IMG/VR virus record: IMGVR_UViG_3300003873_000007
Location: 1-64,000 of that record
Source: a virus
Strand: one strand, 5' to 3'
DNA: 64,000 bases
Part shown: piece by piece, positions 1 through 64,000 of the stretch
Layout of the letters: every line of letters starts with the position of its first letter
Position numbering within the stretch: position 1 is the first letter of the stretch
Translations under genes and position numbers: made by a program
The notes under the pieces: generated by a model
Database searches by the model: none
What the model was told of the DNA's origin: nothing
The model's input: the letters and a program-made list of their open reading frames with translations, nothing else

Positions 1-160
1 CAACTACTTTTTCAACAGGAGCTTCAACTTTTTCAACAGGAGCTTCAACTTTTTCAACAGGAGCTTCAACTTTTTCAACAGGAGCTTCAACTTTTTCAAC
101 TACTTCAACTGCTTTTTCAACAGGAGCTTCAACTTTTTCAACTGCTTTCTCAACAGGAGC
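1..160 (-). repeat. 21-bp coding tandem repeat encoding (EKVEAPV)n
   Basis: TTTTTCAACAGGAGCTTCAAC repeated with variants. Confidence 0.9.
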
Positions 161-199
161 TCCAACTATTTCTTCATCTTTCATTTTACGTTTTGCCAT
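1..199 (-). CDS. Partial low-complexity protein (MAKRKMKDEEIVGAPVEKAVEKVEAPVEK...), runs off the left edge
   Basis: ATG at 199-197 with AAAAGGAT RBS upstream; frame open to position 1; not in the ORF track because truncated. Confidence 0.75.
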   Translation of the reverse strand, partial: MAKRKMKDEEIVGAPVEKAVEKVEAPVEKAVEVVEKVEAPVEKVEAPVEKVEAPVEKVEAPVEKVV

Positions 200-239
200 T
201 GTATTATCCTTTTGTATTTAATTATTTGTTATTATGAGA

Positions 240-1388
240 TCAATATAAACTTTTAATTTCTTCTCTAAAATCAACGTTGGCTTTATCTAAGCCAACACCT
301 ACATGAGATTTCTTTAATGTTAGATTAACCAATGCTCCAGTTAATCCGGTACTTGCCATCAATCCAATATTATCACCTGATTTTAATTTCATTTTAGATA
401 TGTATAATTCATTATAACATTTATGACATATTCCGTCTTTACTTGTACAATATAAAGGACTTCTAATTTCTAATACTTTTCCAATAACATCGCTGTTATC
501 ATTTAGTTGTATTAAAATTCCAAGTTTTGATTTATAATATCGACCATTAAATGAATGAAGCATTTTCTTGTCTCGGATTTTTATTTTTAAATATTTTGTA
601 GTTTTACAGTCTAACTGGCTCGATAATTTAACTCTTTCCGCTACAGTTGACAATTTGCGTCCTAGATATCCAGGTTTAGCTGTTTCACTAGACTTAGCAT
701 ATAATGCTTGTATTGCTTGACTAGAGCCGTTAAAGAATTGAGTTTGTTCAATTCCTTCCACATGAGAGTTATCAATAACATCATTAATTTCCCCGAAGCT
801 ATTGATACTAAGACCAACACTTAATAAAAGGCTCTGAATATGACTAACATTACCTTTAGCTTCGGAATTCATTAAATCTACAACATGTATATCATTATCT
901 TCAAAATATTTTTTAACTTTCTCTGCAATCACAGTAATATTTTTTTGAAATGTTAAAGCATCATCTGTTGTTTTATCTGATTCTTTGTATATTTTAACTA
1001 ATTCATTTTTTTCTTTAATAAATTCTTTAGGAAGTACAAGAGCCTCTGGTTGAAATGAACTAGGAATAACCGTACTAAGGGTGAATCCGGCTTGCATAAG
1101 AAGATAATAATACCACATAAATTCAACACCTGTATCAGTCATTTCATCTAATTTATTAATTAATTTTGAAATACCTTTTTTGTCTAGTTTACTTTTAATT
1201 TTAATTTTTGGATGAAGAATATTTGTTTCCAAATTATCAATTATTACGTCTTGCAACAATTTATATGATAAATTTTTATCAGTATCAATCTTTAATTTTG
1301 TGTGAAAAGCATTTAATCTATTTTCCACCCATTTAGGAACTTGTTTCCCATCAGGATATACAAATTCTTGGTTAAATTTTAAGTTCAT
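240..1388 (-). CDS. Multisubunit RNA polymerase beta' subunit, C-terminal fragment (RNAP set 1)
   Basis: KKGISKLI; bridge helix ETAKPGYLGRKL; Zn site DCKT...RSPLYC...ICHKCY; trigger-loop region GDNIGLMASTGLTGALVNLTLKKSH. Confidence 0.9.
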   Translation of the reverse strand: MNLKFNQEFVYPDGKQVPKWVENRLNAFHTKLKIDTDKNLSYKLLQDVIIDNLETNILHPKIKIKSKLDKKGISKLINKLDEMTDTGVEFMWYYYLLMQAGFTLSTVIPSSFQPEALVLPKEFIKEKNELVKIYKESDKTTDDALTFQKNITVIAEKVKKYFEDNDIHVVDLMNSEAKGNVSHIQSLLLSVGLSINSFGEINDVIDNSHVEGIEQTQFFNGSSQAIQALYAKSSETAKPGYLGRKLSTVAERVKLSSQLDCKTTKYLKIKIRDKKMLHSFNGRYYKSKLGILIQLNDNSDVIGKVLEIRSPLYCTSKDGICHKCYNELYISKMKLKSGDNIGLMASTGLTGALVNLTLKKSHVGVGLDKANVDFREEIKSLY

Positions 1389-2653
1389 TTAGTTTCCTTT
1401 ATATTGTCAAAAATAGAATTTAAACTTTTTATTGTATAACTTTTATTAGTTTGGGTACTTACACTACCATTTTTATTACTAACAATAACTGGTCCTTGAG
1501 TTGCGGTGGTAAATGAAGTATTAAACGAATCCCCTCCAAGAGGCTTGTATAATAAAGAGTTCACAACAACATGAAATGAATTAGTTGGTATAATTACAGG
1601 AAAAAGAGAATGGTATGATCCTTTATCCCATGCGGGATCTCTTTTTAATAAAACTCTTAATTCTGGATGATACTCAAAAAGTTCTTTTAAAACCTGTACC
1701 CATAATTCTCTTTTTCCTGGATTAGCTTTTGTGTATGTATCAACATTTCTAAAAATATAATCAAAGTGTGTTCCAAATTTAGTACTTGAAAATTTATCAA
1801 CATTCAAAAGTTTTGCAAAATCTTGAGATAATATATTTTTATTTAAACTTCCTGCTATATATGCATCAAATACATTTAATAACACGTGCCATGGTAATCC
1901 AGCACAATTAAATGGCATATCTGGTCGAGCATTTGCTACTAAACGAGTATTGTTATCAATGCGCTTAGCAATTAAACTACCTCTAAACTGACCATCTTTT
2001 TTTTCTAAAAGATTTAAGAAATATTCATATATTACAATTACACTTTTTTGAATTTCTAATTCTTTATTACTATTTCTAAGAACTGCTTGCATTAATTTAT
2101 TTTCAAGCTGTCCAACACCAGTTAAATCTAATAATCTTTTATACATCATGGTAAGCTCATCTTCGATTGTTATGCCATGCTCTTGTTTATACATTCTAAA
2201 TTTAGGAGGAACAACTAAATATTTATCAATAAAAACATCCTCTCTTGGTGTTTTATTAAAATACTCAACAACTGTTTTATTTTTATCGTGTAAATACATA
2301 TTAAAATCAATTTTATTCCATGAATTAAATAACCATCCTAGTCCATTGTTACCATTAGGATCTTCAATTAATTCACCATTTACAATTTTTACCTTTTTTG
2401 TTCCAAGTACAACCTTTTTAAAAATTGTACTTACTTTATTCAAAGTATCTAAAATACTGGGGTGAATTATATTAATAGATAAATTAATATAACCAAATAA
2501 TTTGCCTATCTCACTACTAGTTACACCGAATATTATCTCACTGTATAATCCATCACTTGTTGCAGCTCCCGTTTTATCAAATGATTGTCTATTTGTAACT
2601 TCTAATATTTTATTATCTTTAATAAAATTATTTATATTTAAAACTTTTAACAT
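1385..2653 (-). CDS. RNAP beta' N-terminal fragment fused to a split-intein N-part (RNAP set 1)
   Basis: DGLYSEIIFG, FGYINL..HP, VVPPKFR, KDGQFRGSLIAKRID, LLKRDP; homology stops at LYKPLGGD (first Asp of DxDGD), followed by a 47-aa Ser-initiated tail. Confidence 0.9.
   Translation of the reverse strand: MLKVLNINNFIKDNKILEVTNRQSFDKTGAATSDGLYSEIIFGVTSSEIGKLFGYINLSINIIHPSILDTLNKVSTIFKKVVLGTKKVKIVNGELIEDPNGNNGLGWLFNSWNKIDFNMYLHDKNKTVVEYFNKTPREDVFIDKYLVVPPKFRMYKQEHGITIEDELTMMYKRLLDLTGVGQLENKLMQAVLRNSNKELEIQKSVIVIYEYFLNLLEKKDGQFRGSLIAKRIDNNTRLVANARPDMPFNCAGLPWHVLLNVFDAYIAGSLNKNILSQDFAKLLNVDKFSSTKFGTHFDYIFRNVDTYTKANPGKRELWVQVLKELFEYHPELRVLLKRDPAWDKGSYHSLFPVIIPTNSFHVVVNSLLYKPLGGDSFNTSFTTATQGPVIVSNKNGSVSTQTNKSYTIKSLNSIFDNIKETK
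1388..1528 (-). mobile_element. Putative split intein N-fragment (IntN, 47 aa, Ser1)
   Basis: Starts SFNTSF... exactly where the catalytic motif is interrupted; loosely resembles block A plus the following helix (IKSLNSIFD). Confidence 0.7.
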
Positions 2654-2679
2654 TATGTCCCCTTATATGTATTTGTTCA

Positions 2680-5600
2680 TTATTGTATGATCGTGCTGGG
2701 AGCAATATTTAAATTTAATCCTAAAGGATCAGTATTTGTCATAGGGACTAAACCAACATCTTGAAGAACTTCTGCCGTATGTTCGTCTTCAATATTATGA
2801 GAATTTACTAAACTTAACGTTTTATTTATATTTTCATCATTATAACATTCAAATAATTTACCTAAATTATTCGACATATGTATTAAATTTTTTAATTTTG
2901 CTTTATTTATATATATTAGAACCGCTGTTCCATTATTTTTAATTTGTATACCATTCTTTTCTAAAGCATTCATTTTGATAAATTGTTGAATACTAATGAA
3001 ACTTTTAAATACTAAACTTTTTATATATTTATTAATAAGTGTTAAATTTATAGTACCTGATTGGTCAAATTCAGTTCTTATATGATCTATCATTTCAAGA
3101 TTAGCAGTAATTACCATATTATCATCAATGTTTTCATTCATTTGTAATTTGATTTCATCCCACTCATTATTTAACATCATAATTAATAAATTACCAAAGG
3201 GATGCATCATAAGAATCTGTTTGTTAAATTGATTATCTTTTAGATTAGCATTAGACCATTCCGTCTTCGGAGCAGTCTTTACAAGAATTGCCCAAAATTC
3301 AGAAACCTCTTCTTTTAAAGATACAATAAAATCATCAATTGTCTCAAATCCATATTGTTTTACAGAATCTAATAATGTTACATCACATCTAAAATAAGTA
3401 ATTCTTCGATCATTACTAGGATGAACTATTGGAGAATCTCCATTTGTCATCATCAATAAGTTAAAATGTCTTTTTATTTTAACACTATCAACACCCTTCT
3501 TTTCCATTTGAATATATTTATTTCCAGTTAATAGTTTTAAATTGTCTACCTCATGACTCTTACTAAAATTTCCTTCATCTAATACAATTAAAGATGATTT
3601 TTCCATAAAAGCATTAAAATTTCCACTAATCTTTCCAGATGTTACGACATTAACATATTCATGATTCAAATAATGTTCTAACACGTGTTCAATAAACACT
3701 CCTTTTCCTGTCCCTTGTACTGTGTTGATTACTGGTAGAATACTCATAGTATTAAAATTTGCCATATTAATTAACCAATTGATAAAATATTCAAGCGAAC
3801 CGCGTTGTGTCATTTGACATAAATAAAAATACATAACAGGCAATCGTTCTTCAATTAAAGTCAAAGCTCCTCTGATATCCATAACATCAATCATTTTAGC
3901 CATTTCGTGAATTTCTAAATATTGTTTTCCAGGAATCCATAAATTAATAAATTTTATATTATCTCGTTCATATGTATAAGACATCCCTGGTGTAAATTCT
4001 TCAAAAGCATTTATTAAAACCTTTTCTATAAATAAATCATGAAACATATTTCGAAGTTCAGCATCCGCATGTATCACTCCTAATTGATTTAATAAAATAT
4101 GTTCAGCAAGCATTCTAGTCCCATCAAACACATAAGCTTGACCTTGTTCGAATGCTCTAATTACACATGATCGATTCTTATTTGCTAATCTATAATATAC
4201 AAAATCTGTTGTATTTATTTTATCAATAAGATCTAATACTGTGTTTTGTACTTGATCTTTATTAAATTTTTTCTTAACTTTATCAGTTATTGTTATATTA
4301 TAAGTTTCTGCTATATCATATGTTGCTTGTTCGCGAGTCATATTTTTTAATGCCATTGTTAAAGTAATAACATTATAAACTTTTCCTCCCTCGTGAAAAT
4401 CCTTAGCATAAGCTACTTTTTTATCCGGATTTACCCATATAAAAAAACTACCATTCTCATCTGGATGAAAGGGACAAACATAAGCTTTTCTTGTACTTGT
4501 ACTAGCAGTTTTATTAAATGTTAACATTGTACTCATAAACTCAGCTTGTTGTTCACTTGTTATACTATTTAATATATCATAATCAGATGCGTTTCCAAAT
4601 ACTTCTTTATCTCCTTCACGAAATACTTCATTCGTTTGAGAAGAAATCATTGAGCTGTGAATTATAGCATCTGGATTCATAGCTGGATTAATCACAAGAT
4701 CAGGACAAGCGTATGGGTCATAAATAGAAAGGTTTTGTGCTTTGTGACATTCTGTATCCATTTCTGTTTTAATTTTATAATTTTCTTTAAATTGATTAAT
4801 TTGTCGAAAAACTATATTCTCTATATCCTCTGCAACAGTATTTGTGAAATATGTAGATTTTAAAACATCTAACCATTCAACGTATGCGGCATCAAGTAAT
4901 TCAGAATTATCAAAATCAACAATTTCTTCAGCAAAAGAACCACCATATGCTTCTTTAGGATTTACTGTACCACCTATTCGTTGTGTATGTGCAATATCTG
5001 TACTTGACGCATCAAATTCTAAAGCAATTTTTCTCATAGTATTTAATGAATCTGCTCCATATACATTAAATTTTGGTATAGTTTTAATTGCAATATTTAA
5101 ATATTTAAATATTTTATCTGCTTCCGGTTTAATTATAGGTCGCGAGAAATCAATGATAAATTGAATTCCTCCTCCTGTTGCATAAGCTTTTTTTGGGTGG
5201 AGCTCTAAATCCATTTTTAAATCAACAAAAACTTTATTAATTTTATTTAAAGCTAAAGCTGCAGTAATTCTTCTAGAACTTTCCGTAAAACTATTAAAAT
5301 GAAATCTTCCACTTTTCAAAGTTTTATCTACATGAGAATCAATATCTAACACAAAAGTTCTGATATTTTTAATAGCACTTGCTGTTGGAGCAACTGCTTT
5401 ATCATCTTCTACTATATATTTAAAAGTAGCACTGGACATTGACCAGCCTACTAATTTTTTCCATTCAATTTTACGAACTCCTGCGTATTTAACTTCCATT
5501 AATTTTATTAGTTCTAATGGACTTCTGACTTGTTCAGTTAAAGTTATCTGATGAGTAGCTAATTTACCATCTTTCTCGTACGGTAAAACAGCTGTTAATC

Positions 5601-5745
5601 TACAAGTCTCATCTTCATTTAATTCTGCTCGACCATGACTAGCCATCCAATAATCTGTAATATCATTAACTCTAATTCTTTTCTTCCAGTTGAAAGAATC
5701 CTCATCAACCGGCGCAGTTTTATATATTTTATCTTTTGTATCCAT
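2680..5745 (-). CDS. Primase-helicase (AEP-type primase, Zn-finger-like domain, SF3/NrS-1-like P-loop helicase)
   Basis: FVLDIDSH, YATGGGIQF, RIGGTVNPK; CPFHPDENGSF; Walker A QGTGKG; Walker B LIVLDE; MTN, NDRR. Confidence 0.85.
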   Translation of the reverse strand: MDTKDKIYKTAPVDEDSFNWKKRIRVNDITDYWMASHGRAELNEDETCRLTAVLPYEKDGKLATHQITLTEQVRSPLELIKLMEVKYAGVRKIEWKKLVGWSMSSATFKYIVEDDKAVAPTASAIKNIRTFVLDIDSHVDKTLKSGRFHFNSFTESSRRITAALALNKINKVFVDLKMDLELHPKKAYATGGGIQFIIDFSRPIIKPEADKIFKYLNIAIKTIPKFNVYGADSLNTMRKIALEFDASSTDIAHTQRIGGTVNPKEAYGGSFAEEIVDFDNSELLDAAYVEWLDVLKSTYFTNTVAEDIENIVFRQINQFKENYKIKTEMDTECHKAQNLSIYDPYACPDLVINPAMNPDAIIHSSMISSQTNEVFREGDKEVFGNASDYDILNSITSEQQAEFMSTMLTFNKTASTSTRKAYVCPFHPDENGSFFIWVNPDKKVAYAKDFHEGGKVYNVITLTMALKNMTREQATYDIAETYNITITDKVKKKFNKDQVQNTVLDLIDKINTTDFVYYRLANKNRSCVIRAFEQGQAYVFDGTRMLAEHILLNQLGVIHADAELRNMFHDLFIEKVLINAFEEFTPGMSYTYERDNIKFINLWIPGKQYLEIHEMAKMIDVMDIRGALTLIEERLPVMYFYLCQMTQRGSLEYFINWLINMANFNTMSILPVINTVQGTGKGVFIEHVLEHYLNHEYVNVVTSGKISGNFNAFMEKSSLIVLDEGNFSKSHEVDNLKLLTGNKYIQMEKKGVDSVKIKRHFNLLMMTNGDSPIVHPSNDRRITYFRCDVTLLDSVKQYGFETIDDFIVSLKEEVSEFWAILVKTAPKTEWSNANLKDNQFNKQILMMHPFGNLLIMMLNNEWDEIKLQMNENIDDNMVITANLEMIDHIRTEFDQSGTINLTLINKYIKSLVFKSFISIQQFIKMNALEKNGIQIKNNGTAVLIYINKAKLKNLIHMSNNLGKLFECYNDENINKTLSLVNSHNIEDEHTAEVLQDVGLVPMTNTDPLGLNLNIAPSTIIQ

Positions 5746-5780
5746 TATTGTTTCCTTAATTATTGTTATTTGTCTATATG

Positions 5781-6917
5781 TTACTTTGTAGCGTTGTATA
5801 ACCCAAGGATTGCATCATCAGCAATCCATTGGTTAATATTTCCTTCATTTAAATCTTTATAATATTCTTTATGATCAGGGCTAAATTCTTCTGAATCGAC
5901 TAAGGCTTTTTTCGTAAATATCCCACTTGTAGCTAAAATATCTCCATCTGAATTTTTTAAAAATGGTGTGAAATTCATAGCATAATTTGTTGCATCTAAT
6001 CGTTCACTCGTTAAGTCATAAACTCTATCATCTGAATCTAATTCTTTTAATTCTATAGAATTAAAAGGAACCAATAATATTCTTCCAGAATTTATATTAC
6101 TAAGTATTGAAGATGTTTCATTAAAATCATCTAACTTCTCTGCGATTTGATATCTTTTAAATAATTTAACCTGTTTATCGGCAATAAGATATGCTTCATT
6201 TTTATAAAAGATACTAGGTAGTATAGAAGAAAATACATCAGATAATTGAATATATACTTTTTTTGTATTATTTTTAGAATTTCTAATAGAATAACTTGCG
6301 CCTAAATAATTTAAGATAGTGGTAAAAGTATATAGATTAACATTAGGCAATATGTATAAACCATGAGTGTTACATTCCGTATGATATCCTTTGAGTATGC
6401 CTAAAACAAAATTTGGATTTGAATTAATTAAAATATTTTTATTAAGACTCAACCCGTTTTTTGTATCAACAAACACACTTAAAAAACCAGTCCTGATATC
6501 TAACATTTCGGGATTAGCTAAATATCTTCCGATACGTTCACCAAATTCAAAGGTTAATTGAATGGTTTCTATTTTATCATTAAATTTAAAATCTAATTGA
6601 AAATTTGTATCCATATTTAAACAAGGAATTGGATATAAAATAAAATCAAAATCTTGAATCTCGCTTATATTTTTTTCTTTTATTTTAAGACCTTTATCAA
6701 TTATCATTATTGAATTTCGTTCCCCAATGATAAAATTAGTCTTGTTATTAAAATATCCAGGACAATGCACAGTACCATTACCAAATGTATTTTTAGCTAA
6801 CATTTTATACTTTGTGTCTGCATTATGTTCTTGTATAGATAAAGTCTGTTGATGAACTACATCTGTATCAGTTAAGCCTAACACATCCATCTTATGGTTT
6901 TTACTATCTTTTCTCAT
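5781..6917 (-). CDS. Split-intein C-part (with degenerate LAGLIDADG) fused to a 56-aa RNAP beta' segment carrying SDGD of the catalytic motif
   Basis: Block F VYDLTS, block G FLKN, +1 Ser; extein SDGDILA...DDAILGLYNAT matches beta' FDGDQMAV...QDVVLGLYYMT. Confidence 0.88.
   Translation of the reverse strand: MRKDSKNHKMDVLGLTDTDVVHQQTLSIQEHNADTKYKMLAKNTFGNGTVHCPGYFNNKTNFIIGERNSIMIIDKGLKIKEKNISEIQDFDFILYPIPCLNMDTNFQLDFKFNDKIETIQLTFEFGERIGRYLANPEMLDIRTGFLSVFVDTKNGLSLNKNILINSNPNFVLGILKGYHTECNTHGLYILPNVNLYTFTTILNYLGASYSIRNSKNNTKKVYIQLSDVFSSILPSIFYKNEAYLIADKQVKLFKRYQIAEKLDDFNETSSILSNINSGRILLVPFNSIELKELDSDDRVYDLTSERLDATNYAMNFTPFLKNSDGDILATSGIFTKKALVDSEEFSPDHKEYYKDLNEGNINQWIADDAILGLYNATK
5952..6917 (-). 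mobile_element. Putative split intein C-fragment (IntC, 322 aa)
   Basis: Block-B-like IIGERNSIMIIDKG...ISEIQDFDFILYP; LAGLIDADG-like FGERIGRYLAN and FVLGILKGY; block H ILNYLGASYSIR; terminal Asn codon 5954-5952. Confidence 0.8.
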
Positions 6918-7293
6918 TATATACCTTTGTATTTTATTTCTAATTTGTTAATATTACGTATTATTTCTATAATAAAAATTTCTATCGTACTCGATATACT
7001 TCTTATCTTTTTGGATAATAAAATGATCTTTTTGGATAGAAAATAAAATGATCTTTTTGGATAGAAATACATACCATAGAAATATTTGTATTTGATTTCT
7101 ATGGTAACTTTTATCTTTATCGCTAAAGATCATTTTATATTTTATTAAAATATTTAATTGAAATAAATATTTTAAGTATTTTAAGTATTTTAAGTATTTT
7201 AAGTACTTAAATATTATCCAGATAGATAATATTTAAGTACTATAGAAATCATTAATATATAAAATATACCTGAAAAGAGAGAAGAGAGAATAG
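6918..7293. promoter_or_regulatory. Divergent intergenic control region, possible origin
   Basis: Strand switch; ATCTTTTTGGATA x3 (7005, 7026, 7051); near-perfect palindrome 7113-7130; (TTTTAAGTA)n; 17-bp inverted repeat 7202-7241; CATAGAAAT cores on both strands. Confidence 0.6.
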
Positions 7294-7944
7294 ATGTTTA
7301 AGATAGATAAGCCAACTAAAATAGAATTAGAAGAAGAATTTTATTATATGCAAAACACAATCGACGATATAAAAAATGTAAATATAAAAGATTTTAATTA
7401 TATTATATTTGAAGAAGATTTAGACAATATGTATAAGACAGAGTTTTTAAAATTTTTTAATAAAAATATAAAAGCATTAATTGAAGATTTAAATATTTAT
7501 TTAAGTATTGATTTAGATGAATTATTTGAAGCCCCATATAGAATAAAATTAAGCTTTGTTAAAAATATAGTGCGATTCTTTATGAATACGTTACCATATA
7601 TTTACATGAAAGAGTTTTTGAGTTCAAATGAAGTTGAAGGATTACATGATGCTCTAGATTTATTTGATGATAATCTTCAGACAAATATAATTAATCAAAT
7701 AAAAAAGAGCCAAGAACAATACAGTTCATTTAATACTATGATGTCTGATATTGAAGATACTATTACAAATGAAAAAAAGAAAAATAAATTTAATAATATG
7801 TTAACGCTTCTTGATGCAAGTATGACAAATAAGTCTAAATTACTAGATTATTATAAAAGTATTATTCAAAATTCAGGACATGATGGTATTAAATCATTAT
7901 TTAAGTTATATTTAAAAAATGATTTAGACAATATTATTGTATAG
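7294..7944 (+). CDS. Hypothetical protein
   Basis: 216-aa ORF, followed by a hairpin. Confidence 0.7.
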   Translation: MFKIDKPTKIELEEEFYYMQNTIDDIKNVNIKDFNYIIFEEDLDNMYKTEFLKFFNKNIKALIEDLNIYLSIDLDELFEAPYRIKLSFVKNIVRFFMNTLPYIYMKEFLSSNEVEGLHDALDLFDDNLQTNIINQIKKSQEQYSSFNTMMSDIEDTITNEKKKNKFNNMLTLLDASMTNKSKLLDYYKSIIQNSGHDGIKSLFKLYLKNDLDNIIV

Positions 7945-7970
7945 GTACGAGATTAATCTCGTACCTTTCT
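7943..7970 (+). terminator. Putative intrinsic terminator
   Basis: Perfect palindrome AGGTACGAGATTAATCTCGTACCT at the stop codon, followed by Ts. Confidence 0.6.
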
Positions 7971-7990
7971 TGTGCTTAGATTCATAGAAT

Positions 7991-8026
7991 GGGAGAATTA
8001 CAATTAGTTACCATAGAAATATATAT
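7991..8026 (+). promoter_or_regulatory. Putative phage promoter, copy 1
   Basis: GAGAAwTACAAnnAGTTAmCATAGAAATATAT, also at 8431 and 36475; lies between a terminator and a strong RBS. Confidence 0.65.
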
Positions 8027-8053
8027 ATTGATAAAACAAAAAGGAGACAAAAA

Positions 8054-8407
8054 ATGTCTATAAAAAGAGGAGAGTTCTATAAAGAACTCGCTAAGTTTTT
8101 AACATCTAATAACACAACAGTTACTTTGGATAAAAGTCACATCCACGTGATATTAGAAAATAAATCGGAAGCCATCAAGGCTTCTATTAGAAAAGATGAA
8201 GTAATCGAAAAATTACTTCTAACTCAGCAAGGGGATCAAGAACTCGTTCGCGAGTTGGATCAAAAAGTAAAAGAGCTTGAGTACAAGCTCCAATACGTGA
8301 CTATGTCACGAGACAACGCAGTAGCAGAAGCACTGCGTCCAAAGAAGAATAAGAGCTATAAAATTCCCACAATTGATGGGTATGATAACAAAGGGAATGC
8401 CTGTTAG
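8054..8407 (+). CDS. Hypothetical coiled-coil protein
   Basis: 117 aa, AAGGAG RBS. Confidence 0.75.
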   Translation: MSIKRGEFYKELAKFLTSNNTTVTLDKSHIHVILENKSEAIKASIRKDEVIEKLLLTQQGDQELVRELDQKVKELEYKLQYVTMSRDNAVAEALRPKKNKSYKIPTIDGYDNKGNAC

Positions 8408-8417
8408 GCATTCTTTT
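8395..8417 (+). terminator. Putative intrinsic terminator
   Basis: GAATGCCT-GTT-AGGCATTC followed by TTTT. Confidence 0.65.
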
Positions 8418-8430
8418 AATTGATTGTTTA

Positions 8431-8466
8431 TTGAGAAATACAATCAGTTACCATAGAAATATATCT
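8431..8466 (+). promoter_or_regulatory. Putative phage promoter, copy 2
   Basis: TTGAGAAATACAATCAGTTACCATAGAAATATATC. Confidence 0.65.
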
Positions 8467-8706
8467 ATTAGGAATGAGTGCAAAGCCAAAAAAGACGCAC
8501 ATATAACAGTAATAAAATATTGTTAAAAATTTTAAAATACCCTCTATTAAAAAGGTATTTTATTTTTTTTCTTTAGGGATAATTCTACATTATTTCTATA
8601 TTAAAAGGAAGAATCAAATATGATTATTTTTAATAACAATGAAGATGGATCAGGCGATTATATCACAAGTGATATAATAGATATATAATATAAAAAGGAG
8701 ACATAA

Positions 8707-8919
8707 ATGTCTAAAAAAGTAAAAGAGTTAGGATTAGAAGAGTTGATACATAATCAAATGAATGAGAATTTAATAGAAATTTATACACCAGAAACTGATT
8801 TAATGTGTAATGAATTAAAGCCTCTTAGAAGAAAAATAAGTGAATTTATAAGTAGAAATGTTTATTCAATAGAGTTTATATATGAAATATCATATAGTTT
8901 AAATATAAAGGAAATATAA
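8707..8919 (+). CDS. Hypothetical protein
   Basis: 70 aa, AAGGAG RBS. Confidence 0.7.
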   Translation: MSKKVKELGLEELIHNQMNENLIEIYTPETDLMCNELKPLRRKISEFISRNVYSIEFIYEISYSLNIKEI

Positions 8920-9422
8920 TGTTAAATTTAGCCTATACAGCGTATGTTATAAGATATCTTCTTCAAGACGAGGATATGGATATACAATTTAAGAAAGATA
9001 AAATTATTTTTAATATATATGATATATGTGTTACTACAGACGGTTTTTCATATTTTACTATTGATTCAAAGAAGATTTCTATATCAAATATTTATGAACT
9101 ATTTCAATACATTTTAGTTCAAATTACGAAACAAGATGGTTTCACAAGATATAGTAAAATAGTATATACAATTGATGAATTACCAGGAAATGAAGCTAAT
9201 ACGATAAAGCGTCTTAGTTCAAATGAAATTTTATCTACCCCAGATAAAATTTTACAAGACGTAACTTTTTTAAATGGTACACCAGAATATATTTCATCAA
9301 TTACGAGAGTGCCAAAAAGAGTAATTAGAAAAATTCGATTATATAATCGAGAAAAAATTCTTCAAAATGCTTTTAAAGAGGCTAATAAAATTTTATTAGA
9401 CATAAGGAAAAATAATGATTGA
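8919..9422 (+). CDS. Hypothetical protein, possible C-terminal HTH
   Basis: TPEYISSITRVPKRVIRKIR is HTH-like; TAATG coupling. Confidence 0.6.
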   Translation: MLNLAYTAYVIRYLLQDEDMDIQFKKDKIIFNIYDICVTTDGFSYFTIDSKKISISNIYELFQYILVQITKQDGFTRYSKIVYTIDELPGNEANTIKRLSSNEILSTPDKILQDVTFLNGTPEYISSITRVPKRVIRKIRLYNREKILQNAFKEANKILLDIRKNND

Positions 9423-10161
9423 TGGATTCGCAATAAATGCTGGTGATGAAAACCGAGTAATCACGATTAAGGATGGTGTGTATTCAATCGGATGTTTCAG
9501 AGGGAATTATGAAGAAGCTGTTCAAGCTATTTCTAATAAATATTCAGGAAAATCAAAAGATAAATACATTCAAAAGTTGACGGATTGTTTAAATGTAACA
9601 GATGATATGTTAGATGAATTAAAAGATGACCAAGATGAAGATGTTAGAAGAGCAGTTGCAGAAGCAACTACCAAATATCACGGACAATTCAAAGATGATG
9701 AATCATGGTACGTTAGATTAGCAGTGGCAGAATCATCAGATAAATACCATGAACAATTCAAAGATGATGAAGACGGAGATGTTAGAAGAGTAGTAGCAGA
9801 AGCATCAGATAAATACCATAACATATTCAAAGATGATAAAGCATGGCAAGTTAGATTAGTAGTAGCTAAATCATCAGATAAATACCATGAACAATTCAAA
9901 GATGATAAAGACGGTGATGTTAGATTAGTAGTAGCTAAATCATCAGATAAATATCATGATATATTAAAAGATGATGAATCATGGTTAGTTAGAGCAGTAG
10001 TAGCAGAAGCATCTGATAAATATCATGAACAATTCAAAGATGATAAAGATGAAGAGGTTAGATTAACAGTAGCTAAAGCATCTACCAAATATCATTCTAT
10101 TTTAAAAGATGATGAATCATGTCTAGTTCAAGAAGCAGTAAAAAATTATAAGGAAAAATAA
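9415..10161 (+). CDS. HEAT/LRV-like 23-aa repeat protein, paralogue 1 (7 full repeats)
   Basis: DDxxxxVRxxVAxxSxKYHxxFK repeats; N-domain IGCFRGNYEEA. Confidence 0.85.
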   Translation: MIDGFAINAGDENRVITIKDGVYSIGCFRGNYEEAVQAISNKYSGKSKDKYIQKLTDCLNVTDDMLDELKDDQDEDVRRAVAEATTKYHGQFKDDESWYVRLAVAESSDKYHEQFKDDEDGDVRRVVAEASDKYHNIFKDDKAWQVRLVVAKSSDKYHEQFKDDKDGDVRLVVAKSSDKYHDILKDDESWLVRAVVAEASDKYHEQFKDDKDEEVRLTVAKASTKYHSILKDDESCLVQEAVKNYKEK

Positions 10162-10769
10162 TGATTGATGGATTCGCAATAAATGCTGGTGATGAAAACC
10201 GAGTAATCACGATTAAGGATGGGGTGTATTCAATCGGATGTTTCGAAGGGAATTATGAAGAAGCTGTTCAAGCTATTTCTAATAAATATTCAGGAACATC
10301 AAAAGATGAATATATTCAAAAGTTGACGGATTGTTTAAATGTAACAGATGATATGTTAGATGAATTAAAAGATGACCAAGCATGGGAAGTTAGAGAAGCA
10401 GTTGCTAAAGCATCTGATAAATACCATGAACAATTCAAAGATGATAAAGATGAAGATGTTAGAATAGTAGTAGCAGAAGCATCTGATAAATATCATGTAC
10501 AATTAAAAGATGATGAATCATGGGAAGTTAGAGAAGCAGTTGCTGAAGCATCTGATAAATACCATGAACAATTCAAAGATGATAAAGATGAAGATGTTAG
10601 AGCAGCAGTTGCTAAAGCATCTGACAAATACCATGATATATTAAAAGATGATGAATCATGGGAAGTTAGAGAAGCAGTTGCTAAAGCATCTGATAAATAC
10701 CATGATATGTTCAAAGATGATGAATCATGGGCAGTTCAAGAAGCAGTAAAAAATTATAAGGAAAAATAA
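10161..10769 (+). CDS. HEAT/LRV-like 23-aa repeat protein, paralogue 2 (5 full repeats)
   Basis: N-terminal ~70 aa and C-terminus near-identical to paralogue 1; 46 aa shorter. Confidence 0.85.
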   Translation: MIDGFAINAGDENRVITIKDGVYSIGCFEGNYEEAVQAISNKYSGTSKDEYIQKLTDCLNVTDDMLDELKDDQAWEVREAVAKASDKYHEQFKDDKDEDVRIVVAEASDKYHVQLKDDESWEVREAVAEASDKYHEQFKDDKDEDVRAAVAKASDKYHDILKDDESWEVREAVAKASDKYHDMFKDDESWAVQEAVKNYKEK

Positions 10770-11489
10770 ATGAGTACACCAGAAGAGTTTGAAAATGATT
10801 TTACAGATGAGGCAGATGATAATATATTTCCAGAAAATGATGTATTTGATCCACAAGAAGAAGATCAAATAAATAGTTCATTAGGTGAATTATATGATTT
10901 TGATTTACAAGAATTGATTAAATATTCAAATAGAACCCATTATTTAAAATGGGTTCTACACAATGATATTAGTGTTAGATACCATGAAGTATTTCAAGAT
11001 AAGCCTGAGCTAGTAGGAAAATATATTTTAAAGGACCATGAAACAAATACTTTTCAAGTTTTAAGTAATAAAATGGCAAGAGCCATTATTGATGGTGGGA
11101 ACACAAAAGATTATACAGAAATTTATGGATATCTTCAAAACAAAGAATATCATAAATTAATAAAACATAATAATCAATGGTATCATAGAAACGAATCAGA
11201 TTTAGATAAATTTCATGAAAAAAGATTACAGCAAAAAAATTGGAAACAAGAAGAAGAAAAATTTATTAGACAAATAGACTTAAAAACGTTTACTTTGTAT
11301 TATGAAAGTAGCTATTTTGTCTTAACTGCTTCTTTTAAAGGCCAGTCTAAATCGATATGGGAGTATTATTTATATGATGAAGCAATTAATAAATTAAAAG
11401 AACAAGTAAATATTAAAAAAGATTTAGTGTTTGCTCCAACCGAAGAGATGCTAATCGAAGCATATAACACACACACAAAGGAAAAATAA
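10770..11489 (+). CDS. Hypothetical protein with acidic N-terminus
   Basis: 239-aa coupled ORF. Confidence 0.7.
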   Translation: MSTPEEFENDFTDEADDNIFPENDVFDPQEEDQINSSLGELYDFDLQELIKYSNRTHYLKWVLHNDISVRYHEVFQDKPELVGKYILKDHETNTFQVLSNKMARAIIDGGNTKDYTEIYGYLQNKEYHKLIKHNNQWYHRNESDLDKFHEKRLQQKNWKQEEEKFIRQIDLKTFTLYYESSYFVLTASFKGQSKSIWEYYLYDEAINKLKEQVNIKKDLVFAPTEEMLIEAYNTHTKEK

Positions 11490-12055
11490 TGGATTATAAA
11501 TTAAAATTTGGTTGCGATGAAGATGTATTTTCATTCTTAGGGAATAAAATTATGCATGGTAAAGTAACCTCTGTAAAAATTACACACGATGAAGAAATCA
11601 CAATAGAAGCTTTTATAGAATCAATTGTTAATAATCAAGCATTTGGATGGACTCCAATGATTGATTTAAAGCAAACAAAAGAAGATGCTATTCAAGTATA
11701 TATAAATAAAATAAATAAAGTTGAATCATCAGAATCCGAATTAGATTATGTCAAAGATTCATTTAAAGATGCCGAAAATGCCGAAAATATAATTCATACA
11801 AAATATAAAATCGGTGATAAAGTATTTGAATTATCATCAAATGGTCAAATATTTTCTTATGAAATAGAGGAAATTGTAATTTTGCAGGATATGGATAATT
11901 ATTCAAATATATCAGTTACAATAACATATGGCATCAAAAATAATTTAGTAATGAAATTGGAAAATGTATTATTTAAATCATTTGATGATGCAAAAGAGTG
12001 TTTTATTCAAAAATTACGTGATACACCTGTAAATGAAAAAATTAAAATAGGATAA
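11489..12055 (+). CDS. Hypothetical protein with an internally duplicated small beta-domain
   Basis: KFGCDEDVF / KYKIGDKVF halves. Confidence 0.65.
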   Translation: MDYKLKFGCDEDVFSFLGNKIMHGKVTSVKITHDEEITIEAFIESIVNNQAFGWTPMIDLKQTKEDAIQVYINKINKVESSESELDYVKDSFKDAENAENIIHTKYKIGDKVFELSSNGQIFSYEIEEIVILQDMDNYSNISVTITYGIKNNLVMKLENVLFKSFDDAKECFIQKLRDTPVNEKIKIG

Positions 12056-12059
12056 CATA

Positions 12060-13445
12060 ATGTTTGATTTAAAAACAGAAATCAGTAGAATCGAAGCAAA
12101 TGTAAAAGAGACATCTAATGCATCTGCGATTAACTACGTAATGAGAAATTATTTACATGAATTAAAATCTATAGATTCTTTTCAAGAAGATAATAAACCA
12201 GCAAAAGAGATAGATATATATAGTGATATAATGGAAACTATTTCCGGAATGAGATTTAAAGATGATCGATATGCAGCTGCTGTAAAGTGGTGTAATCTAC
12301 AATCCATTAAACCAAAAGATGCAACTAAATTATTTGATTTAGTAAATAAAGGTGAAAAACGAGCTAGTACAGCTAGGGAAGAAATAGATAAAGGTTGGAG
12401 ATTACCAACTGAAGATGAAATGATTACTTTTCTTAAACATAGAAAAGCTTCAAAATCATATTTTAACAGAGTAGTTTGGCTAAAAAATTACCATATAATG
12501 TCTTTACGAACACGTAAAGTGAATAATGATACAAGTAATTATTTAGGTATCGGAACTAGTTATTTTTTAATACTTGTTCGCAATACACAAAAAGGATTAC
12601 AATTTAAACCTTTAGATGGATTATATAATAAAAATGAAATTCGTTTAAAAATCAAAGAGTTTAATAATCCAGTAAAACGAAAATACACAGCAAATGATTG
12701 TGGAACAGATAATACTTTATCAAAAGTATTAAACACAAAAGAAGAACTATTAGAATATATTGGAAGATATTATATAACACCTAAAGGATTAATTAGAATA
12801 ACTAACGATGAATCACTTATTGGAAAAATCTTAAATATTCGTAGTCCCTTATTTTGTGAGAGTTCTGGAACTATATGTAAGGTGTGTAACGGCAAATCGT
12901 TACCAAAATATAATTATAAACCATCACCAGGAAGAAGACGAAGCACACCAATTCCGAGTAAAACAAAATATACGACAAATATTAAATATGTAATGTTTCA
13001 TTATGCATTTAGTAAAACTCAATCAGATGCTCCTTTAGATGCTAGACATTTTTCAATTAGAGCATGTGTTGTAAAATCTAAAATGAATCCAGTTGGAATT
13101 AAGTTAAAGGATTTTGAATTAAATGATATAGGATTAATAAATGGTAGATTTTATATTGACGATGAAATTAAAAGATTGGGGCTGGATATTCCTCTATATT
13201 TTAATGAAATTGATTACAATTTTATTTCTAAGTATGGTGCTCGTAATTGGGTTAAGTATAGTAATTTTAAATCAAATTTCGATTATACTTCAGCAATGAA
13301 TGATGTAATAACTAGATATTTTGATGTACCAGAAAAATACACAATTGGTCAGTCGTTTGCAAAACGACTAATAATAGATAGATCCCCGGAAATTGAAGCA
13401 AAAGACATTGATGCTAAATTATCAGGAATATCACAATTTAAATAA
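12060..13445 (+). CDS. Mosaic protein with a WRLPT motif and an RNAP beta' Zn-binding module
   Basis: GWRLPTEDEM; DCGT...GRYY...IGKILNIRSPLFCESSGTICKVC. Confidence 0.7.
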   Translation: MFDLKTEISRIEANVKETSNASAINYVMRNYLHELKSIDSFQEDNKPAKEIDIYSDIMETISGMRFKDDRYAAAVKWCNLQSIKPKDATKLFDLVNKGEKRASTAREEIDKGWRLPTEDEMITFLKHRKASKSYFNRVVWLKNYHIMSLRTRKVNNDTSNYLGIGTSYFLILVRNTQKGLQFKPLDGLYNKNEIRLKIKEFNNPVKRKYTANDCGTDNTLSKVLNTKEELLEYIGRYYITPKGLIRITNDESLIGKILNIRSPLFCESSGTICKVCNGKSLPKYNYKPSPGRRRSTPIPSKTKYTTNIKYVMFHYAFSKTQSDAPLDARHFSIRACVVKSKMNPVGIKLKDFELNDIGLINGRFYIDDEIKRLGLDIPLYFNEIDYNFISKYGARNWVKYSNFKSNFDYTSAMNDVITRYFDVPEKYTIGQSFAKRLIIDRSPEIEAKDIDAKLSGISQFK

Positions 13446-13454
13446 GGAAATATA

Positions 13455-14396
13455 ATGAGAGCTATAAAAGTTAGTTTAATTTTTACAATATTAGTAACGA
13501 GTTTATTTGGTAATCCAAATTGGTATAGAAATATCAAATCTAATAATACTATTATCGGATTTGGAGAAGGAAAAAGTAAAAAAGAGTCAGTTGATTCAGC
13601 AAGAGTAGAAATTGCTGAAACCATTGAGGTACAAGTACAAAGTACAAATGATATAACAACTAAAGATGATAAAACATCTTTGAATTTTAAAATAAATACA
13701 CAGTCAAAGCAAGATCTAATAAATTCAAAGATAATAAAAATTGAAAAACAAAATGGTATATGGTATAGTGCTGTTGAATATTCAAATCTTCCAAGTGTTA
13801 TGATACTTAGCAATAAATTAAAAAATATGAGAAAAGTAAAAAATTTTAAAAAATCATATTTAAATTATACCAAATTCGGAAAACAATTAAAAAAACTTAC
13901 AGGATATGATTTTAAATTAGATTTATATCGCTATAATAATAGTTGGTATATCCGAAGTGATTCCGTTTCTGTTCGATTAAGAGATACGGAATTCTTTGAA
14001 TTATTTATCTCAAAGCAAACAGATAATTATTTTTATGTTCCTTACATCTTACATCGAAATCAAACATTATTCTTTGAATTTGATTCAAAGAATAAATATA
14101 GAACATTATTATGTGTAGAAAGTGATGGGAAAGTGGGTATAATTGCAAAAAATTTAACAACAACTGTATTTCCTGGTAAGTCACAAGAGATTATTGTTAA
14201 TAATGATACAGGATCAACTATTAATGAAATGTATATATTAATAACAACACCTAAAAAATTGAGTGCAACTGAACTTAATGCATTTGAAACAATTAATGAA
14301 AAAGTTTTAGATGATTCAAATTATAAGTTTGATGAATTAATTAACATTTTAAATAAATATGAGTACTCAAGTACTCAAGTAAAAATAAGGGGCTAA
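13455..14396 (+). CDS. Exported LPP20-like protein, possible C-terminal DUF4384-like domain
   Basis: Signal peptide, NPNWY..., GFGEG...ARVEIAETIEVQVQS. Confidence 0.6.
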   Translation: MRAIKVSLIFTILVTSLFGNPNWYRNIKSNNTIIGFGEGKSKKESVDSARVEIAETIEVQVQSTNDITTKDDKTSLNFKINTQSKQDLINSKIIKIEKQNGIWYSAVEYSNLPSVMILSNKLKNMRKVKNFKKSYLNYTKFGKQLKKLTGYDFKLDLYRYNNSWYIRSDSVSVRLRDTEFFELFISKQTDNYFYVPYILHRNQTLFFEFDSKNKYRTLLCVESDGKVGIIAKNLTTTVFPGKSQEIIVNNDTGSTINEMYILITTPKKLSATELNAFETINEKVLDDSNYKFDELINILNKYEYSSTQVKIRG

Positions 14397-14397
14397 T

Positions 14398-15054
14398 ATG
14401 AGTTTTATTTCGAATTTAGTTGCAGGAGAAATTGGTGGAAGCATAACGGATGATAGCTATAATATAGATAAAACATCTCGTGTTCACGGCACAGCAGAAG
14501 ATATTGTAAAGCGATTACAAATATTTGATCATCTAACAAAATACTTTGCTGTTGATGCAGTTGATGATGGGTATCTTATATATAACTGCGAAATTAATTG
14601 GCAAGATAAACGCAAAACGTTAGTTTTAAAAAAGAGAGAAATGACCAGAAAAAAAGTTCCAAGAGGAATCTTATATCCGATTGAGCGAGAATTGTTTAAA
14701 GAGTATCAAGATATTATGTTATCTTATATTGGAACATCATTCAATCGTCCAAGATATAGAGTATTTCATGCAAAAAACATATTTGAAAAATTATTAAAAT
14801 TATCAAATAAAGGTTTTCTTAATAAAAAGGTAAATATAGATAATCATGAAATCACACTATCAGATAAATTGATAGATGTATTTAATGAATATTATGATTT
14901 AGTAATCTTACAAGATGAAAAAGAAATAGAAGATATGGAATGTATTAAATTGTCAGGTGATTTAAAACAACATACTTGTTTAAGTAAATTAGGTTATGAA
15001 ACATATAAAAATATAGATCTTAAAAAAGATACATATATTAAAATAAGGAAATAA
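14398..15054 (+). CDS. Hypothetical protein
   Basis: 218-aa ORF in operon. Confidence 0.7.
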   Translation: MSFISNLVAGEIGGSITDDSYNIDKTSRVHGTAEDIVKRLQIFDHLTKYFAVDAVDDGYLIYNCEINWQDKRKTLVLKKREMTRKKVPRGILYPIERELFKEYQDIMLSYIGTSFNRPRYRVFHAKNIFEKLLKLSNKGFLNKKVNIDNHEITLSDKLIDVFNEYYDLVILQDEKEIEDMECIKLSGDLKQHTCLSKLGYETYKNIDLKKDTYIKIRK

Positions 15055-15055
15055 A

Positions 15056-15277
15056 ATGTTAGAAAATACAATGGTTTTTATAGGAATAGTTTTTGTAGTT
15101 TATGGTTTAGTTGTTTTAATTTCAGATTTAGTAATATTTAAACATATATCCGATGCTGCTATGATATCAGCAGTTCGACAAATTGATATAGAATCTAGAG
15201 AACATTCACTTAGAGGGATTTTAATGTTTTGTGTCTGGACAATTGGATTTTTCTTAATTTTTTTAGGATTAAAATAA
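15056..15277 (+). CDS. Small membrane protein
   Basis: Two hydrophobic segments, RBS. Confidence 0.65.
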   Translation: MLENTMVFIGIVFVVYGLVVLISDLVIFKHISDAAMISAVRQIDIESREHSLRGILMFCVWTIGFFLIFLGLK

Positions 15278-16311
15278 TGAAATATGTGAAGCCTAGAAAA
15301 TTAAAAAAAAGAAATAGAAAATATATAAAAAGTATTTTAAATATGATTCCATTTAAAATTAAAGCACAGTTATTTGGTTCTGGTTATTTTATATTTTCTT
15401 TTCGTGAGAGCTCTGTTTTACATTTTAAACTAAAAGAATTTCCTGATTGGAAATTTGGAATATGGTTAAATGATTATGATTATAGACAGTATGAAATATT
15501 TGGTCAATGTATTTCAATGATTGATAAATTTAAACCAAGTAGAAGTCCTCTATGTGAGGATAACATACAATCATTTAATGATGAACTTTATAAAATATAT
15601 GTTAAAGATGATTCATGGCTAGAGTATCTACGTGATGCAGCGGAAGAGACAGAGATGTTGAATAAATACGATATTCAAAACAGAGTATATTATAAAGCAT
15701 TTTTTGATTTTATTACTAATTGGAATAAAAAACAAGAAGAAAAAGAAGATACGGATTTTAAAAGATTGTATTTAAAATTGCAAGATAATGGAAGCAATTG
15801 TAGTCCAAGATATAATATCAATGTAAAGTCGTTTGAAGAATTTCAAACAAAAGAATTTGAATTTGAATATTTTGCAATGGAATTTGTATTATATGTAAAA
15901 ATTTGTGAATATATAGATGCTATATATGATCCAAATAAATTAACTGGTTTTTATGCAAACAATTTTATTTTTAATGGAACGATTCGAGAAGAAATTCTAG
16001 GTGAACAAGAATGGACTCAACGATCAATTGATTATAAATGGGACGAACAAGACTACAGTAAATTTTTGGAAAATAAATACAATTATTATAAACCATATGA
16101 AATTAGTGATAGAAAATTAAAAATTCAATTATATTCATGGTTTGTTACAAATTATTGTGATTCACAAACACAACATTGTTTTATTGATACATATGAAAAA
16201 CTTTACTCAGGAAAATATAATGTTCAATATGCAAAAGAAGTGATTAATGAAATGTTTAGAAACCCCGAAAGAGTTCAATTAAAATTAAATAAATTAAAGG
16301 AAGGAATGTAA
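15277..16311 (+). CDS. Hypothetical protein (start likely 15277 by TAATG coupling)
   Basis: Long ORF. Confidence 0.7.
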   Translation: MKYVKPRKLKKRNRKYIKSILNMIPFKIKAQLFGSGYFIFSFRESSVLHFKLKEFPDWKFGIWLNDYDYRQYEIFGQCISMIDKFKPSRSPLCEDNIQSFNDELYKIYVKDDSWLEYLRDAAEETEMLNKYDIQNRVYYKAFFDFITNWNKKQEEKEDTDFKRLYLKLQDNGSNCSPRYNINVKSFEEFQTKEFEFEYFAMEFVLYVKICEYIDAIYDPNKLTGFYANNFIFNGTIREEILGEQEWTQRSIDYKWDEQDYSKFLENKYNYYKPYEISDRKLKIQLYSWFVTNYCDSQTQHCFIDTYEKLYSGKYNVQYAKEVINEMFRNPERVQLKLNKLKEGM

Positions 16312-16487
16312 TGACATATGTATACAAACAATTAGCAGAGTTGACAAATAGAAATGTTGATGATTTTAAGATTGGTTATGATAACTGGAAAAAAGAAACA
16401 GGATTAACTGATGAAGAAGCAAATAGAGAATTATTTAGTTTACCTGAAATGGCAGCAATCGCATTGCTTGAAATTCATATGAAGTAA
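16311..16487 (+). CDS. Small hypothetical protein (58 aa, MTYVYKQLAEL...)
   Basis: Read manually; fills the gap; TAATG coupling, AAGGA RBS. Confidence 0.6.
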   Translation: MTYVYKQLAELTNRNVDDFKIGYDNWKKETGLTDEEANRELFSLPEMAAIALLEIHMK

Positions 16488-16490
16488 CTT

Positions 16491-16685
16491 ATGATTGATA
16501 ATAATATTAAAATTATAAACTTATATCTCATTGTTAGATATATGGGCGTAGAAAATTGGTTTTTAACTAGAGAAGAAGCTTATGATAATCTTCAATGGTA
16601 TAATAACGAAAATGAAGATATGATAATTGAAATTCAGTCATTTGAAGGCTCACATGAACATGTAGCAGCCTTAGAAAATACATAA
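16491..16685 (+). CDS. Hypothetical protein
   Basis: 64-aa ORF in operon. Confidence 0.6.
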   Translation: MIDNNIKIINLYLIVRYMGVENWFLTREEAYDNLQWYNNENEDMIIEIQSFEGSHEHVAALENT

Positions 16686-16695
16686 AGGTAATATA

Positions 16696-16911
16696 ATGAG
16701 TTACGCATTATATGATTTAAGAGAAGAGTTTGAGAAGAATACCAATGTTGCAATGGATGAGAACTTAACCATGAATAAATTAAGAAATACTGATGTTGAA
16801 GTAATTTCTGAAGATGGTTTAATTTATCAAGGATTAGATGGTATTAAAAGCATTAAGATAGAAAATACTTTAACTAGTATTAAACCAAACCGAAAATTTA
16901 AGGTAAGATAA
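16696..16911 (+). CDS. Hypothetical protein
   Basis: 71 aa, AAGGT RBS. Confidence 0.65.
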   Translation: MSYALYDLREEFEKNTNVAMDENLTMNKLRNTDVEVISEDGLIYQGLDGIKSIKIENTLTSIKPNRKFKVR

Positions 16912-17381
16912 TGAAATTAGAATTAAAAAAAGAAAATGTTCCAAATATTGGATTAAATGATATAAAAGCAGGTGAAACTTTTAGATTTTATAAAAATAAA
17001 AGTTTAGAAAGAAGTGTTCAAGATAAAGAAATTTATATGAAACTTAATAGTGATGATTTTAAATGTGTGCAGTTATCAGGAGATTGTGCAATTGTAAAGC
17101 GTTTTGGTCCATTAGTTGGTCATATGGTTAAAACTAAAATTAAAACACATCATATAGAAAAAGAAAACATTATTATGTTACAAGAGGTAGAAATAGGAGA
17201 AGTTGTATCTATTTATATAGGAGATAGTGTATTTATGGATAATGTATTTATGATTGCTAATAATCCAATAGAAAAAAATCTAACATCATTGGTTGATTTG
17301 GAAACAGGTGACATTCACAAAATGTCAAATGAAGTTTTATGTTGTTGTCATACAACTTCTTTATTAGTAGAGGAGGTTTAA
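16911..17381 (+). CDS. Hypothetical protein with an internal duplication
   Basis: LNDIKAGETF / LQEVEIGEVV halves. Confidence 0.65.
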   Translation: MKLELKKENVPNIGLNDIKAGETFRFYKNKSLERSVQDKEIYMKLNSDDFKCVQLSGDCAIVKRFGPLVGHMVKTKIKTHHIEKENIIMLQEVEIGEVVSIYIGDSVFMDNVFMIANNPIEKNLTSLVDLETGDIHKMSNEVLCCCHTTSLLVEEV

Positions 17382-17651
17382 TTGAAAAAATCATTAGATA
17401 TTAAATTAGAAAAAGAGATTTTAAAAATTGATAATACAGCAAATATTATAGTTGATGATGCAATTCAAAAAATATGTAACAACCAAAAACTATTTGAATT
17501 ATATAATGCAGCAGATACAGATGATGATTTAATGGTTCCTGTTTTAAATTTTAAAAATATTAAAATAGCAAAACGATTATTTGAAAAAGATCATAAGCTT
17601 ATTAATTCAGCTTTAAAAAATATGCTAAAAGAGGTAAAAAATGAACGGTGA
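17382..17651 (+). CDS. Hypothetical protein (TTG start)
   Basis: GAGG RBS, 89 aa. Confidence 0.6.
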   Translation: MKKSLDIKLEKEILKIDNTANIIVDDAIQKICNNQKLFELYNAADTDDDLMVPVLNFKNIKIAKRLFEKDHKLINSALKNMLKEVKNER

Positions 17652-18069
17652 TATATTAAATAAAATTCTACTCAATAGATTAGAAGTAAAAGATAAGAAA
17701 ACAGGTGACAAACGATATCATATTAGAGGAGTGCAGCGATTAAACTCTACTATGATAAGTGTAGTTTTATACAATAGAATAGGTAAAAATAAAACAAAAG
17801 TTATGGAGTTACAAGACTTTATTAAAAATTTTGATGAAGCAGCTCCTCTTACACAAAAAGATGAATTTAACAAACTTCTTAAAATACCAGATATATTATC
17901 AAGAAATAGTCAAATTGTTCATTTTTTAAAAAAATATTGTGATGATGTAGTTCATGAAGGAAATCCTGATGCAGCAGATAGATATAAACATACAACATAT
18001 ATTTTTAAAGATGAGTCATCCGTCACATTTAAAGATTCAAACATCCAATGGAAATATGAAGCAGCTTGA
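17641..18069 (+). CDS. Hypothetical protein
   Basis: 142 aa, GAGGT RBS. Confidence 0.7.
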   Translation: MNGDILNKILLNRLEVKDKKTGDKRYHIRGVQRLNSTMISVVLYNRIGKNKTKVMELQDFIKNFDEAAPLTQKDEFNKLLKIPDILSRNSQIVHFLKKYCDDVVHEGNPDAADRYKHTTYIFKDESSVTFKDSNIQWKYEAA

Positions 18070-18202
18070 ATTTCCAAAAGAGGTATATGTTGAAATAAAA
18101 GGATCTTTAAAAGAGGATACCGTTAAAAATTTAAAAATTAAATATAAACAACAGTTGCCTAAAAAGAAAATATATAAACAACAAGTGTTTAAGGAGTTGT
18201 AA
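18056..18202 (+). CDS. Small hypothetical protein (start likely 18056)
   Basis: 3' part of track ORF 17954..18202; fills the gap. Confidence 0.45.
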   Translation: MKQLEFPKEVYVEIKGSLKEDTVKNLKIKYKQQLPKKKIYKQQVFKEL

Positions 18203-18585
18203 TGTTAGACATAGGAAGTGGATTATACACAAATGATACATTAGATTATAAGACTAATCAGGAGTTACGCCATCTCTGGGAAGACAAACTACCCGAGCCT
18301 TTTGATAATTATGAATTTGATTTGAATAGTATGAGTGTTAAATTAAAAAATATATGGGACAATAAAGATGATTATTATAATCTTATTTTTGAACCATATG
18401 AAATTATTATTAGAAGTTTCAAAAATGTGTATTTAATTGCAATTGAGAATATGAATGATAATAATTTAGTTGTAGAAGAAGAATGTGATTATCAAACATT
18501 AAATCAAATAATAAATTCTTTTATAAAAACATCAATTCCTTCAGAAGAAGAATTAAAAAAAGCGGAGATAAATTATGTTAACTGA
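18202..18585 (+). CDS. Hypothetical protein
   Basis: 127 aa, AAGGAG RBS. Confidence 0.7.
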   Translation: MLDIGSGLYTNDTLDYKTNQELRHLWEDKLPEPFDNYEFDLNSMSVKLKNIWDNKDDYYNLIFEPYEIIIRSFKNVYLIAIENMNDNNLVVEEECDYQTLNQIINSFIKTSIPSEEELKKAEINYVN

Positions 18586-18817
18586 TTTTACTGAAAACGA
18601 ATTATGCGAGGCATTTGCAGCTATTCACGATACATGTATAGCTGATGTGTTGATTGAGAAAAATGATAAATTAACTGTATTTTTATTTGATATGACAATG
18701 CAGGAACAATTGTTTCAACATTTTTCTAGTACTTCTAGTACTTCTAGTACTTCTAGTACTTCTAGTACTTCTAGTACTTCTAGTATTTCTAGTCCTTTTA
18801 GTGCAGGAAAAAAATAA
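18575..18817 (+). CDS. Hypothetical protein with a Ser/Thr repeat tail
   Basis: GGAG RBS; (SST)n. Confidence 0.65.
   Translation: MLTDFTENELCEAFAAIHDTCIADVLIEKNDKLTVFLFDMTMQEQLFQHFSSTSSTSSTSSTSSTSSTSSISSPFSAGKK
18725..18796 (+). repeat. 9-bp tandem repeat (TCTAGTACT)x6 plus 2 degenerate copies
   Basis: Seen directly. Confidence 0.9.
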
Positions 18818-19108
18818 ATGGATTTACAAAAATATCAAAATAAAATTAAAAATCGAACAGGTAGAATAAATGGTGAAGAAGTTCAGAAGTATTTAAATGA
18901 ACATAAATTTTCAGCTGAAATATCTTTTATGGAAGGATATATAGGTTTGGAGAATATGACATTTGATCATATCTACATCAATAATAAATTACAAGGAGAT
19001 ACATTTAATGATAAAGCTTGGATAAAAAATCGACCATTCGGAGACAATAAATTAAGTACGTCTAAATTTTTAGATTATGTAGAACCATATTTAATAAAGG
19101 AAAAATAA
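18818..19108 (+). CDS. Hypothetical protein
   Basis: 96 aa in operon. Confidence 0.65.
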   Translation: MDLQKYQNKIKNRTGRINGEEVQKYLNEHKFSAEISFMEGYIGLENMTFDHIYINNKLQGDTFNDKAWIKNRPFGDNKLSTSKFLDYVEPYLIKEK

Positions 19109-19416
19109 TGTTTAAAGAGGAAAAAAAAGAAATAAATTCATGGATAAGATATACACTAGGCTGGGTTATTATAATAATTGCAATATTTAGTGTATTAAAT
19201 TATATAGGCATTATTGGAAGCACTGTGGTAGAAAGAAAAGTTTTTGAGAATTCATATCAAAAAGTATCAGCTGATAATAAAGCAGAAAGAATATATTCTG
19301 CACAATTAGCAGAAGTTAATTCAATGTTAGATGAAACGGATATAGATTCAGATACACGTCAAGATTTAAGAAGACAAGCAGCTCTACTTAGAGTTCAATT
19401 AAATTCAATTCGATAA
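19108..19416 (+). CDS. Membrane-anchored coiled-coil protein
   Basis: N-terminal TM, VERKVFENSYQ. Confidence 0.7.
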   Translation: MFKEEKKEINSWIRYTLGWVIIIIAIFSVLNYIGIIGSTVVERKVFENSYQKVSADNKAERIYSAQLAEVNSMLDETDIDSDTRQDLRRQAALLRVQLNSIR

Positions 19417-19421
19417 AAACG

Positions 19422-19439
19422 ATCTTTATCGATAAAGAT
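19422..19439. repeat. Palindrome ATCTTTATCGATAAAGAT
   Basis: Perfect 18-bp palindrome, intergenic, dispersed family. Confidence 0.9.
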
Positions 19440-19453
19440 AAAAAAGGGATAAA

Positions 19454-20032
19454 ATGAAATCTATAAAATATTTAAGTTATTTATTAATATCAGCATTTAT
19501 GTTATTAGTAGTTGGTTGTAATTATAAACCTAGTCAAACAGCAAAAGACTCAGCAGCTGTTGAGAGACAGCAAAATCAGTATAGTAAAGGTCAGCCTATA
19601 CCATCATTCGATTATTCATTGGAAAGAGAAGCCGTTATAAAATTATATATGCTTAGAAACAAAAGAGTTTTAACTAGCACAGTATGGCGGTCAAACTCTG
19701 GAATGATTGAAGGAACTTGTCCATCTATGGGTTATGGAATTCCATATGATACTAGTCTCACAAATCCTTTTAAATTAACACATAAATATGTTAACTCAAG
19801 TACAGGTAGAATTTCAGGCGTTGTTGGACAAGCTGAACCAAACGGAATATTTGCAAGTGCAAATACTAGTGCAACTTGGGTTATGTGTATAGGAAATGCT
19901 GGAAATTTAGAACCGATTTATGTTGAATCAAAAGTAACTACTTATCCATATCCAATTAAAGTAGATTATGATAAAAACAGAGTTTACAAATTAAGTGATT
20001 CTAAAAATAAATTTAGATTAAATCGACGATAA
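19454..20032 (+). CDS. Putative lipoprotein
   Basis: Signal peptide with lipobox LVVGC; YGIPY, QAEPNGIF. Confidence 0.75.
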   Translation: MKSIKYLSYLLISAFMLLVVGCNYKPSQTAKDSAAVERQQNQYSKGQPIPSFDYSLEREAVIKLYMLRNKRVLTSTVWRSNSGMIEGTCPSMGYGIPYDTSLTNPFKLTHKYVNSSTGRISGVVGQAEPNGIFASANTSATWVMCIGNAGNLEPIYVESKVTTYPYPIKVDYDKNRVYKLSDSKNKFRLNRR

Positions 20033-20041
20033 AGGAAAAAA

Positions 20042-20548
20042 ATGTTTAAAAAATATACAAGATGTAAAGATGTTCCCACTTATAAAGGCATGCAAATCCG
20101 AGAAAATGTTCCTTTTATTATGACATTGGATGAATCAATAAAATTTTATTATATTATTAAAAAAGTAAATAAAAAATATATAGTTAGAGTATTTGATGAA
20201 GAATGTATGTTATATATAAGAGCTGGATATATTAGAGATGATAAGGATAATAAATATCAAACAGATAAACACACCTTTGATACGAAAAACGAAATTTATG
20301 CCTTTTTAAATTCGACAGGTTTTTCAAATGATAATTTAAAATCATTAAAAAAGCTTTTAAATAAACCTAAAATGTATCTTGCTGAAGATATTTATTTATT
20401 TAGCGAAAGCGATGATACATTAGTATCTAAATCAGATGTATCTATCTATATGGAAAAGGGTACACGTGTTAAACTAAAAGATGGTTTATACTATTCAAAA
20501 GAAGGTTCTTCTGCGCCAGAAGAAATTTGTAAAATAAAAATTAAATAA
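20042..20548 (+). CDS. Hypothetical protein
   Basis: 168 aa, AAGGA RBS. Confidence 0.7.
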   Translation: MFKKYTRCKDVPTYKGMQIRENVPFIMTLDESIKFYYIIKKVNKKYIVRVFDEECMLYIRAGYIRDDKDNKYQTDKHTFDTKNEIYAFLNSTGFSNDNLKSLKKLLNKPKMYLAEDIYLFSESDDTLVSKSDVSIYMEKGTRVKLKDGLYYSKEGSSAPEEICKIKIK

Positions 20549-20554
20549 AATAGA

Positions 20555-20582
20555 AAATGATCTTTATCGATAAAGATCATTT
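20555..20582. repeat. 28-bp palindrome AAATGATCTTTATCGATAAAGATCATTT
   Basis: Same core as 19422. Confidence 0.9.
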
Positions 20583-20666
20583 AGTTGAAACACTAGAAGA
20601 TTATAAAGGTGTACTTAATAAGTACTTATTCAAATAACAAGAGCCCGTTGGGACAAAGGAAATATA

Positions 20667-21309
20667 ATGAACACAAATAACACAACACCAGTAGTAGAAA
20701 CAGTAGTAGAAACACCAGTAGTAGTAGAAACAGCAGCACCAGCAGCACCAGCAGTAGTAACAGTAGCTCCAAAAGCTAAAAAAGAGTACGCTAAGGTACC
20801 TGATACACATACAGCATCTTTTGATTTTAATGCTCTTCGTTCTCGCATCACAACTAGTATTGTTTCAGTTTTCAAGTTTTCAAACGGAACTGCGTGGAAT
20901 AGTTTTATAAAAGGTAAAAGTGATAGAATGTCAGATGCATCTATGAAAACTGCAATGGAAAGAGCTGGTTATGTATGGTTAAATGTAGCTGTTAAAAAAG
21001 ATGATCTTGATTTAATCAATTCAATTGAAAAATCTAATGCGGATTCAATTGAAGCTATTGATAGTGTTATGGTTGAACATGAACAAGAGAAAAAAGAAAA
21101 AGCTGCTAAGAAAGCTAAAGAAGCAGAAGAAAAAGCTGCTAAGAAAGCTAAAGAAGCAGAAGAAAAAGCTGCTAAGAAAGCTTAAGAAAGCTAAAGAAGC
21201 AGAAGAAAAAGCTGCTAAGAAAGCTAAAGATAATAGTTCAACAAACGAAACTGTTCAAACACCTGTTGAAGTACCAGAGATTGATATTGACGCTTTAGTA
21301 GCGGAATAA
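20667..21309 (+). CDS. Low-complexity Lys/Ala/Glu-rich protein, frameshifted by a 10-bp duplication in a 33-bp repeat (stop at 21185 as assembled)
   Basis: TAAGAAAGCT duplicated at 21173-21192; removing one copy joins 20667.. to ..21309 (210 aa). Confidence 0.65.
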
Positions 21310-21337
21310 TATAATAATACAATAATGCAATTTAGTG

Positions 21338-21367
21338 TTTAGAAGATTAGATATCTAATCTTCTAAA
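21338..21367. terminator. 30-bp perfect palindrome, putative terminator
   Basis: TTTAGAAGATTAGATATCTAATCTTCTAAA followed by a T-run. Confidence 0.6.
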
Positions 21368-21406
21368 TTTTTTAATATAAAATAATAGAGATGAAAAGGC
21401 TTATTT

Positions 21407-22204
21407 ATGCAGAAATACATATTCAAAGATATAGTGTACACTAGAGATGTGATCTTACCTTTAATCGCAGGAAAAGATGATTATACAACACTTCAAGGTG
21501 TTAAAGTAAAATTAACAGGACTTAGATTAAAATCTTTTCTTAAACGCGAACCGTGTGCAGCATGTGGAATAGAAGGAACTATTTTTAAAATTGCTGGTAA
21601 TCCAAATTATAAAAATAACCAAAATCATAATTATCAATGGCATCTAACTCTTTGGAGTGAATGTAATAGACAAATGTCAAAAGATCATATAATACCTACG
21701 AGTAAAGGAGGGACAAATAATCTAAATAATATCCAAACAATGTGTGTCATATGTAATCAAAAAAAAGGGAATAAAGTTACAGAAGAAGAGTTAAAAAAAG
21801 GAGAATTAATTAAAGATTATTCACCGGTCGTTTCTCAAAATGAAACAGTTGAAGAAAGATGCATTGGAAAAACATTTAAACAATTAGTTGATGAATTTGA
21901 AGATACTGATAATTTATCATATGAAGATAATCATTTTAGAGACTCTATTATTGGAAAAATGTCAACTGAAGTTTCTGATTACGGTAGAAAAATTAAAAGA
22001 AATGTTTATTTATTAAAAGAGGGAGATTTATACGAACAGGCTGTAAAAGATGGTATAATTGAAAAATCAAAAATTGTCTATAATTTTGCAAAATCCATTG
22101 TAGAAAATTATGATGGAACATTAAGTATACATAATGAAAGGATGCGATATGTACCATCTAAAATAAGAAGAAATTTAATCAATGAATATAAAAAAGGAAA
22201 ATAA
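21407..22204 (+). CDS. HNH endonuclease
   Basis: CAACG; MSKDHIIPTSKGGTNNLNNIQTMCVICNQKKG. Confidence 0.85.
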   Translation: MQKYIFKDIVYTRDVILPLIAGKDDYTTLQGVKVKLTGLRLKSFLKREPCAACGIEGTIFKIAGNPNYKNNQNHNYQWHLTLWSECNRQMSKDHIIPTSKGGTNNLNNIQTMCVICNQKKGNKVTEEELKKGELIKDYSPVVSQNETVEERCIGKTFKQLVDEFEDTDNLSYEDNHFRDSIIGKMSTEVSDYGRKIKRNVYLLKEGDLYEQAVKDGIIEKSKIVYNFAKSIVENYDGTLSIHNERMRYVPSKIRRNLINEYKKGK

Positions 22205-22633
22205 ATGAAAGTTGTAGTACAAGAAGAATGGTTTAGTTTAAAACAGTGTAATAATAATCCGTCATATATTTATGTATTTGGAGATAATTTATTAAGAGTT
22301 GGTGAAGCAGGACAAGCACAGATTCGTTCTGCTTCAAATTCGATAGGAATTGCAACGAAAAGAAGTCCATCTATGAATGAAGAATCTTTTTTTGCAGATA
22401 CATGTGAAGATCATTTTGCACTCCTTAATGATATACAACGAGTTTATAAAATTTATAAAGATCCACAATTTCAAAATATGATACTTGTGTTCCCATCAGA
22501 TGGATTAGGAACTGGATTAAGCGAACTACCAAAACGAAGTCCATTTTTAAATAATCAATTAAAAATGATGTTAAAAAATTGTTTTAATATTGATACAAAT
22601 GAAGATAATAAATTATCAATAAAGGATGTGTAA
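22205..22633 (+). CDS. Conserved phage protein, possible macro-like fold
   Basis: YVFGDNL..GEAGQAQIR..NSIGIATK..FPSDGLGTGL. Confidence 0.55.
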   Translation: MKVVVQEEWFSLKQCNNNPSYIYVFGDNLLRVGEAGQAQIRSASNSIGIATKRSPSMNEESFFADTCEDHFALLNDIQRVYKIYKDPQFQNMILVFPSDGLGTGLSELPKRSPFLNNQLKMMLKNCFNIDTNEDNKLSIKDV

Positions 22634-22896
22634 TGGACACTGTATTAATTGTATTACTGACTTTTTTTTCTGCTTTAATTGCTGGATTAAGTTTTATATT
22701 AATGGACGGGATAACCTCTCGAGAAAAGAGTCTATATTCAATACTCGCTGTTTTAATTATTATTGTTACATCAACAATTACTTGGCAAATTAGAACAAAC
22801 GTTGAATATAAACACATATATAAAAATATAAATATTCATGACACAACTGGATATAAATTATGGAGATTAAAAGAAATAAAGGATACAAATGATTGA
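22633..22896 (+). CDS. Small membrane protein
   Basis: Two TM segments. Confidence 0.65.
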   Translation: MDTVLIVLLTFFSALIAGLSFILMDGITSREKSLYSILAVLIIIVTSTITWQIRTNVEYKHIYKNINIHDTTGYKLWRLKEIKDTND

Positions 22897-23245
22897 AAGA
22901 GCACATTTTTCATTTAAACAAATGCTTAAAAAACTTATCAATTCTTGTACAAAAGATACAATTAAAAACGTCTATGAGGTTTTGAATTTACCGAAAGATT
23001 TAAGACCTTATGAGTTACATTTAGGACATGGTGCAATTATTGATATGGAGGGATTGTATAATGTTGATGAAATTCATGATGAATTTCAAATGTATCCAGA
23101 TAGATCAGGTGAATATAAAGATGTTAAGTTTAAATGTTATGATGCCCATCAAGTACTTGAATTAATCAATGCTGGATTTGCTGAGATTATTGGAATAAAT
23201 AAAGATAATACTGAGTATTATATTAGAATGAGAAGACACTATTAA
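22889..23245 (+). CDS. Hypothetical protein
   Basis: 118 aa, AAGGA RBS. Confidence 0.65.
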   Translation: MIERAHFSFKQMLKKLINSCTKDTIKNVYEVLNLPKDLRPYELHLGHGAIIDMEGLYNVDEIHDEFQMYPDRSGEYKDVKFKCYDAHQVLELINAGFAEIIGINKDNTEYYIRMRRHY

Positions 23246-23255
23246 AGGAAAAATA

Positions 23256-23699
23256 ATGGAAATTGAAAGAAGATTTTTAGTAAATGATAAAGTCCAGTTA
23301 AATGTTATGCCTATAATTATTTCACAAGGGTATATGTTAAGTGATGACAAATCAAATCTTAGAGTTAGATTATCGGACACTCAAGGATTTATAACATATA
23401 AAAATAAAATATCAGATATGTCTAATCATGAATATGAGTATGAGATCCCATCATCTGATGCATCAGAGATGATTAGATTGAGCAAATATAAAATAAGCAA
23501 ATTACGATATATATTACCATATCATAAAGATATAGTATGGGAAATCGATAGATTCGAGAATGGTTTAATAATTGCAGAAATTGAAATTCCGAGTGAAGAT
23601 TTTGAATTAGATTTACCTGAATGGATAGAAAAAGAAATAACAGGCGAATTTGAATATTCAAATTTATATATGGCTAAAAATGGATTAAAGGAAAAATAA
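23256..23699 (+). CDS. CYTH-domain protein (triphosphate tunnel metalloenzyme)
   Basis: MEIERRFLV, ISQGY, LRVR, EYEYEIP, WEIDRF, IAEIE. Confidence 0.9.
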   Translation: MEIERRFLVNDKVQLNVMPIIISQGYMLSDDKSNLRVRLSDTQGFITYKNKISDMSNHEYEYEIPSSDASEMIRLSKYKISKLRYILPYHKDIVWEIDRFENGLIIAEIEIPSEDFELDLPEWIEKEITGEFEYSNLYMAKNGLKEK

Positions 23700-24118
23700 T
23701 GAGAACATACAAAGATATACGAGAAGAATGGATACATCTTCGAAAGATAAAAGGTGTTGATAAATTAGAGGTAGATTATATTAAACAAGCTACTTTAGGG
23801 TTGATTATAGATAAAGTTGATAAGATTCTCAAAAAAGAAGGTAATGGTCAACATGATGACTATCTCATGAGTGCAATTAAAAGTGAATTGAAACAGACAA
23901 AAGATGCTCTGAGTCAAGGGGTAGACTGCCAAATTCAAATTGATATATTAGAATCTTTATTACCTCAATCATTAAGTATAGAGGAAACCACAGGGACTAT
24001 AATAGCAATTATTGCTCGATACGATAATCCAAATATGGGAATTATAATGAAAGAATTAAAAGGTATCAATAATATAGATATGAAAATTGCTAGTAAATTG
24101 GTGAAAGAGTTATTGTGA
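23699..24118 (+). CDS. GatB/YqeY-domain protein
   Basis: ILESLLPQSLS, NMGIIMKELKG, DMKIASKLVK. Confidence 0.75.
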   Translation: MRTYKDIREEWIHLRKIKGVDKLEVDYIKQATLGLIIDKVDKILKKEGNGQHDDYLMSAIKSELKQTKDALSQGVDCQIQIDILESLLPQSLSIEETTGTIIAIIARYDNPNMGIIMKELKGINNIDMKIASKLVKELL

Positions 24119-24534
24119 AAAAATATCAAAGTGACTTAAAAGATAAGATTTTCTTTACAGATAAACGATCAGATAAGTTTGATGAATTAGCTAAAGATAA
24201 TGAAGGAAATTCATTATTATTTGGAAATATGTATCAGATAAAATCTGATACATATAATTTTTATTATATACCTTTAAAATATCAGTTATATGCTTATCAA
24301 TCAATCAATGATTTAAAAGGCGATGTTCAATGTTTAATTATAAAAGATAATGAATCGTATATAGCAGGACAATGTATCGGATATTCTCAAAATATCCAAT
24401 ATAATACAAAATTAGATATTTTATCCAAAGAAGCGCATGAAATGATAGATCCAATTACTTTAATTAAAGGGTTTGAAATATTAGAATTAGAATATGAAAT
24501 AAATTTAAAGGAAAGAGAATGTTTAAAAAAATAA
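24115..24534 (+). CDS. Hypothetical protein
   Basis: GTG start, coupled. Confidence 0.6.
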   Translation: MKKYQSDLKDKIFFTDKRSDKFDELAKDNEGNSLLFGNMYQIKSDTYNFYYIPLKYQLYAYQSINDLKGDVQCLIIKDNESYIAGQCIGYSQNIQYNTKLDILSKEAHEMIDPITLIKGFEILELEYEINLKERECLKK

Positions 24535-25073
24535 TGATCATGATAATGATGGTATCAACTTTAAGTGCAATATCCGCTGATACCTTAGCAAATGCTGGTT
24601 TTGATAAATTAACAAAACAAGAGCAAATTGATATATTGAAAACCGTCGCGGATAAAACGGCTGCTTCAAAAATATCAAAAAAAGATACAATTAAAAATGT
24701 ATCCGAATGGGTTAATCTTGGAAGTAGTATAGGCAAAGGGTTATCAAGTTCCGCAAAAGAATTAGGTGTAACAGTGAATGAATTTTCAAAAACAAGTGTT
24801 GGTAAATGGACAATGTTTTTGATTATTTTTAAAGTAATCGGTTCACATATTTTACATTTTATCGCTGGCATGCTTATGTTAATTATAGGAATACCTATTA
24901 CAACTTTTTTAATAAATAAAAAAGTTGGAGTAGAAATAACATATAATGAAAAAGATGGTAAAAAATTAAAAGTAGTTAAAAATAGATTAGATGATGAGAC
25001 TACGGGAATCTTCTGGTTTGCATATATTGTAATTGTGCTAGCGAGTATTATTACAATGTTAACTGGAAATTAA
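24519..25073 (+). CDS. Membrane protein with signal peptide
   Basis: Signal peptide and 2-3 TM segments; AKELGVTVNEF. Confidence 0.7.
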   Translation: MFKKIMIMIMMVSTLSAISADTLANAGFDKLTKQEQIDILKTVADKTAASKISKKDTIKNVSEWVNLGSSIGKGLSSSAKELGVTVNEFSKTSVGKWTMFLIIFKVIGSHILHFIAGMLMLIIGIPITTFLINKKVGVEITYNEKDGKKLKVVKNRLDDETTGIFWFAYIVIVLASIITMLTGN

Positions 25074-25075
25074 TT

Positions 25076-25435
25076 ATGGAAAACATTATACATGTAAAAA
25101 ATAAAACTGGTGAAATAATTTTATCATACTATTTAATAAAAACAGCAAAAAGATTAACATTTGATATTCAATTTCAAAGCGATGATACTCGGTATAAAGG
25201 TTCTGATTTTCCAGGATCCGGTTTTGTTTTTAAAGCTTCTAATGCATATGAGGTTATCAGTCGCAGTCGAATGGATATTCAAACTGAGAGAATATGGTTA
25301 CATGGAGCAACTACCGATTCATCCGCTCATCGTTCAGGAACGATGGTGTTTTCGTCTGATATAAAAAGAGATCAGGCGTTTCATGAATTTAATAAAGCTC
25401 TTATAGAGTGGGGAGAAAAAAATGTTAACAGTTAA
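25076..25435 (+). CDS. Hypothetical protein
   Basis: 119 aa in operon. Confidence 0.65.
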   Translation: MENIIHVKNKTGEIILSYYLIKTAKRLTFDIQFQSDDTRYKGSDFPGSGFVFKASNAYEVISRSRMDIQTERIWLHGATTDSSAHRSGTMVFSSDIKRDQAFHEFNKALIEWGEKNVNS

Positions 25436-25862
25436 ATTACCGGATAACGATGAAATTATAATTGGTGGATTCAATAATGGTCTCGGACACGTTCATACAC
25501 AAAATCACAAAATTGACAAATATGCAGAACTATTAATTGTACCAGCTCATGAATTTCACATAGTTGGAGGTAACCAAATAACAGGGATTGTAGGGATTAA
25601 ATCAATAGAATTACCTAAAAAAGAGAATGACTTTAAATTTAGGGTAAGTTTAAAAAATCGATCATTTCCAACAATTGACATTATACCTATTCAATTAGAA
25701 AATTTGGCGGATAGAATATTTAATGTTGATCCATCATGTGGAACACAAGATATTATGATATATGCTTATATAACACAAATTATAAATGATATATCATCAG
25801 ATAAACTTGTGACTCCTACATATAAAATATTTTTTAAAGGAGAAAAAAATGTTAACCATTAA
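25422..25862 (+). CDS. Hypothetical protein
   Basis: 146 aa, GGAG RBS. Confidence 0.7.
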   Translation: MLTVKLPDNDEIIIGGFNNGLGHVHTQNHKIDKYAELLIVPAHEFHIVGGNQITGIVGIKSIELPKKENDFKFRVSLKNRSFPTIDIIPIQLENLADRIFNVDPSCGTQDIMIYAYITQIINDISSDKLVTPTYKIFFKGEKNVNH

Positions 25863-26103
25863 AAAAGAAGATGATCGAAATATAGTAATGTATTCGTAAT
25901 CAAAAGAATTATTTCAATTCTCAGCATATTTAAACAATACGTCAAATTATAATAATATTGTAGAAATTAATAACAATGAGTTTACAATAAAAAATATTGA
26001 CAGAGACACATTAATAGTTAAAATTGATAATTTTAATGATACTTTACAAAGAATTAAAGATATAAAAAAAAATCTAAAATCTTATACAGATTTGATTAAT
26101 TAA
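25849..26103 (+). pseudogene. 84-codon ORF interrupted by one in-frame TAA (25897-25899)
   Basis: AAGGAG RBS, MLTIKKEDDRNIVMYS*SKELFQF...YTDLIN*; fills an otherwise empty gap. Confidence 0.65.
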
Positions 26104-26119
26104 TTTAAAGGATAATGAT

Positions 26120-26395
26120 ATGAATTTAGAAGAAGTAGAATTTGATTTTCAAGTAACAGAGGAAACATTTAGAAAACCGACTGAATTGGAAACAGTATTA
26201 AACAAAAAATTTTATTATGGTAAAGGTGGATTAGTTTTAAATATTAATGAAGAACTTTTTTTAAAAAAAGAGGATGCTGATAAAATAGCAAAATCTTTTC
26301 AAAATATGATTATTCGCAATGAAATATTTGCAGATAGTGTAACACCATTAGAAGCATTCGCTTATCAAATATTAACAAAATGTTATGGAAATTAA
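26120..26395 (+). CDS. Hypothetical protein
   Basis: 91 aa, AAGGA RBS. Confidence 0.7.
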   Translation: MNLEEVEFDFQVTEETFRKPTELETVLNKKFYYGKGGLVLNINEELFLKKEDADKIAKSFQNMIIRNEIFADSVTPLEAFAYQILTKCYGN

Positions 26396-26407
26396 AAGGA
26401 AATTAAA

Positions 26408-27172
26408 ATGAGTAAATTATTAATTAGTAGTATGAGTGGTGGATTAGATTCATCAACTTTAGTTGCAAAAGCATTAGATGAAGGATATTCAATTCTTCCT
26501 ATAAATTTTAATTATGGCCAAAAAAATATTGTAGAAATGGCTTCACAGAAAAAAGTTCGTAATTTCTATGCTACAAAATATCCAGGTATGGTGATGGATA
26601 CTTTAGTTTTAGATATAAATACATTTCTTAAACCAGTAGTAAATACGTTTCAAAAGAATAGAGATAACGGAAAAGCAAATGAAACAACAGGAATGGAATT
26701 TTATTTTCCTGCTCGTAATTTATTATTTATGTCCGTAGCCGCAGTGGTGGGTGAAATAATTGCAAATGATCAATCAATTAAAGAGATTGCTTTGGGATTA
26801 GGGATTCACAAACATTCTGATATTTATGCAAAAGATTATTGGGACATTTCACCGGAATTTGCAGATAAACTACAATCTTTATTGTCATTAAATGATAATG
26901 TTGATGTTAAAATTTATGCACCATATAAAGATGGTGAAAAATCAAAAATAATCGATGATGTTGTTAGATTAGACGTCCCTTATAAATTAACATGGACTTG
27001 TTATAATCCAGATTTATTTAATTCAATAGGAAATTCAGAAGGAATATTTGAAACATATGTTCCTTGTATGAGATGTGAGGCATGTTTAGAAAGAGCAAGT
27101 CAAGCAGTTAAATCAGAGTTATTCACTGGCGGTGATATTAACGATTATTTTATTACTATTAAAAAAGATTAA
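26408..27172 (+). CDS. queC: 7-cyano-7-deazaguanine synthase
   Basis: SGGLDS PP-loop, FNYGQK, FPARNLLF, TWTCY...CMRCEAC. Confidence 0.9.
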   Translation: MSKLLISSMSGGLDSSTLVAKALDEGYSILPINFNYGQKNIVEMASQKKVRNFYATKYPGMVMDTLVLDINTFLKPVVNTFQKNRDNGKANETTGMEFYFPARNLLFMSVAAVVGEIIANDQSIKEIALGLGIHKHSDIYAKDYWDISPEFADKLQSLLSLNDNVDVKIYAPYKDGEKSKIIDDVVRLDVPYKLTWTCYNPDLFNSIGNSEGIFETYVPCMRCEACLERASQAVKSELFTGGDINDYFITIKKD

Positions 27173-27174
27173 TT

Positions 27175-28824
27175 ATGAAACAGAGGGTAATTAAAAACAT
27201 TGATCATAAAGGAATCATGGACGAATTACAACGAAGAGTTGATGATTCAATTACCCGTTGGGAACAAGTTCCTCACTATTCAACTATGCTAAATATAGAT
27301 AAAGCAGTTGCACGATTTATACAAGCTGTTAATAACAATGAACGAATTGTTTTTATTCATGATAGTGACGCTGATGGTTTAGGTACATACATGTTAAGTG
27401 TTGTATTTTTCAGATTTTTTAATTATCAAAATATTGAAATTATGATTACTGATAGGCACAACGGATATGGATTTGTGCCAAAATATGTTAATGATCGATG
27501 TAATGATAATGTAGGTTTATATATCACCGCAGATAACGGTATTACTAGCATACCTGCGTGTAAACGAGCGAAAGAGTTAGGGATCGATGTAATCATCACC
27601 GATCACCATCAAGTTGATATAGAGCAAGGATTACCTGATGCTATCGTGATTGATCCACATCAAAATGAATGTTCATTTAAATACCCAAATATTAACGGAA
27701 CATTCGTATATTGGTATTTTTTATGGGCTGTCGCAGATATAGCAAAAACACCTATTAATATGAGGACTGAATTTTTGCCGGAGCTATCTTTAACAACGAT
27801 TAGTGATGTTATGCCATTAACTGGTATAAATAGATTTGTAGTTAAAGAAGGATTAAAAGTATTTGGAACTCATCATAGACAGTGGTCAAAAACTTTTTTT
27901 ACGGTTTTTAATAAACCTAGTATAACGGCAGAAGATTTAGCATTTAATTTAATTCCGGCTATTAACGCGACTAGTCGATTAACAAACGCAGAAGAATCAG
28001 CAATGTTTTTAACAAGAGAAACATTGCATGATAGTACAATATGGTTATCTTATATAAAAGCATTAAATGATGTTAGAAAAGGCAAACAAGAAGATTTAAT
28101 GATTGCGATTAATTCATTTTATGGAACCTGGTTAGAAAAGAATTTTATTTTGATTCCAGGAGAGAATTTTGAAAAAGGTATACTTGGACCAGCAGCAGGT
28201 AGATTAGCACAGACTCATAAAAAACCTGTAATTGTTTTAAGTAAAAATAAAGCAGGAGATACATATTCTGGGTCTGGTCGAAGCACTGGCAAAATTAATT
28301 TATTGGGATTAGTAAAAGACAATCCATATATAATTAGTGATAGAACAGGAGGACATAAGGCTGCGGCTGGTGTAAGTTTTCCAGTCAAGGATCTAAATAA
28401 TTTTTTTCTACAATTAGAAAAAGACACAGCTGCATTAGATCCTGATTTATATTACGATGAATCAAAAGAACCATTTGGTATGTTAAAACTTAGATTAGTT
28501 GATTATCAATTATTAGAGGATATTAATAAATTTCAACCATTTGGTGAACAATTTCAGAAGCCAAGTTTTATGGCGAGTGGAAAATTTACAAAAGTTTCAA
28601 AGATAGGAAAGCAAAAAAATCATTATACTTTAGAAATACAAGATGGGCTTGGATGTAAACTTAGAGGAGTATGGTTTTTCTTCGAAGAAGAATTAGAAAA
28701 AAATACAAATTATACTTTTATATTTACCATAAATAAAGATGATTTTAAAAACGATGATCCAGAAGCGATTGTACTCCATATAAAAGAAATCGTAAATGTT
28801 TTAGATTATAAATTTGAAGAATGA
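27175..28824 (+). CDS. recJ: RecJ-like ssDNA exonuclease (DHH/DHHA1)
   Basis: HDSDADG, ITADNG, TDHH, SDVMPL, GSGRS, GGHKAAAG. Confidence 0.92.
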   Translation: MKQRVIKNIDHKGIMDELQRRVDDSITRWEQVPHYSTMLNIDKAVARFIQAVNNNERIVFIHDSDADGLGTYMLSVVFFRFFNYQNIEIMITDRHNGYGFVPKYVNDRCNDNVGLYITADNGITSIPACKRAKELGIDVIITDHHQVDIEQGLPDAIVIDPHQNECSFKYPNINGTFVYWYFLWAVADIAKTPINMRTEFLPELSLTTISDVMPLTGINRFVVKEGLKVFGTHHRQWSKTFFTVFNKPSITAEDLAFNLIPAINATSRLTNAEESAMFLTRETLHDSTIWLSYIKALNDVRKGKQEDLMIAINSFYGTWLEKNFILIPGENFEKGILGPAAGRLAQTHKKPVIVLSKNKAGDTYSGSGRSTGKINLLGLVKDNPYIISDRTGGHKAAAGVSFPVKDLNNFFLQLEKDTAALDPDLYYDESKEPFGMLKLRLVDYQLLEDINKFQPFGEQFQKPSFMASGKFTKVSKIGKQKNHYTLEIQDGLGCKLRGVWFFFEEELEKNTNYTFIFTINKDDFKNDDPEAIVLHIKEIVNVLDYKFEE

Positions 28825-29513
28825 AACAAGTCGATAAATTTATAATCCGAGCTAATCAAAAATTTAATCAAAAGTTTTTATATGATAAAGACAGTTATGT
28901 ATCATATAGAATTAATATGAAAATATATTGTCCTATTCATAAATGGTTTCTTCAGCAGCCTAATGTGCATATGAGATCAAAATTTGGTTGTAAATTGTGT
29001 AGCGATGAATCATTTAAATATGATATATTAAAATTTACAACACAATCAAATGAAATACACAATAATCGATATAACTATAGTAAAGTAATTTTAAAAAATT
29101 ATAAAAGTGATATAATTATAATATGCCCAATTCATGGAGATTTTATATCAAGTGCAGATAGACATATAAATTCAAAAAATGGCTGTCCAAAATGTAATAT
29201 ATCAAAGGGAGAATTATGGACTAAAAAATTTTTAGAGAAGCATAAAATAAAATTTATAGAACAATATACATTTGCTGATTGTGTAAATGTGTTAACTATG
29301 AAAAAATTAAGATTTGATTTTTATTTAACAGATTATAATATTTGTATTGAATTTGATGGTATTCAACATTTTCAACATAATATTTTTTTTGGAGACATAA
29401 AAAAATTTAAGTCGATGCAAATCAATGATTTGACAAAAGATCAATATTGTGATAAACACAATATTCAATTAATTAGAATTGATTACAATTTTAATCTAAC
29501 TTTACAAACATAA
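28821..29513 (+). CDS. Free-standing homing endonuclease (CPxHG/CPxC repeats plus Vsr-like PD-(D/E)XK domain)
   Basis: CPIH..GCPKC; FDFYL..IEFDGIQHF. Confidence 0.8.
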   Translation: MKQVDKFIIRANQKFNQKFLYDKDSYVSYRINMKIYCPIHKWFLQQPNVHMRSKFGCKLCSDESFKYDILKFTTQSNEIHNNRYNYSKVILKNYKSDIIIICPIHGDFISSADRHINSKNGCPKCNISKGELWTKKFLEKHKIKFIEQYTFADCVNVLTMKKLRFDFYLTDYNICIEFDGIQHFQHNIFFGDIKKFKSMQINDLTKDQYCDKHNIQLIRIDYNFNLTLQT

Positions 29514-29523
29514 GGAAAATGTA

Positions 29524-29964
29524 ATGGAAAATAAAGAAATAAAAGATAATGCGAAATTAGGTTTAAAAATAGGTTTAGCTTTTTTAATAGTTGTATTTAT
29601 TTTATCAATTGTGATAAATATAATGGGATGGTTTGGTTCAGCTGCTGATGTAGCTAAAAAAGAATTTGGACCTCAAGCATCATTAACAAAATACGAATGG
29701 TTTATAACTTCATCAGAAGAAATAAAAAAATTAGATTCAGATATCAATGTATATAGTGAGAAAATGAACACTATGTGCCAAACAAACGACAGAGGAACTT
29801 TAGATAGAATATCTAGAGAAGAGTGTATGATTTGGGCTCAAGAAGTAGCTGGATTAAAATCAGCATATAATGATTTAGTTGCTGAATATAACGCACAAGG
29901 TTCAAAATTTAACTGGAACATGTATAACACGAAACATATTGAAACATCGTTTAGAAGAAAATAA
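29524..29964 (+). CDS. Membrane-anchored protein
   Basis: N-terminal TM; KYEWF; LVAEYNA. Confidence 0.7.
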   Translation: MENKEIKDNAKLGLKIGLAFLIVVFILSIVINIMGWFGSAADVAKKEFGPQASLTKYEWFITSSEEIKKLDSDINVYSEKMNTMCQTNDRGTLDRISREECMIWAQEVAGLKSAYNDLVAEYNAQGSKFNWNMYNTKHIETSFRRK

Positions 29965-30185
29965 TGATTTATATTAACATATTATTATTATTATTTATAT
30001 TGATATACGGTTTAGCAGTTGGGTTAAAAAATGTTTTTATAAGAATATATAGTATCTTAACTTTAACACACTTAAATCAAAGTTTAAGTGGTAGATTATT
30101 AGATGCAGGTTTTATTGTATCAATATTATATTTATATTTTTTTCAACTAGAGTTTATTACATTTGTAATTTCAAAAATTAATTAA
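29964..30185 (+). CDS. Small membrane protein
   Basis: Hydrophobic, 73 aa. Confidence 0.6.
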   Translation: MIYINILLLLFILIYGLAVGLKNVFIRIYSILTLTHLNQSLSGRLLDAGFIVSILYLYFFQLEFITFVISKIN

Positions 30186-30194
30186 GGATATACA

Positions 30195-32213
30195 ATGACA
30201 GATTTAGAATTTAAATTATTTACAGACGCGGTAGAAAAACAGTATAATGTATTAGAAAAAAGTAGAGAACTATATGAAGTTGATGTAAATAGAGAATCGT
30301 TATATACATTTTATTTAAATGCATTTCCAGAAGGAACAAATGTTGTTTTTAAAGAACGATTAGAGTATGATTGTAACACATGTAAAAATTTTATCAGAGA
30401 TGTTGGAAATGTGGTTATGATTCAAGATGATAAACTTGTTACAGTTTGGGATGATTTGGATGTTCCTGGATATTATAAAATTGTTGCTGATAAAATGGCA
30501 GAATTTGTAAAAAGTTTTAAAATTAAAAACATCTTTTCACATTTTGAAAAGAAAGTAGGATGTGCGGTAACACATGGAGAGCCAGATGAAACCGGTTTTG
30601 TTAAAGAATGGAATCATTTCCATGCTAAAATTGATAATAAATATTATAAACGAACTGCTGGTGAAGTTGGATTAACTAGAGATAAAGTTCATATTTTCAA
30701 GAGAGGATTAACAGAAATTCGCCTTTCTGATGTTGAATTGGTTTTAGAACTAATATCTCAAAAATCATTAGAGAGAGGAGAAGAAAAAAAAGATATTTTA
30801 TTAGCATTTAAAAAATTAAAAGAAGAGATAGATCCAAATTTAGACGAAAATCAATATAATATTTTTATTTGGAAAAATTATATGAAATTTGGTGCTCAAA
30901 TTTTTAAAGATGTAATTGGAACATTATTAAAAGATTTGAAAGATGGTGAAGAATTAGATGTCGCTGCAAATAAATTTGAATCAAAAATGGTTGGGTATAA
31001 AAGACCTATGACACATAAAGTTACTCCTCTGATGATAAAAAAAGCGCTAGAAAAAATTGATTCTCTAGGAATTAGAAAATCATTATATAGAAGACCAGCT
31101 GTTATATCAGATGTGTCTGTAAATAATGTATTGTTTGTTGATAGAAATGTTTCTCCTTTAATGAAAGATGATTTACAAGAATCTTTATTAAAAGAAGTAA
31201 AACAAAAACCAGTTAATTTATCAAAAGTTGAAGAAATTTCAATTGATGATTTTGTTAATAACGTGTTGCCAAATATTGATTCAATGGAAGCATTGTTTGA
31301 AAATAAGCATGCTTCTAATTTGGTACAATTAATTGCTCCCTTACATGAGGATGCTCCAAATATTTTAAAATGGGATAATAATTTTACTTGGAGCTACAAA
31401 GGAAATGTAACGGATTCAATTAAAGAAAGAGTAAAAGCTGCAGGTGGAAATATTGATGCAGTATTGCGTTTTAGTATCCAATGGAACGATGGTGATAATA
31501 ACCAAAATGATTTTGATGCACACTGTATTGAACCAAATAATCACTTAATATATTATTCTAATAAAGGAATTAAACATGAATCATCAGGAATGTTAGATAT
31601 TGATATTCAAAATCCTGGTAATTCAATAGCGGTTGAAAATATAACATGGACAAATTTAAATAGTATGCCTGATGGTAAATATGAAATGATTGTTCATAAC
31701 TTCGCTCATAGAGGAGGTAAAACTGGATTTACTGCACAAATTGAATTTAATAATATTATTTATGATTTTACATATGATAAAGAATTGAATAATGATGAAA
31801 AAGTTAAAGTAGCAACAATCACAAAAACGGGTAATATATTAGAAATTGAATCACATATTCAATCAAATCACACTTCAACTGATACATGGAATATTAAATC
31901 AGAAATGTTTCAAAAAGTTAATTTATTAACAATTTCTCCAAATTATTGGGATGATCAAAAAATTGGAAATAAACATTTCTTTTTCATTTTAGAAAATGCT
32001 TTGAATGATGAAGCCCCACGTGGATTCTACAATGAATTTCTAAAAAGTGAATTTGATAAAGAACGAAAAGTATTTGAGATGTTAGGTGATAAAACAAAAT
32101 GTGAAATATCAGATAATCAATTAAGTGGATTAGGATTTTCTACAACTAAACGAAATACTTTAATTGTAAAAGTATCTGGTAATTTTACAAGAACATTAAA
32201 AATCAAATTTTAA
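30195..32213 (+). CDS. Large conserved phage protein (CxxC N-domain; YfaP/TerD-like C-terminal segment)
   Basis: YDCNTCKNF, WNHFH, WDNNFTWSY, DFDAHCIEP, LDID, AVENITW. Confidence 0.65.
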   Translation: MTDLEFKLFTDAVEKQYNVLEKSRELYEVDVNRESLYTFYLNAFPEGTNVVFKERLEYDCNTCKNFIRDVGNVVMIQDDKLVTVWDDLDVPGYYKIVADKMAEFVKSFKIKNIFSHFEKKVGCAVTHGEPDETGFVKEWNHFHAKIDNKYYKRTAGEVGLTRDKVHIFKRGLTEIRLSDVELVLELISQKSLERGEEKKDILLAFKKLKEEIDPNLDENQYNIFIWKNYMKFGAQIFKDVIGTLLKDLKDGEELDVAANKFESKMVGYKRPMTHKVTPLMIKKALEKIDSLGIRKSLYRRPAVISDVSVNNVLFVDRNVSPLMKDDLQESLLKEVKQKPVNLSKVEEISIDDFVNNVLPNIDSMEALFENKHASNLVQLIAPLHEDAPNILKWDNNFTWSYKGNVTDSIKERVKAAGGNIDAVLRFSIQWNDGDNNQNDFDAHCIEPNNHLIYYSNKGIKHESSGMLDIDIQNPGNSIAVENITWTNLNSMPDGKYEMIVHNFAHRGGKTGFTAQIEFNNIIYDFTYDKELNNDEKVKVATITKTGNILEIESHIQSNHTSTDTWNIKSEMFQKVNLLTISPNYWDDQKIGNKHFFFILENALNDEAPRGFYNEFLKSEFDKERKVFEMLGDKTKCEISDNQLSGLGFSTTKRNTLIVKVSGNFTRTLKIKF

Positions 32214-32267
32214 GGAGTATTTAAAAATTTTAGCTTGAGTTGAGAAGTATCTCTAAATTAAAAAAGG

Positions 32268-32285
32268 ATCTTTATCGATAAAGAT
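32268..32285. repeat. Palindrome ATCTTTATCGATAAAGAT
   Basis: Intergenic, just before an RBS. Confidence 0.9.
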
Positions 32286-32309
32286 CATTTTAACAAAAAG
32301 GAATATAAA

Positions 32310-32705
32310 ATGGAAAAGAGATTTGAAAGAGCGATGAGAGAAGGAATTACATTTAACACAACAATCGGTTTACTAACAACTGAAGATATGTGGAGAATCC
32401 CTCTTCGTTCAAATGATAAATTAAATTTAGATGAAATCACAAGTGCTGTTGATGAAGAAATTCAAAAGTCTTCTAAAAAAAGTTTTGTTGATAAACAAAC
32501 CAATGCTGATGAAATACTTGAACTCAAGATGGATATATTAAAATATATTATTGATGTGAAATTGAAAGAAGAGGAAGAAAAGAAAAATGCTAATTTAAAA
32601 AAAGAAAAGAGAAAACGTTTATTAGCATTAAGAGCAGCAAAACAAAATGATTTGGATAGCAATAAATCATTAGAAGAAATTGATGCTGAGTTAGCAGAGT
32701 TATAA
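32310..32705 (+). CDS. Conserved phage coiled-coil protein
   Basis: GLLTTEDMWRIPL...SFV...LKMDILKYII. Confidence 0.7.
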   Translation: MEKRFERAMREGITFNTTIGLLTTEDMWRIPLRSNDKLNLDEITSAVDEEIQKSSKKSFVDKQTNADEILELKMDILKYIIDVKLKEEEEKKNANLKKEKRKRLLALRAAKQNDLDSNKSLEEIDAELAEL

Positions 32706-32725
32706 AACATAAATATAAAAAAATG

Positions 32726-32743
32726 ATCTTTATCGATAAAGAT
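32726..32743. repeat. Palindrome ATCTTTATCGATAAAGAT
   Basis: Intergenic, just before an RBS. Confidence 0.9.
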
Positions 32744-32759
32744 AAAAAAAGGAAATGAA

Positions 32760-33362
32760 ATGAAAAATTTTACAATATTAATTACAATCGCAATAGCATT
32801 CTATTTTACCGGATGTAATTTCGAACAACATTCAACACCTAAATCAAATTCAGGCGTTAAACAAGCTAAGGCTCAAGTTAAAGTACAAAGCAATGGTTTA
32901 ACATTCGAACAGAGTAATGTTAAAAAACGTGCAGAGTTTGAAAATAAACCAGGAAGCATTAAACATTTATATATTATTAGTCCATATACAGGACAAGTAT
33001 TAATTTATAGTACAGTTAAAGGTAAAGTAACAAGCTCAGGAAAGAGATTAACACCACGTTCAGTATTAGTTGCAAATGCAAACTCTGGTGCGCATACACA
33101 AGGAATTTCAGTTAATATTGGTGGTTCTAATTATAAAACAGGAGAAGTTCTTGGTGATGATGGAACATATGGAAGTTCAATTCCTTATATTTATTGGTGG
33201 GATGTAAATAATCGTTATCATCAACATTTTATCATGGGTGGACAAATTATTCATATTTCAAATAAACCAATTGCTGTAAAAAGTGTTACTATTAATATGG
33301 AATTGTCACAAACCAACGAAGATGATGATTTAAAATATAAGAATATAAAGCCAAAAAAATAA
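32760..33362 (+). CDS. Putative lipoprotein
   Basis: Lipobox YFTGC; GKVTSSGKRLTP; GDDGTYGSS. Confidence 0.75.
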   Translation: MKNFTILITIAIAFYFTGCNFEQHSTPKSNSGVKQAKAQVKVQSNGLTFEQSNVKKRAEFENKPGSIKHLYIISPYTGQVLIYSTVKGKVTSSGKRLTPRSVLVANANSGAHTQGISVNIGGSNYKTGEVLGDDGTYGSSIPYIYWWDVNNRYHQHFIMGGQIIHISNKPIAVKSVTINMELSQTNEDDDLKYKNIKPKK

Positions 33363-33363
33363 T

Positions 33364-33912
33364 ATGAGTTTATTTATATGTTTCGAATGTGGATGTATAG
33401 AAAATACTAATTGTTGTCATCATGGAGTAAAATTTGATGACAACGGGAATAAGATTAAAAATGGTTTTAGAAATTGGGGAATCATGCAGATGTATGGGTG
33501 GAGAGATGAAGAACATCGTGAGAAAAAAAATTATCCGACTCATATGTTATGTTCGGAATGTAACACTGGAACTTGGCACAATGAATGGGAAAAAAGTTAT
33601 CCAAATGATATAGAGATTGCTATGGCAAATGATTTAGAAGACAAGGTATATACTAGTCATCCCCTTTATAAAAAATTAGAGAAATCTAATAATTACACTT
33701 TAAAACAATTTGAAGAAGATAATAAAAATAGAAAACTTCAAGACAAAATTGGTAAAAAGGTAAAAAAAAGTTTTAAAGAACATACTTCTGATATGTCTTG
33801 GATGTATCAGAGTCATGAACCATACATAAGAGAAGAACCAAAAATTGGAAGAAACTCTATATGTTTATGCGGGTCTGGTAAAAAATATAAAAAATGTTGC
33901 AAGGATAAATAA
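33364..33912 (+). CDS. Cys-rich protein with a C-terminal SEC-C motif
   Basis: CFECGCIENT, LCSEC; KIGRNSICLCGSGKKYKKCC. Confidence 0.85.
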   Translation: MSLFICFECGCIENTNCCHHGVKFDDNGNKIKNGFRNWGIMQMYGWRDEEHREKKNYPTHMLCSECNTGTWHNEWEKSYPNDIEIAMANDLEDKVYTSHPLYKKLEKSNNYTLKQFEEDNKNRKLQDKIGKKVKKSFKEHTSDMSWMYQSHEPYIREEPKIGRNSICLCGSGKKYKKCCKDK

Positions 33913-33933
33913 TGAAAAAAATTAGGAGATATA

Positions 33934-34323
33934 ATGGTAAGATATGATCAAACGGATATAAAAAAAGATATAGAAGATACGGATACAAAAGAATTGGTTA
34001 CAATTGATCTAAAACATATGCAAAAAATTGTTCAATTGTTTAAAAAAGAAATATCTGCACTAGAAGTAAATAATGTAAATATTGTAAAAAATATATCAAA
34101 AGATACAATTGTATTAAATGATATAATAACACTTGATATGTTAATCAATAAGTTAGGAACTGCTGTTGAATCAAAAACTGAATTTATTAAAAATTTTTAC
34201 ATGTATAGACTTGATAGATATATTAATGAGGCATATGGTAAACCAGTTACAGCAATTCAAGAATTTCCATATAGTTTTAATGTTGGAAATAATGAAAATA
34301 TTATAAAATTTGAGTTTATTTAG
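33934..34323 (+). CDS. Hypothetical protein
   Basis: 129 aa, AGGAG RBS. Confidence 0.7.
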   Translation: MVRYDQTDIKKDIEDTDTKELVTIDLKHMQKIVQLFKKEISALEVNNVNIVKNISKDTIVLNDIITLDMLINKLGTAVESKTEFIKNFYMYRLDRYINEAYGKPVTAIQEFPYSFNVGNNENIIKFEFI

Positions 34324-34391
34324 TTATCTAAAAAGATAACTAAAACTATTATAGAAATTATACATATCTACAAAAACTAAGGAAATATAAC

Positions 34392-35410
34392 ATGGAACAA
34401 ATCACACCAGCCGGAATTCAAATAGACATTGAAGCAGCAACTCAAGTAGTAACTCCTCAACCAGTAGCTCAAGTAGTAACTCCTCAACCAGTAGCTCAAG
34501 TAGTAACTCCTCAACCAGTAGCTCAAGTAGTACTCAAGTAGTAACTCCTCAACCAGTAGCAGTAGCTCAAACAATGGACCCTGAAAATCCATTACATGTG
34601 AAACCAACACCTGTTGGAGAAGAAGTAGCTGAACTAGTTAAACAAGAAGTCCTACAAAACGAAGAGTTAGAAGGAACGGAAATTGCTAGTATTGATAGTA
34701 GTTTCTGGGATTCTTTTTTAAAATTAATTGAAGTTGTTTCTACTGATTTAGAGCCTACCGATGTAGTTTCTATAAATAAAGGTAAATTATTGATCGCTAA
34801 AGGATCAGGCGCAATTTATGGTGACCTAACTGATATATTTGGCAATCATACGTGGAACATAAAAGATCCAAATAATACATTAAAAAAATTAAAACTTATC
34901 TCAGGTGGTGAAAAAGTTACGATTATGGACGCAGCAAAATCAAATCTAGTATATTCATCAGTTAAAGGCGTAGTAAAATCAAATATCAATATTGTAAAAA
35001 CTGATATTGATAATATCCAAACAGTTGAACGCATTGACCCAGGTGAACTAAAACATACATTTAAAATCAATAAAAATGAAGTATCTCGAATGTCAAATGC
35101 TAAAAAAGTTTTAGGAGCCCCATCTTTCAATATAATTATTGATGTTAATACATTTGAAGTGCTTAGTATAAATATCAACTCAGAGATCAGTTATAAATTT
35201 ATTGATGCAGCAGGAAGAGAGACTATGAGATATAAAGCAATTACTTTATTTCCTGTACCAAAAGTTGATACAGATTTAGTATTTGAAGTATATTCAAAAG
35301 ACAAAGATATTTACATTAAAACTATATCTAACATTACAGTAACTGTATTAACTTACCAAGTTCGAGCAATCAAAAATCCAGACATTCAATTAGATTTTAA
35401 CGATTATTAA
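34392..35410 (+). CDS. Probable sliding clamp-like protein; true start likely 34392, frameshifted by an 11-bp duplication (track ORF 34574..35410)
   Basis: Directly upstream of the clamp loader, size and alternating alpha/beta pattern fit; AAGGA RBS before 34392. Confidence 0.5.
34441..34559 (+). repeat. 27-bp tandem repeat (QVVTPQPVA) x4 with an 11-bp partial copy
   Basis: CTCAAGTAGTAACTCCTCAACCAGTAG. Confidence 0.9.
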
Positions 35411-35424
35411 GAATAGGTTTTATA

Positions 35425-36456
35425 ATGGAAAATTTAATGCAAAAACCATGGTTCGAAAAACATAGACCTCAAGTAATTGATGATGTTGTTTTTGAATCAC
35501 CTGAGGTTGAAAAAAAAATTAAAGGTTTTGTTGAACAAGGTTGGATTCAAGGAAATATTATTTCCTTTGGTCCAGGTGGGGTAGGAAAAACAACAATTAA
35601 TAAAATATTATTACATAGTATAGTAAAAAGTACACATGATTATTTTATTTTAAGTAAAAGTGTTTCAGATATTGATAAATTAAATTCATGGTTACTTGAT
35701 GGTGCAGTATCATCGAAGCAACGTATTGTTATATGTGAAGAGTTTGATCGATTAAGCCCTCAAGCACAAACTGCTTTAAAAGATGGGTTAATGGAAAGGT
35801 ATATGCCGAAAGTAGCATATATCGTTACGACGAATAATATTCATGGAATTGATAGCGCTTTACTTCAACGATTTAATGAAAAATTAAATTTTACAAGTTT
35901 TAACGTAGATGGTGTTTATTTTCGAATGAAAAAAATATTAGATCTAGAAAATGTTAAATATGAGGATAATGATCTATATGCTGTTGTGATGTCATTTGAA
36001 CATAAAGGTATTAGAGAATTATTAAATAATCTACAAGGTGGAACAATCAATGGTGAATTTAAATCTAGCAATTTGACCAATAATGTATTAAGTTCATCTG
36101 GAGTAGAAGAAGCAATTATTTCATATATAAAATTTTTTATCCAATACATAATGACATTAACACCAGATGTTATATATCCAATATGTACTATACCAAATTC
36201 CGATCCAAATATAGCAAAACATTATAATCCTATGATTGAGTTTATGGAGAAAGATCCAAGTATTAATTATGAATATATTTATAAAAATTTATTGAATGAT
36301 GTTGATATTTTACTTCCATTGAAACATATTTTTACAAAATATTATCAAGAATTGAAATTGATACCTATGCCAAATATACATCTACAGTCGTGTTTATTTG
36401 AAGTATTTACAACATTGTACACATTACGAGGTGGAGAAAAAAAGTTAATCCATTAA
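35425..36456 (+). CDS. Clamp loader AAA+ subunit (RFC-small/T4 gp44-like)
   Basis: PWFEKHRP, GPGGVGKTT, EEFDRLSPQAQ, ALLQRF, IRELLNNLQ. Confidence 0.9.
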   Translation: MENLMQKPWFEKHRPQVIDDVVFESPEVEKKIKGFVEQGWIQGNIISFGPGGVGKTTINKILLHSIVKSTHDYFILSKSVSDIDKLNSWLLDGAVSSKQRIVICEEFDRLSPQAQTALKDGLMERYMPKVAYIVTTNNIHGIDSALLQRFNEKLNFTSFNVDGVYFRMKKILDLENVKYEDNDLYAVVMSFEHKGIRELLNNLQGGTINGEFKSSNLTNNVLSSSGVEEAIISYIKFFIQYIMTLTPDVIYPICTIPNSDPNIAKHYNPMIEFMEKDPSINYEYIYKNLLNDVDILLPLKHIFTKYYQELKLIPMPNIHLQSCLFEVFTTLYTLRGGEKKLIH

Positions 36457-36474
36457 GAAATTGTAGAACTATAA

Positions 36475-36510
36475 TTGAGAAATACAAAAAGTTAACATAG
36501 AAATATATAT
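36475..36510 (+). promoter_or_regulatory. Putative phage promoter, copy 3
   Basis: TTGAGAAATACAAAAAGTTAACATAGAAATATATA upstream of the SWIM/beta' genes. Confidence 0.65.
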
Positions 36511-36519
36511 AACAAGAAG

Positions 36520-36664
36520 AAGACTTTTACAACTAATAGGTCTTATGCTATATAATATAGTTGGTCATCGATGACAACTATATTACATTAGTATAAGTCG
36601 CTTGAAGTTATAGTAAGTCTTACTTATTTATTCAAAAAAATAATTTACCTGCCTGTCAGGTAAA
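36520..36664 (+). ncRNA. Candidate structured RNA or leader (100-nt interrupted hairpin plus a second hairpin)
   Basis: Nested complementary arms 36520-36621 including a G-U pair; TTTACCTG/CAGGTAAA at 36644-36664. Confidence 0.35.
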
Positions 36665-36685
36665 AATTAAACCAAGAGAGTTAAT

Positions 36686-37078
36686 ATGATAAATATTTTA
36701 CAATTAGTTAAAGAACCAAAAGATTTTGATACTATGGTATCAAGAAAGACTGGAGCTATCGATTTTATAGTTGAAGGAGTTGTTGTTAATAAAAAATCTG
36801 GTAAAGGATATAATGTTGAGGTTCATATGGATACAAAAAAATTAGAGAAAACAAGCAATCTAAAAGTTGCTTGTTCTTGTGATGATTTTCAGTATAGATG
36901 GGCATATGTTTTATTTCAAAAAGGAGCATTACTTAATCCTAGAAAATATGTATTAGAACCTCCAAAAAAGACAAATCCTGATCAAAATATAAATGCATGT
37001 AAACACATTCATACTTTTTTAAAGGTTGAATTAGATAAATCACTTAAAACTTTTAGTAATAAAAAAGGCAGTTTATAA
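36686..37078 (+). CDS. SWIM zinc-finger protein
   Basis: ACSCDDFQYRW...ACKHI. Confidence 0.75.
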   Translation: MINILQLVKEPKDFDTMVSRKTGAIDFIVEGVVVNKKSGKGYNVEVHMDTKKLEKTSNLKVACSCDDFQYRWAYVLFQKGALLNPRKYVLEPPKKTNPDQNINACKHIHTFLKVELDKSLKTFSNKKGSL

Positions 37079-37094
37079 TGAATAAGGATATTAA

Positions 37095-40000
37095 ATGGCA
37101 ATAGAATTATCATTCTCGTTATTTGAGAATGCAAATAAATTGAGAAGTGTTACAAACCCATCTTCTTTAAAAGCTGGAAAATTTAAGTTTACAGAAGATG
37201 GATTATATTCCGAGTCTATATTTGGACCATTAAAAAATAATTCATGTTCATGTGGAGCCATTTTCTCAAAAGAAAATTTAGGAGTTCGATGTGAAACATG
37301 TGATGTATTATGTGATACAAATATGCTTCGTAGTTCCACTTTTGGAAGAATTGATTTGCCTAAAAATATATATATTATATTACCAATTTTTCAAAACTTG
37401 TTAGGTAATATTTTCGGTCAGACTGCAATTAAAAGCATATTATCATATCAAAAATATGAAGATAATAAACAGAAGCCATACTATTATTCGATTCAGCAAC
37501 AGAAATTAGTTAAAATTAATAATTTTAAAGATAATGAAAAACGCATATTGAAAAAAGTTTATGATATAACAACACTACATAAATTATACAGAAGTATGTT
37601 AAGAAATAAAGTTTTTAAAGAAAAGATTTTAGAACATTTATCAGATGATAGAATAGCTGATTATGTGTTTGTTAATTTTATTCTAGTTATCCCGCCTGAT
37701 TCTAGACCATTAATTCAATTAAATAAACAATATCAAGCGCATGCGATTACAGCTGCATATACTGAGATTTTAAAAAATATCAAAAATAGTTTTATTGATA
37801 AATTGTTTCAAACAGATTCTGAAGGATTTGGACAAACAGTTTATAAGTATCAGTCAAGTATTAATAAATTATATGCTGAAATAACTGATAAAAATTTTCA
37901 AAGAAAAAAAAGTATAGTTCGAGAATCATTAGCTGGAAAAACAGTAGAGACTTCTCAGCGAGCCACTATTGTACCGGAACCTGTTCTTGCTCCAGGAAGC
38001 ATAGCATTACATGAAGAAACTGTAAAAAAGATTTTTCAATTGGAACTTTTAAATTTTGTTAATTCTGAATATGAAAAACAAGAAAAAGATTCTAGTATTA
38101 CGAACTTTGTACAAACTGTTCATAAACAAACAGCAAGTAATGGAGATATAAATATATCAGATGAGCTGTTTAAAAAATTCTTAGATGAAAAGGGTTCAGA
38201 TCTAAGAATGCTATTAGAACGACCGCCTGTGCTATGGAGATATAATATTTCTGGGGCTTTACTAGGTCTAGTATATGCTGATAATAAACACGTTGGAATT
38301 AAACAGGATCGTGTAACTGGTATGAATTCTTTAGTTGCACAAATGTATAATAGTGATTATGATGGAGATAATCTATCAGTTTATGCATTAACTAGTGAAC
38401 AAGCAAAAAAAGATTTTTGGAACACCTATATGGAGAATTCAGTAGAGTTCGAACATCATAGAGGATTAATTGTAAATCCAGAACATGAAGCAATTTATGC
38501 TGCTTATATATTAAGTGTAAATGCTAACAAACGAACAATTAGAAAATATGATATTGAACAGTATGATTCATATGATGATTTTGAAGTTCAGATTGATACA
38601 ATTAATCGTACCCCAGGCAGAATAGTTTCTATTGATGGAGACAAATTGCCGTATACAATCGCAGTTATAAATAAAGCATTGGGTCTAAATAAAAAGATAT
38701 ATGATGGAAGTTATATATTAAATAAAAAAAATTTACAAAAGCTATTAAAAGTTTTAAGAGAAAATGTTGATGATAAAGAATTTTATACATATGTTCATAA
38801 TTTTGATAAATTTTTATTAGAATGTTCAACTATAATTCAAGATTGTAATCCAACATTTGATTTAGATGACTTTGCAATTGGTAGTGATGAGATTGATAAT
38901 TATAAAAAGACCTTGGTAAATGAACCTTATATAGCATTTCATCAAAACGATATTTTATTTCAAGAAATTGTTACACCTAAAGTAAAAGAAAGAGATACTA
39001 ATATTTTAGCAAAAGTTTTTGATTCTGGAGCAAGAATCAAATCAGTTCAGTTATTAAAAGCTGTTTCAAATAATGGTATCCCTACGAATATTTACGGTAA
39101 AGCTTTTCAAGAAAATATTAAAAATTCATTGCTTGATGGCTTAACTAAACGTGAATTTTTTATGGGAGGAGATAGTGCTAGATTAGCATTAGCCCAACGA
39201 CAGGAAGCTATTCCAAAAGGAGGAGAACTTCAGCGTAAATTTTATTATGCGACAGGATTTTTAAAATTAGACACCTTAGACGATTGTGGATCTGATAGAG
39301 GTTTTGAGTTTAAGATACTTGATAAACAACATTTAGAATCATTGTATTCAAGGTATTATGTAACAGGTGAAGAAATTGATACAACAGATTTAAGTCTTAT
39401 TGGCACATATGTTAATTTAAGAAGTCCAATTTATTGTGAATCTAAGAATTATAAAGTATGTAAAAAATGTTTTGGTCATAAACAACCGCAAAGTGTTGCA
39501 TTAGGCGCAAGTATCGGCGCGTATATATCAGAAAGTATTATCCAAAGTGTTTTACGAACACATCACTTTTCAGGTGCTTTTATTACACAAATAAATGAAA
39601 CAATGACTAAACTTATTAAAAAATTAAGATTTGTTTCACCAAATAAAATTTATTACAATGATGAAAATGACGTTTTAAAATTGCAAGAATTACTTAATTC
39701 TTCAAAATATTATGATGATCCGAATCATGTTGAATTAATAAAAAAGGAAGATTACTATGAAATAATAATAAACGAGTTACCATTTAATGATGATAGTGTT
39801 AAACAATTAAATAATATTGTTAGCATAATTGACAGGAATCGTGATAATGAAAACATGTTATCTCTCAATGAAATGTATAATTTTTTATTAGATAACGTTG
39901 TGTTACCTAATGGAATTTTAAGTATTTTTATTGAATTAGTTATAGGAATATTATATTATGATGAAAATAAAGTAATGATACGCTATAGTAAATTACCAAT

Positions 40001-40160
40001 AGATCATCAAATTGCATTAAAAACTGTTATCGATAGATTAGATCCGAAATTATCAATCTTTCACAATTTCAGCAATAAAGCAATTAATAGAATATACACT
40101 ACAAAAATTAAAGAGAATCTGGATCATATGTATTCAGATTTAATCTCTTGTTACCATTAA
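37095..40160 (+). CDS. Multisubunit RNAP beta' subunit, unsplit (RNAP set 2)
   Basis: DGLYSESIFGP, CSCG..CETC, VIPPDSRP, LLERPP, catalytic YNSDYDGD, IPKGGELQRK, DCGS..RSPIYC..CKKCFG, VLRTHH. Confidence 0.95.
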   Translation: MAIELSFSLFENANKLRSVTNPSSLKAGKFKFTEDGLYSESIFGPLKNNSCSCGAIFSKENLGVRCETCDVLCDTNMLRSSTFGRIDLPKNIYIILPIFQNLLGNIFGQTAIKSILSYQKYEDNKQKPYYYSIQQQKLVKINNFKDNEKRILKKVYDITTLHKLYRSMLRNKVFKEKILEHLSDDRIADYVFVNFILVIPPDSRPLIQLNKQYQAHAITAAYTEILKNIKNSFIDKLFQTDSEGFGQTVYKYQSSINKLYAEITDKNFQRKKSIVRESLAGKTVETSQRATIVPEPVLAPGSIALHEETVKKIFQLELLNFVNSEYEKQEKDSSITNFVQTVHKQTASNGDINISDELFKKFLDEKGSDLRMLLERPPVLWRYNISGALLGLVYADNKHVGIKQDRVTGMNSLVAQMYNSDYDGDNLSVYALTSEQAKKDFWNTYMENSVEFEHHRGLIVNPEHEAIYAAYILSVNANKRTIRKYDIEQYDSYDDFEVQIDTINRTPGRIVSIDGDKLPYTIAVINKALGLNKKIYDGSYILNKKNLQKLLKVLRENVDDKEFYTYVHNFDKFLLECSTIIQDCNPTFDLDDFAIGSDEIDNYKKTLVNEPYIAFHQNDILFQEIVTPKVKERDTNILAKVFDSGARIKSVQLLKAVSNNGIPTNIYGKAFQENIKNSLLDGLTKREFFMGGDSARLALAQRQEAIPKGGELQRKFYYATGFLKLDTLDDCGSDRGFEFKILDKQHLESLYSRYYVTGEEIDTTDLSLIGTYVNLRSPIYCESKNYKVCKKCFGHKQPQSVALGASIGAYISESIIQSVLRTHHFSGAFITQINETMTKLIKKLRFVSPNKIYYNDENDVLKLQELLNSSKYYDDPNHVELIKKEDYYEIIINELPFNDDSVKQLNNIVSIIDRNRDNENMLSLNEMYNFLLDNVVLPNGILSIFIELVIGILYYDENKVMIRYSKLPIDHQIALKTVIDRLDPKLSIFHNFSNKAINRIYTTKIKENLDHMYSDLISCYH

Positions 40161-40171
40161 AGGAATTAAAA

Positions 40172-40357
40172 ATGAAAGAGTTAAAAAAATTTATGAAAAT
40201 TAAAGCAGTGAAACTAGTTCTACTTTTTATTATTATCGGAATGTTAGTTGTAAATTTAGGAAGTATTGCTTATTATATTTTTATTGGAGCAGTTGTTGTA
40301 TTCTTTGGAATTATGGGATATTCATATTACAAAATTAAAACTTCAGGAGAAGAATAG
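40172..40357 (+). CDS. Small membrane protein (start likely 40172)
   Basis: AAGGA RBS; two TM segments. Confidence 0.6.
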   Translation: MKELKKFMKIKAVKLVLLFIIIGMLVVNLGSIAYYIFIGAVVVFFGIMGYSYYKIKTSGEE

Positions 40358-40376
40358 GAGTTCTTCTCCTATTCTT
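40350..40376 (+). terminator. Hairpin, putative terminator
   Basis: AAGAATAGGAG-TTCTT-CTCCTATTCTT. Confidence 0.5.
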
Positions 40377-40381
40377 GTCGC

Positions 40382-40975
40382 ATGATTCAAGGATTACTAA
40401 TCTTTAAATTAAAAGTATTTGTCTTTATTTTGAAAGTTTTGAAAGTTTTGAAAGTATTAATTAAATTATCTATACCTTTATTATTTATATATGGTATAAT
40501 TTATTATACTTTTTATACTTTGATTGGAATCGTATTTATATTATTTTTTAAATTAAGTTATATTCTATATATAATATATAAATTTAAAAAATATGAAAAT
40601 GAAATATTAGACTTGTTGTCTCAGGCATCTTTTAAAAATAATACAAAAATAGCAAAAGACTTTTTTAAATATGATCTATTTGCAAGATATATTTTAAAAT
40701 TATTGCTAGATAAACAAGTAAAAGAGAAAAACGAAGCGAAGGACGGTGCATCGAAGGATGATAATCCTTCTAAAATTTTAGGAATTGATGATTGTTTTAA
40801 AATATTAAATTTAAACATATCTAATTATAACGAAAAAGATATAAAAAAAAATTGGAAGAAGTTAGCTAAAATATATCATCCTGATAAATTTCAGAATGAA
40901 TATGAAAAAAATAAAGCTCAAAAAAAATTTATTGAAATAACGGAATGTAAAGATAAGTTATTGAAATCATTATAA
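40382..40975 (+). CDS. Membrane protein with a C-terminal J-domain
   Basis: N-terminal TM; FKILNL..IKKNWKKLAKIYHPDK. Confidence 0.85.
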   Translation: MIQGLLIFKLKVFVFILKVLKVLKVLIKLSIPLLFIYGIIYYTFYTLIGIVFILFFKLSYILYIIYKFKKYENEILDLLSQASFKNNTKIAKDFFKYDLFARYILKLLLDKQVKEKNEAKDGASKDDNPSKILGIDDCFKILNLNISNYNEKDIKKNWKKLAKIYHPDKFQNEYEKNKAQKKFIEITECKDKLLKSL

Positions 40976-40984
40976 AGGATTAAT

Positions 40985-42259
40985 ATGTGTAGTTTTGTAA
41001 AAGTATATGGGAAAGCGTCAAAAGTTAAAGATATAATACCCGAAATATATGAAATGTTGAAAATAAAAGGTGGTGATGAATCAGCTGTTATAATTGAGAG
41101 ACAAAAATTTACGAGTAGAATATCATATAATAATCTACCAGAAGATAATATATGGGAAGATAATATTTCACAAATATGTTCAAATGAATCATATTATAAT
41201 TTTTTCTTTTTTAGCAGATTGACTCCTGAAATGGAAGAACCCTCGACATTTAAACAGCCATACATTACATCAAATAATGATATAGTTATGGTTCATGGTA
41301 CAATACCTAGAGCAGAAGAGATTGCAAAAGAAAAAAATATTAATATCTCAGTAGATACTGAGATATTTCAGCATTTACCATTTTATGATGCGATTGAACA
41401 AGTACAAAATACAGGTGGAAAAATTAGTGCTGTATCATTGAAACATCATTATAATTCTGGTCTAGGTTTATATAAATATTCATATAAAGATTTAGAACTT
41501 ATATCTAATATAGATATCGGATATTTTAATAAAAAAGAATTACCAATCGATACAATTGATGATTCAACTATTAAATTAGTATCTTTATATTCAGGTGGAT
41601 TAGATATAACGTGTGCAACTCAAAAAGCTTTAGCTGAGAATGATTATGAATCAGCGGAATTATGGTATTTTGATTGGGGTACGGTAGCAAATGCTGAAGA
41701 AATTAAAGCAGGTGAATTAGCAGCTAAAGAATATAGTAAGATATATTATTTGTCAGTGGATTTTAAAATCATTGATGTTAAAGATTATTTTAGTAATTTA
41801 CTTGAAGTTTGTGGATTAAAAGATATTAGACTAATGAATAAAAATTCAATTGGAGCAGGTGAAGCGGAAGCTGAAGCAGCTATTTCATATGTACCTTTTA
41901 GAAATACACAACTATTAACATTAGCAGCTGCTCGATGTGAACAGCTTTATCCAAATGAATTGGTTGATATTTGTATAGGTGCAAATTTATCAGAAGGCAT
42001 GATTTACTTAGATAACTCAGAAACTTTTGTAACAACAATGAGTAAGTTAGTAAAAGTTGGTGGACAAGAGTGTTCAGGTTTTAATGTAATTGCTCCATAT
42101 GTTAATAGAACTAAGACAGCAATGGTTAAAGATGCGAATGAAAATCATTATTTATTATCAAGTTTTAGTTGTTATTTTCCAGTTAATGGTGAACCATGCG
42201 GAAAATGCGGTTCATGTTTACTTAAAGAAAATGCTTTAAAAAGAGCGGAAAATGATTAA
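40985..42259 (+). CDS. Gat-QueC: class II glutamine amidotransferase-like domain fused to QueC
   Basis: N-terminal MC, SRLTPE, QPY, VHGTI, VDTE; then SGGLD, YVPFRN, SCYFP..PCGKCGSC. Confidence 0.8.
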   Translation: MCSFVKVYGKASKVKDIIPEIYEMLKIKGGDESAVIIERQKFTSRISYNNLPEDNIWEDNISQICSNESYYNFFFFSRLTPEMEEPSTFKQPYITSNNDIVMVHGTIPRAEEIAKEKNINISVDTEIFQHLPFYDAIEQVQNTGGKISAVSLKHHYNSGLGLYKYSYKDLELISNIDIGYFNKKELPIDTIDDSTIKLVSLYSGGLDITCATQKALAENDYESAELWYFDWGTVANAEEIKAGELAAKEYSKIYYLSVDFKIIDVKDYFSNLLEVCGLKDIRLMNKNSIGAGEAEAEAAISYVPFRNTQLLTLAAARCEQLYPNELVDICIGANLSEGMIYLDNSETFVTTMSKLVKVGGQECSGFNVIAPYVNRTKTAMVKDANENHYLLSSFSCYFPVNGEPCGKCGSCLLKENALKRAEND

Positions 42260-42425
42260 ATTAGAATTAGAAGAATTTCAAGAAATTAATAAAGATGACT
42301 TAAATTGCATCTTTGGTGAATCTGGGTCAAATAGAGAACCTGATTTTGATTATGATCAACAATGTGAATATTTATTACATAATGATGATGAATATTCATA
42401 TTTAATTAGAGAAAAGGAAGAATAA
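42252..42425 (+). CDS. Small acidic protein (57 aa, MIKLELEEFQ...)
   Basis: Read manually; coupled at both ends. Confidence 0.6.
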   Translation: MIKLELEEFQEINKDDLNCIFGESGSNREPDFDYDQQCEYLLHNDDEYSYLIREKEE

Positions 42426-42712
42426 TGTTTGATTCATATCCAAAAACTATACAATCGATAGAAAATAAATTAGGATGTGATTGCTACCAATTATTAACAC
42501 TTGAAGGTGATGATTTTAGTCAAATAAAAGGATTAACTGAAATAGGAAATACTTTATTAAAAGAATTTCCTAAGGTATCATTATTTATTTCAAGTAATGC
42601 TCATGATTTTGGAACTTATTATGGCTTAGAAGTTTCTGAAAAAGATTTAGAAACAACTGATATAGAAGATCGCAGCATTGTAGTTGCAGAAGAACTTGGG
42701 TTCGAGATTTAA
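42425..42712 (+). CDS. Hypothetical protein
   Basis: 95 aa, AAGGA RBS. Confidence 0.65.
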   Translation: MFDSYPKTIQSIENKLGCDCYQLLTLEGDDFSQIKGLTEIGNTLLKEFPKVSLFISSNAHDFGTYYGLEVSEKDLETTDIEDRSIVVAEELGFEI

Positions 42713-42722
42713 AGGAAAAATT

Positions 42723-43391
42723 ATGAAAAAATATAAATATGTATTACCAGAAAGAGTTGAACATTTATTTTTAGATGATAATATAACAGGAATAACTTAC
42801 AACGGGACTCGATACAATAAGTTATTATCTAAAAAATTAAAAGAAGCTGGTGAATTATCAGAATTGGAAATATATGATGCTTTACATGATCATATTAATC
42901 TTAAAAAAGAAGATTTTCATGAAATTGTTGCAAAAGAAGATTTATTTGCAAAAAAATTAGATGAATTAATAAATGTTGTAGATGCATTATCAAATGAAGA
43001 TTATGAGGATGATGTTATAGGGACATTGATTACTATTGAAAGCAATTATCGACAAACAATGTATTTTAAAAAGACTGACGTTATATGTGCAATTAATGAT
43101 AATGCACAGGAAGGTATTGATAATAATCTTAGAACACATTTAAAAAATAAATTACAAGGAAATTCATTTAATTGGACAATTGGTAAATTATATGCGGATG
43201 ATTTACAACCAGTTTATAAATTTTATTATTATGATGAAAATTATCGATATAACTCATCTACTGGTGCTGGAACATTAACCGGATGGTTAACAACGGAAGA
43301 GATTGAAAAACGAGCAAAAGATAAGGCAATTATAACATTGAATGGTAATTATAAATTATCTGGCAGTTTTTTTAATAGAATAAAAGGTTAA
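42723..43391 (+). CDS. Hypothetical protein (start likely 42723)
   Basis: AAGGA RBS. Confidence 0.7.
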   Translation: MKKYKYVLPERVEHLFLDDNITGITYNGTRYNKLLSKKLKEAGELSELEIYDALHDHINLKKEDFHEIVAKEDLFAKKLDELINVVDALSNEDYEDDVIGTLITIESNYRQTMYFKKTDVICAINDNAQEGIDNNLRTHLKNKLQGNSFNWTIGKLYADDLQPVYKFYYYDENYRYNSSTGAGTLTGWLTTEEIEKRAKDKAIITLNGNYKLSGSFFNRIKG

Positions 43392-43393
43392 AT

Positions 43394-44566
43394 ATGAATT
43401 TGATTAAATTCGAACCAAAAACAGTATCAAATGACAAATGGAAAATAGTAAAAGATTTTAGACAAATGGATCATGATAAAGTTTATGATATTTTAAGAAA
43501 TATGATGAGTAACATTAAAAAAATATTACCTGATAATTTTAAAAGTGAAATCAAATCAGAGGATAGCTCCAGTGATTATTTAGGAGATTCTGGCTCATAT
43601 TATGAGAAACTTATAATTAAAATGGAAGCAGATAACCATGAACAGAAATTAGAATTATTATATCCAAAATTATTACAAGGTAATTATTTTATAATGAATG
43701 GTTCTTTGTATGTTCCAATTCTTTTTTTAGAAAGATCACCAATTGATGTTTTAAAAAATGAAAAGAAGGGCAATAAAATATTTATTAATTTACTTCCTAC
43801 TTTTAACTTAACTTTCAATTTTCAAAAAAATGAAGTTTTATTTAGACGAAAAACTGTTGAATTAAATACATTTATGAAAACATTGTTTGATGAAGAATAT
43901 TATCAACAGTTGGTTGATAATGATATCATTTCTCCATGCGAAATGAAAGAGAATGATAGAATTGAACATGTTTATAAAATGATGGGGTTCCATGAGACTG
44001 ATTTTTTTATAAATAAAAATCTTGAATTACATACATTTTTTGATGAATATATCATATTAGATTATTTTAGAGGAATGTTTAAAGATTATTTCGGAGTAGA
44101 TAATATTCGAGATATTGTTAAATTAGTAATTAAGCATCATGTCGATGATGCTGTAATTGATATGAGCGATTTAAATAATCGTCGAATCGTTATGAATGAA
44201 TATTTAATTAATCCGATTTATGAAATGTATTTAAGATTATTATATGGAGCAATTGATAAAAATGAAAAACAAGCATTTTTACCTACTATGAATTCTAGAG
44301 TGTTAATTACATCAGGATTTAGGGGATTGATGCACGCAGGCCAGTATTTTAATATTTCTTTACCGTATACTAATCCAGTTATAAATAAAGTATCACAAGA
44401 TATTTATATTATTAATGATAGTAGAATACCAAAATCATGGACAGCAAATCATCCATCTGGTTTTGGTAAATTGTGTCCTATTAGTGTATCAGCTCAAAAA
44501 ATGGGTAGTAATCTAATTTTTACAAATGATACTCGGCTTAATTATTATGGCAGAGTTGAAGAATAG
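43394..44566 (+). CDS. RNAP beta subunit, N-terminal fragment (RNAP set 2)
   Basis: YFIMNG..ERSP; DMSDLNNRRI; HPSGFGKLCP. Confidence 0.88.
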   Translation: MNLIKFEPKTVSNDKWKIVKDFRQMDHDKVYDILRNMMSNIKKILPDNFKSEIKSEDSSSDYLGDSGSYYEKLIIKMEADNHEQKLELLYPKLLQGNYFIMNGSLYVPILFLERSPIDVLKNEKKGNKIFINLLPTFNLTFNFQKNEVLFRRKTVELNTFMKTLFDEEYYQQLVDNDIISPCEMKENDRIEHVYKMMGFHETDFFINKNLELHTFFDEYIILDYFRGMFKDYFGVDNIRDIVKLVIKHHVDDAVIDMSDLNNRRIVMNEYLINPIYEMYLRLLYGAIDKNEKQAFLPTMNSRVLITSGFRGLMHAGQYFNISLPYTNPVINKVSQDIYIINDSRIPKSWTANHPSGFGKLCPISVSAQKMGSNLIFTNDTRLNYYGRVEE

Positions 44567-45626
44567 CAAGGATCTTAAATATATTAAATATTTAGATAAA
44601 GCAAATAAAATACATGATGGAAAATATACATATATTTCTATAGTAAAACCAGACACTGTTTTAGAAATAAACTGTCCCATACATGGAATGTTTTATCAAA
44701 AATATTATAATCATATTTATAGAAAGAATGGATGTTTTGAATGTTCAAAAACTAAATTATCAACAGAAGAGTTTACTAAACGAGCAAATATAATTCATAG
44801 GAATAAATATGATTATTCAGTTACCATTTATCAAGGACGAAAAAAAAGATTAAAAATCAAATGTTTAATACATGGCATATTTGAAACATATGCTGAAAAT
44901 CATATCGGGTCGCAAAAAAGTGGATGTCCTAAATGTGCGGATATCTCCTATAACACGGATAGTTTTATATCATTAGCTAATAAAATTCATAAAAATAAAT
45001 ATAATTATATTAAAGTTAATTATAAAAACATTCGTGAAAAAATTATTATTGGATGTCCTGAACACGGAGATTTTAAACAAGACCCAAATTCACATATAAA
45101 TATTAAATGTGGTTGTCCTAAATGTGCTGATACAACTTCAAATACAGACGAATTTATTAAAAAAAGTGTAATAGTCCATTATGATAAGTACAATTATGAT
45201 AAAGTACAATATACAAATGCTAAAAATAAAGTTGAAATTATTTGTGATTCTCATGGATTGTTTCATCAGACACCTAATGATCATTTACAAGGACACGGAT
45301 GTCCTAAATGCAATTCGAGTAAGGGTGAAATATATATTAAAAATATATTAGAGGCAAATGATATAAGTTTTATTGAACAATATAAGTTTGAAGATTGTGT
45401 TAATCTAATGACGCATAAAAAATTAATATTTGATTTTTATTTACCTAAATTAAATATATGTATTGAATACGATGGTATTCAACATTTTAAACCAATCGAA
45501 TATTTTGGAGGTGAAAAAGTTTTTAAACAACAACAATTAAATGATTTATATAAATCACAATATTGTGATAAATATAATATTAAATTAATACGATTTGATT
45601 ACAAGGAAAGAATATGGATAACTTAA
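44547..45626 (+). CDS. Free-standing homing endonuclease (4 CxxHG/CxxC repeats plus Vsr-like domain); start likely 44547
   Basis: Repeats; FDFYLP..IEYDGIQHF. Confidence 0.82.
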   Translation: MAELKNSKDLKYIKYLDKANKIHDGKYTYISIVKPDTVLEINCPIHGMFYQKYYNHIYRKNGCFECSKTKLSTEEFTKRANIIHRNKYDYSVTIYQGRKKRLKIKCLIHGIFETYAENHIGSQKSGCPKCADISYNTDSFISLANKIHKNKYNYIKVNYKNIREKIIIGCPEHGDFKQDPNSHINIKCGCPKCADTTSNTDEFIKKSVIVHYDKYNYDKVQYTNAKNKVEIICDSHGLFHQTPNDHLQGHGCPKCNSSKGEIYIKNILEANDISFIEQYKFEDCVNLMTHKKLIFDFYLPKLNICIEYDGIQHFKPIEYFGGEKVFKQQQLNDLYKSQYCDKYNIKLIRFDYKERIWIT

Positions 45627-46126
45627 ATAAAAATTTTGGGAATGTCTTATATATTTTAAAACAGCATGACATTGTGCCTAAATATATAAATAAATTTATG
45701 TATTTAATAGAGTGGAAATACATTTTATTATATAATAAACGATTATTTAATTGTAAATGGGAGAGATCTCAATCAAATATTATAGCAAAAAAAAGTGATA
45801 TTATAATAAAAAACTCATCAAGTGAATCAGATGATATAATAGAAAATATTGTATTATTTACACTTGAGAAGTTAGAACGGCTTGGATATTTTGAGATAGA
45901 TAGATTAGTAATGAGCACATATCCATTTATAATTAGTAATGATTTTGATACATTAGATTTATTGCATTTATCAAAAGATTATAAAAGTATCTTAAATAGA
46001 AAAGAGAAAAAATCTTTAGAAAATGTGATTTTTGGAGATAAAACAACCTCAAATAAAAAGAATAATGTTAGTGTATTATTCTATAAAATACAAAATATAT
46101 TAAAGGAAATAAAATGGACATTTTAA
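45614..46126 (+). CDS. Possible Panacea (DUF4065/SocA-like) domain protein
   Basis: INKFMYLIEW...; VMSTYPF...LDL. Confidence 0.4.
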   Translation: MDNLNKNFGNVLYILKQHDIVPKYINKFMYLIEWKYILLYNKRLFNCKWERSQSNIIAKKSDIIIKNSSSESDDIIENIVLFTLEKLERLGYFEIDRLVMSTYPFIISNDFDTLDLLHLSKDYKSILNRKEKKSLENVIFGDKTTSNKKNNVSVLFYKIQNILKEIKWTF

Positions 46127-46380
46127 ATATGAAAAAAGCGTTTGATTTAAATGCAGAGTTAGATAGATTAAACCGTGATATTAGAACAGCTGAAAAAATA
46201 TTGGAATCTGGAGATGGATTTCATATGATTACTGAGAAAGATTTCTCAGGTTATAATTTACATATAATGTTCGATAAAGATGGTAACTATCATCCAGTTT
46301 ATAAAAAATTATTAAATGTTTATTTAGAAGAATTATCATCAAGAATTCTTGAAATACATAAAGAAATAGAATTATTATAA
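46114..46380 (+). CDS. Hypothetical protein
   Basis: 88 aa, AAGGA RBS. Confidence 0.65.
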   Translation: MDILNMKKAFDLNAELDRLNRDIRTAEKILESGDGFHMITEKDFSGYNLHIMFDKDGNYHPVYKKLLNVYLEELSSRILEIHKEIELL

Positions 46381-46389
46381 GGACATAAA

Positions 46390-46572
46390 ATGTATAAATT
46401 AAAATTTTTAGGATTAATATTTTTAATATTTTTAGCAGGATTTGTCGCAGCAATTAATATATTACCATTGATAGACATAAGTCAATATCATCAAGAGCCT
46501 TATAAATCATTATTTGCAATAATAATTAGCATTTATTTAGGAATTACATTGTATGAATTAAAGGATAATTAG
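46390..46572 (+). CDS. Small membrane protein
   Basis: 60 aa, two TM segments. Confidence 0.6.
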   Translation: MYKLKFLGLIFLIFLAGFVAAINILPLIDISQYHQEPYKSLFAIIISIYLGITLYELKDN

Positions 46573-48977
46573 TGCAAAATTTTGGAAATTTAGAAGACGT
46601 ATTAGAAGAGGCTGAGCAATTAGATCAAATAAATGCGTTGAGCAAAGAAGAAATAGATGACGCTATTGAATTAGGAAAATTGGATTTAACAGATCTATAT
46701 AAAAATATTGACGATTCGAAGATATTATTTTCACCACAAATTGAAATATTTGAATCATTTGCTGCGCATGTTGATGCATCAAGAACAAACATGTCTGCAA
46801 AACAGTTACTACAAGTTTGTACAAGTGATAATAATGATACACCTTATATATTAAATAAAAATTATCAAGCATTGACAAATATTGATTCTCCTTTTGTTGA
46901 GTATGCAGCAGAAGATGGAATTGTTTTATATAGCAATTACAATTATCTTGTATTGTATTATTTAAAAAGTAATTCATTTAAAACTGTATATTGTCCTTCA
47001 ATTAAAAGAATGACTAATAATACTATAACTTTAAAATATAAAATGTCTGTTGAAAAGAATGTTGAATTTAAAAAGGGTGATGTATTATATGATTATACTG
47101 GACAAACAATAGACAATGTTCCAAGAATTGGATACAGGACTAATATTTTATATGGTTCATTTTATGGATATACTGCAGATGATGCGTTTGTTATGAGTGA
47201 ATCATATGCAGATAAAACCAGAATAGATTATTCAAAGAAAATATTTATTCCTATCAGTAAAGAAATTAAATATTTACAAAATTCAAAAAAGAATTATTTT
47301 TTTAAATTAGGAGAGATAAGTGATGAAAATTATATAGAATATTTTAAAATTGATTCGAGTGATAATATGCTGAGTGAATTTAACAATACTAGTAAAAAAC
47401 AATCAAAAATATATGGAAAAAGTGTTGATAGTATAAATGGAGGAACAATAAAAGAATTTAAAGTTCACCGAATCACAGATAAGACTTTTGATGAGCTAGA
47501 AGAAGAATATATTTACACTGATGGAATGATTAAAGAAGTACAATCACAATATCTTAGACAAATAGAAATCAAAAAAGATATATATAATAAACTTTCAACC
47601 GTATATGTTAATAAAGAAGAAGCTGTTGAAATGACAAATACAATTTTTAATCAGTGGGAAAGCACTGAGTCATTTCCAAATTTAAAACTTGAAGGAATAG
47701 CTACAGATTATCGAATTGAAAAAGATTCTATCGATTATGTATTAGAAATCGAAATATATAAATCTGAGCCAACATGTGTCGGGGATAAATTTGCAAATGT
47801 GTATGCTGGTAAAGGTGTTGTAAGTTTAATCTTACCTGACCATTTAATGCCAGGAGGATCAGATATTATTTTTAATCCTCTCGGTTTATTTGGAAGAAAT
47901 AACTGGGGAACTGTATTTGAGATAGGATTGGCTAAAATCATTACCGATGTTGAACAACATATTGATAATGCGGAAGATATTGTATTAAGATTAACATTTA
48001 TAAATAAAAACTTTATTAAATTATATGATAAAGAATATTATGATAGAGTGGATGATATGATACAAGAGATTGCTGAAAATGGTTCTATTTACGAAAAATT
48101 TAAAGCTTCTGTAAAAGAATATGGTTTTTATCTTTTAGTTGATAATTTTCCAGGAATTTCTTTTAAAGATTATATTGATAAATTTTTAAAAATTTATCAA
48201 GAAACTTTTGATATAAATATTACAGAAAAAACAGAGATTATTTATTCAAAAGAATTGATGCAATATATGAGAGATCGTGGATTTACTAGTAATGTTTTTG
48301 GTAGTACAGTAGTACAAGAAGTCAAACAGAATGTATATATTGGACAAAATTATTGGATCAAATTATTTCATACAAGTTATTCTAAATATAATGCTATTGC
48401 ATTTGCTAATAATTATAGTAAAAGTACAGGAGAGCCTCCTAGAGGTCGAACAAAGAATGGTGGTTGTCATATTAGTTGGCAAACAACAGCTGCTTTAATT
48501 GGACATTCTGCTAATAATATGTGTTCTGTTGAATTAAGAACAATTAAAAGTGATGCTATACAAGATAAGAATAATCTTAATAGTAAGATGATACAACATG
48601 GCAAATATGTTATGAAAGATAAGTATATGTCTCCAACCGTTAATACGTTAAATAACGGATTAAATATGCTATTGTTAAGATTTATGAGTATATATGATAA
48701 TAATTCGGAAGATTTTTTCAAAGATGAAATTATTGATATTAATGGACAAGACGATGAAGAGTTTGATATAGATACATTATTCACAGGCAAAACAGAAGAT
48801 TGTGAAATTGATAATACTGAAACTGCTTTATGTGATGATGAAGATATACTAGATGATGTAACAGAAGAAGTTGTTATAGAAATTGAAAGTGTTTTAATTG
48901 ATAATGTAAATGTATCTACTGAAGTAGAATGTGATAGTTGTGATCAAGTAACGATTAATTTAGATCTTGATGAATAG
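46572..48977 (+). CDS. RNAP beta subunit, C-terminal fragment (RNAP set 2)
   Basis: HVDASRTNMSAKQ, GYTADDAFVMSES, GDKFANVYAGKGVVS, DIIFNPLG..GRNN, YWIKLFH, GEPPRGRTKNGG; acidic tail. Confidence 0.93.
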   Translation: MQNFGNLEDVLEEAEQLDQINALSKEEIDDAIELGKLDLTDLYKNIDDSKILFSPQIEIFESFAAHVDASRTNMSAKQLLQVCTSDNNDTPYILNKNYQALTNIDSPFVEYAAEDGIVLYSNYNYLVLYYLKSNSFKTVYCPSIKRMTNNTITLKYKMSVEKNVEFKKGDVLYDYTGQTIDNVPRIGYRTNILYGSFYGYTADDAFVMSESYADKTRIDYSKKIFIPISKEIKYLQNSKKNYFFKLGEISDENYIEYFKIDSSDNMLSEFNNTSKKQSKIYGKSVDSINGGTIKEFKVHRITDKTFDELEEEYIYTDGMIKEVQSQYLRQIEIKKDIYNKLSTVYVNKEEAVEMTNTIFNQWESTESFPNLKLEGIATDYRIEKDSIDYVLEIEIYKSEPTCVGDKFANVYAGKGVVSLILPDHLMPGGSDIIFNPLGLFGRNNWGTVFEIGLAKIITDVEQHIDNAEDIVLRLTFINKNFIKLYDKEYYDRVDDMIQEIAENGSIYEKFKASVKEYGFYLLVDNFPGISFKDYIDKFLKIYQETFDINITEKTEIIYSKELMQYMRDRGFTSNVFGSTVVQEVKQNVYIGQNYWIKLFHTSYSKYNAIAFANNYSKSTGEPPRGRTKNGGCHISWQTTAALIGHSANNMCSVELRTIKSDAIQDKNNLNSKMIQHGKYVMKDKYMSPTVNTLNNGLNMLLLRFMSIYDNNSEDFFKDEIIDINGQDDEEFDIDTLFTGKTEDCEIDNTETALCDDEDILDDVTEEVVIEIESVLIDNVNVSTEVECDSCDQVTINLDLDE

Positions 48978-48995
48978 CTCGTTAAACACGAGCTA
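48975..48995 (+). terminator. Hairpin after the beta-C gene
   Basis: TAGCTCGT-TAAAC-ACGAGCTA. Confidence 0.5.
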
Positions 48996-49031
48996 TGTAA
49001 GGATTATGAATATACAATAAGAGGAAAAGAT

Positions 49032-49484
49032 ATGACAGATATAACAAAAGATATAATAAATGAAAGTAATTATAATTTAATAAAAAATTTTATATTAAAT
49101 AACATCTCATTTGCAATGATTTTAGATAATCATAATAACTGGGATTATGAATTTCCAGAAAGATTGAAAAGCCAAAAAAGATTTATAATAGATATCAAAG
49201 AACAGGCATTGGAAGATTCATATATCGAAAATGATAAAATTATAATTGTGATTGAAATTGATAATATAACATATTCTAAAGAGTTAGAATATGCTGATAT
49301 ATTTGCAATAAAAGAAAAAGCTGATTCTGAGATTCCTATAAGTACTCGACCATTTGCAATGGCACCAAAACCAATTAAAAGAGAAGGAAATTCATTCATT
49401 TTCCCCTCAGAAGAGGATATACAAAGCTCTATGAAAATGTTCAAAAAATACAATCCAAAATTATTTAAGGATAACCATGAGTGA
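49032..49484 (+). CDS. Hypothetical protein
   Basis: 150 aa, GAGGA RBS. Confidence 0.7.
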   Translation: MTDITKDIINESNYNLIKNFILNNISFAMILDNHNNWDYEFPERLKSQKRFIIDIKEQALEDSYIENDKIIIVIEIDNITYSKELEYADIFAIKEKADSEIPISTRPFAMAPKPIKREGNSFIFPSEEDIQSSMKMFKKYNPKLFKDNHE

Positions 49485-51405
49485 TTCAAAAGTAAAAAAA
49501 ATCAGACATGCAATCAAGGACGATAGATGGTGGGTACTAAATAGGCCTGCCTCGTTTATTGGTGCTATTACTGAGGGTGAGCATGAAGAGTATTTTTTAG
49601 ACACAAAACTGAAAAAAATTGTCAAACAAAAAGTTAGTTACGTACCGGCCTTAGTAAAGATTATTAATGAAATTATTGATAATTCAGTTGATGTATTGAA
49701 AAATCAAAAACGTAAAGCAATATTAGATATTAAGATATCTGGTAAAGCTGTTCAAGTAACAGATAATGGTGATGGTATTCCGATTGAAATGATTCCTGAT
49801 TTACAAGGAAATGATATAATTATTCCCAAATCATGTTGGGGATTAGCAAAAGCTGGTAGTAACTTTAATGATGATGAAATAGATGCAACGACAATTGGTA
49901 CAAATGGTGTAGGGAGTTACGCTTGTATGGTATGGTCAAATGTATTTACAGGCAAAACATGTGACGGAAAAAAAGAGTATATTGGAACATGGAAAGATAA
50001 CGATTTAAATTATAATGAAAATATTAAAGATGTTAAACCTGGAACTAAAAGAGGAACAACTGTTTATTTTGAACCTGATTTAAAAAGGTTTAATATCACA
50101 CAACTTCCTAACCAAGAAGATTTAAAAATCGATCAAGTTGTTATTCAAGTTATTCGACAAAGAATTATTAATTTATCAGTTCTTTATAAGAACATTAATT
50201 TTTCATTTAATAATGAAGAAATTAAATATTCAACAAAAGAATTTATGCAGTTTATTGGAACAGGTGGTGAAGTATTTGAAACTGATACATATAGTATTGG
50301 AGTGTTTCCAACAGAAATTGATGACTTTGAAATATTCAGTTTAGTTAACGGGTTAAACATTAAAGGCGGAACGCATGTTGATTATATTTTAAAATATGTT
50401 CAAGCAGAAATTAAAAATAAATTACCAAAAAAGTTTTCAAATATTCGACCAGGAGATATAAAAAATAAATTAAAAATTATTTTTATAGGAAGTGATTTTC
50501 CTACAATTGTGTGGGATGGTCAAACTAAGGAACGCATAAAAAACTCAGATAAAGATATTCGAAATTATCTTGGAGAAGATTGGAAAACGATTTTACCAAG
50601 AGTTGCAAAAAATAAGAATATCATTGAACCTATAACATTTTTACATGATGCTAAGCTTGATGCAGAAGAAAAAAAAGCAGCAGCAAATGCAGACAAAGAA
50701 TTAAAAAAAACAAAAGTTCTTAAAGTCAGACATGCGAGTACACAAAAAAAATTTTTATTATTAACAGAAGGCGATTCAGCATTAAAAGGTATTATAAAAG
50801 CACTAGGTCGAGTACTTAATGGTTTTTTACCGTTACGAGGTGTTGTAGCAAACCCATTTACAAATAAAATTCAAAAGATTATTACAAATGCGGAGTATAA
50901 AGATATTATGAATATACTTGGTTTAAAATTTTCAAGTGAAACCAATTCCTGTTTAAATATGACTTATGAATATGTAGTTATTACAACTGACGCGGACGTG
51001 GATGGTAGTCATATTCAAGGATTATTATTAGGATTCTTTTACAAATTTGTACCAGATATTTTTGAACATAAAAAGATACTTATATTAAGAACTCCTATTA
51101 AAGTTGCTAAAGATAAAAAAGAAAATATGGTAGCAGCATTCATAACGGAATCTGAATATATAGAATTTATGAAAAAGAAAAGCAATCATAAATATACAAT
51201 TGAATATAAAAAAGGATTAGGATCATTGAATCCTAAAGAATATGAACAATTTTTTGAACTTAGACCATTTGAAGAATGTTTAGTACAACTTGATTATACA
51301 GAAGATGATTTAAAATTGATGGTTAAATGGTTAGAAGATGATTCTGATTTTAGAAAAGATAAGATTCAACTAAGAATTAAAGAGTTTGATATAGGAAATA
51401 CCTAA
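49477..51405 (+). CDS. Type IIA topoisomerase ATPase/TOPRIM subunit (T4 gp39+60/GyrB-like)
   Basis: EIIDNSVD, DNGDGIP, GTNGVG, TEGDSA, PLRG, DADVDGSHI, YKKGLGS. Confidence 0.93.
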   Translation: MSDSKVKKIRHAIKDDRWWVLNRPASFIGAITEGEHEEYFLDTKLKKIVKQKVSYVPALVKIINEIIDNSVDVLKNQKRKAILDIKISGKAVQVTDNGDGIPIEMIPDLQGNDIIIPKSCWGLAKAGSNFNDDEIDATTIGTNGVGSYACMVWSNVFTGKTCDGKKEYIGTWKDNDLNYNENIKDVKPGTKRGTTVYFEPDLKRFNITQLPNQEDLKIDQVVIQVIRQRIINLSVLYKNINFSFNNEEIKYSTKEFMQFIGTGGEVFETDTYSIGVFPTEIDDFEIFSLVNGLNIKGGTHVDYILKYVQAEIKNKLPKKFSNIRPGDIKNKLKIIFIGSDFPTIVWDGQTKERIKNSDKDIRNYLGEDWKTILPRVAKNKNIIEPITFLHDAKLDAEEKKAAANADKELKKTKVLKVRHASTQKKFLLLTEGDSALKGIIKALGRVLNGFLPLRGVVANPFTNKIQKIITNAEYKDIMNILGLKFSSETNSCLNMTYEYVVITTDADVDGSHIQGLLLGFFYKFVPDIFEHKKILILRTPIKVAKDKKENMVAAFITESEYIEFMKKKSNHKYTIEYKKGLGSLNPKEYEQFFELRPFEECLVQLDYTEDDLKLMVKWLEDDSDFRKDKIQLRIKEFDIGNT

Positions 51406-52325
51406 TGAAAAAATTAACAACAGAAGAATTTATAATTAGAGCTAAAAAAGTTCATGGTGATAACTATGATTATTCCGAAGTTGTTTATTTAGGTATAAAA
51501 TCAAAAGTGAAAATAAAATGTTTAATATGTGGAAATATATTTTGGCAGACACCAAATTCTCATATAGGAAAGTGTGTTGGGTGTACACTCTGTGGATATA
51601 AAAAAGCATCAAATAAGCAAATTAGAAAATTATCAAATGTTATTTTAGAAGCGAATAAAATACACAATTTTAAGTATGATTATTCTTTAATATTTTCAAG
51701 AACTTATAAAGGACTGAAGCAAAAAGTTCCTATAGTTTGTCCAATACATGGGATATTTAAACAACAATTAAATTGGCATATTTCAGGCAAAAATGGATGC
51801 CCTGAATGTGGAGGAAATATTAAATTAGAAACATCTGAATTCATAGAACGATCTAAAAAAGTTCATGGGGATAAATATGTGTACGATGATATAGTATATA
51901 AAAATGAAAAAACGAAAGTACAAATTTTTTGTAAATTACACAATTCGTTTTTTTATCAGAAACCGTTTGCGCATGTAAGACTTAAACAAGGTTGTCCGAA
52001 ATGTAATGAATCAAGGGGTGAAAAAGGAATAAGATTATTTTTAGAAAATAATAATATAGAATACATTAAAGAATATATTATTAAAGATTTAGGAAATTAT
52101 AGATTTGATTTTTATTTACCTAATTATAATTTAATAATTGAGTTTGATGGTAAGCAACATTTTCAACCAGTTGAATTTTTTGGAGGTCTTGTAGCTTTAA
52201 GAAAAACAAAATATAATGATTATATCAAAACAATGTATTGTTTAAATAATGCTATTAATATAATTAGAATCAAATATTTAGATATTGATAAAATTGATTA
52301 TATTTTATCAAGTTTAAAATTTTAA
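51405..52325 (+). CDS. Free-standing homing endonuclease (Cys repeats plus Vsr-like domain)
   Basis: KKLTTEEFI..HGDNYDYS; CPIHG..CPEC; FDFYLP..IEFDGKQHF. Confidence 0.82.
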   Translation: MKKLTTEEFIIRAKKVHGDNYDYSEVVYLGIKSKVKIKCLICGNIFWQTPNSHIGKCVGCTLCGYKKASNKQIRKLSNVILEANKIHNFKYDYSLIFSRTYKGLKQKVPIVCPIHGIFKQQLNWHISGKNGCPECGGNIKLETSEFIERSKKVHGDKYVYDDIVYKNEKTKVQIFCKLHNSFFYQKPFAHVRLKQGCPKCNESRGEKGIRLFLENNNIEYIKEYIIKDLGNYRFDFYLPNYNLIIEFDGKQHFQPVEFFGGLVALRKTKYNDYIKTMYCLNNAINIIRIKYLDIDKIDYILSSLKF

Positions 52326-52382
52326 AATTTTAATATTTCTATCTTTATCGATAAAGATAGAAAATATAGAAAATAGTTTAAT

Positions 52383-52658
52383 ATGAAAATATTTATGAAG
52401 ATGCTTAGAATAAAGGAAATAAAAATGGAATTAGAATTACACAAAAGATATAAAATTGAAGAATTGATAAATAGTAAGAATGAAAGTTTTAAATTAATAA
52501 ATAGTAAAAATATTACAACAGGTAATACTAATATAAATGAAACTTTTAGAAAGAATGATATAATACTATTAAAAAATATATATGTAACGATTTATATAAA
52601 AATTATTTCAACTAAATATTGCACTATTCAACATATAACGAGTGAAAATCAAGTTTAA
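52383..52658 (+). CDS. Small hypothetical protein (alternative start 52425)
   Basis: AAGGA RBS before 52425; first 10 codons duplicate the 52799 ORF. Confidence 0.6.
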   Translation: MKIFMKMLRIKEIKMELELHKRYKIEELINSKNESFKLINSKNITTGNTNINETFRKNDIILLKNIYVTIYIKIISTKYCTIQHITSENQV

Positions 52659-52798
52659 AATTTTAATATTTCTATCTTTATCGATAAAGATAGAAAATAT
52701 AAGCAGGAATATTTAATGTCAATTAAAAAAGTTTTAGGTTTTAATATTTCTATCTTTATCGATAAAGATAGAAAATATAAATATGAGCAGGAATATAA

Positions 52799-53008
52799 AT
52801 GAAAATATTTATGAAGATGGTTAGAATAGAAGAAGATATCGAAGTGTTCACAAGTGAAAAAGCATTTAATGATTGGTTACAAGATGTTAATAATGAACAT
52901 TTTGAATTTTTAATCGAAGATGGAGTACTTCCAGAAGATGCTTGTGCACAAAAAGGCTATGATTACAAATGGAAAGACTTAGAAGAGTGTTCTGTTCATT
53001 TTGAATAA
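52799..53008 (+). CDS. Small acidic hypothetical protein
   Basis: AGGA RBS, 69 aa. Confidence 0.65.
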   Translation: MKIFMKMVRIEEDIEVFTSEKAFNDWLQDVNNEHFEFLIEDGVLPEDACAQKGYDYKWKDLEECSVHFE

Positions 53009-53084
53009 TAAATTTTAAAAAAATAATTTTCTATCTTTATCGATAAAGATAGAAAAATAAAAGTTTAAGAGAAAAGGAAATATA

Positions 53085-53333
53085 ATGAAAATTGATTTAA
53101 ACACGCATGCAAGTGCAAGTGCAATTGCAAAAGTTTTGGGAATACCATTTGAAAAAAATAAAGAATTTAAAGAATTATTAGAAGGCTCAGATTTAGAAAC
53201 CGTTTCTAAATCATATGTTGTAAAAAACAGAACTGTTAATTATCAAGCATATGATATAATATCAGCGATTAAATATGCATCTGAAAATATAAATGGAGAA
53301 CACATTCAAAGTATTGGTATTGATATTAATTAA
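53085..53333 (+). CDS. Hypothetical protein
   Basis: AAGGA RBS, 82 aa. Confidence 0.65.
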   Translation: MKIDLNTHASASAIAKVLGIPFEKNKEFKELLEGSDLETVSKSYVVKNRTVNYQAYDIISAIKYASENINGEHIQSIGIDIN

Positions 53334-53342
53334 GGAAATAAA

Positions 53343-53687
53343 ATGAATAAAATTATACAATCAGTTCACGCAGCAATAAAACCTGAGGTTGCTATGCCCG
53401 CGACTTTTCTATCATATTCTGATAGAAATCCTGGAACGGTTATAAGAATTATATCTGATAAATGTATCGAAGTAGAAACTTGTGATTGGAAAGTTGTTGG
53501 TGGTCCTTATGAAATAGGAGAAGAAAGAAAGTATAAATATTTTCCAAATAAAATCACAGAGAAAAGTAATGGTCGTTTATTTACTTTACGTAAAAATGGT
53601 AAATGGATTGAAAAAGGTTCTGCAATGAATACTGGCACTGCTATTATGTTAGGAACTAGAGAGAGGTATCAAGATCCTTCTTTTTAA
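53343..53687 (+). CDS. Conserved phage hypothetical protein
   Basis: PAT..YSDRNPGTV; RKNGKW; RERYQDPSF. Confidence 0.7.
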   Translation: MNKIIQSVHAAIKPEVAMPATFLSYSDRNPGTVIRIISDKCIEVETCDWKVVGGPYEIGEERKYKYFPNKITEKSNGRLFTLRKNGKWIEKGSAMNTGTAIMLGTRERYQDPSF

Positions 53688-53713
53688 GACATACGAAAAA
53701 TTAAGGAGAATAT

Positions 53714-55108
53714 ATGAATTTAAAAAAATTGAATCAAGTTTATAATGAAATAAATCTTGGCGAATTTTACAATACAGATTACTGTGACTATGCCATTTAT
53801 CGAGCGTTACAACGAATACCTCATTTGGTTGACGGTTTTGCTCAGACACAAAGAAAAGTTGTCTATACAATGATCGATAAAAATATAGATAAAAAAACTA
53901 AAGTTTCTGATCTAGCAGCAATTATTTCTTTGCATACTGCGTATCATCATGGGTCAGGAAGCATTGAAAGCACAATTACAAATCTTGTTCCACAGTACAA
54001 TAATCAGATACCTCTTTTAAAAGAGGATGGTACATATGGTAATAGGAGTGATAGAGGAGCTGCAGCTTCAAGATATATTGAGACAAGATTATATAAATAT
54101 AGCAAAATAATGTTCAATGATATAGATAATAAGCATTTTGTTAATACCCAAGAAGTTGAAGGGAAGTTAATTGAACCAGAATTTATGATTCCAATTGTTC
54201 CTTTATTATTAATAAATGGGCAAAGTCAGATTGGTGTAGGTTATGCTAGTGATGTTTTACCGAGAAAAACCGAGGATATATTGAAGATATTGAAAGATAT
54301 TTTATCAGGAAAACGTAAAGATATTCCTACAAATATCCCACCACATGCGCCTTTATTTAAGGGTACAATAACTCCTCACGAAAAAGGAGGATGGTTATAT
54401 ACTGGTATAGTAAAAGAAGAGAAAAATACTATCCACATAACAGAAGTTCCTCCCAATTATACAAGAGAATCTTATATGAAAGTATTAGAAGCTTTAAAAG
54501 ACGCTGAAAAAATAAAATCATATGTTGAAGATATTAATGGTGATGAATTTGACATTATAATTAAAATGCCTTTGAATTGGACAAAAATCGATAAAAAAAA
54601 TACAGAAGAAAGAAGATTAGTCTTAATAAAACTTTTTAAATTAGAAGGAAAGCGTTCTGAAAATTTAACAGTAATAAACACAAAAGATAATATATTTCGA
54701 TATAACAATATCGCAGAAATCTTTTTTGAGTATATAATGTATGTTTTGAATATATATAAACAACGCAAACAATTTATTCTCGATAAAATGATTAAAGATA
54801 CTAAAATGAATAAGGAGAAAATTCGATTTATTCAACTGGTAAACACAGATGTTATTATATTAAAAAATCGTAAAATCAGTGAAATTTCAAAAGATTTAGA
54901 AGACCATAATTTTGAACTATTTGATGATAGCTATAATTATCTTTTAAATATGAGAATTAGTAATTTAACTTTAGATAAAATTATTGAATTGGAAAAAATA
55001 ATATCGGATACAGATGAAGAGATTAAAACATATTCAAATATAACAGCTGCAAATTTGTGGTTAAATGATTTAGTTGAATTTGAAAAATATTTAAAAAAGG
55101 GAGAGTAA
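53714..55108 (+). CDS. Type IIA topoisomerase breakage-reunion subunit (T4 gp52/GyrA-like)
   Basis: IPHLVDG..QRK, YHHG, AAASRYI (catalytic Tyr), PLLLING..GVG. Confidence 0.93.
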   Translation: MNLKKLNQVYNEINLGEFYNTDYCDYAIYRALQRIPHLVDGFAQTQRKVVYTMIDKNIDKKTKVSDLAAIISLHTAYHHGSGSIESTITNLVPQYNNQIPLLKEDGTYGNRSDRGAAASRYIETRLYKYSKIMFNDIDNKHFVNTQEVEGKLIEPEFMIPIVPLLLINGQSQIGVGYASDVLPRKTEDILKILKDILSGKRKDIPTNIPPHAPLFKGTITPHEKGGWLYTGIVKEEKNTIHITEVPPNYTRESYMKVLEALKDAEKIKSYVEDINGDEFDIIIKMPLNWTKIDKKNTEERRLVLIKLFKLEGKRSENLTVINTKDNIFRYNNIAEIFFEYIMYVLNIYKQRKQFILDKMIKDTKMNKEKIRFIQLVNTDVIILKNRKISEISKDLEDHNFELFDDSYNYLLNMRISNLTLDKIIELEKIISDTDEEIKTYSNITAANLWLNDLVEFEKYLKKGE

Positions 55109-55336
55109 ATGAGTTTAACAATAGAATATTTAAGAAGTTGTGTAGATCATTATTCATCTATGAAAGCTTATTCATGTGACACATTAAAAAGTTTAGTAGA
55201 TGAGGATGATTATTACAATATTGTTGAAGATTTATTAGAATATGAAGATATTATTATTTCTGAAGATCTTTTAAAAGATAACGAAGATAAAAGTTTAAGT
55301 GATATCGCAGATATAATAGATGAATTAGGAGAGTAA
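55109..55336 (+). CDS. Small acidic protein
   Basis: 75 aa, RBS. Confidence 0.65.
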   Translation: MSLTIEYLRSCVDHYSSMKAYSCDTLKSLVDEDDYYNIVEDLLEYEDIIISEDLLKDNEDKSLSDIADIIDELGE

Positions 55337-55338
55337 AA

Positions 55339-55710
55339 ATGATAGTCGATTTAAAAGATATAAAATTATTAATTAAAGATGCAGATCTATCAAAGACTGT
55401 AAAATTGACATATGAGGAAGATGACTATGATGTGATATATTTTAAATATTTTGATACAAAAGGTAATCAATTATCACTATATTATACTATACAATCGGAT
55501 TTATTACCTAGTTTATTCTCAATTGATTATAAATCAAATACAAATGATATAACTGAAATAATATTAAATGAGCAGTTGAATATGAGTACAAATATATTTT
55601 ACAATGCTCATGTTGAGATGGATTCTGATATTGTATTTGGTAAATATATAGTTGATATGAAAAAAGAGAATTTTGAAACAGTTGAAGCAGTTGAAGCAGT
55701 TGAAGCATGA
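55339..55710 (+). CDS. Hypothetical protein
   Basis: 123 aa; (VEA)n tail. Confidence 0.65.
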   Translation: MIVDLKDIKLLIKDADLSKTVKLTYEEDDYDVIYFKYFDTKGNQLSLYYTIQSDLLPSLFSIDYKSNTNDITEIILNEQLNMSTNIFYNAHVEMDSDIVFGKYIVDMKKENFETVEAVEAVEA

Positions 55711-56051
55711 TAGATTACAAATTGACAATTGATAAATCAAGTACTAAAAAGATTGAAGCTCAAAATCGTAGAATAACTGAAGGTGAAAAATTAGAAAATG
55801 AAATCACTTCTGATATTTGGAAAAAAGCTTTAAAAATTTTAGAACCGCACAGTAAGGTTAATCGATTTTACTGTGATGTGTTTTATAAAAGACAACTGGT
55901 TAGAATAAAATTTGAAATAAATAAAGTTCAAAATTATAAATTAATTTGTGAAGAAATTTATAATTCAGTAAAAAAGGATTATCGCATAAAAGAGATTAGT
56001 TATCTAGAAAAATTGGATGAAAATAAAAGTTTATTAATTATATGGTTATAA
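55707..56051 (+). CDS. Hypothetical protein
   Basis: ATGA coupling. Confidence 0.65.
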   Translation: MIDYKLTIDKSSTKKIEAQNRRITEGEKLENEITSDIWKKALKILEPHSKVNRFYCDVFYKRQLVRIKFEINKVQNYKLICEEIYNSVKKDYRIKEISYLEKLDENKSLLIIWL

Positions 56052-56061
56052 AGGAAAATAA

Positions 56062-56373
56062 ATGACATTAAAAACAATTAAAAAAGTTGGTACGCAGACA
56101 GGTAGATTTAAATTAAAAATAAATTATTTAAAAAAAGAACTCTATATAACATTTCCGAAAGATTGTGAATATGAAGATCGTCAGAATTGGATAGAAAAAT
56201 GTATGATCATAAAACATTTATTAAAAGATTTTACATTTATTAAACCTATCTCCGCTTCTAGTAAAAATATGAGATACAACACTGTCCGAATTAATCAAAA
56301 AATTAATAACCAATGGGTTGTTTTACACACGGTTGATTTTAATGATAATACATTACATAAAGGAATATTATAA
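56062..56373 (+). CDS. Hypothetical protein, paralogue of the next ORF
   Basis: WIEKC.II, D..DNT shared. Confidence 0.65.
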   Translation: MTLKTIKKVGTQTGRFKLKINYLKKELYITFPKDCEYEDRQNWIEKCMIIKHLLKDFTFIKPISASSKNMRYNTVRINQKINNQWVVLHTVDFNDNTLHKGIL

Positions 56374-56723
56374 TGTTTGATTACAAAAAACAAGTTCAAC
56401 ATAATGAGGGTAAACATTTTAAGTTTACTATTGATAGAGAACACAACCTTAGAATTAAGATACCTAAAGGAGCAAAAGAAGAAGAAGAAATAATTTGGAT
56501 AGAAAAATGTCAAATAATTCAGTCCATGTTAGAATCTGAAGATATTCAATTTACACTTCGAATGAAAACATCTCATCCAAACAATTTAACTTTTAACTTG
56601 ATGTCTCAGCATGGACCTAAAAACAAAAAGTTTACAATTAGTAGATATAGTATTGATTTATCTGATAATACAATACTAAAATTAGATGTTCCAGACGAAC
56701 TAAAATACAATAAGGAAATATGA
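56373..56723 (+). CDS. Hypothetical protein, paralogue of the previous ORF
   Basis: WIEKC.II, D..DNT shared. Confidence 0.65.
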   Translation: MFDYKKQVQHNEGKHFKFTIDREHNLRIKIPKGAKEEEEIIWIEKCQIIQSMLESEDIQFTLRMKTSHPNNLTFNLMSQHGPKNKKFTISRYSIDLSDNTILKLDVPDELKYNKEI

Positions 56724-57838
56724 TGAAAAGAATGATTAAGTATAATGATATAAGAGATTTTAAAAGTGCTACTATAAATTTAAAAAAGCAACTTAAATAT
56801 GAAGGTGTTATAACTGCACCTATTTGTGAAGTAACATTCACTGAAAAAATACATGGTACAAATGCAGCAGTATGTTATTCTGAACCAGATGGTTTCTGGG
56901 TACAAAGTAGAGAGCGAATATTAACGATTGAATCAGATAATGCTGGGTGTGCATTTGCTGCTTATTCTATTAAAGATGTATGGATATCTTTACTCAAAGA
57001 GTTAGCAATTTATCATAATATTGATTTAAATAATAATATTATTAGCCTATATTATGAGTGGAGTGGTGGTAGAATTCAACAAAAATCTGCAGTAACTGGT
57101 TTATCGAAAAGAAGTATTATTTTTCAACATTTTAAAGTGTCTCCACTTGAGCCATTATATGATGAGCATAATGAAATTTTACGAACCGATGAACAACCAT
57201 CCCGTTGGTTACCTACTATTATAGCAGAGGAAAAGGTTCAAGGAACAATAGGAATAGAAACAAGATTTTTATATGCTGCAAATGAAGAACATAATATTTA
57301 TAATATTATGAATTATAAAGTCTGGTACTATAGAGTCGATTTTAACACACCGTTGTTGTTTAATAATACATTTAATTCGTTAGTTTCTGAAATTGAAAAT
57401 GAATCTCCTATTGGAAAAGAAATGGGTGTTGAAAATAATATAGGTGAAGGAATTGTTGGAACATTCAAATATAACGATACTTTATTTAAATTTAAAGTAA
57501 AGGGTGAAAAGCATCAAAATAGTAAAATTAAAAAGTTGAAAGTAGTAGATGAAGCTAAAGAACAAGCAAAAAACACATTAGCTGAAAAAGTAGCAACCGC
57601 TGGTCGATGTGAGCAAGCGTGGCAATATGTATTTGGGATCGAAAATGAAAAAGCTGAGCCTTCTAAAAAAGGTTTAGGTGATTTTATGCGATGGATACAT
57701 AAGGATATTATGAAAGAATGTATGGATGATTATATAGAAGCTGAGATTGCACCAAAAGAGATTAATAATAGAATTAGTCAAATTGCTAGATCATGGTTTG
57801 AAGAAGAATTATTAAAAGAATCACAAAAGGAAATTTAA
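56720..57838 (+). CDS. RNA ligase, Rnl2-like
   Basis: Motif I TEKIHGTNA, YYEWSG, GEGIV, FKVKG. Confidence 0.85.
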   Translation: MMKRMIKYNDIRDFKSATINLKKQLKYEGVITAPICEVTFTEKIHGTNAAVCYSEPDGFWVQSRERILTIESDNAGCAFAAYSIKDVWISLLKELAIYHNIDLNNNIISLYYEWSGGRIQQKSAVTGLSKRSIIFQHFKVSPLEPLYDEHNEILRTDEQPSRWLPTIIAEEKVQGTIGIETRFLYAANEEHNIYNIMNYKVWYYRVDFNTPLLFNNTFNSLVSEIENESPIGKEMGVENNIGEGIVGTFKYNDTLFKFKVKGEKHQNSKIKKLKVVDEAKEQAKNTLAEKVATAGRCEQAWQYVFGIENEKAEPSKKGLGDFMRWIHKDIMKECMDDYIEAEIAPKEINNRISQIARSWFEEELLKESQKEI

Positions 57839-58380
57839 TGATAGTATTTGATGGAGAAACCTGCGAAGATAAAATTATCTTCGCAGAGGATATGGTTAGA
57901 AAATATAAGTATGATTCAATGACTAGATTAAAAGGTAGATTAGATTTTGATGAAGCTTTTGAAAGAATGGTTGATTCAAGAATCTATGACGGCCGTAGAT
58001 TTATTTTTGCATTAATTGATATTAATGGTTTAAAATATACAAATGATAATTTTGGATACTTAGCAGGTGATAAATTAATAAAAAAAGTTGCTTATAATCT
58101 ATCAGAAGAGTTTAAAGATATTGCAACAATTTATAGATTTGGCGGAGATGAATTTGCATTATTGTGTACTGGTAATTTAACTCGTGTGATAGCAAAAGAA
58201 AAATTAAATAATATTAATTCAGATAAACATTTTTGTTACGGTATTATGGATTCAGAAGAAGTAAATTGGAAAGATCATAATTATAGATCAATTTTTACAT
58301 TTGTAAATAATTTATTAGTGGATAAGAAATCACAATTTAAAGAAGATAATCAAAATAATCAAAAATATAATAGGATATAA
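57838..58380 (+). CDS. GGDEF-domain diguanylate cyclase
   Basis: IDINGLKYTNDNFGYLAGDKLI; YRFGGDEF. Confidence 0.9.
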   Translation: MIVFDGETCEDKIIFAEDMVRKYKYDSMTRLKGRLDFDEAFERMVDSRIYDGRRFIFALIDINGLKYTNDNFGYLAGDKLIKKVAYNLSEEFKDIATIYRFGGDEFALLCTGNLTRVIAKEKLNNINSDKHFCYGIMDSEEVNWKDHNYRSIFTFVNNLLVDKKSQFKEDNQNNQKYNRI

Positions 58381-58382
58381 AA

Positions 58383-59549
58383 ATGGTAGATACAATATTA
58401 GACGTTCAAGAAGTACAAGAAGTACAAGAAGTACAAGAAGTACAAGAAGTACAAGAAGTTCAAGAAGTACAGAACCTTTTAAACATTAATGATATTAAAG
58501 ACCGATATAATGAATATATAAAAAATTCATATGTTTCAGATTCAATTGGTGATGTTTTAGATATTCCTGGTATTCAGGAAATTGAAAAAATAATTCAAGA
58601 TTTTTATAACAGATTAGAAGGTACTACTTCAGAAAGAGAAGTAACAACCTTTGAAAAAACGCTTGAAAAAACGCAAGAAATATTAATTTCAATCCCTTAT
58701 GTTGAAAAATTTATAGAAAAGGATTACAAAGAAACAAAAAAAAATAATAATGATAAAAAATCTACACAAAAGATTCTACATGAAATGTTTGATTTTTTTA
58801 CTAAAAAAAGCGAAGAATTAGAAAATAATTATAAAAAAGCTTTAGAATTAAAAAGCTTTTTATTAGAAAAGGAAAAAACTTTATCCGTTTTTTCAAAAGA
58901 AATTAAACAAGTAATTTTAGCATCGAATGAATCAATGGATAAAATTACAGCTATTAAACTTGGAGGAATAGTTGAAAGTAATTATTTAAAAACAAAAGAT
59001 AAAATATATAATAAAATTGATTTTATTTTGCAATTTATAGAAGAACAATTAACAAACATCGCAGCTTCAATGCCTAGTATTGAAGCTAGTTTAGGAGAGG
59101 ATACTGAAATTAGTAAATTTTTAGTATCTGTAGCAGAAATGAATAAATCATTTAAAGCATTGACAACAGTAAGTAATAAAGTTGGTAGAATGTCGAGTGA
59201 AGCAGTTTTAAATTTAATAACAGAAGTTAGTGACTCTATGGGTGAAACCATCGACATAGATCATATGCGAAAATTAGAAGAAACTAATAAAAAATTTACG
59301 AGACAAATAATTTCAAGCACAGAAAAAAAGATTATGTCGGATGCTAATACATATGCAGAGATGATGAAAATAGGAGAGTCTTTAGATAATAATATTTTAG
59401 AATATACGACATCAAATGCGAAAATGTTGAAACATGCACATAAAAAAATTGATGGTATAGATAAAGTCATTGCGTCCAAGAATGAGACAATACATACAAA
59501 TGACAGCTTAAAAGGTTCAACTGAACCTTTAGTGTTTAATGATGAATAA
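58383..59549 (+). CDS. Helical coiled-coil protein, possibly TelA/KlaA-like
   Basis: 388 aa, all-helical; size and pattern only. Confidence 0.45.
   Translation: MVDTILDVQEVQEVQEVQEVQEVQEVQEVQNLLNINDIKDRYNEYIKNSYVSDSIGDVLDIPGIQEIEKIIQDFYNRLEGTTSEREVTTFEKTLEKTQEILISIPYVEKFIEKDYKETKKNNNDKKSTQKILHEMFDFFTKKSEELENNYKKALELKSFLLEKEKTLSVFSKEIKQVILASNESMDKITAIKLGGIVESNYLKTKDKIYNKIDFILQFIEEQLTNIAASMPSIEASLGEDTEISKFLVSVAEMNKSFKALTTVSNKVGRMSSEAVLNLITEVSDSMGETIDIDHMRKLEETNKKFTRQIISSTEKKIMSDANTYAEMMKIGESLDNNILEYTTSNAKMLKHAHKKIDGIDKVIASKNETIHTNDSLKGSTEPLVFNDE
58404..58472 (+). repeat. 9-bp tandem repeat encoding (VQE)n
   Basis: CAAGAAGTA units. Confidence 0.9.
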
Positions 59550-59569
59550 TAAATAATAAGGAAACAAAA

Positions 59570-60139
59570 ATGATTTATACAGAAAAAGAAATTGCACAAT
59601 TATCAGAAGAAGAACTAATGGATATTATATCAATTATATTAATGAATGGTCAAATATTATACTTTGATCAAGTTTTTTCAATTGATGAAGAATCAGTTAT
59701 TTTAAAAAATGATGAGCGAATTTATTTTTCAAATGATGAGAGTAAAAAATCAACTATTGAAAAATATAAAAAATATAAAATGTTTACAATCATTCATGAT
59801 TCACGTGAACGAGTAAGCACTTTAAAATTAGCAGAGAACCATTTAGAAGAAATGATGAATAAGAAGATTAATAAATTTGATAAAATGGCTCAAGAATCAA
59901 CAAAATTGATGACTGATACAATGATCAAATCTATTTCAAATATTAAAACCTTTTTAATACAAGAAATTGATCCATCTATAAAAAGATTAAATAATATATC
60001 TATTCAACTAGAGAATGAATTACATTCAAAACTTCCTGAGATAAATAGACAAATTTCTAATATAAAAACTGATGAGTTGAATATTATATTAGATAAATTA
60101 GGAAATATAACAAAAATGTTACATGAAGTAGTTGAGTGA
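59570..60139 (+). CDS. Hypothetical coiled-coil protein
   Basis: 189 aa, AAGGA RBS. Confidence 0.7.
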   Translation: MIYTEKEIAQLSEEELMDIISIILMNGQILYFDQVFSIDEESVILKNDERIYFSNDESKKSTIEKYKKYKMFTIIHDSRERVSTLKLAENHLEEMMNKKINKFDKMAQESTKLMTDTMIKSISNIKTFLIQEIDPSIKRLNNISIQLENELHSKLPEINRQISNIKTDELNIILDKLGNITKMLHEVVE

Positions 60140-60876
60140 TGTCATTTTTTGATAATATTGTAAATCCTTTTAAAAAAGATTTACGTTTAAAACTGTTAGA
60201 TCAAATCCATTTTTTAAAAAAAGAAAAATTTGAAACAATATCATTAGCAGTTGATGACTTAGTTAATGACGGTTTAAAAGAAGCTATATTAAATAAAATT
60301 GATGAAGATTTATCTTTATTGATTTTTGCTTTAGATAAAATAAATGCAAAGTACAATAACACGTATACCAAGCTATCAGATTTGGATTGGTATGAAAAAC
60401 ATAGAATGCCATTTGAAGCGAAAGGTATTTTATTAAATATTAAACATAATGATGAAACAAAATTTTTTAAAATGTTAGATTTAAAAAAATTCATTGATCA
60501 TGTTGATATAAAAATCAATTTAAATAATAACCTAAAATTTTTTGAGAAAAGTAAATTGTCAAAAAAAATGACATTGTTATATTTTCGAAAAATGATTCAA
60601 AAAATAATAGATGAATACGGATTTAATATCGAGGAGACTTGTAATATATGGATAAATGATAATATAAAAAAATCTGAATTTAATAAAAAAATGATGATTG
60701 AATATCTAAGAAATGTCCTTTATGCTATAGCACTATATGATTATTTATTATATAGAAATGTGAATGTATTACAAAATACTGTAATACACGAAATTGATAA
60801 TGCTGATTTTTTAATCAATTTTATATTAAATTGTAACAATTTTAAAGCAATGGTTTTTGTAAGGAGAGAAAAATGA
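60136..60876 (+). CDS. Hypothetical protein
   Basis: 246 aa, coupled. Confidence 0.7.
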   Translation: MMSFFDNIVNPFKKDLRLKLLDQIHFLKKEKFETISLAVDDLVNDGLKEAILNKIDEDLSLLIFALDKINAKYNNTYTKLSDLDWYEKHRMPFEAKGILLNIKHNDETKFFKMLDLKKFIDHVDIKINLNNNLKFFEKSKLSKKMTLLYFRKMIQKIIDEYGFNIEETCNIWINDNIKKSEFNKKMMIEYLRNVLYAIALYDYLLYRNVNVLQNTVIHEIDNADFLINFILNCNNFKAMVFVRREK

Positions 60877-61166
60877 ATTCAGAGATAATTATTAATATTG
60901 TGGTGCTTGGATGGATTTGGAATTTTATTATATTTTTGAAACATTCAGCAGATATCGGAAGATATATGAGTTACAAGGATGATGCGCGATTGGATAATTT
61001 ACCAATGAATAAGATTATTAATAAATTATATACGAAAGGATATATACCATATTATACATTATTTAAATATAAATCTTTTCGAAAAAGATTATTTGAATAT
61101 CAAGAAGATTTTCCGAACGCGGATTCAATTGATTATTTATATTATATTATAACTAAAAAGGATTAA
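60873..61166 (+). CDS. Hypothetical membrane-anchored protein
   Basis: AAGGAG RBS, N-terminal TM. Confidence 0.65.
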   Translation: MNSEIIINIVVLGWIWNFIIFLKHSADIGRYMSYKDDARLDNLPMNKIINKLYTKGYIPYYTLFKYKSFRKRLFEYQEDFPNADSIDYLYYIITKKD

Positions 61167-61168
61167 AT

Positions 61169-61498
61169 ATGTTTTTACAAAAAATTAAATACGAGTTAGA
61201 GATGATGAGTACTCTCGTATATTTATTAGGATTGTTATTGCTTAATAGTTATATATTAGATTTAAGCATCTTAACAATAGGAGGAGTGTTATTAATTTTT
61301 GGTTCAGTTTATGTATATATGGGAAATGTTTATTTTAGTATCATAAACTATACATTAGCGGATATGTGTTGGTTATATAATGCATATTCTAATCATGATG
61401 TTATAGGAACTGTGTCCGTGTCAATTGGGATATTAACAGGTTTTATAGTTACATATAAAATGAAATCAGGCGAGTTTAGAAAAAGCATAAGGAAATAG
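61169..61498 (+). CDS. Multi-pass membrane protein
   Basis: About 4 hydrophobic segments. Confidence 0.65.
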   Translation: MFLQKIKYELEMMSTLVYLLGLLLLNSYILDLSILTIGGVLLIFGSVYVYMGNVYFSIINYTLADMCWLYNAYSNHDVIGTVSVSIGILTGFIVTYKMKSGEFRKSIRK

Positions 61499-61499
61499 A

Positions 61500-61721
61500 A
61501 TGATTAGAGTATTATTTAGCATATTATTTATAGGCATTTTAGGTATTGAAACATATACTATATCAGTAGATCATAAAAATTTTGAAGCAACTCAAAAAGA
61601 TTTGATAAAATTATCTAAATATAACAATAAGTTGTTTAAATTAACTAAAAATAAACACAATGTTTATAAATTAACATCAATTGATGATAATACACATTAT
61701 ATTTTAAAAAGAGGTAACTAA
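61500..61721 (+). CDS. Small exported or membrane protein
   Basis: N-terminal hydrophobic segment. Confidence 0.6.
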   Translation: MIRVLFSILFIGILGIETYTISVDHKNFEATQKDLIKLSKYNNKLFKLTKNKHNVYKLTSIDDNTHYILKRGN

Positions 61722-62687
61722 ATGAAAAAATTTAAAAATGTTATTATAACAGAAATATCATACAAGCATCAATTAGAAGAAGTTTTTATATTTATAAATA
61801 CAAAATTTAATATTGGATTTAATCCTCAAGATTTAGAAGCATTATTCAATACTTTTTTGAATGAACACGATAATTCACAAATGAATTTTAAACTAAATTT
61901 CAAAGCAATTGAAAGCAAAGACTTATATAAAGCATTGACTCCTATACCAAAGGATATGAAATGTAAAGATTTTAAATATGTAAAATATTATAAATTAAAA
62001 TATCATGATAAAAGTGATACATATAAAAAATTAGTTGATCTTACAATGCAGTCGTGTCCTATATCAGAAAAACAAGACAAACTTAATTCAATAATGGAAA
62101 ATGAATTAACTGAAGAGGAACTTGATATATCATTGTTGATAGATAGAGTTTTAAAATTGAATAGAAAAATTGATATATATAATAAATATATTGAAAAGAT
62201 GTTAGATACAAATGAATTTGCAGCAAAAACGTTAGAAATTGTAAAACGTATTTCCAATAATGATAAAGAATTTTTATTAGGGATTATTGAGATTGGTAAT
62301 TTTGATTATACTGCACATGAATTAATATTAATTCTGCAATTAGATTATTTAAACGTTGATATATCAGAAAAAAATATATATTATGAAGGTACCGCGATGA
62401 TGGCTGATATATACATTAGACATAATTCTTACATTCATAAATTTGAAAAATTTATCCAGAACATAACAGATTCAGTAAATAATTTTTGTTTATTGCAATC
62501 TACTTTTACAATTGATTCCACACATGATATCAATCATACCGAACAATTCTTTTTATCTGATGAAGAATTTGAATGTGTTCTAAATAGACAATTTTATAAT
62601 ATTGAGCAAAAAGCTAATGTTATATTTAAAAATTTATATAAGCTTCTAGTTTTGTTAGAAGCTGATATTATAGCAAGGATAGATTAA
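61722..62687 (+). CDS. Hypothetical protein
   Basis: 321 aa, GAGGT RBS. Confidence 0.7.
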   Translation: MKKFKNVIITEISYKHQLEEVFIFINTKFNIGFNPQDLEALFNTFLNEHDNSQMNFKLNFKAIESKDLYKALTPIPKDMKCKDFKYVKYYKLKYHDKSDTYKKLVDLTMQSCPISEKQDKLNSIMENELTEEELDISLLIDRVLKLNRKIDIYNKYIEKMLDTNEFAAKTLEIVKRISNNDKEFLLGIIEIGNFDYTAHELILILQLDYLNVDISEKNIYYEGTAMMADIYIRHNSYIHKFEKFIQNITDSVNNFCLLQSTFTIDSTHDINHTEQFFLSDEEFECVLNRQFYNIEQKANVIFKNLYKLLVLLEADIIARID

Positions 62688-62688
62688 T

Positions 62689-64000
62689 ATGAAAGCAAAA
62701 GAATTATGGACAGTGATTGATACATTACAAAATACATCTGGTTCAAATGATAAAAAAGAATATTTAAAGAAATTTACAGGAAATGAAGTACTATACAAAT
62801 ATTTAAGATATGTTTATGATGAAGTTCATTATGTTTATGGTAAAAGTAAAGTTCCTGAAATTCCACAAGTAATAAATAAAGTTGAGGATGATTCAGAATT
62901 AGTTGAATTCTTTGAATTAATAGATGATATGAATTCAGGTGTATTAAAAGGTAATTTAGCTGACGAAGCAATGATAGATTATTGTATATTAAAAGATCTT
63001 TATTATGAAGATCTTTTATTTTACGTTGTTAAGCGCAATATAAAAGCGAATATAAACGCAAAAGGAATTAATGAGGTATTTGGTCATATTATACCTATCG
63101 CCTCGTATATGCGATGTGAGAGTGAATCATATATGAAAAAAAGAATTAGATACTCAACTAAAAATGAAAAAGGAGAGATTATATTACACGGAGCCTTAGC
63201 TGAATCAAAAGCTGATGGTGCATTTTTAAATACTCAAATTTTTAAAAATTATGATGACGTTGTATCAACTACTCGTTACGGTAGAGAAGTTCCTCCTGAT
63301 AAGTTTCTAAATACATTATCCGCAATTCCTGTACTATTAAAATGGGAAAATGATTATGTAATGCATGGTGAGTTATTATTAAAACATCCAGATGGTACAA
63401 TAATGGATAGACAAACTGGTAATGGAAAAATAAATAAATATATAAAAAGAAAGACGACTGAAATCGAATTACAAAAAAAGATAGACACAGCAAAAAGTGT
63501 AAAATCAGAAGTATCAGCAACTAAAAAATATAATGAGCATGTTAAAGAATGGGATTATATTTCTAAAAACTTAGTGTATGAAGTATGGGATCTTGTGTTG
63601 TTAGAAGATTGGAAAAATTTATATTCAGATGAAACTACCATAAAACGTTTTTTGCATGTTAAACAAGCTGTTGATTTATACAATGAAATGAAAAATATTT
63701 TACAATTAGATTTAGGAAATTGTGAATTGAGATTAATTGATCATAAATTAGTATTTAATGATGATGAAGCAATGATTTTTTATCAAGAGCAATTAGATGC
63801 TGGACTAGAAGGAATGGTTATAAAAAATTTAGATATTCCTTGGTGTCATGATGTAAATAGAGACGGTATTATAAAATTAAAAGATTTTAAAGAAAGTGAT
63901 TTTATAATTACTGGTATTAAAATGGCAGATGAAGATTCAGATTTTGCTGGAGGAATTGGTTCTTATATTATGGAATCAAGTGATGGTTTAGTTCAAGTAA
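62689..64000 (+). CDS. ATP-dependent DNA ligase (T4 gp30-like), partial at the right edge
   Basis: Read manually: MKAKELWTVIDTLQNTSGSNDKK..., ESKADG (KxDG), VMHGEL, RQTGNG, YEVWD, LEGMVIKN, IKLKD. Confidence 0.88.
   Translation, partial: MKAKELWTVIDTLQNTSGSNDKKEYLKKFTGNEVLYKYLRYVYDEVHYVYGKSKVPEIPQVINKVEDDSELVEFFELIDDMNSGVLKGNLADEAMIDYCILKDLYYEDLLFYVVKRNIKANINAKGINEVFGHIIPIASYMRCESESYMKKRIRYSTKNEKGEIILHGALAESKADGAFLNTQIFKNYDDVVSTTRYGREVPPDKFLNTLSAIPVLLKWENDYVMHGELLLKHPDGTIMDRQTGNGKINKYIKRKTTEIELQKKIDTAKSVKSEVSATKKYNEHVKEWDYISKNLVYEVWDLVLLEDWKNLYSDETTIKRFLHVKQAVDLYNEMKNILQLDLGNCELRLIDHKLVFNDDEAMIFYQEQLDAGLEGMVIKNLDIPWCHDVNRDGIIKLKDFKESDFIITGIKMADEDSDFAGGIGSYIMESSDGLVQV

Follow-up and report, generated by a model that had tools for sequence, protein, structure and literature searches.

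The window analysed here is a 64,000-nucleotide stretch from the genome of an uncultured jumbo phage (IMG/VR record IMGVR_UViG_3300003873_000007), and four genes between positions 6917 and 240 lie on its minus strand with gaps of 35 and 26 nt followed by a 4-nt overlap. In the direction of transcription, these are a 378-aa ORF (5781..6917, minus strand), a primase-helicase of 1021 aa with matches to a CHC2 zinc ribbon and a DUF5906/D5-like domain (2680..5745, minus strand), a 422-aa ORF for the N-terminal part of an RNA polymerase (RNAP) beta' subunit, here beta'N (2653..1385, minus strand), and a 382-aa ORF (240..1388, minus strand). The primase-helicase is not a polymerase part, and it separates the two genes that carry intein sequence. 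The 382-aa ORF starts in an ATGA overlap with the beta'N stop and is thus translationally coupled to beta'N; an earlier note made from the letters alone had read it as the next beta' region, and its matches to Pfam Rpb1_5, phrog_3015 and phrog_2962 bear this out.

The polymerase part of the beta'N ORF (residues 1-375; 1529..2653, minus strand) matches phrog_2986 at E 6e-33 and reads ...VNSLLYKPLGGD up to aa 375, its PLGGD end supplying the first catalytic Asp and its last codon ending at nt 1529. S376 (codon 1528-1526) then opens a Ser-initiated tail of 47 aa (aa 376-422; 1388..1528, minus strand), which we assign from S376 and from predicted docking as the intein N-fragment (IntN) giving the first strands and a helix of a Hint fold. 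The 378-aa ORF reads ...VYDLTSE...FLKN to N322 (codon 5954-5952) and continues with SDGDILATSGIF...LGLYNATK. Fold and alignment identify its residues 1-322 (5952..6917, minus strand) as the intein C-fragment (IntC), with Hint strands beginning near intein position 36, a nested LAGLIDADG-like domain, blocks F and G, and a K321-N322 end. The final 56 aa (C-extein, aa 323-378; nt 5951-5784, minus strand) open with SDGD; they contain catalytic Asp residues two and three and complete the C-terminus of a virion-type beta'N. Joined in silico, the exteins give 375 + 56 = 431 aa with the junction LGGD-SDGD. The layout that the earlier note had described, from the ORF coordinates and the GGD end to the Ser tail, FLKN-SDGD and the 431-aa join, is what the sequence contains. 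The Mg2+-binding loop of a virion-type RNAP is therefore confirmed to be encoded on two genes, in swapped order and each with a part of an intein.

The best named match of the beta'N ORF is AR9 g145, the N-terminus of a virion RNAP beta'. The alignment of the 431-aa in-silico product with AR9 virion beta'N continues through the junction to the same end residue, the C-extein aligning with g145 exon 3 (GDTVSLRGVF...IYSLTRE) and stopping at the same position. The window also encodes a paralogous full-length beta' of 1021 aa (37095..40160, plus strand) in which N and C parts are fused and NSDYDGD is intact; its best named matches are annotated 'non-viral RNA polymerase beta-prime subunit' in Staphylococcus phages MarsHill and Madawaska. 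The earlier note had held that a different complete DxDGD-bearing partner elsewhere in the genome would speak against a split active site. A complete DxDGD does exist, but it lies in a complete paralogous beta' which, judged by these matches, belongs to another, non-virion-type polymerase and is not the partner of the split subunit, and for that reason the argument for a split site is unaffected.

The 378-aa protein was modelled with AF2 (pLDDT 84.4, pTM 0.81), and all 13 Foldseek matches of the model at E <= 0.001 are endonuclease-bearing inteins, the best being the PhoVMA intein (7qst, E 8.9e-11). Structural alignment with VIA gave Z 13.8 against PI-SceI (rmsd 3.8, 256 aligned), Z scores of 12-14 across PI-SceI, TliVMA and PI-PfuI, and 8-10 against many mini-inteins. 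The Hint fold expected of the C-fragment is thus found. Model residue 322 coincides with the last residue of solved inteins and residue 1 falls at about their residue 19-41; the first Hint strands alone are therefore missing, and IntC by itself lacks the initial ~20-40 residues of the fold. The earlier note had taken the 378-aa ORF for an intein body; the intein fold stands, but the body is not whole, as IntC aligns to contiguous inteins of relatives only from their position 36 (hhalign E 4.2e-5) and IntN corresponds to their positions 1-35.

In the predicted complex of IntC(1-335) with beta'N(366-422), the missing first strands come from the 47-aa tail. The docking proposed in the earlier note was recovered with an ipSAE of 0.90 over three runs, against 0.00 for the best of three controls; contact agreement among the runs is 88% or more, and the partner has a pLDDT of 79 or above. 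Of 80 solved complexes, 58 pass the mark used, as do 2 of 110 mismatched pairs, and the pass here may partly reflect likeness to known structures because split-intein complexes have already been solved. Residues 373-385 of beta'N are placed against H31, 67-70, 297-301, 320-321 and 323 of IntC. The two fragments are accordingly predicted by the model to associate into one Hint domain. The split site is N-terminal, before block B and not at the endonuclease-insertion site, which makes this an atypically split intein.

The domain nested in IntC (about aa 119-235; 6213..6563, minus strand) is a degenerate LAGLIDADG homing-endonuclease domain that aligns with I-DmoI at Z 8.0 over model residues 119-235. 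At the ends of both LAGLIDADG helices (131-132 and 178-179) no conserved Asp or Glu is found in the IntC-family alignment, while positions of the structural core (N194, Y196, L202-S210) are strongly conserved. A contiguous relative, P0206, keeps canonical LAGLIDADG motifs. Judged from the alignment, the IntC endonuclease looks inactive.

Features of a class-1 intein are present: a Hint fold, Ser as first residue, a C-terminal Asn followed by Ser+1, and intein-free alleles. Ser1 (S376) directly follows GGD375 in all 95 beta'N-family sequences that have the GGD motif, where the tail after it spans 36-80 aa, and G373, G374 and D375 are invariant in the family alignment. On the IntC side, H31 (nt 6827-6825), S69 (6713-6711), D301 (6017-6015), N322 and S323 are invariant in 42 of 42 sequences at a mean column identity of 31%, and D324, G325 and D326 of the C-extein are invariant as well. 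Among 85 homologues of the 378-aa ORF, 83 keep KN-SDGD. Ser is found at +1 in some intein-free alleles, and therefore part of the Ser+1 conservation could come from the host protein. The Pfam Intein_splicing match of IntC is weak (E 0.014), and only 6 of the 42 family members match.

Several canonical histidines are replaced. The Thr-x-x-His of block B (N3), a usual rather than a defining feature of inteins, is absent, its position reading GERNS with the invariant Ser69 in place of His; the block-F His position is T310, beside the invariant block-F Asp D301, and the penultimate His position is K321 (Lys in 41 of 42). Block-F and penultimate histidines vary among known active inteins. The block-B His is dispensable in PolB16 (PMC10189870), and Pasch et al. 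(2023, PMC10189870) report that the motif-NX His, which follows an Arg or Lys, is critical and that its conservation is confined to Ser1 inteins. H31 sits 38 residues before the block-B position, versus 41 in PolB16, aligns with the WxVH His of contiguous relatives and, in the modelled complex, makes contact with the junction segment of IntN; Lys precedes it in only 11 of the 42 sequences. H31 may correspond to the motif-NX His specific to Ser1 inteins, although this mapping, like that of S69, is drawn from a modest profile alignment (hhalign probability 42%) and model contacts rather than from coordinates.

The invariance of Ser1, H31, D301, N322 and Ser+1 at 28-35% overall identity is hard to explain without catalysis. 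It weighs against a domesticated Hint domain that performs no ligation, in which the fragments would bind each other without further reaction, or would release their exteins by cleavage, and the Mg loop would be built from two non-covalent chains. Such a domain would agree with the loss of the block-B, block-F and penultimate histidines and with an element that is fixed and immobile in its whole clade and has a dead endonuclease, and the complex model predicts docking, not chemistry. Yet contiguous, equally His-poor inteins of the family lie in the same loop of intact beta'N and must presumably excise to yield a working enzyme; RNAP architecture suggests that a body of ~370 aa at the buried catalytic loop would block the active centre; and the residue that is invariably Ser in this family is free to vary where no intein is present. 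We consider the absence of ligation unlikely and favour trans-splicing.

The only sequencing runs found to contain the stretch are those of its source metagenome, kept as contigs. Comparison with relatives supports the view that both genes are maintained and that the layout did not arise by chance. The family of IntC plus C-extein counts 86 stand-alone homologues of 286-606 aa with identity down to 28%, and the order IntC gene, primase, beta'N-IntN gene recurs on independent contigs of other metagenomes. The split two-gene layout was found in L003, L004, L008-L010 and G001, with the primase in the same position in L003, L004, L006, L008, L009 and L010, and one relative with the same gene order is a genome of 272.6 kb that is 97% complete. 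The distance between the intein-bearing genes ranges from 3 to 14 kb. No fused form of the IntC family was found among the proteins of 663-2000 aa searched, which is weak evidence. A virion polymerase gene broken by rearrangement, with its function lost, could also leave a split and permuted gene with a dead endonuclease. However, both ORFs are intact and conserved across ~90 metagenomic sequence clusters with synteny kept, the catalytic residues are invariant in polymerase and intein parts alike, and frequent frameshifts, stops or relaxed substitution patterns were not seen in the relatives, so that decayed remnants are scarcely credible.

More distant relatives carry other alleles at the same site. 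Intein-free beta'N of ~430 aa with contiguous GGDSDGD, the allele for which the earlier note had suggested a search, is present in P0195, P0200, P0214 and P0226, whereas the metagenomic jumbo-phage proteins P0241, P0198, P0203, P0216 and P0206 have contiguous inteins of the form GGD-(C/T/S)...N-SDGD; P0241 and the intein-free P0214 are sister sequences. The Pfam Rpb1 domain 2 match reaches profile position 163 in intein-free alleles and stops at about 130-135 in intein-bearing ones. Across 91 intein-free relatives, residue x of DxDGD can be F, Y, S, C, H, I, N or V; intein-bearing alleles all have Ser there. The contiguous inteins resemble the split element in their insertion point and in having a WxVH-type His, Ser in place of the block-B His, a YD(L/F)T block F, a penultimate residue other than His, and Asn-Ser, and one of those at the GGD-SDGD site carries a LAGLIDADG_3 domain. 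Unlike the split element, which begins with Ser and is fixed in its clade, they are cis forms, mostly begin with Cys or Thr and occur sporadically beside intein-free sister alleles, as mobile inteins do. Fold, docking, in-silico product and intein-free alleles together support the claim of the earlier note that a split intein lies in the DxDGD loop, with splicing itself a probable consequence.

The same host gene is interrupted at nearly the same site by introns, namely the group I introns of AR9 g145 and group I/II introns in other phages (PMC12350094). AR9 virion beta'N reads GGDYD-GD across a group I intron (intron 2), which falls within the DxDGD codons two codons downstream of the intein site, and the AR9 introns and the intein are both selfish elements that occupy the gene where it is most conserved. 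This proximity is a point in favour of joining at the nucleic-acid level, by a split group I/II intron that trans-splices RNA or by a DNA rearrangement that fuses the genes. AR9-type introns leave at the RNA level, whereas the intervening sequence here is an open, conserved and well-folding protein in frame with the exon, translated and with a Hint fold. In a permissive Rfam E-value scan of 1..7400, no group I/II intron RNA was detected, a chance CRISPR-DR44 match below the gathering score being the only hit, and both junctions lack repeats. Joining of RNA or DNA is thus very improbable, and protein splicing remains the preferred explanation.

We found no paper describing such a split intein in the RNAP catalytic loop. 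The closest comparison is PolB16 OarG, from a PolB-type DNA polymerase of a sheep-gut metagenome (PMC10189870), which is likewise a natural atypical split with a short IntN and a long IntC and is likewise cysteine-independent, with Ser1 and Ser+1. The NX-motif His near Ser1 is critical in PolB16, and H31 is invariant here at a comparable distance before block B. The two differ in IntN (47 aa here, 15 aa in PolB16), in IntC (322 aa with the nested LAGLIDADG-like domain versus 168 aa), in the block-B His, replaced by Ser here and merely dispensable there, and in the block-F and penultimate histidines, also absent here. The host protein is a DNA polymerase in PolB16 and an RNA polymerase beta' here, where the genes are order-swapped around a primase. 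PolB16 has been characterised biochemically (PMC10189870), while the present element is known from sequence and models.

The phage terminase split inteins AceL-TerL and GOS-TerL (PMC11766414) share with it a phage or metagenome origin and a short IntN (25 and 37 aa), and GOS-TerL also uses Ser1; the IntC model can be aligned with the engineered relative 'Cat' (PDB 6dsl) from Cat residue 28 onward. They differ in being mini-inteins without an endonuclease domain, with Cys at +1 (and Cys1 in AceL-TerL) and a terminase host. The cyanobacterial Ssp/Npu DnaE split intein, against which the Hint fold of the IntC model scores Z 8-9, also yields an essential polymerase subunit from two genes by trans-splicing and is fixed in its lineage. 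In contrast to the element here, DnaE has its break at the canonical site of endonuclease insertion (IntN ~100-120 aa, IntC ~36 aa), carries Cys1, Cys+1 and the canonical histidines, bears no endonuclease remnant and lies outside the catalytic metal loop.

Taken together, it is quite probable that this virion-type beta'N is trans-spliced from two precursors by a fixed, atypically split, cysteine-less intein. One precursor would consist of beta'N 1-375, ending in GGD, and the 47-aa N-fragment starting with Ser; the other, encoded upstream beyond the primase, would begin with the 322-aa C-fragment ending in Lys-Asn, which comprises the rest of the Hint fold and the apparently catalytically dead LAGLIDADG domain, and would continue with SDGD and the final 52 aa of beta'N. 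Once IntN and IntC have associated into the predicted Hint domain, class-1 splicing with only oxygen nucleophiles would proceed by an N-O acyl shift at Ser376, transesterification to Ser323, cyclisation of Asn322 and an O-N shift. The intein would thereby be freed, and the resulting 431-aa beta'N would contain GGDSDGD as an unbroken magnesium loop.

The earlier note had gone further and proposed a timing or assembly checkpoint. In such a scheme trans-splicing would be conditional and the virion polymerase active only at a set stage, for example assembly or packaging. Activity is necessarily splicing-dependent if trans-splicing is the right reading, characterised Ser1 split inteins are slow and pH-dependent, with a half-life of 20-150 min for PolB16 (PMC10189870), and the variable spacing of the two genes among relatives would also suit a checkpoint. 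Against this, the 378-aa and beta'N ORFs are tightly clustered on one strand and therefore probably co-transcribed, no convincing terminator between the IntC gene and the beta'N-IntN gene was found in the window, which points to co-expression, and neither a redox-active pair of Cys residues nor a ligand-binding domain nor any other sensor feature was seen. The checkpoint thus gained no support and appears improbable.

The split intein, itself old and immobile, would descend from a mobile intein which in a sister phage group is still contiguous at the same site; a genome rearrangement probably split it, with vertical inheritance throughout the clade thereafter. Because the split intein lies inside the DxDGD loop, the complete triad would exist only in the ligated product, and the active site of this RNAP most likely forms only after both proteins have been joined.

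The record, whose opening 64 kb form the window, is a 92,280-bp IMG/VR viral contig with a GC content of ~26% and a CheckV completeness of ~33%, and the window encodes pieces of a jumbo-phage-type multisubunit RNA polymerase whose nearest named relatives belong to the AR9/PBS1 group (~30% identity). Four minus-strand ORFs follow one another head to tail: a 378-aa ORF (6917..5781), a 1021-aa primase-helicase with a CHC2 zinc ribbon and DUF5906 (5745..2680), the 422-aa beta'N ORF (2653..1385; phrog_2986, E 6e-33) and the 382-aa next piece of beta' (1388..240; Rpb1_5; phrog_3015 and phrog_2962). They are spaced by 35 nt, 26 nt and then a 4-nt ATGA overlap. The earlier note had read the first and third of these genes as the halves of an intein split inside the DxDGD loop of the polymerase, with a 47-aa tail starting at Ser1 (IntN) behind the N-extein in beta'N, and an intein body (IntC, aa 1-322) in front of the C-extein in the 378-aa ORF. 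Its coordinates and residue numbers all proved correct when the DNA was read at both junctions, which are ...CCT CTT GGA GGG GAT / TCG TTT AAT... (PLGGD/SFN) in beta'N and ...AAA AAT / TCA GAT GGA GAT... (KN/SDGD) in the 378-aa ORF. A terminator-like hairpin at 1531-1543 on the minus strand (CCTCTTGGAGGGG and a T-rich run, 5-bp stem) overlaps the codons for PLGGD at the junction and is probably a consequence of this coding sequence. The divergent intergenic region at 6918-7293, which separates the minus-strand operon from plus-strand genes, contains several repeats, including a 25-nt unit in 2 tandem copies (7014-7063), TATTTTAAG repeated thrice (7177-7203) and an imperfect palindrome of 42 nt (7177-7266); they could act as promoter or regulatory elements in either direction. 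Within positions 1-237, ORF 199..2 on the minus strand, which runs off the window edge, contains 8 tandem 21-nt copies and encodes a repetitive VEKVEAP-type protein starting MAKRKMKDEE. A comparable repeat protein (MAKKKVEAVVEEVAEV...) occupies the equivalent relative position in L003, a related locus on another metagenomic contig (20629-20946).

Among named proteins, AR9 g145 matches the 422-aa ORF best; it is annotated as the N-terminus of the virion RNA polymerase beta', and its three exons are separated by two group I introns that carry homing endonucleases. The short AR9 exons (n=2) were missed by tblastn of the in-silico spliced product and were instead located by reading the frames and then aligned directly. 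The end of exon 2 reads ...LKALGGDYD and the start of exon 3 GDTVSLRGVFSKEANEE..., and the break in the window lies two codons from an AR9 intron site. Exon 3 encodes 53 aa and stops at ...IYSLTRE, while the C-extein is 56 aa long and stops at the equivalent ...LYNATK. Since these ends match, the two window pieces sum to exactly one AR9-type beta'N, and the complete product that the earlier note had obtained by joining the exteins in silico matches this subunit across the junction. From the likeness to the AR9 protein, we infer a virion role for the polymerase with the split beta'N. A second beta', at 37095..40160 on the plus strand, is one 1021-aa protein in which the N and C parts are fused and NSDYDGD is intact. 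It is similar to the non-virion polymerase subunit of two Staphylococcus jumbo phages, MarsHill and Madawaska. Because beta' is split in both polymerases of phiKZ and AR9 (PMC7598289), this fusion is a difference worth recording. A six-frame motif scan of the 92-kb record (~33% complete) found only one other DxDGD, which lies within this full-length paralogue. As a complete paralogue it supplies no missing half-site to the split subunit, and the possibility of a different DxDGD-bearing partner, which the earlier note had named as counting against its reading, was rejected for this record.

In the predicted structure, the intein relationship of the 378-aa ORF shows by fold and not by sequence. 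Pfam Intein_splicing matched the ORF below threshold (E 0.014) and 6 of 42 family members, the best at 5e-6. PHROGs holds no family for the ORF, tblastn against 50,697 phage records gave no match, and a profile search of the IntC family against PDB sequences returned chance methyltransferase matches only (E ~1). The AlphaFold2 model, based on a 42-sequence alignment, reached a pLDDT of 84.4 and a pTM of 0.81, with disorder limited to the 56-aa extein tail. All 13 Foldseek matches with E <= 0.001 are endonuclease-bearing inteins, led by PhoVMA (8.9e-11) and then TliVMA, PI-PfuI and PI-SceI. With VIA-align, the model superposes on PI-SceI with a Z of 13.8 (rmsd 3.8 Å, 256 residues) and on many mini-inteins with Z 8-10, and residues 119-235 align with I-DmoI (Z 8.0). 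Model residue 322 aligns with the last intein residue of PI-SceI (454), Mxe GyrA (198) and Npu DnaE (137), and model residue 1 with residue 19-41 of solved inteins; the ORF is therefore modeled as an intein without its first strands. The Hint fold anticipated in the earlier note is thus predicted.

Co-folding of IntC(1-335) with beta'N(366-422) likewise supported the docking that the split-intein reading implies, with an ipSAE of 0.90 in three runs versus 0.00 for the best of three controls, contact agreement of at least 88% and partner pLDDT of at least 79. The mark used for docking was reached by 58 of 80 solved complexes and 2 of 110 mismatched pairs, and because split-intein complexes have already been solved, the pass may partly reflect likeness to known structures. 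The splice-junction residues 373-385 of beta'N are placed against H31, 67-70, 297-301, 320-321 and 323, and IntN 390-408 against IntC 107-112 and 159-165, where the predicted error is lowest. The models support binding of IntC by the 47-aa tail, which would supply the missing strands.

Both halves are conserved around the junction. The 378-aa ORF has 86 stand-alone homologues (286-606 aa, identity down to 28%) on contigs as long as 286 kb. In the 42-sequence alignment, whose mean column identity is 31%, no more than 13 columns are invariant, among them H31, S69, D301, N322, S323, D324, G325 and D326; K321 is present in 41/42, and KN/SDGD in 83 of 85 homologues. The beta'N search yielded 97 sequences, and in all 95 with the GGD motif the next residue is Ser, behind which comes a 36-80-aa tail of common pattern; G373, G374, D375 and S376 are invariant in the family. 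Conservation of IntC and beta'N excludes decay of the split genes. In 91 intein-free relatives, DxDGD has F (50), Y (27), S (5), C (4) or some other residue at its middle position, against Ser in every intein-bearing allele, a constancy that fits use of this Ser as the +1 nucleophile. The fragments may instead associate, or cleave, without ligation, but this would leave the invariant Ser1, Asn and Ser+1 unexplained and a body of ~370 aa at the buried catalytic loop.

If the fragments are ligated, the chemistry would be non-canonical. The block-B position reads GERNS, with the invariant S69 at the usual His place, the block-F His is replaced by Thr310, and the penultimate residue is Lys. In PolB16, an atypically split intein with Ser1 and Ser+1, the block-B His is dispensable and a previously overlooked "motif NX" His near Ser1, conserved in Ser1 inteins only, is critical (Pasch et al. 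2023, PMC10189870). H31 lies 38 residues before the block-B position, compared with 41 for its PolB16 equivalent, and contacts the junction segment in the complex model; spacing and model together suggest that H31 is the NX histidine. Neither catalytic position of the LAGLIDADG-like domain shows a conserved acidic residue, although the core is strongly conserved, and the endonuclease is probably inactive.

Relatives found by a full-library search with beta'N suggest how the split arose. Intein-free proteins of ~430 aa with a contiguous GGDSDGD, alleles that the earlier note had proposed to look for, do occur (P0195, P0200, P0214, P0226), and contiguous inteins occupy exactly the same site, GGD/(C, T or S)...N/SDGD, in P0241, P0198, P0203 and P0216 (176-205 aa) and in P0206 (488 aa, with a Pfam LAGLIDADG_3 domain). 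P0214 and P0241 are sister sequences. The contiguous inteins share the family traits of a WxVH histidine, a block-B Ser for His, a block F of YD[LF]T and a penultimate residue other than His, and in the hhalign profile alignment IntC residue 1 falls on their position 36, with H31 on His and S69 on Ser (E 4.2e-5, probability 42%). A quick maximum-likelihood IQ-TREE run on the N-exteins (65 rows, with SH-aLRT as the only support measure) groups the 17 split representatives together (support 94), with one intein-free sequence at the base of the group; the contiguous inteins fall at scattered places among the intein-free alleles of a separate clade. These patterns fit a mobile intein at this site that split once and was then fixed. 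The intein-free P0199 (432 aa, contiguous DSDGD) is nested within the split group on a long branch and may represent intein loss or a tree artefact. P0183 (492 aa) ends exactly at ...KPLGGD with no tail, which may mark a contig end or another kind of interruption. Two distant beta'N relatives, P0258 (764 aa) and P0320 (604 aa), carry ...TLGAD/CS... in the same loop, then 169-371 residues, and may hold a different intein family at the same site. No fused form of the IntC family was found among proteins of 663-2000 aa, which is weak evidence.

The order IntC gene, primase, beta'N-IntN gene and next beta' piece recurs in five related loci (L003, L004, L008, L009, L010), with homing-endonuclease-like ORFs inserted at varying points, and misassembly was rejected on the basis of this shared order on independent contigs. 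In a 272.6-kb genome (97% complete), the IntC and beta'N-IntN genes lie ~14 kb apart on the same strand. The gene layout lends no support to the earlier suggestion that splicing serves as a checkpoint. The stretch was located in the sequencing runs of the source metagenome only, as contigs, and in no RNA data set. DNA rearrangement was rejected, as direct and inverted repeats are absent at nt 1528 and 5951. A group I or II intron or RNA trans-splicing was rejected as well, a permissive Rfam scan of 1..7400 having given a sub-threshold CRISPR-DR44 match only; this match, at 6202-6229 on the minus strand within the IntC coding sequence (31 bits, gathering score 35, E 0.043), is most likely due to chance. 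Extra homing-endonuclease-like ORFs are present in relatives (L003 15551-17889 and 19065-20618; L005 11107-11817; L009 11168-12061), where they separate intein-bearing genes from their neighbours. Examples from L003 measure 482, 302 and 518 aa, those from L005 and L009 237-298 aa, and there are none in the window; some end ...YRKIYDSGN[LM]VF..., as in the AR9 Hef-like endonuclease. In these relatives, the operon is a hotspot for mobile endonucleases.

Fold, predicted docking, conservation and same-site alleles together support the central proposal of a split intein inside the DxDGD loop. We consider it very probable that a fixed, atypically split, cysteine-free and histidine-poor intein in the magnesium loop of a virion-type beta'N acts by the predicted trans-splicing. 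A wider reading is rather unlikely to hold in full: an ancient, clade-wide split intein would splice without the three canonical histidines, via Ser1, the NX-type His31, Ser69, Asp301, Lys321 and Asn322, its dead endonuclease domain maybe co-opted as a docking platform for IntN, as the low-error contacts of IntN 390-408 with IntC hint, and the injected virion RNA polymerase would need a slow oxyester trans-splicing step to mature, a step that might also set the pace of maturation.

Split inteins are known in DNA polymerases, helicases, terminases and ribonucleotide reductases. A full-text literature search turned up no report of a jumbo-phage RNA polymerase with an intein, whether split or contiguous, nor of an intein at NADFDGD, and in the literature no split intein was found in a multisubunit RNA polymerase or between catalytic aspartates. 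Reviews of jumbo-phage polymerases cover gene splits and introns only (PMC7598289; PMC7824862). If splicing is true, engineers would gain a diverse natural family (~90 sequence clusters) that is cysteine-free and atypically split, with an IntN of 36-80 aa, and also a natural test of junction activation without the block B, block F and penultimate histidines. One codon neighbourhood appears to have been convergently invaded by group I introns, contiguous inteins and a split intein. Splicing would also bear on the assembly of subunit-fragmented RNA polymerases, and would mean that a whole jumbo-phage clade uses post-translational ligation to build the active site of a polymerase that it most likely packages and injects.
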